Part shown: in pieces, positions 1-64,000 of the stretch
Position numbering within the stretch: position 1 is the first letter of the stretch
Layout: every line of letters starts with the position of its first letter
NCBI GenBank assembly: GCA_963721805.1
Contig: CAVRJY010000001.1
Location: forward strand, 1,376,001 to 1,440,000
Origin: Nitrospirota bacterium
GTDB lineage: Bacteria > Nitrospirota > Thermodesulfovibrionia > Thermodesulfovibrionales > JdFR-86
Direction of reading: 5' to 3'
Length of the DNA: 64,000 nt
The notes under the pieces: generated by a model
The model's input: only the letters and a program-made list of their open reading frames with translations
Databases searched by the model: none
What the model was told of the DNA's origin: nothing
Program-made: the position numbers and the translations under genes

Positions 1-1668
1 CGCCTTCGCCCGGCAGTATTTGTCCCTTACATGCTCCTCGTACTCCTCGCGGAAGTATTTCAGGGTCGAGAGCACGGGGGTGGGGGCGCCCTGTCCGAGG
101 CCGCACAGCGCGGTGTCGCGGATCAGCTTACCCATGCGCTCGAGCTCGTCGAGGTCTTCCATCGTGCCGGAGCCCGAGGTGATGCGGTTGAGGATCTGGA
201 GCATGTGCCATGTGCCTATGCGGCACGGGGGGCACTTGCCGCAGCTCTCGGCCTGCGTGAACGAGAGGAAGTACTTGGCGATGTCCACCATGCAGGTGTC
301 CTCGTCCATGACGACCATGCCGCCGGAGCCCATCATCGAGCCGACCTTGCGGAGAGAGTCGAAGTCCACGGAGAGGTCCAGGAGTTCCTTCGGTATGCAC
401 CCGCCCGAGGGCCCTCCGGTCTGGACGGCCTTGAACTCCTTGTCGTCCATGATGCCGCCGCCGATGTCGTAGATGATCTCGCGAAGCGTGATGCCCATCG
501 GGACCTCGACGAGGCCGGTGTTCTTGACCTTGCCGGTAAGCGCGAAGACCTTGGTGCCGGGTGATGTCTCGGTACCGATGCCCAGGAACCAGTCCGCGCC
601 GCTGTCGATGATCGGCGGGACGCAGGCATAGGTCTCGATGTTGTTTAGGTTGCTCGGGTAGCCCCAGGCGCCGCCGCCTTCTTCCGAGAGGCGCGGCGGA
701 CGGGGGCGCGGGTATCCGCGCTCGCCTTCTATGGAGGCCACGAGGGCTGTGGACTCGCCGCATACGAACGCCCCTGCGCCCTCCCTTACGTCCATCGAGC
801 AGCTGAACTTCGTGCCCAGTATGTTCTTTCCGAGGAGGCCCATGGCCTCGGCGTCCGCGATGGCCTTCTTGAGGTTCTTTACAGCGAGCGGGTATTCGTG
901 GCGGACATAGACCATCCCGTACTGCGCGCCGATGGCGTATGCGCAAAGCAGCATGCCCTCAAGCAGGCTGTGCGGGTCGCCCTCCATGATCGCGCGGTCC
1001 ATGAACGCACCGGGGTCGCCCTCGTCGCCGTTTGCGATTACGAACTTGACCTTGGCCGGGGAGCTCTTGCAGTGCTTCCATTTTACGCCCGCAGGGAAGC
1101 CCGCCCCGCCGCGGCCGCGAAGGTTCGCGCGCGTGACCTCGAGCAACACCTGGTCGGGGACCATCTTGGTGAGGGCCTTCTCCAAAGCGGCGTATCCGCC
1201 CACGGCTATGTAGTGGCGGATATCGCGCGGGTCGATCCTTCCGTTGTTTCGAAGTGCGATGCGGAGCTGTTTTTTATAAAACGGTATCTCCTCGACGTTC
1301 GCTATCGGGGAGCCGATCTTGCTGTCTCTGTACAGGCCCTGCCGGTAGGGCTGGTTGAGGATGAATGTATAGTTGACGAGCGGCTGGGCGTCGCCAGCCT
1401 TGATCTTCTGGTAGAACGTGTTGGAGGGTTCGGCCCGCATGACCGGCCCCTTCTGGCACAAGCCCTGGCAGCCGGTGCGCACGACCTTCATCTCGACGTT
1501 CTTCTCCTTGGCCGCATCTTCCATGGCGCTGATGACGCCCTGGGCGCCGCTTGCCATGCAGGCGGTGCCGCAGCAGGCCAGCACCCGGTTTTCGTCGGGG
1601 GGAAAGGTGGTCTTGGCATACTCGGCCCTCAGGGCCGTGAATTCCTTCGAAGACGTGAGTTTCTTCAT
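1..1668 (-). CDS. NuoF/HydB-like NADH- and FMN-binding subunit with an N-terminal thioredoxin-like [2Fe-2S] domain; runs off the window edge
   Basis: Not in the ORF track because there is no stop in the window. Hand translation from ATG 1668 (ATGA overlap with upstream stop) gives MKKLTSSKEF...CCGTAC...GCQGLC...LRGRGGAGFPAG...NGDEGDPGAFMDR...GAGAFVCGESTAL...GGPSGGC...ESCGKCPPCRIG...LCGLG. Confidence 0.9.
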   Translation of the reverse strand, partial: MKKLTSSKEFTALRAEYAKTTFPPDENRVLACCGTACMASGAQGVISAMEDAAKEKNVEMKVVRTGCQGLCQKGPVMRAEPSNTFYQKIKAGDAQPLVNYTFILNQPYRQGLYRDSKIGSPIANVEEIPFYKKQLRIALRNNGRIDPRDIRHYIAVGGYAALEKALTKMVPDQVLLEVTRANLRGRGGAGFPAGVKWKHCKSSPAKVKFVIANGDEGDPGAFMDRAIMEGDPHSLLEGMLLCAYAIGAQYGMVYVRHEYPLAVKNLKKAIADAEAMGLLGKNILGTKFSCSMDVREGAGAFVCGESTALVASIEGERGYPRPRPPRLSEEGGGAWGYPSNLNNIETYACVPPIIDSGADWFLGIGTETSPGTKVFALTGKVKNTGLVEVPMGITLREIIYDIGGGIMDDKEFKAVQTGGPSGGCIPKELLDLSVDFDSLRKVGSMMGSGGMVVMDEDTCMVDIAKYFLSFTQAESCGKCPPCRIGTWHMLQILNRITSGSGTMEDLDELERMGKLIRDTALCGLGQGAPTPVLSTLKYFREEYEEHVRDKYCRAKA

Positions 1669-2153
1669 TTTGAGCCCCTGATCTTTCCTGCAAGCGATTT
1701 GAATTTCTTGGGTGTTATGTCGCTCATGACCTCGTCGTTTACGGTGATGACCGGTGCGAGGCCGCAGCACCCCACGCACCCGACCGTCTCGAGCGTCATT
1801 GACAGGTCAGTGGTGGTCTCGCCTTCTTTCACCTTGAACTCTTCTTTGAAGGTTTCCAGTATCTTGCCCGCGCCCCTGACGTGGCAGGCCGTGCCCATGC
1901 AGACGCAGACGACGTTGCGGCCGCGAGGGGTGAAGTAGAACTGCTTGTAGAACGTAGCTGTGCTGTAGATCTCAGAAAGCGGTATGCCGAGTTTCTTCGA
2001 GAGGCTGCGCAGTTCGTCCTCCGGCAGGTAGTTATGGGTCTTTTGGATCTCCTGAAGCGCGTGGATCAGGAGGCCGCGGGCCTTCTGCCCCTCAGTCAGG
2101 ACCTCGCCCACGTGGCCTATGTCGTTTTCAATGTCGATATCTTCAATTTTCAT
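1665..2153 (-). CDS. NuoE/HydC-like [2Fe-2S] subunit
   Basis: LIHALQEIQ, ATFY, CMGTACHVRG and CVGCCGLAP motifs; GGGGAGG-type RBS upstream. Confidence 0.92.
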   Translation of the reverse strand: MKIEDIDIENDIGHVGEVLTEGQKARGLLIHALQEIQKTHNYLPEDELRSLSKKLGIPLSEIYSTATFYKQFYFTPRGRNVVCVCMGTACHVRGAGKILETFKEEFKVKEGETTTDLSMTLETVGCVGCCGLAPVITVNDEVMSDITPKKFKSLAGKIRGSK

Positions 2154-2314
2154 GAGCGTCCTCCCCTTAACTTATAAGCAATGCCATGTCACGCGCGCGC
2201 ACGGCAACAGACCGCGGCATGGGTGTCGAGCGTTTATTATAAACGGAATAAAACAAAAAACTAAAATTTAATAAATTAATGACGCTATTATCGGCAGTTT
2301 CTAAGGGCAGGCAT

Positions 2315-3790
2315 TTACCTTGGAGCCCCGTTGACCCAGTGGCTCGGAAAGGTGAGGGTTACGGTCGTGCCCTCGCCCGGAACGCTTACGACCCCGACCT
2401 CTCCCATGTGCTCGTCGACAATCTGGCGTACGAACGTCAGACCGAGGCCTATGCGCCTCCGGGTGCTGAAAAACGGTTCGAATATGCGGCCGAGGTTTTC
2501 CTTGGATATCCCCTCGCCGGTGTCCCGGACCGTGAGGCTGACGTTGTTGTCCTCGGCCGCGGTTGATACGGTGATCGAGCCGCCCTCGTGGGTGGCCTCT
2601 ATGGCGTTGCCGATCAGGTGGCTCACGGCCATGAGCAGGTATCTGCGGTTGGCCTTCATGACCGCGGGCTCCGGGGAAAGGTTAAGGATAAGCTCTATTT
2701 TCCGCGCCGCGATGGACTCACTGGTCACGTCTATGACGTCTCGGACGATCGAACTCAGGTCCTCGCTCTTAAACAGATAGCGCTTGCTCTTGACCAGGGC
2801 CTCGAACTCCTCGATGCTCTGCTCTATCTTCCGGCACTGCTCGATGATCTCTGCCGATTTCTCCTTTATCCCCTCCTCGTCGCACTTGGTCAGCCGGCGG
2901 GTGATGCCGCCTATGACCGCGACGGGGTTGCGAATGCGGTCAGCGACCCTGAGGCCGACCATGCCGAGGGTCCGCTCGGCCACGATCCCCTCCATCTCCT
3001 GGTTCAGATTCAGGATCTCCTGGCTGAAACTCTCGATCTTCTGGCGGCCGGATTCGAGTTCAGCGTGAATGCCCCTGAAGCGGCGGTTGATCGCCAGCAG
3101 TATGACCGCGAAAAACACGGTATACAGCCCCGCGAAGACCATGACGCTCTCGCGGATGTAGGCAAGCGGGATGCTTGCCGGGACGTAAACGAATAGGGCG
3201 TCGATAAGCTCTCCGGGCCTGAGATGAAAGCCGGAGGCCGTCCCGAACTGGCTGGTCACCTCTTTGGGCGCGGCCGAAGGCTCTCCGTGGCATTGGAGAC
3301 AGGAGGTGTCGGGTATATCCCCGGCCTTGGCCAGGACGTAATATCTAACCCCATCACGATCTATAAACCCGTCCCAGGTCTTCTCCCCGCCGCTGGCCAA
3401 CTCCCGTATTATGCTCGCCTCGAACTTGTCGGCACGGTTAACGGGATTCAGAGGGTTTAGTGAGGCGTGCTTGTACTTGATGTCGGGGAATGATTTAAGC
3501 TCCAGTTCGGCGATCTTACGGCTCACGAACGAGCGGGACATGCCCTCCAGGATGAACTTGCCCCCGAGTTCGTGCTGAAGCGCGGGCCTGAGCACGTTGC
3601 CGACGTACTGGCGCGAGGCGTCTATCGTACCCAGGAAGACCTTGGCGACCCGCTGCGTCCCCTCATACGCGTAACGCGTAAGGATCAGGTACGAACTCAC
3701 CGAGATGACCGGAAGCGAGATCGCGTAGACGATCAGGAGGGTCATGAAAAAACGCCGGCGCAGGTCTTTTCCGCTCTCGGGGGTCTGCAT
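2315..3790 (-). CDS. Membrane sensor histidine-kinase-like protein with a periplasmic heme-c (DUF3365/Tll0287-like) domain; H-box lacks His
   Basis: Two TM segments; periplasmic CLQCH; ADRIRNP at the H-box; N (NAIEA), G1 (DTGEGI), F (FEPFFST) and G2 (GLGL) boxes. Confidence 0.85.
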   Translation of the reverse strand: MQTPESGKDLRRRFFMTLLIVYAISLPVISVSSYLILTRYAYEGTQRVAKVFLGTIDASRQYVGNVLRPALQHELGGKFILEGMSRSFVSRKIAELELKSFPDIKYKHASLNPLNPVNRADKFEASIIRELASGGEKTWDGFIDRDGVRYYVLAKAGDIPDTSCLQCHGEPSAAPKEVTSQFGTASGFHLRPGELIDALFVYVPASIPLAYIRESVMVFAGLYTVFFAVILLAINRRFRGIHAELESGRQKIESFSQEILNLNQEMEGIVAERTLGMVGLRVADRIRNPVAVIGGITRRLTKCDEEGIKEKSAEIIEQCRKIEQSIEEFEALVKSKRYLFKSEDLSSIVRDVIDVTSESIAARKIELILNLSPEPAVMKANRRYLLMAVSHLIGNAIEATHEGGSITVSTAAEDNNVSLTVRDTGEGISKENLGRIFEPFFSTRRRIGLGLTFVRQIVDEHMGEVGVVSVPGEGTTVTLTFPSHWVNGAPR

Positions 3791-3825
3791 GGCCTAATTG
3801 TATCACGCGCAAGGCGGGGCGGCAG

Positions 3826-4302
3826 CTATTTATCGGCTTCGCCGCCGACCGTCCGGTAGAACTCCATCTTGAGCAGCCTGCGCTTGATCGTCTCGCCCTC
3901 GGAATATCCACCTATCGAGCCGCCGGACTCGATCACCCTGTGGCAGGGGAGCACTATCGGGATCGGGTTTCGTGAAAGGGCCTGCCCGACGGCACGAGCA
4001 GCCCTGGGCCTGCCCACGTGCTCTGCGAGCCATTTGTATGTGCGCGTCTCTCCGTAGGGGATCTCACGAAGGGCAAGCCAGACCTCGCGCTCGAACTCGG
4101 TCGAGCCTTCGAGCGAGATCTCGATGCCGAACGTGGTGCGCTTGCCGCCGAAGTATTCCTCAAGTTCGCGCCGTATCCGCTCAGGGGCGCGCGAGGCCTT
4201 GATCCGGGGCCGCTCGGTGAAGCTCAGCGATACGAGCCTCCCGCCATCGAAAATGATATAGAGCGACCCGAGCGGCGTATCCAGGACATGGAAGGATTTC
4301 AT
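3826..4302 (-). CDS. ogt: Methylated-DNA--protein-cysteine methyltransferase
   Basis: IPYGETRTY, RAVGQA and the NPIPIVLPCHRV active-site motif. Confidence 0.95.
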   Translation of the reverse strand: MKSFHVLDTPLGSLYIIFDGGRLVSLSFTERPRIKASRAPERIRRELEEYFGGKRTTFGIEISLEGSTEFEREVWLALREIPYGETRTYKWLAEHVGRPRAARAVGQALSRNPIPIVLPCHRVIESGGSIGGYSEGETIKRRLLKMEFYRTVGGEADK

Positions 4303-4304
4303 CG

Positions 4305-4589
4305 TCAGTTAAGCCTGCTTTGCGATGCCTTGCGGCTTTTAACCTGGCGAGGGGCGCGCTCGGCCTCGCCCTCGTAGATTATCCCGCAGCGGCGGCAGCA
4401 CATTTCGTTGTCGAGGTCGTTGATGAACGAGCGCTCCTCCTCGTCCTCAAAAAGTATGCGTACCATGCAGATGCCCCCCGGGAGCGTGGAAGTGCGGGCC
4501 TCGACCACGGTGCCCACGCCCCATTCAGTGTGCCTCGTGTGCTCCACCCTGTCTCCGACTTTCAGGTACAGCCTCTGCCGGTAAACCAT
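4305..4589 (-). CDS. Small conserved protein, DUF3553-like
   Basis: GDRVEH...WGVGTV SH3-like motif; lies in the serS operon with an RBS. Confidence 0.6.
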   Translation of the reverse strand: MVYRQRLYLKVGDRVEHTRHTEWGVGTVVEARTSTLPGGICMVRILFEDEEERSFINDLDNEMCCRRCGIIYEGEAERAPRQVKSRKASQSRLN

Positions 4590-4611
4590 AACGGGACGCC
4601 TCCCCTGCGCG

Positions 4612-5877
4612 TCAGCTTATGCGGTCCACTCCCATGTAGGGTTTGAGTGCCTCCGGCACCAATACCGAGCCGTCGGCCTGCTGATAGTTTTCGAGTATCG
4701 CCACGAGCGTGCGGCCTATCGCAAGGCCCGAGCCGTTAAGCGTATGGACGAATTCCGTGCCCTTCCTGCCCTCGGTCTTGAAGCGGATGTTGGCGCGCCT
4801 CGACTGAAAATCCTCGAAGTTCGAGCACGACGAGATCTCGCGGTATCTCCCCTGTCCGGGCAGCCAGACCTCTATGTCATATGTCTTGGCCGAGCTAAAC
4901 CCCATATCCCCGGTGCAGAGCACTATCGTGCGGTACGGAAGCCCAAGGCGTTGGAGGATATCTTCGGCGTCGGCGGTGAGCTTTTCGTGCTCCGCATACG
5001 AGTCCTCCGGGCGCGTGAACTTCACGAGTTCGACCTTGTTGAACTGGTGCTGGCGGATGAGACCGCGCGTGTCCTTGCCATGAGAGCCGGCCTCGCGCCT
5101 GAAGCAAGGGGTATAGGCGGTATAGTATAACGGCAGCTCCTCGGCGCGGAGTATCTCGTCGCGGTGGATGTTCGTCACAGGCACCTCGGCCGTGGGGATC
5201 AGGAAAAAGTCCGGGTCCGCGATCTTGAACAGTTCCTCCTCGAACTTCGGGAGCTGTCCGGTGCCGGTCATGCTCTCGCGGTTGACGAGGATCGGGGGAA
5301 AGACCTCGGTATAACCCTTAGAGGTGTTCAGGTCCAGCATGAAGTTCATGATCGAGCGCTCCAGCCTCGCACCGGCACCCTTCATCAGCGAGAACCTCGC
5401 CCCGGTAATCTTGGTCGCGCGCTCGAAGTCTATGATCCCCAGCGCCTCGCCAATATCCCAGTGGTTAAGGGGGGTGAAATCGAAATCCCTGGGCGTGCCC
5501 CAGCGGCGGACCTCGACGTTGTCGTTTTCGTCCTTCCCGACCGGTACGGACGAGTGCGGGATGTTCGGGAGCCTCATGGCAAAATCAGAGGTCTCGTCCT
5601 CGAGCGCCTTTAGCTCCTCGTCAAGCTGTTTTATGCGCTCGCCCACGCCCTTCATCTGGTCCATCAGCGCGGTGGCGTCCTGTTTTTCGCGCTTGCGGCG
5701 GCCGATCTCCTCTGAGGTAGAGTTGCGCTTCATGCGCAGGTCCTCGACCTCGCGCAAGAGTTCGCGGCGGCGGGCCTCTTTTGTGAGGAAGCCCTCGAGC
5801 GCCATGCCCATGCCACGGTTGTTCATCGCCTCTATGACCACGTCGGTGCGTTCGCGTAATAGTTTTATGTCCAGCAT
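4612..5877 (-). CDS. serS: Serine--tRNA ligase
   Basis: [57 protein letters not shown]. Confidence 0.98.
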
Positions 5878-5931
5878 CCTAGCTCCAGTCGGTCGTATTT
5901 GTGAGTTCCAGATTAATTATAATATAAATGC

Positions 5932-6567
5932 ATGAAAGACCTCCGGATATTGTATGAGAAGCTCTATTCGGCCTTCGGGCCGCAGCACTGGTGGCCGGGG
6001 GATACGCCGTTTGAGATAGCGGTCGGCGCGGTGCTCACCCAAAACACGAACTGGGGCAATGTCGAGCGCGCGATAGCCAACCTGAAAGCAGCCAGAGCGT
6101 TGAGCGCCCGCCGCATCCATGCGATGCCGAACGCCGAACTTGCGGAGCTCATCCGGCCTTCCGGATACTTTAACGTCAAATCCAGTAGGCTCAAGGCTCT
6201 CATCGGATACCTGATCGAGCGCCGGGGAGGGAGCATGGCCCGCATGGCACGCGCCCCGATGTACGAACTCCGGCGCGAGCTCCTGGGCGTAAACGGGGTG
6301 GGGCAGGAGACTGCCGACTCTATCCTTCTCTATGCGCTTAACAAGCCCGTATTCGTGATCGACGCTTACACCAAGCGCGCGCTTTCGAGGCATGGCGTAA
6401 TGGACATTGGCGAGTCATACGAGAGGTTTCAGAAGCTATTTCATAGCTCGCTCAGCCCGGACGTGGCGCTCTATAACGAATATCACGCCCTGTTCGTCGC
6501 TCTCGGCAAGACTCGCTGCAGGCCGACAAAGCCTATGTGCGAGGGCTGCCCGCTTCAGGGGTTCTGA
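5932..6567 (+). CDS. Endonuclease III-related HhH-GPD DNA glycosylase
   Basis: GAVLTQNTNW, HhH GVGQETADSILLYA, VIDAYT, and C-terminal C-x6-C-x2-C. Confidence 0.88.
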   Translation: MKDLRILYEKLYSAFGPQHWWPGDTPFEIAVGAVLTQNTNWGNVERAIANLKAARALSARRIHAMPNAELAELIRPSGYFNVKSSRLKALIGYLIERRGGSMARMARAPMYELRRELLGVNGVGQETADSILLYALNKPVFVIDAYTKRALSRHGVMDIGESYERFQKLFHSSLSPDVALYNEYHALFVALGKTRCRPTKPMCEGCPLQGF

Positions 6568-6573
6568 TATAAT
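6565..6573 (+). promoter_or_regulatory. Extended -10 promoter (TGaTATAAT) for the sugar cluster; probably a leaderless transcript
   Basis: Perfect TGn-TATAAT ending 7 nt before ATG 6581; no Shine-Dalgarno sequence. Confidence 0.6.
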
Positions 6574-6580
6574 GTCCACG

Positions 6581-7531
6581 ATGGACGAGCTATTTGACAG
6601 GTCACGTCTCGAGATCAGGCCGCTTGGCGAGCGCATTCACGACCTGGGCCTGACCTCGTTGATGCCGCTTGCCAGCCGCAACTGGAGCCACCCGTCCATA
6701 GATACCGTTGCCCGGCGCATAAAGGACGCGAAGGGCGAGCGAGTCATGATGATGGGCGGCCACGTAATACGCTCCGGGGCGCAAAGGTTCCTGATCGACC
6801 TCATGGAGCGCGGCCATATCACCTGCATCGCGATGAACGGATCATGCGTGATCCATGACTTCGAATTCGCGCTGATCGGGGCGACGACAGAGAGCGTTGC
6901 AAGGTACATCTCAGAGGGCCGCTTCGGGCTATGGCGCGAGACAGGCCGGATAAACGACATAATCAACGAGGCATACAAAGATGGCGGCGATATCGGCATC
7001 GGATCTGCCGTCGGACGCGCGATACTAAAAGGAGACTTCCCCCACAAGGACATAAGCGTGCTCGCGGCCGCAAGCCGCCTGGGGATTCCGGCCACGGTGC
7101 ATGTCGGAATCGGCCACGATATCATCCACGAACTCCCTAACTGCAGCGGCGCGGCCACAGGAGAGCTCTCATACCGCGATTTCCTGCGCTTTACGCGCAT
7201 GATAGAAGGGCTCGAAGGCGGCGTGGTCATGAACTTCGGAAGCGCGGTCATGGCCCCTGAGGTCTACCTCAAGGCGTTAAGCATGGCCAGAAACGTGGCC
7301 CACCAGGAGGGCAGGGCGATCCGCAGGTTCACGACGCTCGTCTGCGACTTACAGCCCCTTCCCGAGGACCTGAGCCGCGAGCCAGAGAAGACGTGTGCGT
7401 CATATTACTTCAGGCCCCTGAAGACTATGCTCCTGCGCACAGTGGCCGACGGCGGCGAGGGCTTCTACGTGCGCGCCTCTCATGCCGACACGATTCCCGC
7501 GCTCTGGCGGGCCGTGGTGGAGTCAGCATGA
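6581..7531 (+). CDS. Deoxyhypusine-synthase-fold protein (GSU2086-like); start 6581, alternatively 6572
   Basis: MMGGHVIRSG, AMNGSCVIHDFE, FGLWRETG, PATVHVGIGHDIIH, NFGSAVMAPEVYLKALSMARN. Confidence 0.7.
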   Translation: MDELFDRSRLEIRPLGERIHDLGLTSLMPLASRNWSHPSIDTVARRIKDAKGERVMMMGGHVIRSGAQRFLIDLMERGHITCIAMNGSCVIHDFEFALIGATTESVARYISEGRFGLWRETGRINDIINEAYKDGGDIGIGSAVGRAILKGDFPHKDISVLAAASRLGIPATVHVGIGHDIIHELPNCSGAATGELSYRDFLRFTRMIEGLEGGVVMNFGSAVMAPEVYLKALSMARNVAHQEGRAIRRFTTLVCDLQPLPEDLSREPEKTCASYYFRPLKTMLLRTVADGGEGFYVRASHADTIPALWRAVVESA

Positions 7532-8013
7532 AGATAATGGAGCTTAACGCCCTGGCCATGAAGGTCGCCGAGCTTAAGGCACAGGGGAAGAAGATCGTGC
7601 TTTGCCACGGCTGCTTCGACCTGATGCACCCGGGGCATATAAGGTATTTTCAGGCCGCCAAGCGGATGGGCGACGTGCTGGTCGTGACCGTCTCGCCCGA
7701 CCGCTATGTGGACAAGGGTCCGGGCCGGCCGGCCTTTAACGAGACCCTGCGCGTTGAATCCATCGCCGCGCTTGAGTGCGTGGACTTCGTGGCCATAAAC
7801 CTCTGGCCCACCGCCGCGGAGACGTTGAGGCTGCTCCGGCCGGACTATTACGTCAAGGGGCAGGAGTTCGAAAACCTCGAGGACAAGACAGGCAAGATAC
7901 AGCGCGAGGCCGAGGTCGTCAGAGAGATCGGCGCGGAACTGAGATTTACGCACGAGATCGTGTTTTCCTCGACCGACCTCCTTAACCGATACTTCCGCGG
8001 CACGGGAAAATAG
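7528..8013 (+). CDS. Stand-alone cytidylyl/adenylyltransferase (RfaE/HldE domain II-like)
   Basis: HGCFDLMHPGH (intact HxGH), KGPGRP, YYVKGQEF, FSST; ATGA overlap with the upstream gene. Confidence 0.88.
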   Translation: MKIMELNALAMKVAELKAQGKKIVLCHGCFDLMHPGHIRYFQAAKRMGDVLVVTVSPDRYVDKGPGRPAFNETLRVESIAALECVDFVAINLWPTAAETLRLLRPDYYVKGQEFENLEDKTGKIQREAEVVREIGAELRFTHEIVFSSTDLLNRYFRGTGK

Positions 8014-8038
8014 CCCTGCCAAAGGGTTATTATATTAA

Positions 8039-9562
8039 ATGGGTGAAAATCTCAAGATAATCGCATTTGAAGATGCGGTCACGAAGTGCGCTGCGCTCAA
8101 GTCCGCGGGAAAGACCGTGGTCCTCAGTATCGGCGTATACGACCTGATACACCCAGGCATCATTAACCACGTCTCAGCCGCCAAAAAACAGGGCGATGTC
8201 CTAATTGTCGGCGTCTTGAAGGATCGCTTCGCCAAGATCGGCCCCGGCCGCCCTGTATTCCCCGAAGAATACCGCCTGACGAACGCCGCGGCCCTCAGCG
8301 ACGTGGATTACGCATGCCTGATCGAAAACAACACCCCTTATGAGGCTGTCCACAAGATCCGCCCTAGCGTGTTCGCAAAGGGCGCTGTCGAGCGCGAGCA
8401 CGACATGCTCGTTTACGGCCGCGAGATCGACCGCGAACGGCACGAGTTCGGGGACATACGTCTCGCGGAGACCGACGGTTTCGCGTTTTCGTCCTCGCAC
8501 ATCATAAACAAGCTCCTCGATATCTATCCAGAGCAGACAGCCGCGTATCTTAAGGGCTTCGCCTCGCGCCACGAGTTCGCTGAGATAGCCGAACGCGTCC
8601 ATTCTCTCAAGGACATGAAGGTCCTCCTGATCGGCGATGGGATCATAGACGAGTATCACTATTGCGAGAGCATGAACAAGTCTGCCAAGACCCCGCTGGT
8701 CGTCAACCGCTACCTTTACCACGAGGCCTTCCCCGGCGGTGCGTTCGCGGTCGCGAACCACCTCTCCGGCATATGCGGCGAGGTCCGCCTCGTAAGCCTG
8801 CTTGGCCGCGAGGACTCGCGCGAGGACTACATCCTACACCACCTGAGGCCCAATGTGAGCGCCAAGTTCTTCCTGCGCGAGCACGGCCCGACTATCGTCA
8901 AGAAGCGCTACATCAACGAGGCCCTCAACTGGAAGCTCTTCGAGGTCAACTACATTAACAACGAATACGTGAGCGAACGCGAGGAGGCCGAGATCATCGC
9001 CTACCTTGAGCGCATCATCGGCTCCTACGACCTCGTGATAATCTCAGACTTCGGCCACGGGTTCATCTCGACCCGCATCATGCGCGAAATAGAGAAGCGT
9101 GCGCGCATGCTCGCGATCAACACCCAGACCAACGCGGCCAACGCCGGGTATAACCTTATCACCAAGTACCGAAAGCCGAATTTCGTATGCCTCGACGAGT
9201 CCGAGATCAGGCTCGCATGCCAGGAGCGTTACGATGGGATAGAGAAGATTGCGCGCCGGATGCGCGAGATCATAAGCGCCGACCACCTTATCACGACGCT
9301 CGGCTCGCATGGCTCGATAAGCGTCTCAAAAGACGGGACGGTCACGCTAACCCCGGTTTTCTCGACCAAGGTCATCGATACCATCGGGGCCGGGGACGCT
9401 TTTTTCGCATTTACCGCTCCGTGCCATGCCCGGGGATTCCCGCCGGAACTGGTCTCGTTCATCGGCAACGCTGCCGGGGCGCTCGCGGTGCAGATCGTAG
9501 GCAACTCGCGGCCCGTAGAACGTTACGAACTCCTGGAGTTCATCTACACGATACTTAAATGA
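8039..9562 (+). CDS. Fusion of a nucleotidyltransferase-like domain and a PfkB-family sugar kinase (HldE-like, reversed domain order)
   Basis: N-terminal GVYDLIHPGI...GPGRP...FSSS; C-terminal IGDGIIDEY, PGGA, SDFGHG and the PfkB signature DTIGAGDAF. Confidence 0.85.
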   Translation: MGENLKIIAFEDAVTKCAALKSAGKTVVLSIGVYDLIHPGIINHVSAAKKQGDVLIVGVLKDRFAKIGPGRPVFPEEYRLTNAAALSDVDYACLIENNTPYEAVHKIRPSVFAKGAVEREHDMLVYGREIDRERHEFGDIRLAETDGFAFSSSHIINKLLDIYPEQTAAYLKGFASRHEFAEIAERVHSLKDMKVLLIGDGIIDEYHYCESMNKSAKTPLVVNRYLYHEAFPGGAFAVANHLSGICGEVRLVSLLGREDSREDYILHHLRPNVSAKFFLREHGPTIVKKRYINEALNWKLFEVNYINNEYVSEREEAEIIAYLERIIGSYDLVIISDFGHGFISTRIMREIEKRARMLAINTQTNAANAGYNLITKYRKPNFVCLDESEIRLACQERYDGIEKIARRMREIISADHLITTLGSHGSISVSKDGTVTLTPVFSTKVIDTIGAGDAFFAFTAPCHARGFPPELVSFIGNAAGALAVQIVGNSRPVERYELLEFIYTILK

Positions 9563-10629
9563 GCGACCGCTACGGTATCGACAGCCACAAGCTCATGTAC
9601 CACCCCAAGCGCGTGAGCGAATGGCTTGCGGGTGCGCTCGTATACCCCATCTACATGGAGCTGTCACCCTCCGGGGTCTGCAACCACCGCTGCGAGTTCT
9701 GCGGCCTAGATTTCATGGAATACCAGAGCCGTTATCTCGACACAAATGTGCTAAAGGAACGCCTGATCGAGATGGGTTCTCTGGGCGTCAGGGCCATTAT
9801 GTTCGGCGGCGAGGGCGAGCCCTTCATGCACCGAGACATGGCCGGGCTGATCCTCCACACAAAAGCATCGGGAATCGATGTCGCTATGACCACAAATGGC
9901 GTGCTCTTTACCCCCCAGCGCTCAGAGCCCACGCTTGGCGCACTGGAATGGTTAAAGGTGAGTATCGCGGCAGGGACTGCGGATACATACGCCCGGCTGC
10001 ATAACACAAAGGCGGCTGACTTCGACCGTGTGATCGAGAACATGGAGCACGCAGCGCGTTTCAAGGCCGCCAATGGGCTTAATTGCACGCTAGGGATGCA
10101 GATGCTCCTGTTGCCGGACAACCAGGCCGAGGCCGCAGCGCTCGCGCGCATCGCCCGCAAGATAGGAATGGATTACCTCGTTATAAAGCCTTACTCACAG
10201 CACCCGCAGAGCAAGACCCGCCAGTACAGCGAGATCAGCTATCAGGATGCCGAGCTGCTGGCCTCGGAGCTTGCGGAGTTTAATAGCGAGACCTTCAGCG
10301 TGATCTTTCGCGCTCGCGCGATGGCAAAATGGGACGACTCCTCGCGGCCGTACGGCCGGTGCCTCGCGCTCCCGTTTTGGTCCTATATAGACGCGGGGGG
10401 CAACGTCTGGGGCTGTAGCGTCTATCTCCGCGACGAGAGGTTCCTATATGGCAATATCTACGAAAATACGTTTAAGGAGATCTGGGAGGGCCCGCGAAGG
10501 CTCAAGTCACTCCTTTGGGTCGAGCAGGAGATGGACGCACGGGGCTGCAGGGTCAACTGCCGGATGGACGAGATCAACCGCTACCTATGGGGCCTGAGAC
10601 GTCCGCCCGAACATGTCAACTTCATATGA
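9559..10629 (+). CDS. Radical SAM enzyme with a C-terminal twitch/SPASM-like Cys domain (paralog 1)
   Basis: CNHRCEFC, GGEGEP, C-terminal CLALPF...GNVWGC...GNIYENTFKEIW...CRVNC. Confidence 0.9.
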   Translation: MSDRYGIDSHKLMYHPKRVSEWLAGALVYPIYMELSPSGVCNHRCEFCGLDFMEYQSRYLDTNVLKERLIEMGSLGVRAIMFGGEGEPFMHRDMAGLILHTKASGIDVAMTTNGVLFTPQRSEPTLGALEWLKVSIAAGTADTYARLHNTKAADFDRVIENMEHAARFKAANGLNCTLGMQMLLLPDNQAEAAALARIARKIGMDYLVIKPYSQHPQSKTRQYSEISYQDAELLASELAEFNSETFSVIFRARAMAKWDDSSRPYGRCLALPFWSYIDAGGNVWGCSVYLRDERFLYGNIYENTFKEIWEGPRRLKSLLWVEQEMDARGCRVNCRMDEINRYLWGLRRPPEHVNFI

Positions 10630-10724
10630 GCTATCCATCGCCGTTGAAGGTGAAGGAGCACGACCTATCCTTCGTTAGGTCAGCCGATGAAATGGCAATA
10701 AGGCTTGTGAATAATGGGCAATAA
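10626..10724 (+). CDS. Possible 32-aa mini-ORF or gene remnant (MSYPSPLKVKEHDLSFVRSADEMAIRLVNNGQ)
   Basis: ATG overlaps the radical SAM stop (ATGA); its stop lies 11 nt inside the transketolase start, so it spans the gap exactly. Confidence 0.3.
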   Translation: MSYPSPLKVKEHDLSFVRSADEMAIRLVNNGQ

Positions 10725-11547
10725 GCATAGCGAACTCGAGCGCATGGCCGAAGCGGTCAGGCGTGACGTACTGCAGATCGCCTGCAGCGCCCGGAGCGCG
10801 CACGTGGGCTCATCGCTTTCATGCGTCGATCTCGTCGTGGCGCTATATTTCGACGAGATGCGCATTGATAAGCACGACTGGGCAAACCGCGACATCTTCA
10901 TCATGAGCAAGGGCCATGCCGCAATGGCGCTATACAGCACATTAACCGCACGCGGGCTCATGAGCCGAAAGACCCTGCTTGGCTACATGAAAGACAATGG
11001 CACCCTTCCCGCGCATCTCGACCGCTTCACTGCCAGGGGCATCGAGGTCTCGGCGGGCTCGCTCGGCCACGGCATCTGTATCGGGGCAGGGATGGCGCAC
11101 GCCTTAAAGCTCCGCGGACAAAACCCGGAACAGACGCGCCGCGTCTTCGTGCTGATCGGCGATGGCGAGAGTGAGGAGGGCTCGGTGTGGGAGACAGCGC
11201 TTTTCGCATCGAAGCTCAAGCTAGACAACCTTACAGTGCTTGTGGACTACAATAACCTGCAGGGGTACGGCCGGCCCCGCGAGCTTTGCTCATACGAGCC
11301 GGTCGAGGACAAGTGGCGCGCCTTCGGCTGGGAGGCGGTGCGGGCCGACGGCCATGACTTCCCCTCGATCCGCCGCGCGCTTCGGTTTCCCCACAGCGGC
11401 AGGCCCAAGGTCATCGTAGCCGATACGACAAAGGGCAAGGGCGTCCCGTTTATGGAGGACGAGATGAAGTGGCACTACTTCATCGTAACGGACGAGCTGA
11501 GGGAAGAGGCCATGGCCCACCTGTGCAGGTTTAATAATGCGAAATAG
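10714..11547 (+). CDS. Transketolase N-terminal (ThDP-binding) subunit
   Basis: HVGSSLS, SKGHAA, GSLGHG, GDGE...N ThDP motif, DGHD, TTKGKG. Confidence 0.92.
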   Translation: MGNKHSELERMAEAVRRDVLQIACSARSAHVGSSLSCVDLVVALYFDEMRIDKHDWANRDIFIMSKGHAAMALYSTLTARGLMSRKTLLGYMKDNGTLPAHLDRFTARGIEVSAGSLGHGICIGAGMAHALKLRGQNPEQTRRVFVLIGDGESEEGSVWETALFASKLKLDNLTVLVDYNNLQGYGRPRELCSYEPVEDKWRAFGWEAVRADGHDFPSIRRALRFPHSGRPKVIVADTTKGKGVPFMEDEMKWHYFIVTDELREEAMAHLCRFNNAK

Positions 11548-12442
11548 CGTAATCAACGCGATAACCGCACGCGCACGCAGGGACAAGCGCATATTCCTGA
11601 TAACCGGCGACGCCGGTTACGGGGTGCTCGACGAATTCAAGACATTATTCCCCGGCCGTTTCCTGAACCTCGGCGTGGCCGAGCAAAACATGATCGGTTT
11701 CGCCGCGGGGCTATCGCTGAGCGGCTACAAGGTCTTCGTCTATAACATCGTGCCTTTCGTCCTGTATCGCTGCTATGAGCAGGTCCGAAACGACATATGC
11801 TACCAGGCGCTCCCCGTGACGCTAATAGGCATAGGAAGCGGGGTCACGTACTCACCGCAGGGCATGACTCATTATTCGGTCGAAGACATCGCGATAGCGC
11901 GCACGATGCCCAACCTCACGGTCCTTTCACCAGCGGACCCGCTTGAGGCCATTGCGGCGGCCGGTCACGCGATTAAGAGCAAGGCCCCGGTCTACATCCG
12001 CATCGCCAAGAGCGGCGAGCCGTCCATCCATAACTCTCCGGTCAAGGACGTCACGAAGCCGATTAAGGTCGCAGACGGCGAGGGCGTGGCCGTGATGTTT
12101 CATGGTTCGGTGAGCACGGAGGTCCTGACCGCCCTTGAGGGCATTAAGCGCCAGCCGCTGGTGCTTTCCGTGCCGATGCTCCAGCCAATGGACTTCAGAT
12201 CCCTGGCCCGGGCGCTTAAGGGCATACACACGGTTATCACTGTGGAGGAGCACTTCCGCGAGGGCGGACTCGGATCGATCCTCGCCGAGTGGATAGTGCG
12301 CGACGGTCTCCCGATACGGCTACGCAAACTCGGCATAAATAACGAGGTCATCCACGCCATTCGCAACAACGCAGGAATGCGCGAGCAGTATGGATTTTCC
12401 TCGGGAGCGATAAGGTCGGCGGTGGCCGAGGCCTACAAATGA
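11537..12442 (+). CDS. Transketolase C-terminal subunit
   Basis: NLGVAEQNMIG, YEQVRND, GMTH, VYIR, TVEEH...GGLGS. Confidence 0.92.
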   Translation: MRNSVINAITARARRDKRIFLITGDAGYGVLDEFKTLFPGRFLNLGVAEQNMIGFAAGLSLSGYKVFVYNIVPFVLYRCYEQVRNDICYQALPVTLIGIGSGVTYSPQGMTHYSVEDIAIARTMPNLTVLSPADPLEAIAAAGHAIKSKAPVYIRIAKSGEPSIHNSPVKDVTKPIKVADGEGVAVMFHGSVSTEVLTALEGIKRQPLVLSVPMLQPMDFRSLARALKGIHTVITVEEHFREGGLGSILAEWIVRDGLPIRLRKLGINNEVIHAIRNNAGMREQYGFSSGAIRSAVAEAYK

Positions 12443-13545
12443 GCGGCGCGATAATCCTCGACGGCCATAAGCTCGCGTGGCACCGCGACCGCATCGAGGC
12501 ATGGCTGCGCGGAGAGCGCATCGCGCCTATCACGATAGACATGGCCCTGACCAGAAAGTGCGGCTACAGCTGCGTCTACTGCTACGGACAGCTCCAGCAA
12601 AACGACGAAAAACTGATGACCCGCGAGGTGATCTTCCGCTTCCTCGACGACGCGGCCGAGATCGGGGTCAAGGCGATAAGCCTCGTCTCGGACGGCGAGA
12701 GCACATGCTCGCCTCATCTCTATGATGCGATCCTGCGGGGCCGCGCCAACGGGCTGGACATGGCGTTAGGGACGAACGGATACCTGCTGGACGACGCTCG
12801 GCTGCCCGAGATCCTCCCGGCGCTTACATACCTGAGGTTCAACATTTCGGCTGCCGACCCGAAGCGCTACGCCGAGATCCACGGCTGCGCCGAGAAGTGC
12901 TACCACAAGGTGATCGGCACTATAAGAAAATGCGTCGAGCTGAAACGCGTGAAATGCCACGACGTGACGCTAGGGCTGCAGATGGTGCTCATGCCGGAGT
13001 TCAAGGACCAGATCATCCCGCTTGCGGCCCTGGGCCGGGAACTCGGGGTGGACTACCTCGTTATCAAGCACTGTAGCGACGACGAGCACGGCTCGCTCGG
13101 AGTGGACTACGAAAAATATAACACTCTGGTCGGGCTCCTGAAGGAGGCCGAGGGCTATTCAACAGGCAGCTACATGGTGCGCGCCAAGTGGTCCAAGATC
13201 CTTTCGGGCGGCAAACGCGCATACTCCCGTTGCTATGGTCCCCCGTTTATTATGCAGCTCTCGGGCTCAGGGCTCGTGGCCCCATGCGGGATGCTCTTTA
13301 ACGATAAGTACAAGAAATACCATATCGGCAACATAGCCGAGACCTCGTTTAAGGAGCTCTGGCAGTCAGAGCGCTACTGGGAGGTTATCAGGCTGATATC
13401 AGGCGGCCAATTCGACGCGCGCACGATGTGCGGCTCGCTCTGCCTGCAGCACAAGGTCAACGAGTGCCTGTGGGATATCAAGCAAAATGGCGCCGCTTTG
13501 CCGGCTGCCGAGGGCGAGCCTCCGATCCATTTAAATTTCATATGA
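12439..13545 (+). CDS. Radical SAM enzyme with a C-terminal twitch/SPASM-like Cys domain (paralog 2)
   Basis: CGYSCVYC, SDGES, C-terminal CYGPPF...GLVAPC...GNIAETSFKELW...CGSLC. Confidence 0.9.
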   Translation: MSGAIILDGHKLAWHRDRIEAWLRGERIAPITIDMALTRKCGYSCVYCYGQLQQNDEKLMTREVIFRFLDDAAEIGVKAISLVSDGESTCSPHLYDAILRGRANGLDMALGTNGYLLDDARLPEILPALTYLRFNISAADPKRYAEIHGCAEKCYHKVIGTIRKCVELKRVKCHDVTLGLQMVLMPEFKDQIIPLAALGRELGVDYLVIKHCSDDEHGSLGVDYEKYNTLVGLLKEAEGYSTGSYMVRAKWSKILSGGKRAYSRCYGPPFIMQLSGSGLVAPCGMLFNDKYKKYHIGNIAETSFKELWQSERYWEVIRLISGGQFDARTMCGSLCLQHKVNECLWDIKQNGAALPAAEGEPPIHLNFI

Positions 13546-13604
13546 CACCCGCACCGATATCCGTTATAATATCCCAACTCGATTAAACCTTCAGGAGGAC
13601 AGAA

Positions 13605-14183
13605 ATGTACAGATTGACTGCGGGACGCCTGATTGGCCTGATCGGCCTGATAGTCATGCTTGCTATCCCGATGGCCGCGCTGGCCGGGGACGAGCGGCTC
13701 GTAGACAGCAAGGATTACAAGGATAAGGATTTCCATAAGGGCATTATCACTGATTATTCCGACATGGTCAAGGGCGACGAGGTCGAGTGGTTATGGGTCG
13801 AAAAGGGCGTCGATCTCGCCGATTACAAAATATCGGTCGAGGGCATCGCTAACAAGTCAGACGAGCGCAGCCGCTCGATGGTCGAGGACGTAGAGCACAC
13901 CTTTAAGGCCACGTTTGACGACATGGACGTCAAAAAGCCAAAAGGAACTTTGAAGGCTAGTCTCGGCATATATGAGGCCGAGCCTTTCAACCCCGGCAAG
14001 GCCTGGATACCGTTCGTAGGGGGCCACCAGATGCAGGCAGGTATCGGGGTCGAGATGGTCCTGACCGACTCAGGCGGCAAGGTCGTGGCGAAGCTCAGGG
14101 ACTTTGAGCGCGAGGGCGCCAGGATCGAGGAAGCCGCTCAGGAGGTCGCCAACCATTACTCAAAATTCGTCGCACGCCATTAG
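13605..14183 (+). CDS. Exported hypothetical protein (possibly DUF4410-like)
   Basis: Sec signal peptide ending ALA; AGGAGG RBS; TATAAT upstream; followed by a terminator. Confidence 0.7.
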   Translation: MYRLTAGRLIGLIGLIVMLAIPMAALAGDERLVDSKDYKDKDFHKGIITDYSDMVKGDEVEWLWVEKGVDLADYKISVEGIANKSDERSRSMVEDVEHTFKATFDDMDVKKPKGTLKASLGIYEAEPFNPGKAWIPFVGGHQMQAGIGVEMVLTDSGGKVVAKLRDFEREGARIEEAAQEVANHYSKFVARH

Positions 14184-14199
14184 ATTTTATTGATTATCC

Positions 14200-14237
14200 G
14201 GCCCCTTGCGGCGCCTACCACAAGGGGCCTTTCATTT
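14200..14237 (+). terminator. Probable intrinsic terminator
   Basis: GGCCCCTTG (14200-14208) / CAAGGGGCC (14221-14229) stem followed by TTTCATTT. Confidence 0.65.
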
Positions 14238-14288
14238 CCCGGCCCGGCTTAATTGAAAATGTCCCTTCCGCCAATCTAAACTATTAAG

Positions 14289-17000
14289 ATGTCTTTCGAT
14301 GAACTGGTAATCCGGGGCGCAAAACAGAACAACCTCAAAAACCTGACCCTTACCCTGCCACACGACCGCGTAATCGTTGTCACGGGGGTTTCGGGCTCGG
14401 GCAAGTCCACGCTCGCGTTCGAGACCGTGTTCGCCGAGGGCCAGTGGAGATTCATCGAGTCGCTCTCGACGTATGCGCGCCTCTTCCTCGAAAAGCTCGA
14501 CCGTCCGGACGTGGACGCGATAGAAAACATCCGCCCCGCCATCGCGCTTGAGCAGCGCAACCCCGTGCGCGGCTCGCGCTCGACGGTCGGCACGCTCACC
14601 GAGCTTTACGATTACCTCCGCCTGCTCTATGCCAAGGTCTCGACCCCATATTGCCCTCACTGCGGCAAGGAGGTCCGAAGCTGGGACCCCTCTGCAGTAG
14701 TCGCCCATCTGGCCGAGCACTATGGCGGCGCGAAGGCGCTCGTCGTGTTTCGCTCCGAGGACGACCGCGCCGCGCTTAAGCGCAAGGGTTTTCACCGCCT
14801 GCTCAAAGACGGCGTGGCGCTTCCGATCGATGAGGCCGGATCGCTGAAGCCGCCCTATGACGTCGTCTTGGATCGCCTCGTGGTGCGCAACGAGCCTAGG
14901 CTCGCCGACTCGATCGAGATGGCCATGCGCGAGGGCCGGGGGAACATGACCATCATGATCATCGACGGCCCGGAGCTCCGGTTCGGCACCGGGCTGCGCT
15001 GTGACGACTGCGACGCCGCGTTCGTAGATCCCACGCCTCTTCTGTTCTCATTCAACCACCCCGTCGGCGCTTGCCCTGAGTGCAAGGGGTTCGGAAACGT
15101 GCTTCTTTACGACGAATCCCTCATAATCCCGGACCCGGAGCTCTCTATCGCGGAGGGCGCGATAGAGCCGTGGGAAAAGCCTGTCTCGCTATGGTGGAAA
15201 AAGCAGCTGCTCAAGGCCGCAAAGAGCCTCGGCATTCCGACCCGCACGCCGTTTAAGGACCTCTCGGCAGAGCATAAAAAAATGCTCTATAAGGGCGCGA
15301 AGGGTTTTTACGGCATAGACGACTTCTTCGAAGAGCTCGAAGGCAAGCGCTACAAACTCCATGTCCGCGTCTTCCTCTCGAGGTACCGCAAGGGGCACAT
15401 ATGCACCGCTTGCGGGGGCAAGCGGCTGAGGCCCGAGGCCCTCGCGTTTCGGATCGGAGAGCTGGACATCGCGGATATGTGCGGCAAGCCGGTATCGGAC
15501 CTGAGGACGATATTCAGCGAGCCGGACCTGAGCCCGCACCAGCGCGAGATCGCAAAGGAAATACTCAGGCAGATCGACCGCAAGCTCGATTTCCTCGACA
15601 GGGTGGGGCTTGGATACCTGACCCCGATGCGCGAGGGTAAGACGCTCTCGGGCGGCGAGTTTCAGCGCGTGAACCTCTCTAACCAGCTCGCATCGCGCCT
15701 GACAGGGACGATCTATGTGTTGGACGAGCCGACGGTCGGCCTCCATAAGCGTGACACCGAACGCGTGGCCGAGATCATGGCCGAACTCGCCGAGATCGGC
15801 AATACCGTGATGGTGGTCGAACATGACACCGACATCATCCGCGCCTCTGACTGGGTCGTTGAGCTTGGCCCGGCCGGCGGCGAGGACGGCGGCAACCTTA
15901 TCTTCTCCGGGCCGAGGGATGAGTTCATCGAGTCCAACACCCTGACCGCGCGTTATGTAAACGGCAGGGCTGCAACCGCCTCGCGCCGGATCAGGAGGCG
16001 CTCTAAGCGCTCGGTCGTGATCGAGGGCGCCACCGGCAATAACCTCAAAAACGCACGCCTCTCAGTGCCGCTCGGCACGTTGACCGTAGTCACGGGCGTC
16101 TCGGGCTCTGGCAAGAGCACGCTTGTCGTCGAAACACTGTATAACGCCCTCGCGCGGGAGCTTAAGGTAGAGATGGAGAGCCCGCTCCCATTCAAAAAAC
16201 TGCATGGGCATGATCAGCTAAGCTCAGTTAAACTCATTGACCAGGCCCCTATCGGCCGCACGCCGAGGTCGAACCCTGTCACTTACCTCAAGATATTCGA
16301 CCCGATCCGCAAGGTATTTTCGGACACGCCAGAGGCTCGGGCTAATGGGTACGGGCCGGGATTTTTCTCGTTCAATGTCGAAGGGGGCCGCTGCCCGGCC
16401 TGCAAGGGGGAGGGCTACCAGAAGCTCGAAATGTACTTCTTCGAGGACCTCTACGTGAAGTGCGAGGTGTGCGACGGCAAGCGTTTTGGCCCCGATGCCC
16501 TTTCGATCAAGTACCTGGGCAAGGACATCCACGAGGTCCTGCAGCTTACCGTGGACGAGGCGATAAGGCTGTTTTCGGCGCATAGGCAGGTCAGGACGCG
16601 GCTCGAGCTTTTAAGCGACGTGGGGCTTGGATACCTGCGGCTCGGCCAGCCAGCCACGACCCTCTCTGGCGGCGAGGCTCAGAGGCTCAAGATATGCGCC
16701 GAGCTTGGCTCCGGCCGCGTAAGCGACGTACTGTTCATACTCGACGAGCCGACCGTGGGCCTCCACCCAAAGGACATCGGCGAACTCCTGGACGTGCTTA
16801 ACAGGCTCGTGGACGCCGGAAATACCGTGCTCGTGATCGAGCACAACCTTGACGTCGTGATGGCCGCCGACTGGGTGATAGACCTTGGCCCGGAGGGCGG
16901 CGAGGCCGGCGGCGAGGTGATTTTCGAGGGCTCCCCTGAGAAACTCTCGCAGTGCAAGCGCTCTTATACCGGGCACTATATGAAGGGTCGGTTCGCTTGA
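14289..17000 (+). CDS. uvrA: Excinuclease ABC subunit A (UvrA family; may be a second paralog)
   Basis: Two GVSGSGKS Walker A motifs, LSGGE signatures, DEPTVGLH, several CxxC zinc sites. Confidence 0.93.
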   Translation: MSFDELVIRGAKQNNLKNLTLTLPHDRVIVVTGVSGSGKSTLAFETVFAEGQWRFIESLSTYARLFLEKLDRPDVDAIENIRPAIALEQRNPVRGSRSTVGTLTELYDYLRLLYAKVSTPYCPHCGKEVRSWDPSAVVAHLAEHYGGAKALVVFRSEDDRAALKRKGFHRLLKDGVALPIDEAGSLKPPYDVVLDRLVVRNEPRLADSIEMAMREGRGNMTIMIIDGPELRFGTGLRCDDCDAAFVDPTPLLFSFNHPVGACPECKGFGNVLLYDESLIIPDPELSIAEGAIEPWEKPVSLWWKKQLLKAAKSLGIPTRTPFKDLSAEHKKMLYKGAKGFYGIDDFFEELEGKRYKLHVRVFLSRYRKGHICTACGGKRLRPEALAFRIGELDIADMCGKPVSDLRTIFSEPDLSPHQREIAKEILRQIDRKLDFLDRVGLGYLTPMREGKTLSGGEFQRVNLSNQLASRLTGTIYVLDEPTVGLHKRDTERVAEIMAELAEIGNTVMVVEHDTDIIRASDWVVELGPAGGEDGGNLIFSGPRDEFIESNTLTARYVNGRAATASRRIRRRSKRSVVIEGATGNNLKNARLSVPLGTLTVVTGVSGSGKSTLVVETLYNALARELKVEMESPLPFKKLHGHDQLSSVKLIDQAPIGRTPRSNPVTYLKIFDPIRKVFSDTPEARANGYGPGFFSFNVEGGRCPACKGEGYQKLEMYFFEDLYVKCEVCDGKRFGPDALSIKYLGKDIHEVLQLTVDEAIRLFSAHRQVRTRLELLSDVGLGYLRLGQPATTLSGGEAQRLKICAELGSGRVSDVLFILDEPTVGLHPKDIGELLDVLNRLVDAGNTVLVIEHNLDVVMAADWVIDLGPEGGEAGGEVIFEGSPEKLSQCKRSYTGHYMKGRFA

Positions 17001-17632
17001 AGGTCTGCGAGATATTCAAGAGCATTCAGGGCGAGTCCTCGTGGGCCGGGCTCCCTTGCTCGTTCGTGAGGCTCACCGGCTGCAACCTGAAATGCAGGTA
17101 CTGCGATACCGCTTATGCGCGAGAGGGCGGTGTAGAGATGACGCCGGATAAGATTGCCTCGGAGGTCGGATCGTTCGGCATCGAGCTGGTTGAGCTCACC
17201 GGCGGCGAGCCGTTGCTGAATCCCGGGACGGCTGCGCTTGCGGCAGCGCTGCTGGATTTGGGCCACAAGGTCCTGATCGAGACGAACGGGAGCATCGATA
17301 TCAGCCATATCGACAGCCGGGCCGTGATCATAATGGATATCAAAACCCCTTCAAGCGGGATGAGCGAGATGATGCACCTCGATAACCTCGCGCTCCTTAA
17401 GCCCTGCGACGAACTAAAGTTCGTCCTCTCGGACCGTGCAGACTACGAATGGGCGCGCAAGTTTATCGCGGATCACATAAGAGACTCCAGATACACAATC
17501 CTGTTTTCCCCGGCATTTGGCGTACTCAATCCAGCGGATCTCGTAGGATGGATCATCGAGGACGGGCTTAAAGTGCGGTTCAATATGCAGCTGCATAAGT
17601 ACATCTTCGGACCGGAGCGAAGAGGGGTCTAG
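16997..17632 (+). CDS. queE: 7-carboxy-7-deazaguanine synthase-like radical SAM enzyme (TTG start)
   Basis: EIFKSIQGE, FVRLTGCNLKCRYCDT, TGGEP, ETNG, QLHK. Confidence 0.88.
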   Translation: MKVCEIFKSIQGESSWAGLPCSFVRLTGCNLKCRYCDTAYAREGGVEMTPDKIASEVGSFGIELVELTGGEPLLNPGTAALAAALLDLGHKVLIETNGSIDISHIDSRAVIIMDIKTPSSGMSEMMHLDNLALLKPCDELKFVLSDRADYEWARKFIADHIRDSRYTILFSPAFGVLNPADLVGWIIEDGLKVRFNMQLHKYIFGPERRGV

Positions 17633-17635
17633 CTG

Positions 17636-18139
17636 CTACCTTCCTGCGATATACGCGAGGTAGCTCCGAAACTCGTGTTTGAAGTTGTCGCTTAGAGTCT
17701 CGCCATCGAGCGTCGCCTCGATCTCGGCGACATCCCAAAATCTCACCTCGTCGATCTCCTCAGCGCTAAAGTTAAACGGGCCCTCGCGGGTGCAGCGGTA
17801 TGTGCTTACGAGTTCGGTCTCATAGCGGTTCGAATGGACGTAAGAATAGATAAACTCCGGCTCGCATGCGACGCCGAGTTCCTCGCTCATTTCTCTGAGC
17901 GCGGCCTCGATCACTTCCTCGCCGGGGTCCACGTGGCCGCCTACAGAGGTGTCCCACCGGCCCGGCGCGACGTCCTTGCTCATAGAGCGGCGCTGGAGCA
18001 GTATCCGGCCGGCCTTGTCCAGCACGAGCACGTGCGCCACGCGGTGCATGAGCGTGGGGTTTCCGTGCACGACAGAGCGCGGGGCTATGCCGATGACCTC
18101 GCTCTTATCGTTGACTATCTCGATCCGCTCCACTGACAT
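17636..18139 (-). CDS. NUDIX hydrolase (YfcD/IPP-isomerase-like)
   Basis: GGHVDPGE...AALREMSEELG Nudix box; HRVAHV; QRRS. Confidence 0.88.
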   Translation of the reverse strand: MSVERIEIVNDKSEVIGIAPRSVVHGNPTLMHRVAHVLVLDKAGRILLQRRSMSKDVAPGRWDTSVGGHVDPGEEVIEAALREMSEELGVACEPEFIYSYVHSNRYETELVSTYRCTREGPFNFSAEEIDEVRFWDVAEIEATLDGETLSDNFKHEFRSYLAYIAGR

Positions 18140-18201
18140 GATGCTTATTATACCCCATCGCATTTTGACAATGGCGGACCGGAGCGGTTAGTGTACATGC
18201 C

Positions 18202-19425
18202 ATGACACGCATTAACAAAAAGCAGGCCATAAGCTGGTGCATGTACGACTTCGCGAACTCGTCGTATTCGGCCGTGATCGCAGCGGTCGTCTTCCCGGTC
18301 TATTACGCAAACCACATAGTCGGCAACTCGGCCGGGATCGGGGACCTCTGGTGGGGCAGGTCGGTCTCGGCGAGCATGCTGGTCATAGCTGTGCTCTCGC
18401 CGATGCTCGGCGGGATGGCGGACTTCACCGGGATGAGAAAGCGCTTCCTGGTCGGCTTTACGCTGCTCAGCGTATGCTCTATCGCGGCGCTTTCGGTGCT
18501 CAGGCCGGGCATGGTCTTTGAGGGCTTCGCGCTTGCAGCGCTCGCTAACGTTGGCATGGAGGGCGCGATGAACTACTATAACGCCTACCTGCCGGAGATC
18601 GCGCCACGCGAGTTTCAGGGCAGGCTCTCGTCATGGGGGTTCGGCGTTGGATATGCCGGATCGATCTTCGCGCTGTTGTGCGTGCTCCCCCTCGTTGAAG
18701 CCGGATGGTTCGCGGCGTCATGGTTCGCGGTGGCCGCGATGTTTCTATGCTTCAGCATGCCTGCGTTTTTATGGTTGCCGCCGGATCAGCGCACAGGCAG
18801 CATAGTAGCCGGTGCGCGCGAAGGGATGTCCCGCAGCGCGAAGGTCTTCAGGCACGCGCTTCGAGACCGCAACTCGGTCCTTTTTCTGGTCTCGTATTTC
18901 ATGTTCACCAACGGGGTCAGCACCGTGATAGTGTTTTCGAGCATCTATGCGGCGACGACGCTCCAGTTCGGCAACGGAGAGCTTATCGCTCTATACATAC
19001 TCGTGCAGTTCACTGCCCTTGCCGGATCGTTCCTGCTGGCCTCGACCGTGGATAGGCGGGGGCCGCGCTTCGTCACCATGATCTCGCTCGTGCTGTGGTG
19101 CGGGGTGTGCGTTGCGGCATATATGGTCGAGAGCAAGACCGCATTTTGGTTCGTGGCTTCGGTAGCTGGCCTAGGGCTGGGCACGGTGCAGGCCGCATCG
19201 AGGGCGCTGTACGCGCGGTTTATCCCAAGCGGGAATGAGGCCGAGTACTTCGGGCTGTTCGCGATGGCCGGGAAGACCTCATCCGTGCTCGGCCCGCTGG
19301 TGTTTGGGTATGTCTCGTCAGCCGCCGGAAGCCAGCGGCCTGCGATACTAAGTATCGGCCTGTTCTTCCTTATCGGGCTTGTGGCATTGATCCCGGTGAG
19401 GGACGAGTTCCTTCACTCCGAGTAG
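18202..19425 (+). CDS. MFS transporter (UMF1/Atg22-like)
   Basis: WCMYDFANS, about 12 TM helices, EYFGLF. Promoter TTGACA-18-TAGTGT just upstream. Confidence 0.85.
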   Translation: MTRINKKQAISWCMYDFANSSYSAVIAAVVFPVYYANHIVGNSAGIGDLWWGRSVSASMLVIAVLSPMLGGMADFTGMRKRFLVGFTLLSVCSIAALSVLRPGMVFEGFALAALANVGMEGAMNYYNAYLPEIAPREFQGRLSSWGFGVGYAGSIFALLCVLPLVEAGWFAASWFAVAAMFLCFSMPAFLWLPPDQRTGSIVAGAREGMSRSAKVFRHALRDRNSVLFLVSYFMFTNGVSTVIVFSSIYAATTLQFGNGELIALYILVQFTALAGSFLLASTVDRRGPRFVTMISLVLWCGVCVAAYMVESKTAFWFVASVAGLGLGTVQAASRALYARFIPSGNEAEYFGLFAMAGKTSSVLGPLVFGYVSSAAGSQRPAILSIGLFFLIGLVALIPVRDEFLHSE

Positions 19426-20702
19426 GTCGAGGTCTCCACGCCCTTTGATTTTTTTACCTGCCGTGCGATCCCTTGAGCCTCGCCGTCGGTCGCGTAGGAC
19501 TCCGGCATCAGTACGCGATATATCGTCTTTCCGGCATGGGTCGTTGACTCCTTCATCTCCGCGTTCAGCCCCTTTGACTTGAGTTCAGAGACGAGCCAGT
19601 CAGCGTTGCCCTTCTTGCCGAAAACACCAAACTGGACGTAGTGGCCCGGGCCGAGCTTCTGAGGCGCGGCTTTTTTCGGTTCCGGCTTTGGTTCCGGCTT
19701 TGGTTCAGGCTTTGGTTTGGGAGCCGCGGCTAGCGGCGCATTGGCCACAACCGGTTTAACCAAGGGCGCATTGACCATGGGGGCGACCGAGGCCGGAGCG
19801 CTAGCGACCGGCGAATTAACCAAGGCGGCAGGCGCATTGGCTGCCGGAGCCTGCAAAAGGGCGGCAGCGGGGGCGTTGGCCTGCGCCGAATGGATCACGC
19901 CGTTTACGTCCGCGCTTCTTGGAAGTACGGTCTTATTGTCAGAGAATATGGATTTATCGGGCTCGGCCGGTGGCCCCTGTGTTTTCTCCGGCCCACCGCC
20001 ACCGCCGATGAGAAAATAAGTAACGATTCCCACGACGACAACCGCGAGACCGGCCGCTACGATGAGCATAGTTTTTCTAACGCCAGCCGGTGTCTTTCTC
20101 GGCCATGTCGGCGTTGCGGCCCTCCTGCGCGGCGGATCGTCCTCTGATACCCCCTCGCGCCTGAGTGAATCCGTGAAATCACCCTCAGGGGGGCTGATTA
20201 GATCCTCCTCATTTTTGAAGCTCTCGGAGGTAAATTCCCTCTGAGCGGGCTTGTCTGTCTCGTCCGAAATGGAATCTCCGGCAGGATCAGTAAACATATC
20301 GGCCTGAACGGGCGGGGCAGGCTGTGCAGGTGAGACGCCGATCCACCTCGTAACCTCAGCAGGAAGGGTTTCGGGCTTGACAGGCTTCTTTATGAATCCC
20401 ACGATACCGTATAGCGACTCGTAGAGGGGGTCGTAGTTTCCTTCTTTAAGGGTCAGCAGGACGATCGGCATGTCCTTAAGAGACTCGGTCGAGTGTATAT
20501 CCTTGCAGATGTCGAGCCCGTTGGTGCCGGGCGTTGCCAGGTTCAGGAGCACTATTGAGGGCAACACGTTTTTGGCTATAGAGAAACCGACGTCCGCCTG
20601 CGTGGCGGTGAAGACCGCATAGCCCGCGCCTTCAAGTATCTGCTGTATGGACTCGAGGTATTTCGGGTCGTTCTCGATCAGGAGCACTTTTTCGGTATTC
20701 AT
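19413..20702 (-). CDS. Pseudo-receiver domain, TM helix, Ala/Pro linker and SPOR domain in one protein
   Basis: N-terminal REC fold (KVLLIEND...LLNLATPG...KKP); one TM (LIVAAGLAVVVVGIVTYFLI); C-terminal YVQFGVF..KGNA...YRV SPOR motif. Confidence 0.82.
   Translation of the reverse strand: MNTEKVLLIENDPKYLESIQQILEGAGYAVFTATQADVGFSIAKNVLPSIVLLNLATPGTNGLDICKDIHSTESLKDMPIVLLTLKEGNYDPLYESLYGIVGFIKKPVKPETLPAEVTRWIGVSPAQPAPPVQADMFTDPAGDSISDETDKPAQREFTSESFKNEEDLISPPEGDFTDSLRREGVSEDDPPRRRAATPTWPRKTPAGVRKTMLIVAAGLAVVVVGIVTYFLIGGGGGPEKTQGPPAEPDKSIFSDNKTVLPRSADVNGVIHSAQANAPAAALLQAPAANAPAALVNSPVASAPASVAPMVNAPLVKPVVANAPLAAAPKPKPEPKPEPKPEPKKAAPQKLGPGHYVQFGVFGKKGNADWLVSELKSKGLNAEMKESTTHAGKTIYRVLMPESYATDGEAQGIARQVKKSKGVETSTYSE
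19678..19713. repeat. 12-bp tandem repeat x3 encoding (KPEP)n
   Basis: GGTTCCGGCTTT, GGTTCCGGCTTT, GGTTCAGGCTTT. Confidence 0.85.
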
Positions 20703-20711
20703 TAGTCCCTC

Positions 20712-21626
20712 CTAACGCAAAAGCCGCCTGAGGCTTATGAGCACTGCTTCGGCAATACCCTGCAAGTCGTAACCGCCTTCTAGCACGAATACCATGGGCG
20801 CATCCGTGCTCCCTGCGATGCCGTCCACTATCTGCTCTATGCCCTCGGATGTGACGCGCAGCGAGGCCAGCGGATCGACGGACAGTATGTCATACCCGGC
20901 CGAGACCAGCATTATGTCCGGCCTGAATGAGCTGACGCTCTGTGGAAGGATGTCCTGGTATATGTAGCGGAATTCGCGGTCCCCCGAGCCTGACTGCATC
21001 GGATAGTTGGCCGTAAAACCCTCGCCCGCGCCTCGGCCCTTGTCCATCAGCGCCCCGGTGCCTGGATAAAAGGGATACTGGTGGGTGCTGAAATAGAATA
21101 CCGAGGGGTCGTCCTCGAAGGCGTGCTGGGTGCCGTTCCCGTGGTGGGCGTCGAAGTCGGCGATGAAGACTTTCCGAAACCCCATGCGCTGGGCGTACCT
21201 CGCGCCAATGGCTATGTTGTTGAATATGCAAAACCCCATCGCGTGGTCGCGCTCGGCATGGTGGCCGGGCGGCCTTACGGCGCAAAATGCGCGGTCGAGT
21301 TCACCGGCCTTGATCCGGTCTGTCGCCTCCAGCACCGCACCGGCGGCGAACAGCGCGGCCTCGAGCGTGCCCTTGGATACGTAGGTATCAGGATCGGCAT
21401 AGCCGGGCGGCATGGCCTGTATCATCTCGACGTACGCCGGATCGTGCACCGCCTGGATCTCGTCGAAGGATGCACGCCTTGGCGGGGCCTTGATAAGCGA
21501 GTCCCAGATCTTCGAACCGGTAAGCCGGGCCATGATCGCACGGAGGCGGTCGGCGCTCTCCGGGTGGTCGGGCGGGGTTTCGTGTCTCAGGTAGACGTCG
21601 TCATAGAAAAGCCCGACGCACTTCAT
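20712..21626 (-). CDS. Zn-dependent histone deacetylase family amidohydrolase
   Basis: HPE..R, RPPGHHA, GFCIFNN, DFDAHHGNGTQ, SAGYD, LEGGY. Start 21626 chosen from the ATGA overlap. Confidence 0.93.
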   Translation of the reverse strand: MKCVGLFYDDVYLRHETPPDHPESADRLRAIMARLTGSKIWDSLIKAPPRRASFDEIQAVHDPAYVEMIQAMPPGYADPDTYVSKGTLEAALFAAGAVLEATDRIKAGELDRAFCAVRPPGHHAERDHAMGFCIFNNIAIGARYAQRMGFRKVFIADFDAHHGNGTQHAFEDDPSVFYFSTHQYPFYPGTGALMDKGRGAGEGFTANYPMQSGSGDREFRYIYQDILPQSVSSFRPDIMLVSAGYDILSVDPLASLRVTSEGIEQIVDGIAGSTDAPMVFVLEGGYDLQGIAEAVLISLRRLLR

Positions 21627-22153
21627 CGCTGCTCTGTGGGCTTTGGGCACGAGGCGCACTCAAACGCCAGAAGCACGCATCGCTCGCGCTCGATCTTGGC
21701 GGCGGGGAGAGGCTCGGCCGGCCGGACGCTCAGCTCGGTGAGTGCATCTTCGCGCGTGGGTATTTCGTGCGAGATGAGCTTTCCGGTCCGGGTGTCGAGC
21801 ACATGTGCGATGAGCCCGTCGGTCACGACCGCGTACGGGGCAGGTGTGCTGTCCATCAGCCGCGCCATAGCGAGCACATGCCGTTCCCTCGAATCCAGCG
21901 CCATCGAGCACTTGACCGCCATCACGGGCCTGCCCTCGATCCGCACTGCATAGTCGACCGTAACGGTCTCCTCGGCGTTGGCGGTCTTGACGTGGAAGCG
22001 GAATTCCGGGGTTAAGTCCCCCTCCAGGTAGCCCCGGTCCATGAGCATCTGAAATGCGAGTGCGCGGGCGTCTTCGGTGACCACGGCCTCACGCTCCTCG
22101 AGCTCCTTGACCTTCTCTTCGGCCATCCTGACGCGATCCCCGCACTGTGACAT
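21623..22153 (-). CDS. Stand-alone HsdR N-terminal-like (PD-(D/E)xK-fold) protein
   Basis: VDY...MAVKC, ERH..AMARL, YAVVTDG; no helicase domain. Confidence 0.6.
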   Translation of the reverse strand: MSQCGDRVRMAEEKVKELEEREAVVTEDARALAFQMLMDRGYLEGDLTPEFRFHVKTANAEETVTVDYAVRIEGRPVMAVKCSMALDSRERHVLAMARLMDSTPAPYAVVTDGLIAHVLDTRTGKLISHEIPTREDALTELSVRPAEPLPAAKIERERCVLLAFECASCPKPTEQR

Positions 22154-22203
22154 ATGAAATTATAACACAGCGGGTTAGGGTGAGATGAGCAGCACGGACA
22201 GGC

Positions 22204-23016
22204 TTACGGGCGGGGTTTTTCGCCCTGTGTGAGGGCGTTGAAAGCGGGGTCGTTCGCAAGCGATGAGAAGTCCTCATCCGAGCGGGCCAGCAGCGCGAAG
22301 TCCTTGTGAAGCTCGACTGCGGTCTTGAGGTTTCTTAGCGCCTCGTCCTTTTGGCCCCGGCGCGCATACAGGCATGCAAGGTTATAATATGCAAAGTGGA
22401 ATTTTGGGCTATGTTTGATAACCGTGTTGTAAGCCTCGAAGGCCTCGTCCGTACGCCCGAGTGCGGCGAGCACCACGCCTTTGTTGTACCACCCCTCCGC
22501 GTACGAAGGGTTGATGCCCAGCGCCCTGTCCTGCACGGCCAAAGCCTCCTGCAGCCTGCCCGTGCGTTCGAGGACGACGCCCTTGTTGCTTAAGGCATCG
22601 ATGGAATCTGCCCTGAGAGAGAGGGCGCGGTCAAAGGCCTCGAGCGACCGCTCGAAGCGGTCGAGCCTGCCGCTGATGATCCCGACGATCAGCCAGCCCT
22701 GAAAAAAATCGGGTTTTAGCCTGACGATGGACTCGTATAGCGCAAGGGCTTCTTCCGGCTGCCCGGCTCGCTCGAGGGCGTTGGCCCTCATGAACATGGC
22801 TTCGAGGAAATCAGGCCGCAGCGCGAGGGCCTTGTCGTAAGATGCCATCTCCTCGGCCGCGTATCCTAGCTTTCCGAGCACCACGCCACGGTTGAGCCAG
22901 GCCTCCGCAAAATCCGGCTTGATTTCTATGGCCTTGTCAAAGGCATCGACTGCCTCGGAGTAGTCCTTCCGTTCGTTTAGCGCCAGGCCGCGCCTGAAGT
23001 GGGTATCGGCATCCAT
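22204..23016 (-). CDS. Tetratricopeptide repeat protein
   Basis: About seven 34-aa TPR units (e.g. AEAWLNRGVVL) and a terminal YYNLACLYA...D.DF cap. Confidence 0.9.
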   Translation of the reverse strand: MDADTHFRRGLALNERKDYSEAVDAFDKAIEIKPDFAEAWLNRGVVLGKLGYAAEEMASYDKALALRPDFLEAMFMRANALERAGQPEEALALYESIVRLKPDFFQGWLIVGIISGRLDRFERSLEAFDRALSLRADSIDALSNKGVVLERTGRLQEALAVQDRALGINPSYAEGWYNKGVVLAALGRTDEAFEAYNTVIKHSPKFHFAYYNLACLYARRGQKDEALRNLKTAVELHKDFALLARSDEDFSSLANDPAFNALTQGEKPRP

Positions 23017-23110
23017 GGGATCAATTATATCAGAGCGGCGGCCTGCAAGAGAATGGATTTCAGACTGCAATCGCGACAGGTGCGGAGGTATTACGATAAA
23101 TGGCCGGGGT

Positions 23111-23479
23111 CTAGGACTCTATGAGCACGAACGCCACAGCATATTCGCGTTCGTGCGCGAGGGTCAGGTGGATCTTCGATTTGCCGAAACCTGTGAGCAG
23201 ACGGGCCGCGTCGCCGTTGAGCCTGAGCGATGGCCGTCCGGCCTCGTCGTTTCTGACCTCGATGTCCCTAAGCGTAAGGCCGTATGTCCCGCCAAGGGCC
23301 TTGATAAGCGCCTCCCTAGCCGCGAAGCGCACGGCGAGGTGCGGATAGGGATTACTGTGGCTCATGCAGTATGCGATCTCGTCGCTGGTATATACGCGTT
23401 CGAGGAACTTGTGTCCCCAGCGCCTGACCGCATCCCTTATGCGGTCGGTGCGGACGATATCCGTGCCGATCCTGATCAT
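23111..23479 (-). CDS. acpS: Holo-[acyl-carrier-protein] synthase
   Basis: IGTDIV, RFAAREA..KA, GRP, LTLAHE; follows pdxJ as usual. Confidence 0.93.
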   Translation of the reverse strand: MIRIGTDIVRTDRIRDAVRRWGHKFLERVYTSDEIAYCMSHSNPYPHLAVRFAAREALIKALGGTYGLTLRDIEVRNDEAGRPSLRLNGDAARLLTGFGKSKIHLTLAHEREYAVAFVLIES

Positions 23480-24183
23480 CCCGTGATGGCCTTCATCTCG
23501 CGCACCGCGCGCTCGATTCCTACGAGCACCGCTCGGGCGATTATGCTGTGTCCGATATATAGCCCGCGCAGGTTTTCTATCGCAATGATCGCCCGTACGT
23601 TGTGGTAATTAAGCCCGTGTCCGGCGTTGATGCCGAGGCCGAGGTCGGCCCCGGTGTGTGCGGCGGCGATGATCCTCCGGAATTCGGCCTCCTGGCGCTT
23701 GCCGCGCAAATTCGAGTACTCGCCGGTATGGAGCTCGACCATATCGGCCCCGGCGTCCTTGGCCGCGATGAGCGCGGCCTCCTCGGGATCGATGAACAGG
23801 CTTACCGGGATGCCTGCCTTATGGAGTCGTGTGATGGCCTCGCGTATGCTGCGCTTCTTGCCTGCAACATCGAGCCCGCCCTCGGTCGTAAGCTCCTGCC
23901 GGTGCTCGGGCACCAGAGTCACCATCTCGGGCCTGACATTGACGGCGATGCGGAGCATCTCAGGGGTGGCGGCCATCTCGAGGTTGAGTTCGACTGCAAC
24001 TATCTCCCTGAGCAGCCTCAGATCGCGGTCGTGGATATGCCTGCGGTCCTCACGAAGGTGCACCGTTATCCCATCGGCACCGCCCAGGAGCGCCAGGGGC
24101 GCGGCCATAAGCGGGTCGGGCTCTACGCCTTTCCTTGCCTCGCGCAAAGTGGCCACGTGGTCTATGTTAACGCCAAGGATCAA
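23476..24183 (-). CDS. pdxJ: Pyridoxine 5'-phosphate synthase (TTG start)
   Basis: LGVNIDHVATLR, HLREDRRHI, VELHTG, NAGHGL. Confidence 0.96.
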   Translation of the reverse strand: MILGVNIDHVATLREARKGVEPDPLMAAPLALLGGADGITVHLREDRRHIHDRDLRLLREIVAVELNLEMAATPEMLRIAVNVRPEMVTLVPEHRQELTTEGGLDVAGKKRSIREAITRLHKAGIPVSLFIDPEEAALIAAKDAGADMVELHTGEYSNLRGKRQEAEFRRIIAAAHTGADLGLGINAGHGLNYHNVRAIIAIENLRGLYIGHSIIARAVLVGIERAVREMKAITG

Positions 24184-24206
24184 TTTACCCTCCTATAAAA
24201 ATTATA

Positions 24207-25208
24207 TCAAAGTCTGGCCTGCACGGCGGCATAAACCTCATCGACCGTGACGGCCCGCATGCACTGGAGTTCCGGGCAGTAGTCCTTCTTGCGGCATGGC
24301 GAGCATGAGAGGGCCTTGTGCAAAACGGTGTGCCCCGGCCCGTAAGGCCCTGTCCTGGCCGGGTCGGTCGGCCCGAATATCGCGATGACCGGCACGCCGA
24401 GCCCGGCCGCGATATGCATCGCGCCCGTGTCGTTCGTCACAACGAATTTCGCGCCGCCCAGCACGCTTGCGAGTTCCTTAAGCGACGTCTTTCCGGTAAG
24501 CGATTCCGCGCGGCCCTCGGAGTACCTGACCACCTTATCCGCGATCCAAGCATCCGCCTCCGAGCCGACGACGTAGGAATGGATCGGGAGCATCGAGGCC
24601 AGCACACCGAACCTTTCGGCCGGCCAGCGCTTGGTCTGCCACCTGGCGCCCGGCACGAGCACCGCGTACGGTCCCTCGCGGTCGAGCAGGTATGGTTCCT
24701 TGAGGATAGGGAATGCCACGGGGGAATCGGCGCACCCCAGGAACCGCGCGACGTCGAGGTATCGGTCGACCGCGTGGACCGCGCCGGAGGACGGGGCCTC
24801 ATGGGTATAAAAAAGCCAGCTTGCCTCGCGCGCGTCGCTCAACCCGATGCGCAGCTTCGCACCCGAGAGCCAGGTGATCACGCCGCTTCTAAAAAGTCCC
24901 TGGATGTCGAGAGTTAGGGCGTACCCGCGTGCTTTCATCGCGCGCGAGATCGTGCGCAGTTCCGAGAGCATCTCTCCGGCCGAGCCGATGCGCTTCCACC
25001 GGTCCTTGTCGATGATCCAGAGGCGGGTGATCATCGGATGCTCCACGAGCAGGCCTTCGAGGCCGCGTGCGATGACCCAGTCGATCTCGGCCTCGGGGAA
25101 GCATTCCTTAAGGCGGGCCAGGAGCGCAAGGCCGTGCACGACATCGCCGAGCGAACTCGGTTTTACGATGAGGATGCGTTTCGGCCTGCGTCCCTCGAGT
25201 ATGTCCAC
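24207..25208 (-). CDS. GT9 LPS heptosyltransferase (WaaC-like)
   Basis: KPSSLGDVVH, DIQGLFRS, KRWP, NDTGAMHIA, FGPT. Confidence 0.88.
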   Translation of the reverse strand: MDILEGRRPKRILIVKPSSLGDVVHGLALLARLKECFPEAEIDWVIARGLEGLLVEHPMITRLWIIDKDRWKRIGSAGEMLSELRTISRAMKARGYALTLDIQGLFRSGVITWLSGAKLRIGLSDAREASWLFYTHEAPSSGAVHAVDRYLDVARFLGCADSPVAFPILKEPYLLDREGPYAVLVPGARWQTKRWPAERFGVLASMLPIHSYVVGSEADAWIADKVVRYSEGRAESLTGKTSLKELASVLGGAKFVVTNDTGAMHIAAGLGVPVIAIFGPTDPARTGPYGPGHTVLHKALSCSPCRKKDYCPELQCMRAVTVDEVYAAVQARL

Positions 25209-25209
25209 A

Positions 25210-25857
25210 TCAGGACTTGTTGCGCGTGAGCAGACAGTTAAGCCATACGACGTTCATGTAATAAGCCTCTTCCTTTAGCATCTGCCTCAACGTGCCATCT
25301 GGGTGCTTCCTCATGTACCGCTTGAGTTCCTTGTCGAAAAAGACCTTCGCGCGGTCCAGGTTAGATTCGTTGAACGGATAGATGCCGCGGCCCAGCAGGT
25401 TTCTGCCCTCGAACTCGAATATCCGGCCGCCGAAGATATCGCCCTGGCGGAGCTTGGGGACCGCCGTGCCCGTGAGCGCCGATTCGCCGCCTCCCAGCAT
25501 GTCCTCGACCGCGCACGAGCCCTCGCCAATGGCCTTGACCCTGTAGACGCTGAGCACGGAGTCCCTCATAGCGGTGAGCACCGACGAGGTGCGGCCATCG
25601 GGCTTTTTCGCTTTGATGTAGACGTCTATTAGGGATTCATGTAGTGCCTTGCGCCTATAGTCGCAGACCAGCCAGTCCTCGAAATTGATAAATGCAATGC
25701 CCAGCGCTGTGCCTCCGAGGATGTCCTCGGGGTCCTCTTCCTCCCAGAAAAAATCGTACGCGTCGTCGATCTCCTCGGCCGCGGACTCGCGGAGGTATTC
25801 GATCACGGAATTAAATGCGCTATTGAGAAGCTCGCAGCTGTCTGTCAGTTCGTTCAT
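25210..25857 (-). CDS. Hypothetical protein
   Basis: Plausible 215-aa ORF within the LPS gene run, with its own -10 box; no function recognised. Confidence 0.7.
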   Translation of the reverse strand: MNELTDSCELLNSAFNSVIEYLRESAAEEIDDAYDFFWEEEDPEDILGGTALGIAFINFEDWLVCDYRRKALHESLIDVYIKAKKPDGRTSSVLTAMRDSVLSVYRVKAIGEGSCAVEDMLGGGESALTGTAVPKLRQGDIFGGRIFEFEGRNLLGRGIYPFNESNLDRAKVFFDKELKRYMRKHPDGTLRQMLKEEAYYMNVVWLNCLLTRNKS

Positions 25858-25865
25858 GACGGGTA

Positions 25866-27377
25866 TTATACCTCAGAGAGAATAAGCTTTACAGCCTCAT
25901 CGAGGCTGGGCACTACATAGTCGGCGTGAGCCGATTCGGCCTGTTTTCCGGTCTGCACCAGCACAGAGCGCGCACCGACCGCGCGTGCCAGGAGCATGTC
26001 CGCGTCCTTATCCCCCACTACCCATGAGCCGCGCAGGTCGATATTGTGCTCCGCGCGGGCCTGAAGCAGCATGCCGGGCGAGGGTTTTCTGCACTCGCAG
26101 CCGTCCTCCGGCCCGTGGGGGCAATAATAAAACGCCTCGAACCCACGGTTGTCAATGAAGTGGCGGTTCACCCCGCAAGTGAATGTCTCGTCCACTAGCC
26201 CGCGCGCGATGCCGGACTGGTTCGAGACCCCGACGAGCATGTAGCCGGCCTCGCGTAGGCGGTTTAGCGATGCTACGTCGTCGAACTCTCGGAAGTCCTG
26301 CCACGAGTTCAGGAAATGAGCGTCCAGGCAAAGAGTGCCGTCGCGGTCGAAAAACACGGCCTTCCTCTCGGGCAACAGCGAACCTATCGCATTAAGCACA
26401 GCCTCCGGGCTGATGGATTCCATGCACTCGATGCGGTCTTTCGGGCAGGTGCGCTTAAAGCACGGCGCACACACCGTCTTGGTGCGCAGCACGATGTTGC
26501 CCCTGCGGTCGAGCGGGCCGGTAAGCTCGGGGTCGGTCGAGCCGAATATCCCGATAAGCGGGGTGCGCACCGCATAGCCGATGTGCATCGGGCCCGAGTC
26601 GTTCGATACGAGCACGTCGCATGCGGCTATCAGCGCCATGAGTTCGCGCACGGTAGTCATGCCCGCAAGCGGCATCAGGCGGCCGGAGGGGACCGAGGCG
26701 GAGCTTACGATCTCCGAGGCGATGGTCGCCTCCGCCGGCCCTCCGAATACCAGTACGCTTCCGCCTAGTTTATTGATAACGCCTTCGGCCACGCGGCTGA
26801 ACCTCGCGGCCGGCCAGTGCTTGGCGCTCCCGAACGCTGCGCCGGGATTGAGTCCCACGACAGGCCGGGGCAGGTGCCCGATCATCTTGATCGCGGCCTG
26901 TCGCTCATCGACAGTTAGGTCGAGCCAGGGCTCCGGTCTAAGCTCCGGGCGCTCTGACTTGATCCCCGCGACCTCGAGCATCTTCAGGTAATAGTCGATA
27001 TGGTGCATCAGGCGGTCGTCGTTGTCATATGCTACGGCCTCCGTAAGCAGCAGTCCCCGTCCGTCGCGGCCGTACCCGATGCGGTTTGGGATGCGGCTAA
27101 GCCACGCGATCAATGCCGCGCCGAACGCGTTTTGAAGCAGGATGGCATGAGTGAAATTCTTTCTTCGCAGTTCGCGGGCAGTGGCGATGATGCCTTTGTT
27201 CAGGACGATGACCTCGTCGATATAACATGCCTTCTCAAACAGCGGTGCGATCACAGGCTTGACGAGGAGCGATATCCGGGCGCCTGGATATGCACGGCGG
27301 ATCGATCGCAGCGCGGGGATGGTCATCACCGCGTCTCCGATCCAGTTTACGCCCCTTATTAATATCCGCTCGGACAT
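25866..27377 (-). CDS. waaF: Heptosyltransferase II (WaaF) fused to heptose-1,7-bisphosphate phosphatase (GmhB)
   Basis: N-terminal NWIGDAVM, NPGAAFGSAKHW, NDSGPMH; C-terminal HAD motifs FFDRDGTL, SNQSGIARG, CPH...CECRKPSPGM, VGDK..D. Confidence 0.9.
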   Translation of the reverse strand: MSERILIRGVNWIGDAVMTIPALRSIRRAYPGARISLLVKPVIAPLFEKACYIDEVIVLNKGIIATARELRRKNFTHAILLQNAFGAALIAWLSRIPNRIGYGRDGRGLLLTEAVAYDNDDRLMHHIDYYLKMLEVAGIKSERPELRPEPWLDLTVDERQAAIKMIGHLPRPVVGLNPGAAFGSAKHWPAARFSRVAEGVINKLGGSVLVFGGPAEATIASEIVSSASVPSGRLMPLAGMTTVRELMALIAACDVLVSNDSGPMHIGYAVRTPLIGIFGSTDPELTGPLDRRGNIVLRTKTVCAPCFKRTCPKDRIECMESISPEAVLNAIGSLLPERKAVFFDRDGTLCLDAHFLNSWQDFREFDDVASLNRLREAGYMLVGVSNQSGIARGLVDETFTCGVNRHFIDNRGFEAFYYCPHGPEDGCECRKPSPGMLLQARAEHNIDLRGSWVVGDKDADMLLARAVGARSVLVQTGKQAESAHADYVVPSLDEAVKLILSEV

Positions 27378-27451
27378 AGCCCCTTTTCATAAAGAGAGGG
27401 GCCATCCGGCCCCCCTCGGTAATCGCGTCATTTTATCTGGTGCGTCAAGCT

Positions 27452-28336
27452 CTACAAAAGCCCCGCGCGCTGCATGATCTCGGGAACCTTCTCCTCCATG
27501 CCTATAGCCATGATATGCACGCCGTCGCAGATGCCTTCGTCCTTGAGCTGCTTGATATGGCGGGCACAGATGTTCATGCCGGTATCGAGCGCCTTCTCCT
27601 TGCCCGCGGCCTTGACCTCCTCAATCAGCTCTTCGGGCACGCGGATGCCGGGCACGTTGTTGTTGAGGAAGCGAGCCATGCCCACGCTCTTGAGCACGAC
27701 GAAACCGGCCAGGACCTTAACGTGCGGGAATTTGCGAGCGAACTTCATGAACTCCTTGAACTTCTCGATGTCGTATATCGCCTGGGTCTGGAAGAACTTC
27801 GCCCCGGCCTTTATCTTCTTCTGGAACTTCATGAGCTGCGGCTCGAGCGGGTTGGCCTCGGGTGTGACAACGCCGCCCTGGAAAAAGTTGGTGCTGCCCT
27901 TAAGCTCGTTGCCCGAGAGGTCCCTGCCGTTGTTAAGGCCATCGACGGCCATGAGGAGCTGGACGGATTCGAGGTCATATACCGGCTTTGCGCCCTTGTG
28001 GTCACCGGCGCTTACGTGGTCGCCTGTCATGCAAAGGACGTTCTTGATCCCGAGGATGCTCGCTCCTAAAAGATCGGACTGCAACCCAATTCTGTTTCTG
28101 TCGCGGCAGGTCATCTGGAGGATCGGCTCTAAGCCTTTCTCGATGGCCTTGACGCATACCGCGGTCGAGGATATGCGCATCACGGCCGACTGGTTGTCGG
28201 TGACGTTAACGGCGTCGATCTTGCCCTTGAGGATGTCCATATGGTGGAGCATCTCGGCGATGTCGGTGCCCTTCGGGGGGCCGACCTCGGCCGTGACGAC
28301 GAACTTGCCTGAGTTAAGCGATTCTTTAAAGGTCAT
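27452..28336 (-). CDS. metF: Methylenetetrahydrofolate reductase MetF; in frame with the upstream MetV-like segment
   Basis: VTAEVGPPKG, NVTDNQ, QMTCRDRNR, TGDH, FFQTQ, GVHIM; GGAGG RBS before ATG 28336. Confidence 0.9.
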   Translation of the reverse strand: MTFKESLNSGKFVVTAEVGPPKGTDIAEMLHHMDILKGKIDAVNVTDNQSAVMRISSTAVCVKAIEKGLEPILQMTCRDRNRIGLQSDLLGASILGIKNVLCMTGDHVSAGDHKGAKPVYDLESVQLLMAVDGLNNGRDLSGNELKGSTNFFQGGVVTPEANPLEPQLMKFQKKIKAGAKFFQTQAIYDIEKFKEFMKFARKFPHVKVLAGFVVLKSVGMARFLNNNVPGIRVPEELIEEVKAAGKEKALDTGMNICARHIKQLKDEGICDGVHIMAIGMEEKVPEIMQRAGLL

Positions 28337-29009
28337 TATCTTTTTCTCCTCCCCTTCGGGCCGCGCCGAGAGCGTGCGGGGCTTCTGGCTCTGCGACCAG
28401 TCCTTGGGCTCCAATATGCGCTCCTGAAGGTCATCGAGCTGGCCGATCTTCTTCATGCGCTCGTATATGCGCACCCAGCAGCACTTGATGTCCGGGCTGA
28501 CCTCGCAGTTGCCGTCCTTGCAGCCGCCGCAGGGGCCGTTCAGGAGGCCCTTGGGGCAGTTGGTCACCGGGCATATGCCGCCGGTCTGGTCTATGATGCA
28601 CTCGCCGCAGAGCGAGCAGCGCTCGTCAAAGAGCTGAAAGCGGGTCATGTTACCCAGAAACATGCTGTCGTTCGCGGGATATACCGGCTTGTCCGGGAAC
28701 ATCTCGACCGCGGCCTGCGTGCCCGCGCCGCAGGACATCACGATCACGGCGTCGGCATCGTCGGTCTCGTTCTTGAGGTCCTTGAGTTCGACCTTTGTCC
28801 CGAGCACCTGGCAGCCGGTCTTGGCCCTGAAGGTGCCTGTCACGGTCTTGCCGCTCGCTTCGCAGTTCCTTCTTAAGCTCTGCGATCTCGGGCTCGCCCC
28901 CGGTGCCGCACAGCGATGCGCACTCGGAGCAGCCGAGCAGGAAGAACTTGTTGTAGCGCTTGACGGTCTCGTGCAGCTTCGCACGCTCCTTCTTTTTCGT
29001 GATAATCAT
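28337..29009 (-). pseudogene. metV: MetV-like Cys-rich MTHFR partner with a 1-nt frameshift near 28862 (true lesion or sequence error)
   Basis: Frame A: MIITKKK...GCSECASLCGTGGE...ELKKEL. Frame B continues EASGKTVTG...MSCGAG...CSLCGEC...GGICPVTNCPKGLLNGPCGG...CCW. Confidence 0.75.
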
Positions 29010-29018
29010 CTCTCGCTC

Positions 29019-29927
29019 CTATTTGATCCCGGCGTGCAGCTTGGCCGAGGTCACGGTGTTTTTCATGAGCATCGTTATCGTCATCGGCCCGACGCCTCCC
29101 GGCACCGGCGTTATCGCACCGGCGATCTCCTTCGCGGCGTCGAAGTCCACGTCGCCCTTGAGGATCGGGACCATCTTGCCGGTCTTCTCGCTGAGCTTCT
29201 CGCCCACGCGGTTTACGCCCACGTCGATCACGCACGCGCCGGGCTTGATCCACTCGGGCTTGACGAGGCCGGGCACGCCGGCAGCGACGATCAGGATGTC
29301 CGCGCGCTTGCAGTGCGCCTCCATGTTCTTGGTCCCGGTGTGCACGACCGTAACGGTCGAGTTCGCGCCGCGGCCCTTCTGGAGCATGATCATGGCTATC
29401 GGCTTGCCGACGATGTTCGAGCGTCCGACGACTACGACCTCCGCCCCGTCGGTATTGAACCCCGAGCGCACGATGAGCTCCTGTATCCCGGCCGGAGTGC
29501 AGGGCAGGAACCTTGCCTCGGCCCCTCCGATCATCAGGCGGCCTACGTTAACCGGGTGGAAGCAGTCGACGTCCTTGTCCGGATCAATCGCGTTTAGGAC
29601 CTTCTTGTCGTTTATGTGCTTGGGCAGCGGGAGCTGCACGAGGATGCCGTGTATCTTCGGGTCCTTGTTGTACTTGTCGACGAGCGCCAGGAGCGCCTCC
29701 TCGGTGATCTCGGCCGGCTGGTCGTCCTGCAGCGAGATGAAGCCGACCTCGTGCGCGGCCTTGTGCTTGCCGGTGACGTAGCTCACGGATGCCGGGTTCT
29801 TGCCTACGAGAATCGTCACGAGGCCCGGCGTGACTCCATGCTTTTCCTTCATCTCGGCCACTTCTTTTTTGAGCTCTTCCTTGATCTGCGCGGCAATCTC
29901 GGTGCCGCTGATAATCTTCGCTGACAT
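29019..29927 (-). CDS. folD: Methylene-THF dehydrogenase/cyclohydrolase
   Basis: GILVQLPLP, KDVD, PCTP, GRSNIVGKP, TPVPGGVGPMT. Confidence 0.97.
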   Translation of the reverse strand: MSAKIISGTEIAAQIKEELKKEVAEMKEKHGVTPGLVTILVGKNPASVSYVTGKHKAAHEVGFISLQDDQPAEITEEALLALVDKYNKDPKIHGILVQLPLPKHINDKKVLNAIDPDKDVDCFHPVNVGRLMIGGAEARFLPCTPAGIQELIVRSGFNTDGAEVVVVGRSNIVGKPIAMIMLQKGRGANSTVTVVHTGTKNMEAHCKRADILIVAAGVPGLVKPEWIKPGACVIDVGVNRVGEKLSEKTGKMVPILKGDVDFDAAKEIAGAITPVPGGVGPMTITMLMKNTVTSAKLHAGIK

Positions 29928-29951
29928 CTGCTTTTTACCCCTCCCGTTTTA

Positions 29952-30512
29952 TTAGTAGTTCTTCTTTATAAGTTCAAGCATCTCTTCGCGCGTAGAGGCC
30001 TTTGTCCGGAATATCCCACGGACGGCCGAGGTCACGGTGCGAGAGCCCGGCTTTTTGATCCCGCGCATGCTCATGCAGAGGTGGTCGGCGTCGATCACGA
30101 CCATCGCGCCCTTGGGCTTTAATTTATCCATTATCAGATCGGCAAGCTGGGTGGTCAACCGCTCCTGCACCTGGGGCCGCTTGGCGAAGTGCTCGAGCGC
30201 CTTGGCCAGCGCGCTTAGCCCGACGATCTTCCCAGATGGGATATACGCTATGTGGGCCTTGCCGATGAACGGCAGCAGGTGGTGCTCGCAGACCGAGTAA
30301 AACGGGATGTCCTTTATCAGGATCATCTCGTCGTGGCTCTCGCCCTCAATGGTTTTTAAAAGCTGGTCTTCGGGTGTATGCAGGCCGGAGAAAATCTCTC
30401 CGTACATCTCGGCTACGCGGGAGGGGGTATCCTTTATGCCAGGGCGCGTGGTGTCCTCGCCAATGCCCTCAAGGATCAGGCGCACACCCTTTTCGATCTT
30501 CTTGCGGTCCAT
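29952..30512 (-). CDS. folE: GTP cyclohydrolase I
   Basis: [34 protein letters not shown]. Confidence 0.96.
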
Positions 30513-30523
30513 CGTCTCCCCTG

Positions 30524-31111
30524 CTACCGGCGTATGATTCGCTTGTCAGTCACGATGATATCCACCCTGACGTCGTGCAGGTCCATCAGGACCTCTTCGA
30601 CTAGCTGTTCCTCGAACGCCGGGGCGATCAGGACCGGGTGGCCTTCAAGCGCGTCCAACAGTTTATCATAACAGCCCATTCCATAACCAATTCTTCCCCC
30701 GTGCGGATCGAACGCAGCGCCCGGCATCAGTATGAGGCCTGCCTCGGCGGGGTCGCGGGGATCGGTGTCAGGCGGCTCGGGGATGCCCATATAGCCTTCC
30801 AGAAGCTCATCGGTCGAGCGTATCGCGTATACGGAGATGGTGCGGGACTGAGTGTTGGTGCGCGGCATCAGCACGGTCTTTCCGGCATCGAGACTCGCGC
30901 GGATAATGGCGTCGGTATTGACCTCGCTTCTGAACGAGGCGAACAGCAGGACACTGCTGGCGGCCCTGAACTCTTCCAGCGAGAGAAGTCGCTCTGTGAT
31001 CGCGGCGTCCTTCATCCGCCTTACGGGAAGGGGTATCGAGTCGCGGCGCCTGAGGGCCGCCTGTCTGAGAGCAGACTTCGGGTCAGGCGTTTTTTGGGGA
31101 TCGGTCTTCAA
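30524..31111 (-). CDS. 5-formyltetrahydrofolate cyclo-ligase
   Basis: KSALR, SEV, IPEP, PGAAFD..G.RIGYG.GCYD, HDVRVD. Confidence 0.93.
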
Positions 31112-31871
31112 TCTTGTCCTTCACCGCCCGGATGGCCTCGACCAGGGCAGGCGAGAACGCGCTTGGGGCGGCCCCTTTCATGTCGGCCTCGATGACCGCC
31201 GGGTCATAGGGCAGGGCGGCCACCAGGTCCATGTCCTCTATCGCGGCCTTTATGAACTGCACCTCGGCCTCGGAGCGGACCTTGTTGGCGATAACGTAGA
31301 CGTGTTTGACCCCCAGCGTGCGGGCCATGTCGCGCACGGTGTGCGCGGTCTGTATCGAGCGCTGTCCCGGCTCGACTACGACGATGAAGGCGTCGACCGA
31401 CTCAGAGGTGCCGCGCGTAAGGTGTTCGATGCCCGCCTCCATGTCCACTACGACGACCTCGTCGCGCTCGACAATCATATGCCGGAGCAGGCGCTTCAAT
31501 AGCACGTTCTCGGGGCAGTAGCAGCCGCTCGCCGCCTCCTTAGACCGTCCCATCACCAAAAGCGTGATGCGCTCCCCGACCTTGATGCCGAAGCCCTCGG
31601 GGATATCGTCCACACGCGGGTTAAGCCTGAATATCCCGCCCGGGGTGCCGGGCTTTGCGCCCGTGCGCTCCTCGATCAGGTCGCTGAGTTCCGCGATGGG
31701 GCGTAGCCTCGCAAGTTCCGACTTGTCCGCCCCGAGCGCACTGGCGAGGTTCGCGTCCGGGTCCGCGTCGACCGCAAGCACGCGCCTGCCCTCGGCCGCA
31801 TACACATGGCACAAGGTTGCGGCGATGGTCGTCTTTCCGACCCCGCCTTTGCCTGTAACAGCGATCTTCAT
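31083..31871 (-). CDS. cooC: CooC/AcsF-type nickel-insertion ATPase (CODH/ACS maturation)
   Basis: GKGGVGKTT, DADPDANL, GCYCPEN, DMEAGIEHL.RG. Confidence 0.92.
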   Translation of the reverse strand: MKIAVTGKGGVGKTTIAATLCHVYAAEGRRVLAVDADPDANLASALGADKSELARLRPIAELSDLIEERTGAKPGTPGGIFRLNPRVDDIPEGFGIKVGERITLLVMGRSKEAASGCYCPENVLLKRLLRHMIVERDEVVVVDMEAGIEHLTRGTSESVDAFIVVVEPGQRSIQTAHTVRDMARTLGVKHVYVIANKVRSEAEVQFIKAAIEDMDLVAALPYDPAVIEADMKGAAPSAFSPALVEAIRAVKDKIEDRSPKNA

Positions 31872-31950
31872 GGCTCATAGTAACATTTCCCCTGATGGGC
31901 TGTAAACGAATGCGGACGCGGTATTCGGCGCTGCCGTGCTATAATTGCCC

Positions 31951-33345
31951 ATGGCAATTAACCTGACATTCCACGGCGCTGCGGACATGGTTACCGGCTC
32001 CTGCCACCTGCTTAAGGCGGGGGGGCTCAAGATATTGGTCGACTGCGGGCTTTTTCAGGGCACGCACGAGATCGAGAACAAGAACTTCGACGACTTCGAG
32101 TTCGACCCCTCGGAGATAGACTTCCTGCTCCTGACCCACGGCCACCTCGACCACTGCGGCCGCATCCCGGTGCTCCACCAGAAGGGCTTTAGAGGCAAGG
32201 TCATCTGCACCTCGGCGACATACGACGTCGTGCGCATCGTGCTCCTGGACGCGGCCCGGATCCAGGAAGAGGACTTCGAGCGCTGGCAGCGCGTGAGCAA
32301 GCGCAAGGACCTGCCCCCGAGGAGGCCGCTTTATACGACCATGGATGCGCTCGATACGCTTGAGTATTTCAGCCGCGAGTTTGCGGTGTATGACAAGCCG
32401 GTGCGGTTAAACGATCAAATCAGCGTTAAATACCGTGACGCCGGACATATCCTGGGCGCGGCGTTCCTGGAGATAGAGGTCAGGGACGAGTGCCGCCTGC
32501 TGTTCTCTGGCGACCTCGGCAACTGCTGCAAGCCGATAGTGCGCGACCCGGAGCTGCCCGGCCGCGCTGACGTCGCGGTGGTCGAGACGACGTACGCCAC
32601 CCGCAACCACCGCGCTCTCAACGACTCGGTCGCCGAGCTGCGCGATATCATCAACCACACTTTCGGGCGGGGCGGCAACGTACTGATCCCGTCGTTCGCT
32701 ATCGAACGCGCGCAGGACATCCTGTATTTCCTCAGGCAGATGACGGAGGACGGCTCGATCCCGCGCTGCAGCGTGTTTCTGGATACTCCGATGGGCATAA
32801 GCTTCACGAACCTCATACGCCGCCACCCGGAATGCCTCGACGAGGAGATGCTCGCCTTCATCTCGCGCCACGAGGACCCGCTTAATTTTCCCGGCCTTCA
32901 GATGACGCGTACCACCGACGAGTCGCAGCGGATCAACCACATAAAATCGCACGCTATCATCATCGCGGGCTCGGGCATGTGCACGGGGGGCCGTATCCGC
33001 CACCACCTCAAGCACAACATCTGGCGGCCCGAGTGCTCGCTTGTATTTGTAGGCTATCAGGCGATCGGCACCCTCGGACGCCAGATCGTCGACGGGGCCG
33101 ATGAGGTGCACATATACGGAGAGCCGTTCCGCGTGAAGGCGAAGGTCCATACGGTCGGCGGTTTTTCGTCTCATGCCGACCACGACGGCCTGCTTAAATG
33201 GATAAGGGAGATCAAGGGGCTCGAAAAGCTGTTTTTGGTGCACGGCGAAAACGGCGGCCGCGATGCCTTTAAAAAAGAGTTGCTAGACGCCGGGATCGCG
33301 CGCGAGGTGATAGCGCCGCACCTCAACCAGGAATTCACGCTCTGA
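31951..33345 (+). CDS. Metallo-beta-lactamase/beta-CASP family RNA-processing hydrolase
   Basis: THGHLDHCG, AGHILG, FSGDLG, GSGMCTGGR, SSHAD, VHGE. Confidence 0.92.
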   Translation: MAINLTFHGAADMVTGSCHLLKAGGLKILVDCGLFQGTHEIENKNFDDFEFDPSEIDFLLLTHGHLDHCGRIPVLHQKGFRGKVICTSATYDVVRIVLLDAARIQEEDFERWQRVSKRKDLPPRRPLYTTMDALDTLEYFSREFAVYDKPVRLNDQISVKYRDAGHILGAAFLEIEVRDECRLLFSGDLGNCCKPIVRDPELPGRADVAVVETTYATRNHRALNDSVAELRDIINHTFGRGGNVLIPSFAIERAQDILYFLRQMTEDGSIPRCSVFLDTPMGISFTNLIRRHPECLDEEMLAFISRHEDPLNFPGLQMTRTTDESQRINHIKSHAIIIAGSGMCTGGRIRHHLKHNIWRPECSLVFVGYQAIGTLGRQIVDGADEVHIYGEPFRVKAKVHTVGGFSSHADHDGLLKWIREIKGLEKLFLVHGENGGRDAFKKELLDAGIAREVIAPHLNQEFTL

Positions 33346-33379
33346 TACTATACTTTCCTCACTCACTGGCTTCTGGGCA

Positions 33380-33443
33380 TTAGGGGGCGAAGCCCCCTAA
33401 GTGAAAGGTGCCAAGGGCACCTTGAATAGGAGCCCGTGGCACC
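33380..33443. repeat. REP-like palindromic element (two hairpins)
   Basis: TTAGGGGGC-GAA-GCCCCCTAA (33380-33400), then GGTGCCAAGGGC...GCCCGTGGCACC (33407-33443). Confidence 0.55.
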
Positions 33444-33482
33444 CCGTCGACATTTCGTTTTGGTATGGGATATAATTCTTGG

Positions 33483-35036
33483 ATGTCCAAAGCAAAGGTC
33501 CATAAAGACAACATACTCGTACTTGATTTTGGCTCACAGTACACGCAGCTCATAGCGCGCCGCATAAGGGAGCAGGACGTTTACTCGGAGATCCTGCCCT
33601 ATAACGCCCCGCTTTCGGAGATCGAGGCACACAAGCCGATGGGGATCATACTCTCGGGCGGTCCGTCGAGCGTATATGACGAGGGCGCCCCTTCGATCAG
33701 TCCCAGGATCTTCGAGATGGGCGTGCCTGTGCTCGGCATCTGCTACGGGATGCAGCTCATGTCCCATATGCTCGGCGGCAGGGTTGCGGGCTCGCAGAAG
33801 CGCGAGTACGGCCGGGCAGAGATATTCATCGACGACCCCACTGACATACTGGAAGGCGTGACCGAGCAAAGCCCTGTCTGGATGAGCCACGGCGACCGCA
33901 TCGAGGCGATGCCTCCCGGATTCAGCCATATAGCCCATACCGCGAACTCCCCGATGGCCGCGATGTCCAATCCGATGAAGCGGTTCTACGCCCTGCAGTT
34001 CCATCCCGAGGTCGTGCACACCGAGGACGGCCTGAGGATACTTCGCAACTTCGTTTTCGGCATCTGCGGATGCGAGCCGTCGTGGAAGATGAAGTCGTTC
34101 GTCGAGACCTCCATCGAAGCGGTGCGCGCCAAGGTAGGCGAAAAGAAGGTCATCTGCGCGCTGAGCGGCGGTGTGGATTCGGCCGTCGTGGCGCTCCTGA
34201 TCCACAAGGCCATAGGCGATCAGCTTACGTGCATCTTCGTCGACAACGGGCTTCTGAGGAAGAACGAGGCCGCAAAGGTCGAAGAGACCTTCGTCCACCA
34301 CTTCAAGATCAAGCTCATACACATACACGCCGAGAAGCGGTTCCTTGACAAGCTCAAGGGCGTGAGCGAGCCCGAGCAGAAGCGTAAGATCATCGGCCGC
34401 GAGTTCATCGCGGTATTCGAGGAAGAGGCGGGCAAGATCAAGGACGCTGAGTTCCTTGCGCAGGGCACGCTCTACCCGGACGTGATCGAGAGCGTCTCGT
34501 TCAAGGGGCCTTCTGCGGTCATCAAGAGCCACCACAACGTGGGCGGGCTTCCGGAGGTCATGAAGCTCAAGCTCATCGAGCCCCTGAGGGAGCTTTTTAA
34601 GGACGAAGTCCGCGCGGTCGGGCAGGAACTCGGGCTATCGGAGGAGATCTGCTGGAGGCAACCGTTCCCAGGGCCGGGGCTCGCGATACGCTGCATAGGC
34701 GAGGTCACCGAGGAGCGTCTCCGCGTGCTTCGGGAGGCCGATGCGATAGTGCTGGAGGAGATCAAGCGCGCCGGGCTATACAGGGAGATCTGGCAGGCCT
34801 TCGCGGTGCTGCTGCCGATAAAGAGCGTTGGCGTGATGGGCGACGACCGGACTTATGAGAACGTCGCGGCCATCCGCGCAGTAACGAGCAAGGACGCGAT
34901 GACCGCGGATTGGGCCCACATACCGTACGAAGTGCTCGGTATCATGTCCAACAGGATCATCAACGAGGTCAAGGGTGTAAACCGGGTAGCCTACGACATA
35001 AGTTCCAAACCCCCGAGCACAATCGAGTGGGAATGA
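33483..35036 (+). CDS. guaA: GMP synthase (glutamine-hydrolysing)
   Basis: [42 protein letters not shown]. Confidence 0.98.
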
Positions 35037-35059
35037 CCCGCTCGCCGAGGTAATCGAGC

Positions 35060-35947
35060 GTGGATATACAGGGATATTTCAAAGAAAAAGGCGAAGTTAT
35101 AGCATCATTCCTCGACTGTTACTTTAAGGGTACGAGCCTCCAGTACGTCCCCCCGGAACTCCAGGAGTCAATGAGGTATTCGCTCATGGCCGGGGGCAAG
35201 CGCCTGAGGCCGATACTCGCGATGGCGTCCTGCGAGGCGGCCGGGGGCAAGCCCGAGGAGATCGTGCGAGCCGCTGCGGCCCTCGAAGTCGTGCATACCT
35301 ATTCGCTCATCCACGACGACCTGCCCGCAATGGACAACGACGATCTTCGGCGCGGCATGCCTACCAACCACAAAGTCCACGGCGAGGGCATGGCCATACT
35401 GGCCGGCGATGCGCTTCTGACCGAGGCCTTCATGATGGTGCTCGGCGCCGGCAACCTCCCTGTCGAGCGGAGGGCCGCGGCCGCGTGGGAGCTGTCTTAT
35501 GCGGCCGGACCCCGCGGAATGGTAGGCGGCCAGGCGCAGGACATCCTCAGCGAGGGCGAGGAGCCTGATCCCGAGACCTTGAGCTTCATACATGCGCACA
35601 AGACCGGGGCCCTGATCGTGGCCTCTGTGCGTATCGGGGCGATTCTGGGCGGTGCGTCCGAGGACTCCCTGATCGCGCTTACGAAATACGGCGAACGCCT
35701 GGGCCTCGCGTTTCAGATCATCGACGACATCCTCGATGTCGTGGGCGACGAGAAGACGATCGGAAAGCCGGTCGGCTCGGACGAGTCCAAGAAAAAGATG
35801 ACGTACCCGGCGGTCTACGGGCTGGAGGCATCGCGTCTGAAGGCTACCGAGTTGATCGAAGGGGCTCTGGGTGCGATCCTGGACCTCGGCCCTGAGGCGG
35901 AGCACCTGCGCGCCATCGCGCTTATAATGAAAGACAGAGACAGGTAA
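35060..35947 (+). CDS. ispA: Polyprenyl (farnesyl/geranylgeranyl) diphosphate synthase
   Basis: GGKRLRP, HDDLPAMDNDDLRRG, KTG, FQIIDDILD. Confidence 0.93.
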   Translation: MDIQGYFKEKGEVIASFLDCYFKGTSLQYVPPELQESMRYSLMAGGKRLRPILAMASCEAAGGKPEEIVRAAAALEVVHTYSLIHDDLPAMDNDDLRRGMPTNHKVHGEGMAILAGDALLTEAFMMVLGAGNLPVERRAAAAWELSYAAGPRGMVGGQAQDILSEGEEPDPETLSFIHAHKTGALIVASVRIGAILGGASEDSLIALTKYGERLGLAFQIIDDILDVVGDEKTIGKPVGSDESKKKMTYPAVYGLEASRLKATELIEGALGAILDLGPEAEHLRAIALIMKDRDR

Positions 35948-37804
35948 TTGCGTCTCGACGATATTAAATCCCCGGCCGATATCCGGGGGCTTCCGTACCC
36001 CGAACTGCGAGAGCTGGCCTCCCAGATCCGAACCCGGATCGTGGATGTCGTATCGCGCCACGGCGGGCACCTCGCATCGAGCCTCGGCGTGGTCGAACTC
36101 ACGATCACGCTCCACAAGGTCTTCGATACCCCTAACGACAGGATAGTCTGGGACGTCGGGCATCAGGCATACGCGCACAAAATGCTGACCGGCCGCGTCG
36201 GGCAGTTCGAGACCCTGCGCAAGCGCGGTGGGCTGTCGGGTTTTCCAAAGCGCGCCGAGAGCCCATATGACGCCTTCGATACCGGACACAGCTCGACCTC
36301 GATCTCGGCCGCAACGGGCATGATCGAGGCCCGCGACATGCTGGGCGAGGACTATAAGGTGATCGCGGTGATCGGCGACGGCGCGATGACCGCGGGGCTC
36401 GCGTTTGAGGGCCTGAACCACGCCGGACAGCTCAAGAAGGACCTTATCGTCGTGCTCAACGACAACGAGATGTCGATCTCGGAGAACGTCGGTGCGCTGT
36501 CTTCGTACCTCAACCGCATAATGACCGGTGAGACCTTCCGCCGCTTCAGGGCCCAGGGCAAGCAGATCATCGAGAGCATCCCGCGCATAGGCGGCCAGTT
36601 CGCTCGGCTCGCAGGAAAGGCCGAAGAGGGCTTTAAGGGGATGTTCCTGCCCGGCGCGCTATTTGAGGAACTCGGGTTCACATATTGCGGCCCGATCGAC
36701 GGCAACAACATAATAGCGATGGCCGAGACGTTTAAAAACATAAAGTCCGAAAAAGGCCCTGTGCTCGTCCATGTGATAACAAAAAAAGGCATGGGCTATG
36801 AGTACTCAGAGCAGAACCCATCCGCGTTCCACGGGATAGGGCCGTTTGAGCCCGAATCCGGCACCCCGCTATCGAGCGGCGTCTCATACGGAGACGTGAT
36901 GGGCGAGGCGCTCTGCGAACTCAGCCGCGAGGACAGCCGTATCGCGGCGATTACGGCCGCGATGAAAGAGGGCACCGGGCTCGGGAAGTTCGCTGCGGAG
37001 TTCCCGGAGCGCTTCTATGACGTGGGCATCGCCGAGCCGCACGCCGTGACCTTCGCGGCCGGGATGGCCGCATCGGGCGCGAGGCCGGTCGTCGCGATAT
37101 ACTCAACGTTCCTTCAGCGCTCGTATGACGAGATCATCCACGACGTCTGCCTGCAGCACCTGCCGGTCGTGTTCGCGATAGACCGCGCGGGGGTGGTCGG
37201 CGAGGACGGCCCGACTCACCACGGGGCGTTCGACCTCTCTTACCTCCGCCACATACCCGGCCTGGTGGTCATGGCCCCGAAGGACTCGTCGGAACTGAAG
37301 ACCATGCTCAGGCTCGGCCTCAGGCATAACGGGCCGGTGGCAATACGTTATCCAAGAGGCAAGGCCACGGAGCTCGGAGAGGCCATGGAATTCCGCATCG
37401 GCGAGGCCGAGGTAATCGGGGAGGGCTCGGACCTCGCGATCATCGCTATCGGCAGCACCGTGGGCCCGGCGATAAGCGCGATGCGCTCGCTCGAGGCAGA
37501 CGGCATCCGCACTACGGTAGTAAACCTCCGCACTCTCAAGCCCCTCGATGCAAACGTGCTGCGCGACATCGCGGCGCGCTTCGAGCGGATCATCACGGTC
37601 GAGGAGAACTCCCTCCAAGGCGGCATGGGCAGCGCGGTGGCCGAGTTTTATTGCTCGGAGGGACTTGTGCATGGCATGACGCTCCGCTCGCTCGGCATCC
37701 CGGACAAGTTCGTCGAACAGGGTACGCAATCAGAACTCAGGGCCATGCTCGGCATCGACGCAGAGGGCATAGCCTTTGCCGCGCGCGCGCTTCTTCAGCC
37801 TTAA
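35948..37804 (+). CDS. dxs: 1-deoxy-D-xylulose-5-phosphate synthase (TTG start)
   Basis: GGHLASSLG, WDVGHQAY.HK, GDGAMTAG, DRAGVVGEDGPTH, IRYPRG. Confidence 0.97.
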   Translation: MRLDDIKSPADIRGLPYPELRELASQIRTRIVDVVSRHGGHLASSLGVVELTITLHKVFDTPNDRIVWDVGHQAYAHKMLTGRVGQFETLRKRGGLSGFPKRAESPYDAFDTGHSSTSISAATGMIEARDMLGEDYKVIAVIGDGAMTAGLAFEGLNHAGQLKKDLIVVLNDNEMSISENVGALSSYLNRIMTGETFRRFRAQGKQIIESIPRIGGQFARLAGKAEEGFKGMFLPGALFEELGFTYCGPIDGNNIIAMAETFKNIKSEKGPVLVHVITKKGMGYEYSEQNPSAFHGIGPFEPESGTPLSSGVSYGDVMGEALCELSREDSRIAAITAAMKEGTGLGKFAAEFPERFYDVGIAEPHAVTFAAGMAASGARPVVAIYSTFLQRSYDEIIHDVCLQHLPVVFAIDRAGVVGEDGPTHHGAFDLSYLRHIPGLVVMAPKDSSELKTMLRLGLRHNGPVAIRYPRGKATELGEAMEFRIGEAEVIGEGSDLAIIAIGSTVGPAISAMRSLEADGIRTTVVNLRTLKPLDANVLRDIAARFERIITVEENSLQGGMGSAVAEFYCSEGLVHGMTLRSLGIPDKFVEQGTQSELRAMLGIDAEGIAFAARALLQP

Positions 37805-37916
37805 GGGTTCACGTACTCCTACTATTATATGGTGGAACAAACTCCCTCCGCCTCTCTAAAGAGCGGGCCAGCCGGCCCCACTTGTCCTTGACGGGATCTT
37901 CCTGCATAATAACCGC

Positions 37917-38663
37917 ATGCCCAGTAATATTACTAAAGAGAGGCTCGACAAGCTGCTCGTAGACCGCGGGCTGATCCAGAGCCGCGAGCGGGCGCGCTCG
38001 ATGATCATGGAAGGCAAGGTGCTCGTAGACGGCATCCCCGCTGCCAAGGCCGGCTCGATGGTCCAGGCCGATGCCACGGTTAAACTCAGGGGCGAGGACA
38101 TCCCTTACGTCAGCCGGGGCGGGCTCAAGCTCGAAGCCGCGGTGGACACGTTCGGGATCTCTCTAGAGGGCAGGGTCGCGATGGACGTCGGGGCCTCGAC
38201 CGGCGGGTTTACGGACCTTATGCTCAAGCGCGGGGCCGCACGGGTATACGCGGTGGACGTTGGATACGGGCAGTTCGACTGGGGGCTCAGAAACGACCCG
38301 CGCGTCGTGCTCATTGAGCGCATGAACATCCGTCATATGCCCGCCGAGGCCCTGCCCGAGAAGGTGGGGTTCGTCGCGATAGACGTCTCGTTCATATCGC
38401 TTTTGAAGGTGATGCCGACGGTCCTTGAGCTGATGGCCGCTGGCGCCGAGGCCGTGGCGCTCATCAAGCCGCAGTTCGAGGCCGGACGCGAGGGCGTAGG
38501 CAAGGGCGGCATCGTGCGCGACGACGGGGTCCGCGCGCAGGCGGTAGCCATGGTGCGAGACGGGCTGGCCGGGCTCGGCCTTGAGGTGCTGGGGCTCATG
38601 GAATCCCCGGTGAGGGGACAAAAGGGTAACATAGAGTATCTGATCCATCTCAGGAAGGCGTGA
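37917..38663 (+). CDS. tlyA: TlyA family rRNA 2'-O-methyltransferase
   Basis: S4 domain RLDKLL, YVSRGGLKL, DVGASTGGFT, DVSFIS, KPQFE, GNIEY. Confidence 0.94.
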   Translation: MPSNITKERLDKLLVDRGLIQSRERARSMIMEGKVLVDGIPAAKAGSMVQADATVKLRGEDIPYVSRGGLKLEAAVDTFGISLEGRVAMDVGASTGGFTDLMLKRGAARVYAVDVGYGQFDWGLRNDPRVVLIERMNIRHMPAEALPEKVGFVAIDVSFISLLKVMPTVLELMAAGAEAVALIKPQFEAGREGVGKGGIVRDDGVRAQAVAMVRDGLAGLGLEVLGLMESPVRGQKGNIEYLIHLRKA

Positions 38664-38669
38664 GGGTAT

Positions 38670-39350
38670 ATGGACGAACTTGTCGCGATTGAATTCGACC
38701 TTGCGATGGCCTCGCATGAGGCCATCGAGCTGTTTTTGGAGCAGGCCGAGGACGATAGTTTTTACATGGACATACTCACTGAGTGCAGGACGCGGCCCGA
38801 TGCCCTGAAAATTATCATGGACCACCCTAAAACGCCGGAGGACATCAGGGTGCTCGCGGCCAAGGCCCTTGGGCTTGAGGCCCCGCAGCCGCGCGTCCAT
38901 GCGGCCCATGCCAAGCCGCCGGTCTCTGAGGAGGAGAAGCGCCAGAGCCTCGTCAAGCAGATCTCGATGCTCTCGATATCCCAGCGTATCCGCCTGGCCC
39001 AGAAGGGCGGCAGCCAGGCCAGAAACGTGCTAAAAACCGATTCTAACAAGCTGGTCATCATGGCCGTGCTGCATAACCCCAAGATCACCGACTCCGAGAT
39101 CGAGAGCATGGCCAGAAACCGCTCGATCCTCGAAGACGCCCTCCGGGTGATAGGGAAGAGCAAGGAGTGGATGAAGAACTACAGCGTCAAGCTCGCGCTG
39201 GTCACTAACCCGAAGACCCCGATAGGCATCTCAATGCCCTTTGTGGCAACCCTGAAAAAGAAGGACCTGGAGCAGCTTGAGAAGAACAAGAATGTGCCGG
39301 AGGGCGTGCGTTCAGTTGCGAAAAAAATGATAAAAGGGGTGAAAGACTAA
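38670..39350 (+). CDS. Conserved hypothetical helical-repeat protein
   Basis: 226-aa ORF with RBS; recurring (H/N)PK(T/I) motifs; function unknown. Confidence 0.7.
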   Translation: MDELVAIEFDLAMASHEAIELFLEQAEDDSFYMDILTECRTRPDALKIIMDHPKTPEDIRVLAAKALGLEAPQPRVHAAHAKPPVSEEEKRQSLVKQISMLSISQRIRLAQKGGSQARNVLKTDSNKLVIMAVLHNPKITDSEIESMARNRSILEDALRVIGKSKEWMKNYSVKLALVTNPKTPIGISMPFVATLKKKDLEQLEKNKNVPEGVRSVAKKMIKGVKD

Positions 39351-40066
39351 GCCCGCTGCCGGGCGGCCCTCCGGTCGCGGACGAACAGGTATGAGTTTTC
39401 GACCAGTCCGACGATCAGGTACAGCATCGAGAGGCTGAAGATCATTATCGCGGGGTGCATCAGCACGAGCGCGAACAGCACGACCACTACCACGAGCAGC
39501 CAGAACGGCTTGCGTTTTTTCATGTCTATTTCCTTGAGCCCGTGGAACCTCAGCGTGCTGACCATCAACAGCGCCACCACGGCCGTCTGCACGAGTATGA
39601 GCAAGTTTTTCTGGTAATCCCATCCTGCATCCGTATAGCAGAGCACCGTAGCCGCGCATATCCATGCGCCGGCCGGGATCGGCATGCCTGTGAAGGACTT
39701 CCGCTCCGTCGTGCCCATCTGGATGTTGAAGCGCGCGAGCCTCATCGCCCCGCATGCGGCGTAGAGGAACGTCACCGCCAGGCCGATGTCTTTAAACGGC
39801 CCGAGCGACCACTGATAGAGCATAACCGCCGGAGCAACGCCGAAGGCAATCGAGTCCGAGAGGGAATCGAGCTCTATACCGAACTTTGAGGTGCTGTTCG
39901 TGAAGCGGGCGACCCAGCCGTCGAGGGCGTCAAAGACGCTGGCGATGATGATGGCCCATGCGGCGCGCGTGAAGTGGCCCTCGGTGGAAGTCATGATCGC
40001 GTAAAAACCGAAGAACATCCCGCAGAGCGTGATGCTGTTGGGCAGGATGTATATTCCCTTTTTCAC
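39347..40066 (-). CDS. pssA: CDP-diacylglycerol--serine O-phosphatidyltransferase
   Basis: LPN.IT, DALDGWVAR...FGIELDSLSD, RLARFN, F.GMPIP. Confidence 0.93.
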   Translation of the reverse strand: MKKGIYILPNSITLCGMFFGFYAIMTSTEGHFTRAAWAIIIASVFDALDGWVARFTNSTSKFGIELDSLSDSIAFGVAPAVMLYQWSLGPFKDIGLAVTFLYAACGAMRLARFNIQMGTTERKSFTGMPIPAGAWICAATVLCYTDAGWDYQKNLLILVQTAVVALLMVSTLRFHGLKEIDMKKRKPFWLLVVVVVLFALVLMHPAIMIFSLSMLYLIVGLVENSYLFVRDRRAARQRA

Positions 40067-40714
40067 CTAAACCGCCCCCGCCGCGAGTACCGTCTCACCG
40101 GCCTTCACCATCTCATCGAGCTTCACCTTGACGTCCGCGTCCGGCGGCAGGTAGATGTCGACGCGGGAGCTGAACTTGATCATCCCGTAACGCTCGCCGC
40201 GCCTCAGGCTGTCTCCGGGCTTAACGCGGCAGACCGCCCGCCTTGCGACGAACCCCGCTATCTGGCGCAGCAGGATGTCCTTGCCGCCGGAGCACTTATA
40301 GACCATGGCGATGTTCTCGTTCCGAAGCGAGGCCTCCTCTTTGTATGCCGCGCTGAAGCCTCCGGGGGTGTGCTTGACCGAGACCACGGTGCCGTCGCAC
40401 GGTATGCGGTTTACGTGTACGTTAAGCGGCGACATGAATATGCTTATCTTCGTCGAATCGGCCTTGAGGTACTCGTCCTCGCGCGTGCGCTTGATGACGA
40501 TGATCCTGCCGTCGGCCGGGCTGAGGTAGCCCGGCCCGGCAGGAGCGGATCTCTCTGGGTCGCGGAAGAAATACAGCATGAACAGCGTGATCGCAAGCAT
40601 CAGCGCAAAGGGGACCATGGTGACATTCATGCTGGCCGCGACAAGTGCGGCTATCGCGGTCAGCGCCATGAATACCGCTATGAACGGATACCCCTCGGGC
40701 GCGAATTTCAGCAT
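40067..40714 (-). CDS. psd: Phosphatidylserine decarboxylase proenzyme (short type)
   Basis: FFRDPER, SPADG, FMSPLNVHVNR, NE, QIAG, IKFSSRVD cleavage region. Confidence 0.92.
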   Translation of the reverse strand: MLKFAPEGYPFIAVFMALTAIAALVAASMNVTMVPFALMLAITLFMLYFFRDPERSAPAGPGYLSPADGRIIVIKRTREDEYLKADSTKISIFMSPLNVHVNRIPCDGTVVSVKHTPGGFSAAYKEEASLRNENIAMVYKCSGGKDILLRQIAGFVARRAVCRVKPGDSLRRGERYGMIKFSSRVDIYLPPDADVKVKLDEMVKAGETVLAAGAV

Positions 40715-40717
40715 GCG

Positions 40718-41764
<1,047 letters not shown>

Positions 41765-41914
41765 TTAGATTAACCGTATGGCTCAAATTATAGTATAAAT
41801 ACCTATGTCATTGCCAAACCTTAGTTAATTGCGCGCCTAAGTGCATTGACCCTGGGAATGTATTTTCGATATAATAAGTATTGCGAATGTTTTTTAAGCG
41901 GGAGGTTACGCGCA

Positions 41915-42202
41915 ATGCCTATATATGAGTACAGATGCGATAGCTGCGGAAAAGTCCACGAAATACTGCAAAAATTCAGCGACGAGCCCCTCAAGGAGTG
42001 TCCGGACTGCAAGGGCTGTCTCTCGAAGCTCATATCCAACACGTCGTTCGTATTGAAGGGATCAGGCTGGTATGCCGACGGCTACAGCTCGACCTCGAAC
42101 AAGTGCTCGGCGTCTTGCGCGGCGCCTGATCCGGCCCCAAAGGCCGAGGCCGCGAAGCCGGATGCCTCGAAGCCCTCTGCCAAGAAAGAGGCCGCTGCCT
42201 GA
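41915..42202 (+). CDS. FmdB-family zinc-ribbon protein
   Basis: MPIYEYRCDSC...CPDC...FVLKGSGWY; GGAGG RBS. Confidence 0.9.
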   Translation: MPIYEYRCDSCGKVHEILQKFSDEPLKECPDCKGCLSKLISNTSFVLKGSGWYADGYSSTSNKCSASCAAPDPAPKAEAAKPDASKPSAKKEAAA

Positions 42203-42978
42203 GCCACGGCGTAAGGCCGCACGCGAGCGTCCCGTACCCGCTCCTTTTCGATCACCTCGATTTCATCCGTCAAAATGACATCAGCCCCGAGATTTATTTC
42301 AGCTCCGATACGCTCGACGATTTCGGCCCTGACAAGCTAGATGCGCTGAAGGGCATGTTCGGCACCGGCAGGCTGGCCTGTTCGGTACACGGCCCGTTTA
42401 TGGACCTCTGCGCGGGCGCCGTCGACAGGAAGGTGCGCGCGGTGACGGTCGAAAGGTTCACCCGCGCGCTGGATATAGCCTCGGCGCTCAAGGCGCGCTC
42501 GGTCGTCCTGCACTCGGGCTACGAGCACTGGAAGTTCGACCACAAGATCGACAAATGGCTCGAAGGGTCGCTCGAGACCTGGCCCCCTCTGATTGAACTC
42601 GCACGCAAGGGCGGCACGCGCATCGCTGTCGAGAACATCTTTGAATGGGGGCCGGACCCGCTGGCCGCGCTGATGGGGCGGCTTGGATGCAAGCACTTCG
42701 GCGTCTGTTTCGATATCGGGCATTACAACCTGTTTACGAAGAAACCTTTATCTTTTTGGCTCGATGAGCTTGCCCCGCATATCACGCAGCTGCACCTGCA
42801 TGACAACCACGGGGACATCGACGCTCACCTCGCGATGGGGGAGGGCTCGATCAGGTACGAGGAGCTGTTTGCGCGCCTGCGGGGCCGCGGGCTGCTCTAT
42901 ACGATCGAGGCCAGATCGTACGCCGCGGTGCTCAAAAGCAGAAACATGATCAACGAACTGCTGGGGCAGTCGGCCTGA
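42199..42978 (+). CDS. Sugar-phosphate isomerase/epimerase (AP endonuclease 2 TIM-barrel) family protein; probable CTG start
   Basis: SVHGPF.DL, AVEN, CFDIGH, LHLHDN.G..DAHL. The frame is open and protein-like for 52 codons upstream of the first ATG. Confidence 0.8.
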   Translation: MSHGVRPHASVPYPLLFDHLDFIRQNDISPEIYFSSDTLDDFGPDKLDALKGMFGTGRLACSVHGPFMDLCAGAVDRKVRAVTVERFTRALDIASALKARSVVLHSGYEHWKFDHKIDKWLEGSLETWPPLIELARKGGTRIAVENIFEWGPDPLAALMGRLGCKHFGVCFDIGHYNLFTKKPLSFWLDELAPHITQLHLHDNHGDIDAHLAMGEGSIRYEELFARLRGRGLLYTIEARSYAAVLKSRNMINELLGQSA

Positions 42979-43037
42979 GCAGCCAGCGCCGCCAGGATGT
43001 ACGGTAATTCGCCGGGCGCTGTGTTAGTATATACCCC

Positions 43038-45083
43038 ATGAGGCTCCGCATCGCCCTTCTGATCATATTTCTGCTGGTTGCGAGCGTTATCGTCACGCTG
43101 AACGTCTTTTTTTCCCAGGCATACCAGACCGAGATGGCCGAAGAGGTCAGCAAGCAGCAGCTGGAGCACGTTAGGAGCATAGCCCAGGGCGTAGGCAATA
43201 TCCTGGACGACTATGCGCTCTTCGCCTCATACCTTGCCGAGGTCGCAACCGAGGACAAGCCCAGGACCGACGTCCTCATCGAATACGCCCGGAGGATCGG
43301 CCACGGCGGAATCGGTATCAGCATCTATCTGGTCTCGGCAAAGGGTGAGGTGTACTTCGGCACGGACAGGACCCCTCCCTCGCAGGAGCTTTTACTGAGG
43401 CTCAACGAGCTGGCCGCCCATAGCGGCAAGGGCAAGACGGTCATGGACAGCTCGGCCACCGGAAACGGCAAGCTGCTGATAATATCCCCCCTTATATCCA
43501 AAAGCGGAGTGCATGAAGGCTTCGCCCTGCTGAGCCTCAGCATCGCCGACATCCACAACACCTATCTCTCGCAGATCAGGATCGGCTCGCGCGGCTATGC
43601 CTGGAGCATGGACTCCCGCGGCACGCTCCTTTATCATCCCACGAAGCCCACGATGGTCGGCTCTAACATCTTCCACCACGGCCGGGAATGCTACGCCTGC
43701 CACCAGTCGTTCCGCACCGAGGAGGAGATCGTCGCATCCCGCGACACCGGGTACCGCTCATACATATCGCCTTACGGCGAGGACAAGCTGCTGTCGTTCG
43801 TACGCGTGCCCGAGACCGGGTGGATCATATGCCTCTCGGTGCCGAAGTCCGAGGTCACCGGAGAACTAAGGAAAAGCTCGAAGCTGCACTCTATGCTCGC
43901 CGTCGCGATCTTCCTTTTGATGGTGCTCGGCGCTGGGGTGGTTCTAATATTCGACCGCGTCCGGCTCAGGGCCGAATCACGCGCAAAGCTCAACGAGAAG
44001 TTCGCGGAATACGCCAAGCAGCTCGAGCATACGGTCTCGGAGCGCACCCACGAGCTCCAGAGCGAGAAGGAGAAGATTACGGCCGTGCTCAGCGCAATCG
44101 AGGCCGGCATCACGATCTTCGACGAGGAATACGACTGTGTATGGATGAACCGCGTCATGGGCGATTGGCTCGGCGGCAGCGACGTCTCGGATTCGGTCAT
44201 ATTCGAGAGGATATACGGCCCGATCGAGTCCACCCGGATACTGTGCGACGCGATCATCGACGACATGAAGGCCGAGAAGATCGCGTGGCTGGACCTCGGC
44301 AAGAAACAGGGCTACTTCCACATGATGACCAAGCCCTTCCACGCCCCGTCCGGCGCCTGCCAGATAATGCTCATCATACAGGACGTGACGGCCATCAAAA
44401 AGGCCGAGGAGCAGCTCCAGCAGACCGAGAAGCTGATCGCTCTCTCGAGGCTCTCGGCCGGCCTGGCCCACGAGATCGGCAATCCGCTGACAGCCATATC
44501 GTCCTACATACAGATACTCTCAAGTTACGCCACGGACGATTTCAGCCGCGAGGCCCTGGCCACTATCTCAAAGAACCTCAGCCGGATCGAGGGCATCATC
44601 AGGAAGATGTCGGACTTCTCGCGCACGCGCATGCACGAGAGGGACTTCTACAAGATCCCGGACCTGCTTGCGTCCACCACCGACCTGCTGCGCTATGACA
44701 AGCGGATGAAGAACATCCAGATAACCGAGGACGTCCCCGAGGGGCTGCCTCGGGTGTTCGTCGACGGAAACCAGCTGGTGCAGATATTCCTGAACCTGTT
44801 TTTCAACGCGGCCGACGCGATGAAAGGCGAGGGCCGCATAGACGTATCGGTCAGGACAGAGGGCCGCAATGTGATGATAGAGTTCGCCGACAACGGCTCG
44901 GGCATATCCCCCGAACATATGGACAGGATTTTCGAGCCGTTTTATACTACCAAGGAAGACGGCGTGGGGCTCGGCCTCGCGGTATGCATGAACATCATAA
45001 AAGGCTTCGGCGGGGACATCCTCGTCCGAAGCGAAGAGGGGAAGGGCGCGGCGTTCACCGTCGTGCTGCCGGCGCATGAGTAA
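43038..45083 (+). CDS. Sensor histidine kinase with a Cache-like periplasmic domain carrying CxxCH, then a PAS-like domain and HisKA/HATPase
   Basis: Two TMs; GYAW...G..LYHP Cache motif; CYACH; LAHEIGNPL; NAADA; DNGSGI; GVGLGL. Confidence 0.9.
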   Translation: MRLRIALLIIFLLVASVIVTLNVFFSQAYQTEMAEEVSKQQLEHVRSIAQGVGNILDDYALFASYLAEVATEDKPRTDVLIEYARRIGHGGIGISIYLVSAKGEVYFGTDRTPPSQELLLRLNELAAHSGKGKTVMDSSATGNGKLLIISPLISKSGVHEGFALLSLSIADIHNTYLSQIRIGSRGYAWSMDSRGTLLYHPTKPTMVGSNIFHHGRECYACHQSFRTEEEIVASRDTGYRSYISPYGEDKLLSFVRVPETGWIICLSVPKSEVTGELRKSSKLHSMLAVAIFLLMVLGAGVVLIFDRVRLRAESRAKLNEKFAEYAKQLEHTVSERTHELQSEKEKITAVLSAIEAGITIFDEEYDCVWMNRVMGDWLGGSDVSDSVIFERIYGPIESTRILCDAIIDDMKAEKIAWLDLGKKQGYFHMMTKPFHAPSGACQIMLIIQDVTAIKKAEEQLQQTEKLIALSRLSAGLAHEIGNPLTAISSYIQILSSYATDDFSREALATISKNLSRIEGIIRKMSDFSRTRMHERDFYKIPDLLASTTDLLRYDKRMKNIQITEDVPEGLPRVFVDGNQLVQIFLNLFFNAADAMKGEGRIDVSVRTEGRNVMIEFADNGSGISPEHMDRIFEPFYTTKEDGVGLGLAVCMNIIKGFGGDILVRSEEGKGAAFTVVLPAHE

Positions 45084-46455
45084 CGAGATAAAAAACTCAA
45101 TCCTGGTCGTAGACGACGAGGAGGACATAGGCAGGGTCCTGGGCTTCCTACTGAAGCAGAAGGGCTACGAGGTCCAGGTCGTACACAGCGGCGAGGAGGC
45201 GATCGAGATAATCTCGAAACGGACGCTTGACCTCGTCATTACCGACATCCGCATGCTCGGCATGGACGGCATCGAGCTCCTGAGGCGCTGCCGGGACATC
45301 TCGCCCTCGACCGCGGTGATCATCATGACCGCGCACGCCTCGCTCGGCACCGCAGTGGAGGCGATACGCCTGGGGGCCGCGGACTATATCGAAAAGCCCT
45401 TCATAAACGACGAGATGCTCGATACCGTCTCGGTCGTGCTGCAGCGGCAGAGGGAAAAACGCACGGTACTCGCCGCGCCGGACATCGGACAGGCAGGCAA
45501 GGGTTTCATCGGCTCCTCCCCCAGGATAAGGGAGGTGCTGACCGTGGTCGAGAAGGTCGCCCCTACGAGGAGCAATGTCCTCATACTTGGCGAGAGCGGC
45601 ACCGGCAAGGGCATGCTCGCCGAACTCATACACGCCAACAGCCCGCGAAAAGACAAGGCGTTTTTGTCGATCAACTGCTCGGCCATCCCGGACACGCTGC
45701 TCGAAAGCGAACTGTTCGGCTACCGCAAGGGCGCCTTCACCGGCGCGGGCGCCGACAAGATGGGGCTGATCGTCACGGCCGACGGCGGCACGCTGTTTTT
45801 GGACGAGATCGGCGACATGCCGGTCGGGACCCAGTCGAAGCTCCTGCAGGTGATCGAGAGCGGCAAGCTCATCCCGCTTGGGGATACGAAGCCCAGGAGC
45901 GTGGACGTGAGGATAGTGGCCGCCACAAACCGCGACTTGGAAGAGCGGGTGAAGCAGGGCCACTTCCGAGAGGACCTATTCTATCGCCTCGACGTAATAG
46001 AGCTCAGCATGCCGCCGCTCAGGGCGCGCACCGAGGACATCGAGCCTCTCATGAGCCACTTCCTCGCCCAGTTCGCCGCCCAGCACAAGAAGGCTATAAC
46101 CGGGTTCGCCGATGACGCGCTCTCGGTGCTGCATTCCTACGGCTGGCCCGGAAACGTGCGCGAACTAAGAAACGTGGTCGAGCGCTCGGTGCTGCTGTGC
46201 GAAAGCCCCGTAATCGCCGCGGAGCACCTGCCTGAAAAGCTCCGCAGGAGCACGGCCTCGTCAGACCCGGTGCGCGCCGCCGCCGGGGGGTCATTGAGGG
46301 ATTCGGTCTCGCTCTATGAGCGCGGCATGATCATCGATACCCTGAACCGTCACGGCTGGGACAAGGACGCCGCTGCGCACGAGCTAGGGGTGGACCTCGC
46401 GACGCTCTACAGGAAGATGAAAAAGCTCCAGATCGAGCCGCCGCTTAAGCATTAA
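45076..46455 (+). CDS. Sigma54-dependent NtrC-family response regulator
   Basis: REC (VVDDE, TDIRM), [33 protein letters not shown], Fis-type HTH. Confidence 0.95.
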   Translation: MSNEIKNSILVVDDEEDIGRVLGFLLKQKGYEVQVVHSGEEAIEIISKRTLDLVITDIRMLGMDGIELLRRCRDISPSTAVIIMTAHASLGTAVEAIRLGAADYIEKPFINDEMLDTVSVVLQRQREKRTVLAAPDIGQAGKGFIGSSPRIREVLTVVEKVAPTRSNVLILGESGTGKGMLAELIHANSPRKDKAFLSINCSAIPDTLLESELFGYRKGAFTGAGADKMGLIVTADGGTLFLDEIGDMPVGTQSKLLQVIESGKLIPLGDTKPRSVDVRIVAATNRDLEERVKQGHFREDLFYRLDVIELSMPPLRARTEDIEPLMSHFLAQFAAQHKKAITGFADDALSVLHSYGWPGNVRELRNVVERSVLLCESPVIAAEHLPEKLRRSTASSDPVRAAAGGSLRDSVSLYERGMIIDTLNRHGWDKDAAAHELGVDLATLYRKMKKLQIEPPLKH

Positions 46456-46469
46456 AGGAACCTTGAAGT

Positions 46470-46520
46470 AAAAGCCGGGCCGGAGAGAGAGGATCCCGAA
46501 ATCCGTCTCTCCGGCCCGCT
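46470..46520. terminator. Hairpin between convergent operons; probable terminator for the minus-strand operon
   Basis: GGGCCGGAGAGA / TCTCTCCGGCCC stem preceded by AAAA. Confidence 0.55.
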
Positions 46521-46556
46521 CAGCACGCCGCGTGGCGCGCGGCATGCGGGGGAAGC

Positions 46557-46961
46557 TCAGTGGTGCTCGCCGCCTTCGGCCGAAGCCTTTTGCGAGTTCA
46601 TCGCGTCATAGCCCTTGACGCCCGCATGGCAGATCGCGCAGTGGGTCTCGGAACTGAAGGCCATGCTGCCGTTGTGGCAGCTGCCGCAGTACTTGCCCTT
46701 CGAGAGGGACTCCATCGTGAAGTCGCCTTTTTTCTGGGCGGTGAGCGCTGCCATCTCAAAGGTGCCCGAGTGGCACGCCTCGCATCCGAGCTTCAGCGTC
46801 TCGACATGGTAGGCGTGGCTGAAGATTACCGATTTGACCGGCTCGGTAAACATGATCTCCCCTCCGCCCACGCTCTCCGACGCCCTCGCGTTGAGGACCC
46901 CGAGGGCAAGCAGCAGGAGCCCCATCAGTGCGCCGGCCACTATCCAAATGTAACGGTCCAT
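46557..46961 (-). CDS. Periplasmic c7-type triheme cytochrome c (alternative start 46994)
   Basis: Signal peptide; FSHAYH; CEACH, CGSCH, CAICH. Confidence 0.88.
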   Translation of the reverse strand: MDRYIWIVAGALMGLLLLALGVLNARASESVGGGEIMFTEPVKSVIFSHAYHVETLKLGCEACHSGTFEMAALTAQKKGDFTMESLSKGKYCGSCHNGSMAFSSETHCAICHAGVKGYDAMNSQKASAEGGEHH

Positions 46962-47017
46962 CCCTATCCCTCCGGTTATGCCGTAAGCCTTCATGGCGCT
47001 ATTATCCCCTTTCCTTG

Positions 47018-47770
47018 TTATGCCCGCATGTAAAAGACGTTGGGTTCAACGCCTGTCTCGGGCCTTAGCACCCATACGGTCTTATCGAGCTGATAGACAA
47101 GGCCATAGACCTCGCTGAGGGGGTCTGAGATGTCTCCGAACACGCGCACGCCTGCCGGACATGCCGCCGCGCATGCAGTGAGCTCCTCGCCCTTGCTCAG
47201 TCGCGTGTCCCAGCAGAAGTTGCACTTGTCTACGGTCTTGGTCAAGCCGTTTAGGTAGCGCGCGTTATACGGGCATGCCAGCATGCAGGTCTTGCACCCT
47301 ATGCACCGGTCCTTGTCGATCAGGACTATGCCGGTCTTCGGGTCCTTGTAGGTCGCCGACGTGGGGCAGGCCCTCGTGCACGGGGGGTTGTTGCACTGGT
47401 TGCAGAGCACCGGGATGTACTCGCGCTTCTGTCCCGCCGCCTCGGGCATGTCGTGCTCGAGTATACGGGTGCGGTAACCGCCCGACGGGACGCCGTTGGT
47501 CTTTGCACAGGCCTCGACGCAACGCTCGCAGTCGATGCAGAGGTTCTGCCGGATGACCATGCTGTAGTGAGGCCTGTACTTATCATTCTCGGCGACGGTC
47601 TCGTAGGCCATGGCCCGGCCGCCGTTGCTCATGAGCGAGAGGACCTTGCCACCGGCATACACGCCCGTGATCGCGAGCCCGATCTTCAGGAACGTCCTGC
47701 GCTCCATCGGCTTAATCGAGCCGAGCCCTTCGTTTTTGAAGCTGTCGAAGTCCATCTTTCCGAATTTCAT
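47018..47770 (-). CDS. NrfC/PsrB-like 4x[4Fe-4S] protein with a Tat signal
   Basis: ERRTFLK twin-arginine motif; CIDCERC, CNQCNNPPC..ACP, CIGCKTC..ACP, KCNFC...AC..ACP. Confidence 0.92.
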   Translation of the reverse strand: MKFGKMDFDSFKNEGLGSIKPMERRTFLKIGLAITGVYAGGKVLSLMSNGGRAMAYETVAENDKYRPHYSMVIRQNLCIDCERCVEACAKTNGVPSGGYRTRILEHDMPEAAGQKREYIPVLCNQCNNPPCTRACPTSATYKDPKTGIVLIDKDRCIGCKTCMLACPYNARYLNGLTKTVDKCNFCWDTRLSKGEELTACAAACPAGVRVFGDISDPLSEVYGLVYQLDKTVWVLRPETGVEPNVFYMRA

Positions 47771-47771
47771 T

Positions 47772-49034
47772 TTAGTGTCCCTCCCCGTGGTGTTCTTCAG
47801 CAGGGTGGCCCTTAAAGACCTTCTCACCGAGTATGAAGGTGATGGCGAATAGGAACATCGCGCCTATGACTATGCCTATCTCGTGGAACGACGGCGTATA
47901 GCTCAGGATTCCCTTGTACTCGTTGACCCCGAGTTCGTAAAACCCTGAGAACACCTGTCCGAGCACGACCAGGTCATACCGCATGAAGAATATGCCGACG
48001 ACCATCATGGCCGTTGCCGCTGCCATCATCCCAAGGTTCTTGCCCCTTGAGGCCAGCAGGAGTATGAAAGGGATAACCATGCCGAGGCTGACCTCGAAGC
48101 CCCAGAAGTTGATCGCATAAGGGCCGAAGATGAAGGAATTAAGCGTTGCGACCTTCCCGGCGCCACCCGCATAGCCGGTGATGATCTTCCAGGTGGTGAA
48201 GAACATTACCACAGCGATCAAAATGGCGGTGACCTTTGCCACAGCCGCCATGGAGCGGAGCATCTCGGGTTCCATCTTCTTGTGGTTGAACTTGTAGGAC
48301 AGCCATGTAAAGAGGATTATCGCCGCGCCGCCGGACATCGCCGCCGAGGCGATGAAGTAGATCGGCATGTAGGGGCCGTACCAGAACTCGCGGCCGTGGA
48401 GCATCCCGAAGATCGCGCCGAGGTTCGAATGGGCCGCGACACCGGTTAAAAGGCCCGAAAACCCGGCGATGGTCGCCCACTTGTGCCAGTTCAGGAGCAT
48501 GAAACCGTACTCGAAGATCATGAACATCATGTAAGCGCCGTACAGTGTGCCCATCCACCAGATGTTGGAGCGGAGGTTGGGCGTGAGCATGTTGTAGAGG
48601 ATCATCCTGAACGGGTTTTCGACCTCAAGCAGTATCACCGCGAAGCCGCAGACGATCGCGACGATCGAGAGGAACACGGCCCGCTTGGCGATGGGCTGGA
48701 AGCTCTCGACACCGAAGACGTGGCCTATAGAGGAGACAATGCAGAGGCCGGTCGAGGTCACGACGAAGAAGATATAGGTCGAGATCAGGATGCCCCACGG
48801 GATCTCGCGCGTTGTGGAGTATGCCTCGTGGTAGCCGGTCCTGATCGCGTCCAGGGCTATGAAGGCGAAGGCGTATATGCCCAGCCAGAATAACACGAGG
48901 AGCGCATGATAGCCCCTCGTCCCGGTCAGCCCCATCAGGGCCTCCCTCATCCCCTCGCGCAGGTCAGAGGGGTTGGCCGTCTTCAGGCCTTCCGCTATGA
49001 CCGCCGCCGGGTTTATCTTGCCTTTCTCATCCAT
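47772..49034 (-). CDS. NrfD/PsrC-family quinol-interacting membrane subunit
   Basis: IPWG..I.TY.FFV, P.R...P...S..WWM, about 10 TMs, MRYDLVV.GQ, Y.PS..E. Confidence 0.88.
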   Translation of the reverse strand: MDEKGKINPAAVIAEGLKTANPSDLREGMREALMGLTGTRGYHALLVLFWLGIYAFAFIALDAIRTGYHEAYSTTREIPWGILISTYIFFVVTSTGLCIVSSIGHVFGVESFQPIAKRAVFLSIVAIVCGFAVILLEVENPFRMILYNMLTPNLRSNIWWMGTLYGAYMMFMIFEYGFMLLNWHKWATIAGFSGLLTGVAAHSNLGAIFGMLHGREFWYGPYMPIYFIASAAMSGGAAIILFTWLSYKFNHKKMEPEMLRSMAAVAKVTAILIAVVMFFTTWKIITGYAGGAGKVATLNSFIFGPYAINFWGFEVSLGMVIPFILLLASRGKNLGMMAAATAMMVVGIFFMRYDLVVLGQVFSGFYELGVNEYKGILSYTPSFHEIGIVIGAMFLFAITFILGEKVFKGHPAEEHHGEGH

Positions 49035-49091
49035 TTTTGCGCTGCTCCTTTCGGGATAGTGAGCTGCCTTTTCCTGTTTGGCGACGGCGCC

Positions 49092-49424
49092 CTAGCGGGT
49101 GCCGGCCTTTCCTGCCTCGGCCTCGTGCGAACCGGCCGCTGCCCTTACAGCCGCGTCTACCACGGAACCAACCGCCCAGCCGGCCATCGCGGAGCCTATC
49201 GTGAACATCAGGGCCGCGCCCAGCATCCCGCCCAGCATCGAGACCGCGAGGAATACGCTCGCGAGTATCCCTGCATGCAGCGGCCCGCCGGTTACGAGGG
49301 TTGCGATCTTAAGCCCTATGGCCCCGCCCGCGAGCGAGCCGCCCAGTATCCCTACCAGTACGAACAGCACGATCCCGATTCCCGTCCCGATGTAAGTCCC
49401 CTTCTTCGCATAGTTCGTGTTCAT
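49092..49424 (-). CDS. Small Gly-rich membrane protein (paralog 2)
   Basis: YIGTGIGIVLF...GGAIG...SMLGG...AGW; GxxxG-rich helices; RBS. Confidence 0.8.
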   Translation of the reverse strand: MNTNYAKKGTYIGTGIGIVLFVLVGILGGSLAGGAIGLKIATLVTGGPLHAGILASVFLAVSMLGGMLGAALMFTIGSAMAGWAVGSVVDAAVRAAAGSHEAEAGKAGTR

Positions 49425-49490
49425 CTTTCTACCCCTTTCGTACCTTCTTTAGAGATTGTTGCGGCAGTTGCCGCATATGTTTCCAGCGTA

Positions 49491-49817
49491 TTAGTGCTTG
49501 ACTGCCTTCTGGTGGGCCAGATCCTTCGCACCCGCATGCCTTACGGCCTCGACCGCGTTGCCGCAGAGCCACCCTATAGCCGCGCCGCCCAGGCTGAACA
49601 TCAGGCAGGCCACCATGACCCCGGAGAGCATCCCGACGCCGACCAGCAGGCGCATCCCGATAGTAGGCACTATCGGTGAGCCGACGATGGTCTTGGCGAG
49701 GCTCATCCCGAATATGCCGCCTATCAGCGCCCCGTATGTAAGGCCGAAGACCACGAAAAGCGCTATGCCAATTCCCGCTCCGATGTAAGCCATCTTCTCT
49801 GCCAGTCCGGTCTTCAT
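49491..49817 (-). CDS. Small Gly-rich membrane protein (paralog 1)
   Basis: YIGAGIGIALF...GGIFG...GMLSG...IGW; AAGGAGG RBS; first gene after the sigma54 promoter. Confidence 0.8.
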   Translation of the reverse strand: MKTGLAEKMAYIGAGIGIALFVVFGLTYGALIGGIFGMSLAKTIVGSPIVPTIGMRLLVGVGMLSGVMVACLMFSLGGAAIGWLCGNAVEAVRHAGAKDLAHQKAVKH

Positions 49818-49854
49818 TTTCTCATCCTCCTTGTTCCGTTCTTGCCAATATCAA

Positions 49855-49870
49855 AGCATCTTTCGTGCCA
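49855..49870 (-). promoter_or_regulatory. Sigma54 -24/-12 promoter
   Basis: Minus strand TGGCACG-AAAG-ATGCT with exact GG-N10-GC spacing. Confidence 0.85.
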
Positions 49871-49888
49871 TGCAGACGTTTCTTTATT

Positions 49889-49901
49889 TATCAACAGGTT
49901 A
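49889..49901 (+). promoter_or_regulatory. IHF binding site
   Basis: TATCAA-CAGG-TTA matches WATCAANNNNTTR, has an AT tract 5', and lies between the sigma54 promoter and the putative UAS. Confidence 0.7.
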
Positions 49902-49925
49902 GGCGATAGTTGGGCCAGCTTTACG

Positions 49926-49960
49926 TCGCATAACAGCGAATCTCATTCGCAGGATTGCAA
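49926..49960. promoter_or_regulatory. Tandem imperfect palindromes; putative enhancer (UAS) for a sigma54 activator
   Basis: TCGCAtaacAGCGA (49926-49939) and TCGCAggatTGCAA (49947-49960), offset by 21 bp. Confidence 0.55.
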
Positions 49961-50013
49961 AAAACAAGGCGAGATTAAGACCACCGTGGCGCTTAAAGAA
50001 AGGAAGGGACAAC

Positions 50014-50049
50014 AAAAAGCCGCACCGGAGGGAAGGGCGGTGCGGCTTT
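50014..50049 (-). terminator. Intrinsic terminator
   Basis: AAAGCCGCACCG / CGGTGCGGCTTT stem with a minus-strand U tract. Confidence 0.75.
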
Positions 50050-50072
50050 CTTAAAGGCGATATCCGATAAGC

Positions 50073-51152
50073 TTATGCGAAGAGGTTCACCTGCTGCACG
50101 GTGCCGGCTGTGCCGTTATCATTGAGGAACACGCCGGCGCTCACGGCCTCGCCAGCGGAATTTCCGGAGTCATCCTTATAAGTGAAGGGCGTGTCTATGC
50201 TCCCGAGGTATATCGCACCCACGCCGGTATCCCTGAGCGACTTCAGGATATCCGCACCGGCGGAGTCCTTGGACCATACCTGCAGGTCGCTGTACGCCTT
50301 GTCGTTTTCGTCTATCCAGCCGTTGCCGTCAGTGTCGAGCGCCTTGAGATCACTAAACCCGTTGCCGGAGGACGGGCCGAAGAGTTCGGAGCCGTTGTCT
50401 ATCGTGCCGTTGCCATTTTTGTCGAGAGCGAGGAAGCCGCTTCCGGGCGCGACGAACGAGACCTGCTCGCCGGTGCCGTCGGAGTTCAGGTCGAACGTGA
50501 ATTTGGTGTCGGTCAGCTCCGCGGCCGAGCCTGAGTAATTAATCACGAGCGGGTCGGTTTTCTTCACGGCGTCGCCGGCCCTGATGCTCACGTCAGAGGT
50601 CGAGACCTGGTCGCGGCTCATGTTGAGCGAGACCGTGAAATCGATCTCCTTGCCGTCGGCGGTCTTTACGACGCCCTGTGCACTGAAGCTCGTCTGCTCG
50701 CTCTCGGCGTCGACGGTCTGGGAGTCGTACTCGACCCCCCAGCCCTGCTGCTGAGGGGCGGCCTGGGCCTGCTGGCCGGACTGCGAAGTGTCCTGCGGGG
50801 CGCTATCCTGCTCAGTGGCGTCAGATGCGGACATGATATGGATTTTCTTGCCGGTGAACGCCTCGATGATCGCCTTGATAAGCGCGATGCGCGGGTCTAG
50901 CTCGCTGTCATCGCCCGTCGCGGCCGGTTTCTTAGGCTTGCTCGCAGCGTCGCTTGCCTGCTTCAATGAGTTCTTGGCCGCATTTGAGATTGAGACCTGC
51001 GATCGGCTCTGAGCCAGTTGCGCCGCCGCGCCCCGGCCCTCGAAGTCCGGCCTCCGGTCGCCAACCCAGGCCTTGAGGGAAATGGTGCTCTGGTGTGTCT
51101 CGGCATACGCGTGCTCTGAAGACATGGATATAGCGGAGCTGCTGATGATCAT
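50073..51152 (-). CDS. Hypothetical protein with Dx[DN]x[DN]G Ca-binding-like loops
   Basis: DLNSDG, DKNGNG, DTDGNGWID; Ser/Ala/Gln-rich N-terminus; no Sec signal; GAGGAGG RBS. Confidence 0.75.
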   Translation of the reverse strand: MIISSSAISMSSEHAYAETHQSTISLKAWVGDRRPDFEGRGAAAQLAQSRSQVSISNAAKNSLKQASDAASKPKKPAATGDDSELDPRIALIKAIIEAFTGKKIHIMSASDATEQDSAPQDTSQSGQQAQAAPQQQGWGVEYDSQTVDAESEQTSFSAQGVVKTADGKEIDFTVSLNMSRDQVSTSDVSIRAGDAVKKTDPLVINYSGSAAELTDTKFTFDLNSDGTGEQVSFVAPGSGFLALDKNGNGTIDNGSELFGPSSGNGFSDLKALDTDGNGWIDENDKAYSDLQVWSKDSAGADILKSLRDTGVGAIYLGSIDTPFTYKDDSGNSAGEAVSAGVFLNDNGTAGTVQQVNLFA

Positions 51153-51207
51153 GTTACAACCTCCTCACCCTTAATGAAAAGTTTGTAATTCTCCCGCCTC
51201 GGATCTC

Positions 51208-51235
51208 TTATCGGAATGCTTGAGGGAAAACTTGA
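51208..51235 (-). promoter_or_regulatory. Putative sigma28 (FliA/SigD) promoter
   Basis: Minus strand TCAAG(TTT)...TCCGATAA, i.e. TCAA-N16-TCCGATAA. Confidence 0.6.
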
Positions 51236-51270
51236 ATGAGGACCTATGTAAAATTTACTTTTCGAAACCG

Positions 51271-51322
51271 TTACGGGCGGGACAAGGGGCTGCCCCCGTA
51301 AGGAAGAGGTACCCGTGGCACC
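51271..51322. repeat. Second, degenerate copy of the REP-like element
   Basis: GGGGC-T-GCCCC followed by TAAG and the same CCCGTGGCACC 11-mer as 33433-33443. Confidence 0.4.
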
Positions 51323-51334
51323 AGGCGAGGGCGG

Positions 51335-51676
51335 TTAAACAGGGCGGTTGGACGTGTCGACCTTGATGATGCGCGGGGCGAAACCGGATGCCTCTGAATC
51401 AGGCAGCAGGCACCAGGAAAACACGATCACGATATCGCCGGGCATGCCCTTGCGCGCGGTCGGGCCGTTGAGGCAGACCTCGCCGGGCTTGCCGGGGATG
51501 GCGTATGTCTCGAAGCGTTCACCGTTGTTTAGGTTGCTGACCGAGACCTGCTCGTAGGGGTGGATATCGGCCAGCTTCATAAGTTCGACGTCGATCGTGA
51601 TGCTGCCCTCGTAATAGAGGCTGGCGTCGGTGACGGTCGCGCGGTGTATCTTGGATTTGAGCATCGTGCGCATCAT
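51335..51676 (-). CDS. panD: Aspartate 1-decarboxylase
   Basis: [18 protein letters not shown] (G-S cleavage site), [14 protein letters not shown]. Confidence 0.96.
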
Positions 51677-51681
51677 GGGGG

Positions 51682-51969
51682 CTACTCTATGATCTTCGGC
51701 ACGCGGTAGAACTTATCGGTGTGGTCGGGTGCGTTTTTGAGCGCCTCATCGACCGCAAGCGAGGGCCGCTCGGCGTCATCGCGCATGACGTCCGAGATAT
51801 CGAGCACGTGCGAGGTGGGCGCGACCTTGGAGGTATCGAGTTCATCGAGCTTGCGGACGTGCTCCAGGATGTTGCTCAGCTGGGAGCCGAAGAGTTCCCT
51901 CTCCTGGTCGTCGATATCGAGGCGCGCGAGCTTTGCGATATGCGCCACCTGCCCGGCGTCAATAGCCAT
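51682..51969 (-). CDS. gatC: Asp/Glu-tRNA amidotransferase subunit C
   Basis: [29 protein letters not shown]. Confidence 0.94.
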
Positions 51970-54078
51970 CTATCGGATGCGCTCCAGGTTTGCGAACTTA
52001 AGCGCGAGGCGCTTGATCCCGATGACAGGGAAGTTGACCGTGATCTTCTGCTCCTCGCCTTCGCCATAGCAGTCGCGCACGACCCCGACGCCCCACTTGG
52101 GGTGCTTGACGCGCGTGCCGACGGCATACGCGGCGGCGGGCTTGAAGGTCTTCAGCTTCTTGGACGAGCACGCGCTCGCCCCGGCCGGGACGGCCTTCAG
52201 CAGCTTCTCGATCGTAAGGCAGCTCTCCTCGGGTATGTGGGCGAGGAACCGCGAGGGCTCCTGCTCCTGGAGGCGCGCGTAGAGGCGGCGTTTCTTGGCA
52301 CCCGTGAGCCACAGGAGGTCCTTTGCGCGGGTCATCCCGACGTACAGGAGCCTGCGCTCCTCGTCGATCTCGGCCTCGCTCTCGGCCTTGAAGTAAGGCA
52401 GCACTCCCTCCTCGACGCCCGCTATGAACACGGCCGGGAACTCGAGGCCCTTGGCGCTGTGCAGCGTCATCAGAGTCACTGCCTGCACGCTGTTGTCTTC
52501 CTCTATGGCGCTCAGCAGCGAGATCGAGTCGATGTAGTCTTTTATGTCCCTGCCCGAGGCGGCCTCGATCAGGAAGCGGACGTTTTCGGCGCGGTCGTCC
52601 TCTGCGTAGTTTGAGTATCCGCTCTTGATGAACACGTCGCGGAGCATCTCGGCCGCGTCGGTGTATTTCTCCTTGCGCAGGGCCTCGACGAGCTTGACGA
52701 ACTCCTCGAGCTTCTCCTTCGCCACCGCGGTGATCGAGCCGCTCTTTATGACCTCTTTAAGCGCGTCATAGAGGCTCGTGCCCTTCTTCTTGGCCTCCTG
52801 CTCGACCTTCGAGAGCGTCGATGCGCCGATGCCCCTCGGGGGGGTGTTGATGACGCGGCGCAGGCTGACGTTGTCGCTTGCGTTGAGGGCAAGGCGCATG
52901 TATGCGGTTATGTCCTTGATCTCCTTGCGGTGGTAGAAATTCGTGCCCCCCAGGATGCGGTAGGGTATGCGCTCGTGGCGCATGGCGTCCTCGATCGGGC
53001 GCGACTGGATGTTGATGCGGTACAGGATGGCCGCCTGCGAATAGTCGTATATGCCCTTGAGGTAAAGCTCCTTGATCATCTTTACGATATACTTGGCCTC
53101 TTCGCCCTCGGTGTCGAACCAGCAGCGGCAGATCTTCTCTCCGGCGCCGCGGTCTGACCAGAGCTTCTTGGGCTTGCGCTTCAGGTTGTTGCTGATTATA
53201 TGGTCCGAGGCGTCGAGGATCGACTGCGTGGAGCGGTAGTTCTGCTCCAGCTTTATCAGTTTGGCCTTGGGGAAGTCCTTCTCGAAGTTCAGTATGTTCT
53301 GGACGTTGGCGCCCCTGAAGCCGTATATGCTCTGGTCGTCGTCGCCCACCACGCAGAGCTGGCTACCGGACTTTTCGGCCAGGAGCTTCAGCAGGCGGTA
53401 CTGGGCAATATTCGTGTCCTGAAACTCATCGACCAGGACGTGCTCGAACTGGTTGCGGTATTTTTTGAGCACCTGAGGGTGCGACTCGAAGAGGTTGACC
53501 GTGACCATGATGAGGTCGTCGAAGTCCAGGGCGTTGCAGCGTTTGAGCTCGTCCTGGTACCGCACGTAGACCCGCGCGAGCTTCTCCTCGAACCCGAAGC
53601 CGTTTCCGTTCGTGAGGAATTCCTGCGGCGTTATGAACGCGGATTTAAGCGCGCTGATGCGCGAGAGGATGCCCTTGTAGAGCGCCTCGTGGATCTTGAA
53701 CTCGGTCAGGATGTGGCGGATCAGGCTGCACTGGTCGTCGTCGTCGTAGATGGAGAAATCGCGCCTGTAACCCATCGTCTCGATCTCGGCCCTCAGCAGC
53801 CTCATGCACTGCGAGTGGAACGTCCCGATCCAGCTGCCCTTGAGGTCTTTTTTCAGAAGGCTCGAGATGCGCTCGCGCATCTCACCGGCGGCCTTGTTCG
53901 TGAACGTCACGCTCAGGATCGATTTTGGCGACGATTTCCTGGCCAGGTGGGCGTAGCGGTGCGTTATGACGCGCGTCTTGCCGCTTCCGGCCCCGGCGAG
54001 TATCAACAACGGGCTTCCGTTATGAAGCACGGCCTCTTTTTGCTGCGGGTTCAGGTTTTCCGACGTTGGGTGTGCCAT
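51970..54078 (-). CDS. pcrA: UvrD/PcrA family DNA helicase
   Basis: AGAGSGKT, TFTNKAA, VDEFQDTN, GDDDQSIY, NYRS, TLHSAKGLEF, EERRLLYV; C-terminal Tudor-like HPKWG. Confidence 0.93.
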   Translation of the reverse strand: MAHPTSENLNPQQKEAVLHNGSPLLILAGAGSGKTRVITHRYAHLARKSSPKSILSVTFTNKAAGEMRERISSLLKKDLKGSWIGTFHSQCMRLLRAEIETMGYRRDFSIYDDDDQCSLIRHILTEFKIHEALYKGILSRISALKSAFITPQEFLTNGNGFGFEEKLARVYVRYQDELKRCNALDFDDLIMVTVNLFESHPQVLKKYRNQFEHVLVDEFQDTNIAQYRLLKLLAEKSGSQLCVVGDDDQSIYGFRGANVQNILNFEKDFPKAKLIKLEQNYRSTQSILDASDHIISNNLKRKPKKLWSDRGAGEKICRCWFDTEGEEAKYIVKMIKELYLKGIYDYSQAAILYRINIQSRPIEDAMRHERIPYRILGGTNFYHRKEIKDITAYMRLALNASDNVSLRRVINTPPRGIGASTLSKVEQEAKKKGTSLYDALKEVIKSGSITAVAKEKLEEFVKLVEALRKEKYTDAAEMLRDVFIKSGYSNYAEDDRAENVRFLIEAASGRDIKDYIDSISLLSAIEEDNSVQAVTLMTLHSAKGLEFPAVFIAGVEEGVLPYFKAESEAEIDEERRLLYVGMTRAKDLLWLTGAKKRRLYARLQEQEPSRFLAHIPEESCLTIEKLLKAVPAGASACSSKKLKTFKPAAAYAVGTRVKHPKWGVGVVRDCYGEGEEQKITVNFPVIGIKRLALKFANLERIR

Positions 54079-54116
54079 CTATTCGTAATTATAACACAGG
54101 CGGTGTTTTCAATGTA

Positions 54117-55949
<1,833 letters not shown>

Positions 55950-55953
55950 GGCC

Positions 55954-57348
55954 TCAGACCTTCTTCTTTTTCTTGGCCCAGCCGGGTACAATGCGCTGCC
56001 GGATGCGGCTTATCACAAGCGCCTCGGCCGGGACCTCAGAGGTGACGGTCGTTCCTGCGCCGACGTATGCTCCCCGGCCGACCTTCACTGGCGCCACGAG
56101 CTGAGTGTCGCTGCCGATGAAGACGCCGTCGCCGATCTCGGTGCGGTGCTTGCGGGCGCCGTCGTAGTTGCAGGTGATCGTGCCGGCGCCGACGTTGACG
56201 CCCTTGCCGATAGTGGCGTCGCCCAGGTAGCTCAGGTGCATGGCCTTGGTGCCCTCGCCGATCACGGACTTCTTGACCTCGACGAAGTTGCCTATGCGCA
56301 CGTCGCGCTTTAGCACCGCTCCGGGCCTGAGATGAGCATAGGGGCCGACCTGCGTCCCTGCGCCGACGCTCGCCTCCTCGATCACCGAGCCGTCCTTGAT
56401 CGTCGCGCCCTCGGCAATCGTGCTTTGGCTGATGCGCGCGTTGGGCATGATCGTGCAGCGCGGGCCGATTACAGTATTGCCCTCTATATGCACGTTTGGG
56501 TATATGACCGTATCCGGGCCGATCCTGGCCTCGGGGGATATGAATGTCGATATCGGGTCCAGGAGCGTCACGCCCGAGTCGAGCAGCCGAGCGTTCGTCC
56601 TCCACTGCATGGCCTTTGTGGCCTCGACGAGGTCGATGCGCGTGTTGATGCCCAGGAATTCGTACTCGTCCGGGGCCATGAACGCCCCGGCCTTGAGGCC
56701 ATTGCCCTGCGAAAGCTCGATGATGTCGGTGAGGTATAATTCCTTCTTTTTCGGGTTAGGCTTGATGGACTTAAGAAGTGCGAGCGCCTCGGGCTCGATG
56801 GCGTAAAGCCCGCTGTTGACCTCGCGCACCGCGAGTTCGTCCTCGGTGGCGTCGGCGGCCTCGACTATGCGGATGCGGCCCCCGGGCTCGCGGATGAGCC
56901 TGCCGTATGCAGCCGGATCGGACGAGTTAAACGTCGCGACCGAGACCGCGTTGCAGGCCCTGCGATGGCGGCCGAGAAATGCCCTGAGGGTAGGGGAGCC
57001 AATAAGCGGCGTATCACCGTTTAAGACCACGACCGTGCCCTTGAACTTCGCAATCGCCGAAAGCCCGGCCATGAGCGCGTGAGCGGTGCCGTTTTGCTCT
57101 TCCTGAAGCGCAATCCGCACCGAGGGATACCCGTCGCAGATCGATCCGGCCACCAGCTCGGCGCTGTGCGCCCCGGCCACGACGACCGTCTCGGTAAACC
57201 CGAGCGCACGGACCGCATCGAGGATGTAATGCAGCATCGGCCGGCCGAATACCGGATGGAGCACCTTCGGGATGCGCGAGCGCATGCGCGTGCCGAGCCC
57301 TGCCGCCAGCACCACGCACGATGCCGGTTCTTTTTTACTTGCAGCCAT
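55954..57348 (-). CDS. glmU: Bifunctional GlcNAc-1-P uridyltransferase / GlcN-1-P acetyltransferase
   Basis: LAAGLGTRM, GD.PL, hexapeptide repeats, GNFVEVK, TCNYDG. Confidence 0.97.
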   Translation of the reverse strand: MAASKKEPASCVVLAAGLGTRMRSRIPKVLHPVFGRPMLHYILDAVRALGFTETVVVAGAHSAELVAGSICDGYPSVRIALQEEQNGTAHALMAGLSAIAKFKGTVVVLNGDTPLIGSPTLRAFLGRHRRACNAVSVATFNSSDPAAYGRLIREPGGRIRIVEAADATEDELAVREVNSGLYAIEPEALALLKSIKPNPKKKELYLTDIIELSQGNGLKAGAFMAPDEYEFLGINTRIDLVEATKAMQWRTNARLLDSGVTLLDPISTFISPEARIGPDTVIYPNVHIEGNTVIGPRCTIMPNARISQSTIAEGATIKDGSVIEEASVGAGTQVGPYAHLRPGAVLKRDVRIGNFVEVKKSVIGEGTKAMHLSYLGDATIGKGVNVGAGTITCNYDGARKHRTEIGDGVFIGSDTQLVAPVKVGRGAYVGAGTTVTSEVPAEALVISRIRQRIVPGWAKKKKKV

Positions 57349-58091
57349 TAAACCTCGACATCATCCGGGAAGTCGGCGTTCGTATAGACGTTTTGTACGT
57401 CGTCGTGCTCGTCGATGGCCTCGATCAGGTTAGCTAACTTCTGGCCGGTCTTGGCGTCCACGGGGATGTAGTTTTTTGGGAGCATTGTGATCTCCGCGTC
57501 CGATATCTCTATGCCCGCGGCAGCGACCGCGTCGCGCACCTTCTGCATATCGGAGGGCTCGGTGATGATCTCGAAGCTGTCCTCGTCGGGGTCGTTCTTC
57601 ATATCGAGCGCCCCGGCGTCGAGCGCGACGCCCATGAGCGCGTCCTCTGTTGTCTTGGTCTTGTCCACAAGGATGTAGCCGCGGTTTTCGAATATCCAGG
57701 CCACGCTGCCGGCCTCGCCCATGTTGCCGCCGTGCTTGGAGATTATGCTGCGGAGGTCCGAGACCGAGCGGTTCTTGTTGTCCGAGAGGACGTCGATCAG
57801 CACCGCGACGCCGCCGGGCCCGTAGCCCTCGTATCTCATCTCTTCGTATATGACGCCGGGAAGCTCTCCTGTGCCCTTCATGACCGCACGCTTGATGTTA
57901 TCCTGCGGCATGTTGACTTCCTTGGCCTTGTCTATCGCGAGCCTCAGGCGCGGGTTGCCGTCGGGGTCTCCGCCGCCCATCCTCGCGGCCACCGCGATCT
58001 CCTTGACGAGTTTTGTGAAGGCCTTGCCCTTCTTGGCGTCGGTGTTGGCCTTCTTATGTTTAATCTGCGACCATTTTGAATGCCCTGACAT
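57348..58091 (-). CDS. yebC: YebC/PmpR family protein
   Basis: [27 protein letters not shown]. Confidence 0.96.
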
Positions 58092-58781
58092 CTATTTTTT
58101 GTCCCCTTCCATAGCCTTTTCCGCCTTCTCCAGATCTACGAGCCGCTTGCTGGCAAATTTAGCCTCCGCAGAGTCCGGAAACAGGTTTATCACCGTCTGA
58201 TAACCCTTGCGCGCCTCATCGAATTCTTTTTTGCCGAACTTGGCTTCGCTGTAATAGTACATGAAATAAGCAGGCTCGGCGTTGCCGGTCTCGACGTATT
58301 TCTTGATATACGGCTGGAGGAACCTGATGAGGCGGTCCCACTGTTTGTATTGATCGTACGACCGCACCATGAAATCGTTAATCGTAACCATCATGCGGGG
58401 CTTGGGATAGTTCTTCGAGTATTCGGCGTAGTACCGCTCCGCGTCGTCAAAGTCCGGCGGCCAGGGGTCTCGGATGCTGCTCTTTATCAGCCTGTAATAG
58501 CTCTCCTCGGCATAATACGAATCCGGGTAGTCCTTTATGATCCGTTTATACTTTTCGTTAAGCTGGGCGGCGACCTCATGCGCCGGAACATTGGTGATCA
58601 TGTCCAGGATCGCAGTGTAACTTTCAAGCGAGCGCTTGTCCTGCTCCTGGATCGGCATCGGGGACAGCTGCCCGGACGCAGGCGCCTGCTTGGGCGGCGC
58701 GGGCGCGGTTGCGCATGACGCGAGCACCGACAAACCCAGCACTGCCAGCGCAAGCCTCTTTAAGCTGAGAGCGATATCCAT
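58092..58781 (-). CDS. Lipoprotein with TPR-like (BamD/CpoB-like) helices
   Basis: Lipobox LAS-C; YPDS..A and FPDS..A motifs; TAATG overlap with the upstream gene. Confidence 0.75.
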   Translation of the reverse strand: MDIALSLKRLALAVLGLSVLASCATAPAPPKQAPASGQLSPMPIQEQDKRSLESYTAILDMITNVPAHEVAAQLNEKYKRIIKDYPDSYYAEESYYRLIKSSIRDPWPPDFDDAERYYAEYSKNYPKPRMMVTINDFMVRSYDQYKQWDRLIRFLQPYIKKYVETGNAEPAYFMYYYSEAKFGKKEFDEARKGYQTVINLFPDSAEAKFASKRLVDLEKAEKAMEGDKK

Positions 58782-59680
58782 TATTTGTTCTCCTTGGCTG
58801 CGGTATTGGCGTCCTGTACGCAGCGGAACCCCACGGCGTCGTTCAGGGCCGTCGGGATGCTGAAGTTGCGGATCGCGACCCTCAGGGTGTAAGGGCTGTT
58901 GAACCACGAACCGCCGCGCAGGACCTTCGCGGTCCCGCTCGCCGGGCCCTTCGGGTTATCCGCTGGCGAGCCGCTGTAGTAGCCCTTGTCATACCAGTCA
59001 GAGCACCACTCCCATACGTTCCCGGCCGTGTCATAAAGCCCGTAGCCGTTGTCGTGGTAGTTGCCGACGCGCTCGGTGGGGGCCGGCCTCTGGTTGTCCC
59101 GCCAGGTTCGGCCGAAGATCACGCCGCCTGTGGGTATCTCGTTACCCCACGGGTACGCCTTGCCATCGAGCCCCCCGCGCGCGGCCTTCTCCCATTCGGC
59201 CTCGGTCGGCAGCCGCTTGCCTGCCCATTCGCAGTATGCCTTCGCCCCCTCCCAGCTTACGGTCATGACAGGCATGTTCTCGAAGCCTTCGAAGGCGCGG
59301 TATTTGCCGTCCTCGATGATAATCTCGGTCGGCCACCAGCCGGCACGCTGCGGGTCGTCGAGGTCGCTCCTCAACACAACCCATTTAAGGCGCTTGCCGT
59401 CAGGGCCCTCGCCGGGCTTGACGTCGTTTAGGAAAGCCGAGTAAAGCTTGTTCGTGACCTCGTAGCGGTCCGCATAGAATGCGCCGGTGCTGACCTTGTG
59501 CGCTGGCGCTATAACCTTGAGGTCGGCGTCGTCGCTGCCCATCATGAAGGGGCCCTCGGGTATGTAGCGCATCTCGGCCCCGTCCTTGCCGGTGTAAGCC
59601 TTCGGCGCGTCCCCGCCCATGCAGGTGGAGGATGCCGCAAGCGCGGCCATTAAGACGCTTATCAGTATAAAGTGTTTCAT
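58781..59680 (-). CDS. Exported FGE-sulfatase (SUMF1) domain protein
   Basis: Signal peptide; F.MGS, EVTN..Y, RLPTEAEWEKAARGG, GNVWEW, RGGSW, GFRC. Confidence 0.9.
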   Translation of the reverse strand: MKHFILISVLMAALAASSTCMGGDAPKAYTGKDGAEMRYIPEGPFMMGSDDADLKVIAPAHKVSTGAFYADRYEVTNKLYSAFLNDVKPGEGPDGKRLKWVVLRSDLDDPQRAGWWPTEIIIEDGKYRAFEGFENMPVMTVSWEGAKAYCEWAGKRLPTEAEWEKAARGGLDGKAYPWGNEIPTGGVIFGRTWRDNQRPAPTERVGNYHDNGYGLYDTAGNVWEWCSDWYDKGYYSGSPADNPKGPASGTAKVLRGGSWFNSPYTLRVAIRNFSIPTALNDAVGFRCVQDANTAAKENK

Positions 59681-59688
59681 AATCTCCG

Positions 59689-61053
59689 TTAGGACGTGAT
59701 GCCGTAGTCCCTTATCTTGGTAAGCAAAGTCTTGTAGCTGACGGACAGCGCCTCGGCGGCGCGCGTCCTGTTCCAGCCGGTCTCTTGCAGCGCCTTGCGT
59801 ATGCGGGCGCTCTCGGCGGCCGTGACGGCCTCGCGGGCGACCTCTTCGAGCGTGCCGGCGAGGTTGTCCCAGTGCCGCCGCCCCCCCGCGGAGGTCTCCG
59901 GGGCGATATGCGCCGGCATTATCATATCCCCGTCACATAATATTACTGCACGCTCTATGGCGTTTTCAAGCTCGCGGACATTGCCTTTCCATACATGGCG
60001 TCCGAGGAGTTTGACGGCCTCGGGGTCGAGTTTCTTCGGCCTCACGCCGAGGCGGCGAGAGTATTTTTCGGTGAAGTGCATGGCCAGAAGGGGTATGTCC
60101 TCCGGCCGTTCCCTCAGCGGAGGGATCCGCAGCGGGAAGACGTTGAGCCTGTAATAGAGGTCTTCCCTGAAGGTCCTGGCAGCTATGGCCTGGGTCAGGT
60201 CGCGGTTGCTCGCGGCGATAACGCGTATGTCCACCTTGACCGCGCGAGTGCCCCCGACTCGCTCGACCTCGCCCTCCTGTATGGCCCGCAGCAGCTTGGC
60301 TTGAAGTGTCACGTCCATCTCGCCGACCTCGTCGAGGAAGACGGTGCCCATGTGCGCCAGCTCGAATTTGCCGGGCTTTCTGGCCTCGGCCCCCGAAAAC
60401 GCGCCCTTCTCGTATCCGAACAGCTCGCTTTCGAGCAGGTCGCGAGGTATCGCTGCGCAGTTGATCGGTACGAATGGATAGTCGCGGCGCAGGCTCAGGT
60501 TGTGAATCGCACGCGCGAACAGCTCCTTGCCCGTTCCGCTCTCTCCAAGCAGCAGCACGGTGGTCTTGGCGGGCGCGACGCGCTGGCACTGCCGTGCAAG
60601 CTCGAGCACGCCCTCGCTGCGGCCGATTATGTCCGGCAGGCCCACCGCCCTGGAGAGCTCGTCCTTTAACAGCAGGTTCTCGGCCTGGAGCCTCCGGGTG
60701 TCGAGCGCGCGCCTTACGAGCATCAGCAGATGGTCGATGTCAAACGGCTTGGTGATGAAGTCAAACGCGCCTTCCTTCATCGCGCTAACGGCGGCGTTGA
60801 CCGAGCCGTGCGCGGTCATCACTATCACGGGCCTCAGCGGGGAGTCCTCCTTCGAGGCGCGCAGCACCTCGATCCCGTCCCGTCCCGGGAGCCGAAGGTC
60901 GGTAATCACCATATCGGCGTTGCACTTTTTTACGGCGTTTACGGCCTCGCTGCCGTCGGATGCGATTATGGCCTCATACCCCTCGCCTTGCAGGGCCTCG
61001 CGGAGCATCAGGGCCATGGATTCCTTGTCCTCGGCTATGAGGATAGTTTGCAT
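59689..61053 (-). CDS. Sigma54-dependent NtrC-family response regulator
   Basis: REC (TDLRLP), [30 protein letters not shown]. Confidence 0.94.
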
Positions 61054-61093
61054 AATTTAGTTTACCATACGCCTTTTGTTATAAAATAACGCT

Positions 61094-62026
61094 ATGCCAT
61101 ACGCGGTGCTCGATCTAGGCTCGAATTCCGTAAGGCTCCTGATAGGGGAGGTCATACGCGGGCGCATTGCGCCGAAACTCTACGAGCGCGCGGTCACGCG
61201 CATCTCGGCCGGAATGGCATCTACGGGGATGCTGGGCGAGGGGCCGATGCACAGGACGCTGGAGGTCCTGCGCGGCTTCAGGCGCATAATCGAGGCCGAG
61301 GGCGCGACCCTCTCTGATGCGGCCGGGACCAGCGCGCTTCGGGAGGCCGGAAACTCAGCCGAATTCCTTGAGCGGGCGAGAGCCGAGACAGGCATCGCCA
61401 TCAGGGTGATCAGCGGCGAAGAGGAGGCCAGGCTCACCGCGCTGGGCGTCGTCTCTTCGCTTGAGCCGATGCCCTCGGCCATGATCGCTGATATAGGCGG
61501 CGGCAGCACAGAGATGGCGCTCATGAGGGGCCGCGAACTCATTGCCTCGATCTCCGAGCCTGTGGGCGCCGTGGGTCTGATAGAGCGGCATATCAAGTCC
61601 GACCCTCCTGCGCGGGCCGAGCTTGACTCGCTTCGCGCGGAATGCGAGGCCGCGGCGACACGGTTCCGCGCCGCACTGGGTGCCCCGGAGCCGGGCATGA
61701 GGCTGGTCGGCACCGCCGGGACGATGTCGACGATCGCGGCTATGGACCTCGGGCTCGGCCGCTACGAGCGCGACCGCGTGCACGGCCATACGGTTGCGCT
61801 CGGCAGGATCAGGGAAATGTTCGGCCGCACCACGGCCATGCCGCTTCGAGAGAGGCTCCTGATTAAGGGCCTCGAACCCGGCAGGACGGACTTGATTATG
61901 GCCGGATTAACACTTACAATATGCCTGATGGAGACATTCGGCTTTAAGGATCTGCTTATAAGCGATTCCGGACTGCTCGAGGGGCTTCTGACCAATTCGA
62001 CTCCGGGGGGTGGAATATCAGCCTGA
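61094..62026 (+). CDS. Ppx/GppA family phosphatase (short form)
   Basis: DLGSNSVRL, GTSALREA.N, SGEEEA, DIGGGSTE, GLLEG. Confidence 0.92.
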   Translation: MPYAVLDLGSNSVRLLIGEVIRGRIAPKLYERAVTRISAGMASTGMLGEGPMHRTLEVLRGFRRIIEAEGATLSDAAGTSALREAGNSAEFLERARAETGIAIRVISGEEEARLTALGVVSSLEPMPSAMIADIGGGSTEMALMRGRELIASISEPVGAVGLIERHIKSDPPARAELDSLRAECEAAATRFRAALGAPEPGMRLVGTAGTMSTIAAMDLGLGRYERDRVHGHTVALGRIREMFGRTTAMPLRERLLIKGLEPGRTDLIMAGLTLTICLMETFGFKDLLISDSGLLEGLLTNSTPGGGISA

Positions 62027-63384
62027 TCGGCAAGCTTTTCGGGGGCAAGGTGACCGTCCCTTTTCTGGATTACCTGGACGACCCGGTCGCGCTGCTCTCC
62101 AGGGACGGACAGGTCGCGGACGCCAACAGCGCCTTTATCTCGCTGTGCAAGCTGCCGAGGTCGCAGGCGATCGGCAGCGACAGCCGGGGCGTCGAGCCGC
62201 TGAGCCTCTGCTGGCCCCTGATAACCTCCGCGCTCCTGCACCGCAAGGAGCAGCGCGACAGGCTGAAGTTCGAAGACGCGGTGCTCGACATTACCGTAAA
62301 ACCGGTCCTTGACGGGGAGATCACGCAGTACGTGCTCGTGCTCATACACGACGTCACGGACGCGGTGCGCCTCGACGAGGACCTCAGGAAACGCAACCAG
62401 GAACTGATCGTCATGAACACGCTCTCGACGGCATTCATCGGGGCCGACAACATCGAGGCGGTCTTCGGCGACCTGCTCGAGAAGGTCCTCCTCGTCTCCG
62501 GCATGGAGATGGGCTGGATAACCGTGCTGGACTCCGAAGGGAAATATGCGGTCAAGGGGATCGCTGGATTCCCGGACTCCTTCGGCGCGACGATCGAGGA
62601 CGAGACCTTCGGGCCGATCTACGAAAACGCCTCGCGCTCCGCCAAGCCCATCCACGTCCTCGAAAAAGACGACATAAGGAACATCCCCTTTCTCGAACGC
62701 GAAGGCGTCGCGATGATCGCGATGATCCCGCTGCGGGCGGGGGGCGGGGGGACCATTGGGTTCATGGGGCTGGCGACAAGGAACGAAAAATCTTTCGACT
62801 ACGACATCGCGGCCACCTTTTCGAGCATCGGAAACCATATCTCGCTGATAGCCGAAAAGATCATGCTCTTTCAGGAGACTCAGCGGCTCTCGGTCACGGA
62901 CGCCCTGACAGGGCTCTTTAACTCGAGGTATTTTTACCACTGCCTCGATTCCGAGATATCGCGCTCCAAGCGGTACCACGAGCGGTTCTCCGTGGTGCTC
63001 TTTGACGTCGATAACTTCAAGGCCTTCAACGACCGTTACGGCCACCAGAGCGGCGACGAGGTGCTCGTCGAGATCGCGGCGCACATGCGCACGATATCGC
63101 GCAACTCCGACGTGCTCTCAAGGTACGGCGGCGAGGAGTTCATCATGCTCCTGCCGCACACCGCGAAGGACGAGGCCGTGACGCTTGCCAACAGGCTTAT
63201 GCAGGCCATCGGTAGCCGCAAGTTCCTTGGCTCGCGCGCCATGCAGGTGACGATCAGCGGCGGCGTCTCGACATATCCCGAGGACGCCGAGGAGGCCAAG
63301 GCGCTGCTGTATGCGTCGGACATGGCGATGTACGAGGCCAAGGAGAAAGGGAAGAAGCAGATATGCGCTTACAAGGCGAAATGA
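62017..63384 (+). CDS. PAS-GAF-GGDEF diguanylate cyclase; start uncertain (ATC 62017 or GTG 62050)
   Basis: D.LTGLFN, DVDNFK..ND.YGH..GD, RxxD I-site (RNSD), RYGGEEF. Confidence 0.9.
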   Translation: MSLIGKLFGGKVTVPFLDYLDDPVALLSRDGQVADANSAFISLCKLPRSQAIGSDSRGVEPLSLCWPLITSALLHRKEQRDRLKFEDAVLDITVKPVLDGEITQYVLVLIHDVTDAVRLDEDLRKRNQELIVMNTLSTAFIGADNIEAVFGDLLEKVLLVSGMEMGWITVLDSEGKYAVKGIAGFPDSFGATIEDETFGPIYENASRSAKPIHVLEKDDIRNIPFLEREGVAMIAMIPLRAGGGGTIGFMGLATRNEKSFDYDIAATFSSIGNHISLIAEKIMLFQETQRLSVTDALTGLFNSRYFYHCLDSEISRSKRYHERFSVVLFDVDNFKAFNDRYGHQSGDEVLVEIAAHMRTISRNSDVLSRYGGEEFIMLLPHTAKDEAVTLANRLMQAIGSRKFLGSRAMQVTISGGVSTYPEDAEEAKALLYASDMAMYEAKEKGKKQICAYKAK

Positions 63385-64000
63385 ACCTCAAGAAGGTCTT
63401 CGGGAGGCCGGCCTCGCTGAAGCCCGCGCCGTTTCGGTTCTGCCCCGGCTGCGGCCACAGCATCGCGCACCGCCTGGTCGCCGAGTGCGTCGACGAGCTG
63501 GGCATCCGCGAGCGTACGATAGGCATCGCACCGGTCGGCTGTGCGGTCTTCGCTTACGACTATTTCGATTTCGACATGATCGAGGTCGCGCACGGCCGCC
63601 CGCCGGCGGCAGCGACCGGGATGAAGCGCATGCTGCCGGACAACGTAATCTTCTCATACCAGGGCGACGGGGACCTCGCGGCAATAGGGATGGGCGAGAT
63701 CATACATGCCGCCGCACGCGGCGAGAACATATCGTTTTTCTTCATCAACAACGCGACATACGGCATGACCGGCGGGCAGATGGCCCCAACCACCTTGCAG
63801 GGCCAGGTGACGACCACCACCCCCCGGGGGCGCGACTCGGGCTTTCCGCTTCGGATCTCGGAGCTGCTGAGCGTCATAGAGGGCGCATCATACATAGAAC
63901 GCGTATCGCTTGACTCGGCGGCGAACATCAAGGCCGCGCGCCGGGCGGTGGAGAAGTCCTTCCGCTATCAGCTCGCGGGCCGCGGCTTCTCGCTCGTCGA
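63381..64000 (+). CDS. 2-oxoacid:ferredoxin oxidoreductase beta subunit (ThDP-binding); runs off the window edge
   Basis: Not in the ORF track. Hand translation from ATG 63381 gives FCPGCGH, PVGC, HGR, YQGDGDLAAIG, NNATYGMTGGQMAPTT. Confidence 0.92.
   Translation, partial: MNLKKVFGRPASLKPAPFRFCPGCGHSIAHRLVAECVDELGIRERTIGIAPVGCAVFAYDYFDFDMIEVAHGRPPAAATGMKRMLPDNVIFSYQGDGDLAAIGMGEIIHAAARGENISFFFINNATYGMTGGQMAPTTLQGQVTTTTPRGRDSGFPLRISELLSVIEGASYIERVSLDSAANIKAARRAVEKSFRYQLAGRGFSLV

Follow-up and report, generated by a model that had tools for sequence, protein, structure and literature searches.

The seven genes at 6581..13545 of the window, a stretch of 64,000 nucleotides from a Nitrospirota bacterium, raise the question of which sugar they make and where it goes. 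An earlier note, made from the letters alone, had seen in them a route to an unusual nucleotide sugar. The reading that we favour, at slightly better than even odds (about 0.55), is that the seven genes constitute a self-contained accessory operon whose product would be a modified heptose-type nucleotide sugar bound for a surface glycan.

Table 1. Genes of the cluster, with positions in the window.
Gene	Assignment	Position	Strand	Basis
A	GSU2086-family, DHS-like Rossmann fold	6581..7531	+	NF052581, AF2, Foldseek
B	Stand-alone heptose-1-phosphate nucleotidyltransferase-like	7528..8013	+	PF01467, TIGR02199, HPGH motif
C	Nucleotidyltransferase-like domain + PfkB kinase fusion	8039..9562	+	PF01467, PF00294, TIGR02198
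D	Radical SAM, DesII/BlsE-like, one auxiliary-cluster domain	9559..10629	+	Radical_SAM + SPASM, motifs, AF2/Foldseek
E	Transketolase N-terminal (ThDP-binding) subunit	10714..11547	+	PF00456, NF004559
F	Transketolase C-terminal subunit (pyrimidine-binding + C)	11537..12442	+	PF02779, PF02780
G	Second radical SAM, Radical_SAM + SPASM	12439..13545	+	Pfam, 28% paralogue of D

As listed in Table 1, the seven ORFs are co-oriented on the plus strand, and their coordinates give 4-nt ATGA overlaps at 7528, 9559 and 12439, as the earlier note had described; E and F share 11 nt. The domain content it had named (PfkB, two radical SAM enzymes, a split transketolase) agreed with the profile matches, and so did the placement among housekeeping genes, with serS, an HhH-GPD glycosylase gene and uvrA as flanks. 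The GC content of the cluster is 57-62%, the same as that of the flanks. The claim that the cluster has its own promoter did not hold. A sigma-70 scan found no site upstream of A. The co-oriented glycosylase gene stops at 6567, and A starts 2-14 nt further on, with an alternative ATG possible at 6569. The scan gave promoter-like sites at 10687-10715, before E, and at 13542-13570, before the next gene. Within 6581-13545 no glycosyltransferase, SDR or SIS/gmhA gene was found, in line with what had been noted, and gmhB is also absent from the operon. The lack of glycosyltransferase, gmhA and gmhB genes counts against our reading. Elsewhere in the window, a GT9 gene (24207-25208) and a GT9-HAD (GmhB-like) fusion (25866-27377) lie where they had been reported.

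The conservation of the set was investigated through gene neighbourhoods. We found 163 relatives of A and kept 80 loci; the counts use the 53 related loci whose downstream flank is 8 kb or longer, which represent several phyla of bacteria as well as Methanoperedens archaea. The set recurs: A adjoins the nucleotidyltransferase and kinase genes B and C in 49/53 loci, 40 have a GmhA-like SIS gene, an orthologue of D occurs in 27 and one of G in 15, and 22-23 have a transketolase pair. Two gene orders are recurrent, 'A B C [sis] D (TK pair or E1 alpha/beta) [GT2] G' and 'A B C sis (D or SDR) TK pair methyltransferase'. A literature search found no characterised pathway covering this gene set, in line with the earlier statement that none is known to combine it.

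B and C had rfaE domains as their best matches in the profile search. B is cytidylyltransferase-like (PF01467, E 3e-14) and carries an intact HxGH motif as HPGH. The motif is kept in 55/55 stand-alone B copies of related loci, and B orthologues are 55-82% identical in 49/53 loci. In C, a nucleotidyltransferase-like domain (residues ~18-160) precedes the PfkB domain (~187-500), and its motif reads HPGI instead of HxGH; degenerate HPG[ILMV] is found in 48/65 fused domains of related loci. Two nucleotidyltransferase domains with HxGH had been claimed, and this is correct for B and incorrect for the fused domain of C. Against TIGR02199 (rfaE_dom_II, equivalog cut-off 181.5), B scored 102.4 bits and the N-terminal domain of C 74.8 bits. 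Residues 188-500 of C scored 128.3 bits against TIGR02198 (rfaE_dom_I, cut-off 345), which is still the top kinase family. C was rejected as a bifunctional HldE (NF008454, 148 bits against a cut-off of 521); the kinase of E. coli HldE is N-terminal and its adenylyltransferase C-terminal, the reverse of the order in C. The (F/L)XXGRSTT 'STTR5' motif of NTP-promiscuous HENases (PMC11573728) was not seen in the corresponding C-terminal stretches of B (...EIVFSSTD...) or C (...FAFSSSH...), which lack the Arg when aligned by eye. The proposed HldE logic thus stands insofar as kinase and nucleotidyltransferase are HldE-like, with all equivalog cut-offs missed. Since the cluster enzymes all score below the curated cut-offs of heptose equivalogs, the sugar could be another ketose-derived phosphate. 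A heptose is nevertheless suggested because rfaE domains fit B and C best, gmhA is the best match of the cluster SIS genes (below the equivalog cut-off), and one archaeal locus carries an extra transaldolase and an HAD phosphatase.

The genome's true HldE is encoded at C1:484591-486063 (501 bits, slightly below the NF008454 cut-off, with both domain models above theirs), and gmhA and a GDP-heptose-like cluster are also encoded elsewhere in the genome. These results indicate that the cluster is an extra specialised line and, as the earlier note had supposed, does not make ordinary ADP-heptose alone. The cluster and the HldE/HldD-type pathway have in common an anomeric kinase of the PfkB type and a nucleotidyltransferase with HxGH. 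However, in the cluster the fused nucleotidyltransferase is degenerate and the intact one is the separate gene B, a DHS-fold protein takes the place of the SDR HldD, and the radical SAM and ThDP enzymes have no counterpart in the known heptose pathway. We consider it highly improbable that the cluster is a redundant copy whose sole product is ordinary ADP-heptose for the LPS core. The HldE-like B and C and the GT9 heptosyltransferases 11-14 kb away would suit such a copy, but canonical HldE and gmhA are present elsewhere, neither the pair of radical SAM enzymes nor the ThDP enzyme is needed for ADP-heptose synthesis, and G orthologues, 72-78% identical across phyla, are patchy (at least 71% identity in 5/100 other genomes of the same order).

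A scored 358.2 bits against NF052581 (GSU2086 family; residues 5-310, cut-off 250) and is a member of that family. The other genomic copy, at G000:C1:724234-725196, scored 437.9 bits and is 44% identical to A. Judged by sequence, the genome has two GSU2086-family genes, of which A is the second, diverged copy. A also matches DS/ArgZ-C weakly. Its AF2 model (pLDDT 91.9) had as best Foldseek matches ArgZ/AgrE C-domains, an LOR/SDH protein and deoxyhypusine synthases (E 5e-9 to 1e-6, TM ~0.5), which upholds the DHS-like fold named before. Deoxyhypusine synthase and ornithine cyclodeaminase-type enzymes resemble A in fold and in an N-terminal glycine-rich strand-helix region, but their identity to A is only 10-17%. 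Unlike deoxyhypusine synthase, A sits amid heptose genes and not with eIF5A, and the window's cluster has no polyamine genes. Assignment as a deoxyhypusine synthase was rejected, as PF01916 gave 16.3 bits (threshold 27) over residues 39-101 only and the fold alone is common. Membership of the SDR/HldD family was rejected too; the fold is not SDR, and the analogy to HldD is functional only.

We then compared the distribution of A with that of HldD (TIGR02197, cut-off 274.6 bits), for which the best gene across this genome scored at most 108.6 bits. Over 301 genomes of the phylum, which as related genomes are non-independent, 240 had A and 36 had HldD above the respective cut-off (A only 236, HldD only 32, both 4). 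The adenylyltransferase (252/301) and GmhB-like genes (267/301) accompany either A or HldD. The same trend was weaker in a second phylum, where, of the first 15 genomes with HldD and the first 15 without it, 5 and 11 respectively had A above its cut-off. In all four core heptose loci scanned, the GSU2086-family gene adjoins or overlaps a gmhA-like gene, and a heptose adenylyltransferase lies 0.2-3.2 kb from this pair. This adjacency to gmhA and the distribution largely complementary to HldD are new observations. In a Geobacter Tn-seq study, hldE, GSU2086 and gmhA shared one phenotype (PMC5585712). Two findings count on the other side: one genome (G334) has both HldD and the cassette, and in the genome of the window the core copy of A has no adjacent gmhA. 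By its distribution A is likely a stand-in for the SDR epimerase HldD, and by analogy we propose an NAD(P)-dependent heptose epimerase/oxidoreductase. Because the DHS-fold protein is distributed as a likely HldD substitute, the lack of an SDR epimerase, correctly observed before, is probably no gap in the cluster.

Both radical SAM enzymes carry the CX3CX2C motif (D, CNHRCEFC; G, CGYSCVYC). C41, C45 and C48 were invariant in 28 sequences, and across the D and G families only four C-terminal Cys residues were, C268, C286, C330 and C334. The seven-cysteine SPASM motif was not found in these families, although the Pfam SPASM model matches; the four residues fit one predicted auxiliary cluster, twitch-like rather than SPASM. 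Among PDB sequences the best hits of D were DesII and BlsE (~1e-7), and its AF2 model (pLDDT 92.5) had DesII (8hzv, E 1e-16, TMq 0.67-0.69) as the top Foldseek match, followed by BlsE (7vob, TMt 0.71), SuiB and SkfB. DesII, a TDP-4-amino-4,6-dideoxy-D-glucose deaminase, and BlsE both act on nucleotide-linked sugars. However, their identity to D is 17-19%, and D, the shorter protein of the two when set beside DesII, has a conserved H-x-N-F-I sequence as its C-terminal tail. D was rejected as a DesII family member (TIGR04426: D 45.8 bits, G 23.2 bits, cut-off 450), the likeness being by fold only, and it scored 37 bits against the BlsE NCBIfam model (cut-off 400). By analogy, we propose that D makes a keto (or otherwise activated) nucleotide sugar. 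In related loci without D, an extended SDR fills the same slot before the thiamine enzyme; together with the DesII-like fold, this supports the earlier proposal of radical chemistry in place of an SDR step.

E matched PF00456 (E 6e-36) and F matched PF02779 (Transket_pyr, E 1e-29) and PF02780 (Transketolase_C, E 4e-9), so that the two together hold all three transketolase Pfam domains. Both scored under the transketolase cut-off of 488 (NF004559; 234.7 and 129.4 bits), as half-length proteins would be expected to; F resembles DXS too (109 bits). In related loci the slot after D or the SDR holds three ThDP families, transketolase-like, E1-like and YerE-like, the last being a YerE/acetolactate-synthase-type enzyme in place of the transketolase pair in one locus (L014), which strengthens the analogy drawn earlier to YerE. 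Branched-chain deoxysugar routes use ThDP enzymes, namely YerE for yersiniose A and the E1-like AviB1/AviB2 for avilamycin. The cassette resembles them as a nucleotide-sugar cluster in which a ThDP enzyme follows an enzyme proposed to form a ketone. It differs in its split transketolase, its heptose-type sugar and the proposed radical SAM enzyme where those routes use a 4,6-dehydratase. A tailoring role is suggested because the fold of D is nearest to DesII, SDR and D alternate in one slot, and three ThDP families come next. We infer that the product is branched, extended or otherwise modified.

Transketolase makes sedoheptulose 7-phosphate and could merely supply it here, a point that we count against our reading. 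E and F might then only boost this precursor, while D and G would epimerise, deoxygenate or oxidise a nucleotide heptose with no C-C branch. Sugar epimerases and dehydratases of the radical SAM type are known, and the transaldolase beside the cassette in the archaeal locus would agree with this scheme. However, neither the E1 alpha/beta enzymes found in the slot in many loci nor the YerE/ALS-type enzyme yields sedoheptulose 7-phosphate, the genome has another transketolase-like locus (C1:1351649-1353232), and the ThDP genes follow D or the SDR and do not precede the isomerase. We regard this scheme as doubtful. Extension before activation is very unlikely: transketolase would form an eight-carbon ketose phosphate, to be isomerised, phosphorylated and nucleotidylated to an NDP-octose, with parallel logic in the lincomycin octose route. 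The divergence of the activation enzymes and cluster SIS from heptose equivalogs would fit another substrate size. But the E1- and ALS-type enzymes that replace transketolase elsewhere would lead to 1-deoxy or acyloin products unusable by a GmhA-type isomerase, and no ThDP enzyme occurs in the type-2 and core loci that share the A, kinase and nucleotidyltransferase genes.

A surface glycan is the suggested destination because the cassettes of other genomes are surrounded by GT2, flippase, GT-C/PMT_2, NeuB and CMP-transferase genes. That embedding argues against a small-molecule product, such as a natural-product glycoside or a cofactor-like metabolite, as does the absence of NRPS, PKS and aglycone genes from the 12 loci whose ORFs were scanned against Pfam. 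The window's copy, which has neither glycosyltransferase nor flippase, would be compatible with a small molecule, and ADP-heptose does feed natural products such as septacidin (PMC11573728); on balance we find this quite unlikely.

Gene content, folds, synteny and phyletic patterns were observed directly, and every chemical step of the favoured reading, a modified heptose for a surface glycan, is a proposal built on them. In the first module, A, B and C would duplicate, in diverged form, the line that activates heptose as a nucleotide sugar. A heptose 7-phosphate from the GmhA encoded elsewhere in the genome (most related loci have a GmhA-like gene in the cluster) would be phosphorylated at C1 by the PfkB domain of C, and a GmhB-type phosphatase, also encoded elsewhere, would remove the 7-phosphate. 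B, the sole domain with intact HxGH, would make the NDP-heptose, with the HPGI domain of C as a probably non-catalytic partner. A would oxidise and re-reduce, and so epimerise, the heptose in an NAD(P)-dependent manner, the job of HldD in E. coli-type pathways. In the second module, D, E/F and G would tailor the sugar: D would form a carbonyl on the nucleotide sugar, as the extended SDR would in other loci, the split transketolase would add a two-carbon unit at this carbonyl to give a C-branched or extended sugar, and G would carry out a further radical step (epimerisation, dehydration or rearrangement). The locus represents a widely conserved, unstudied cassette, most likely for the activation of a seven-carbon sugar and its later remodelling by radical and thiamine-dependent chemistry, and its GSU2086-family protein may represent a novel type of heptose epimerase.

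The seven genes A to G of the window make up a real, conserved and uncharacterised heptose-type nucleotide-sugar operon. A belongs to the GSU2086 family (NF052581), B is a nucleotidyltransferase (NT)-like protein, C is an NT-PfkB fusion, D and G are radical SAM enzymes, and E and F together make up a split transketolase. The open reading frames overlap by four bases at A/B, C/D and F/G and by eleven bases at E/F, and the GC content of the cluster (57-62%) is the same as that of its flanks. A seryl-tRNA synthetase gene lies on the opposite strand ahead of the glycosylase gene, and uvrA lies past the secreted-protein gene on the 3' side. The earlier note had given the cluster its own promoter. 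This was unsupported, because a sigma-70 scan found no site upstream of A, and A starts 2-14 nt past the glycosylase stop. Promoter-like sites were returned at 10687-10715, ahead of E, and at 13542-13570, ahead of the gene that follows G; the latter is the best of the region (11/12). For the secreted protein encoded by that gene, neither a Pfam or NCBIfam match nor a homologue among 80 loci related to the operon was found. Farther on, there is an overlap between the end of uvrA and a short radical SAM ORF, after which comes a NUDIX hydrolase gene running in the opposite direction; at the related locus L080, a NUDIX gene also lies inside the cassette.

Features of the operon, its flanks, the remaining heptose genes of this genome (G000; C1, its contig 1) and selected related loci (L-numbers)
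Feature	Position	Strand	Remarks
HhH-GPD DNA glycosylase	window 5932-6567	co-oriented with operon	5' flank
A	window 6581-7531	co-oriented with B-G	ORF
B	window 7528-8013	co-oriented with A-G	ORF
C	window 8039-9562	co-oriented with A-G	ORF
D	window 9559-10629	co-oriented with A-G	ORF
E	window 10714-11547	co-oriented with A-G	ORF
F	window 11537-12442	co-oriented with A-G	ORF
G	window 12439-13545	co-oriented with A-F	ORF
Secreted protein, unassigned family	window 13605-14183	+	3' flank; 192 aa, N-terminal hydrophobic signal-like segment
Short radical SAM ORF	window 16952-17632	+	226 aa
NUDIX hydrolase	window 17636-18163	-	
GT9 heptosyltransferase with C-terminal GmhB-like HAD phosphatase	window 25866-27377	-	fusion, 503 aa
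Canonical HldE	C1:484591-486063		501 bits, both domain models over cut-offs
Core GSU2086-family copy	G000:C1:724234-725196		44% identical to A, 438 bits
GDP-D-glycero-alpha-D-manno-heptose-like cluster	G000:C1:1152000-1158800		SDR, NT-GmhB fusion, HddA-like GHMP kinase, SIS protein
gmhA	contig 2		over its cut-off
PMT_2-like membrane protein	L012:18815-20665; L023:18643-20496; equivalents		after G
NeuB-type synthase and CMP-transferase(-HAD)	L019:7932-10022; L029:7980-10022; L008:8107-9987		directly upstream of A

A search with A returned 163 relatives. The 80 loci retained represent Nitrospirota, Thermodesulfobacteriota/'Deltaproteobacteria', Omnitrophota, Nitrospinota, Magnetococcales, Planctomycetota (anammox bacteria and others), candidate-phyla bacteria and, among archaea, Methanoperedens. 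Gene presence was counted by tblastn in those 53 loci whose downstream flank reached at least 8 kb. The set picked out in the earlier note did recur, with B and C near A in 49 of the 53 loci. A GmhA-like SIS gene was present in 40, D orthologues (at least 45% identity) in 27, the transketolase pair in 22-23, G orthologues (at least 60% identity) in 15 and a GmhB-like HAD in 8. Two architectures were seen: type 1 (38 loci) has the order A, B, C as in the window, and type 2 (11 loci) has a single NT-PfkB fusion ahead of A, which is the Geobacter arrangement hldE-GSU2086-gmhA. Two orders recurred, 'A B C [sis] D (TK pair or E1 alpha/beta) [GT2] G' and 'A B C sis (D or SDR) TK pair methyltransferase'; both are approximate, because in GC-rich loci the greedy ORF picker assigned some genes to the wrong strand. 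The window copy is an ordinary member of a widespread, biochemically unexplored cassette.

B is cytidylyltransferase-like, and its top match was rfaE domain II (102 bits against a cut-off of 181.5). C has a cytidylyltransferase-like domain followed by PfkB, with rfaE domain I as the top kinase match (128 bits against a cut-off of 345). Both NT domains described earlier are present, but the catalytic signature is kept only in B (HPGH), since the kinase-fused domain of C reads HPGI. The same pattern was observed in related loci. The 65 fused NT domains comprised 48 with HPG[ILMV], 14 with the intact HIGH of type 2 and 3 otherwise intact, and the motif was intact in all 55 stand-alone copies. These motif counts suggest that type 1 arose by duplication, with B then taking over catalysis. 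Compared with the GmhA/HldE/GmhB/HldD pathway, the activation half works alike but falls outside every equivalog by its membership tests.

The genome holds further heptose genes: a canonical HldE, gmhA and a GDP-heptose-like cluster, after which come genes for a methyltransferase-TPR protein and a sulfotransferase. The window operon is therefore an additional line, and with the GDP-heptose-like cluster there are three heptose-type activation lines. Two GmhB-like domains were found, one of them fused to the GT9 in the window; across the phylum sample, similar open frames of about 570-620 aa with a GmhB-like match were seen commonly. HldD, the SDR-type ADP-heptose epimerase of the known pathway (TIGR02197), was not found in this genome, where the top match reached 108.6 bits against a cut-off of 274.6. 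A scored 358 bits against the GSU2086-family cut-off of 250, with sub-threshold matches to deoxyhypusine synthase (DHS) and ArgZ-C. By sequence, A gave only chance-level matches to PDB chains (E >= 0.03). The DHS-like fold proposed earlier was borne out by a structure model built from 30 homologues (pLDDT 91.9), which matched ArgZ/AgrE C-domains, a LOR/SDH protein and deoxyhypusine synthases (E 5e-9 to 1e-6, TM about 0.5).

We compared the distribution of A and HldD in 301 genomes of the window's phylum, which are related to one another and not independent. The GSU2086 family was over cut-off in 240 genomes, most often with a single copy scoring about 440 bits, and HldD in 36. A alone was found in 236 genomes, HldD alone in 32, both in 4 (G106, G136, G273 and G258) and neither in 29. 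The contrast held between families: A and HldD were present in 0/12 and 11/12 genomes of family f5, 0/13 and 12/13 of f28, 50/54 and 0/54 of f23, and 57/60 and 4/60 of f27. Heptose adenylyltransferase (over cut-off in 252/301) and GmhB-like genes (267/301, E up to 1e-30) were present in A-type and HldD-type families alike. Among the 150 matches listed for each gene and paired by eye, at least 40 genomes had an A-family gene and the adenylyltransferase within 11 kb on the same contig. Six such regions were retrieved and four of them scanned. Each of the four has a GSU2086-family gene (437-449 bits) directly next to or overlapping a gmhA-like gene (189-206 bits), with the monodomain adenylyltransferase (196-211 bits) at a distance of 0.2-3.2 kb. 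A table of Geobacter Tn-seq data records one phenotype common to hldE, GSU2086 and gmhA mutants (PMC5585712). The complementarity, the gmhA adjacency and this phenotype together fit a non-orthologous displacement of HldD by a candidate NAD-type DHS-fold enzyme.

Several observations count against displacement. In the phylum to which locus L067 belongs, used as a second sample, HldD was over cut-off in 46 of 201 genomes. A was sought in the first 15 genomes listed with HldD and the first 15 listed without it, and was over cut-off in 5 and 11 of them, respectively, a contrast in the same direction but much weaker. Genome G334 has HldD and the cassette together. In the present genome, gmhA does not adjoin the core A copy, unlike in the four scanned genomes; near this copy are a 479-aa spermidine-synthase-like (speE-like) gene, PIMT and several small family-less proteins, a neighbourhood that gave no clue to function. 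That A is a heptose epimerase/oxidoreductase of the HldD-displacing kind is given a little under even odds. Two other roles were rejected. A replacement of GmhB does not agree with the GmhB-like genes that co-occur with A, are found in A-positive and A-negative families and number two in this genome, and a replacement of GmhA does not agree with the gmhA-like genes adjoining A.

D and G are radical SAM enzymes with a SPASM-type C-terminal domain. The structure model of D (pLDDT 92.5) was closest to DesII (8hzv, E 1e-16, TMq 0.67-0.69), followed by SuiB, SkfB and BlsE, with BtrN only at rank 27; DesII and BlsE were also the best matches by PDB sequence search. No relative of G was found in the PDB by sequence at E up to 0.001. 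Invariant cysteines in 21 D-type and 7 G-type sequences were C41, C45 and C48 together with C268, C286, C330 and C334, and both families end in an H-x-N-F-I tail. The four C-terminal cysteines fit a single auxiliary cluster, in agreement with the "twitch" type assigned previously. Among 100 other genomes of the order, 5 had a G orthologue (at least 71% identity), as did 1 of the 9 genomes in the family. The tailoring module is a patchy accessory, yet 72-78% identical across phyla. ESM Atlas look-ups repeated the family labels and gave nothing more. Near G, two of the three nearest Atlas clusters were 78-84% viral (Uroviricota) where taxa are known, which hints at phages carrying relatives of G.

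Where D is absent from a related locus, an extended SDR takes its slot; in the six slot SDRs scanned, GalE or 4,6-dehydratase models ranked first (103-117 bits, below cut-off). The following slot is taken by a member of one of three ThDP families, namely a split transketolase, a pair of E1 alpha/beta subunits or, in the Scalindua locus L014, an acetolactate-synthase (ALS)/YerE-type enzyme of 858 aa. This alternation is the strongest comparative argument that D would make a carbonyl and that the ThDP enzyme would then attack it, as happens in routes to branched-chain sugars. E/F might instead merely supply sedoheptulose phosphate, but E1-type and ALS-type enzymes in the same slot are unfit for that role, and another transketolase-like locus is already present in the genome. 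Under the preferred reading of E/F as a tailoring enzyme, the tailoring half works like YerE-type and AviB-type routes, which make branched-chain sugars, but has a DesII-like radical enzyme where they have a dehydratase.

Cassettes in other genomes are surrounded by genes for GT2, flippase, a PMT_2-type GT-C after G, NeuB and CMP-transferase, and by aminotransferases, methyltransferases and B12-radical SAM enzymes. These gene contents point to a sugar probably destined for a surface glycan. In several Nitrospirota loci, the gene after G encodes a membrane protein (about 616 aa) that matches PMT_2 (GT-C) weakly, and upstream of A lie genes for large TPR proteins and a LuxE-like acyl-protein synthetase as well as a pseudopilin-like gene; this arrangement suggests protein or envelope glycosylation via a lipid-linked sugar. 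In the NeuB-bearing loci, a heptose derivative could possibly be condensed with PEP into a higher ulosonic acid.

Literature outside subscription journals, in the parts searched, held no functional study of GSU2086 or the gene set and only the Geobacter Tn-seq table (PMC5585712). A commentary on heptose nucleotidyltransferases explicitly leaves the neighbourhoods of such genes unexplored (PMC11573728). New here are the A/HldD complementarity, the SDR/D alternation and the ThDP-family alternation. We give a probability of roughly one in four to the joint reading that GSU2086 is an unrecognised DHS-fold NAD(P)-dependent heptose epimerase replacing HldD and that the operon copy feeds a new branched higher-carbon-sugar pathway. 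Most Nitrospirota, along with many other anaerobes and archaea, would use this family in place of the SDR HldD, and the diverged A copy would supply the new pathway. There, the DesII-like D would generate a keto-NDP-heptose, split transketolase E/F would add a two-carbon branch, and G would finish a branched higher-carbon sugar not described in any glycan so far.

Gram-negative envelopes have heptoses among their core building blocks, ADP-heptose acts as a potent signal to innate immunity, and the textbook heptose pathway comprises four enzyme families. If the GSU2086 family is the missing epimerase of the many HldD-less bacteria, LPS core synthesis would be annotated differently in whole phyla. 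The tailoring module, if the reading is true, would be new in setting a DesII-like radical SAM enzyme and interchangeable thiamine enzymes to work on a heptose nucleotide, and would represent oxygen-independent branched-sugar synthesis. Since the cassette is carried by anammox bacteria, magnetotactic Nitrospirota, candidate-phyla bacteria and Methanoperedens, its product is probably a widespread, as yet unseen surface sugar of anaerobes.
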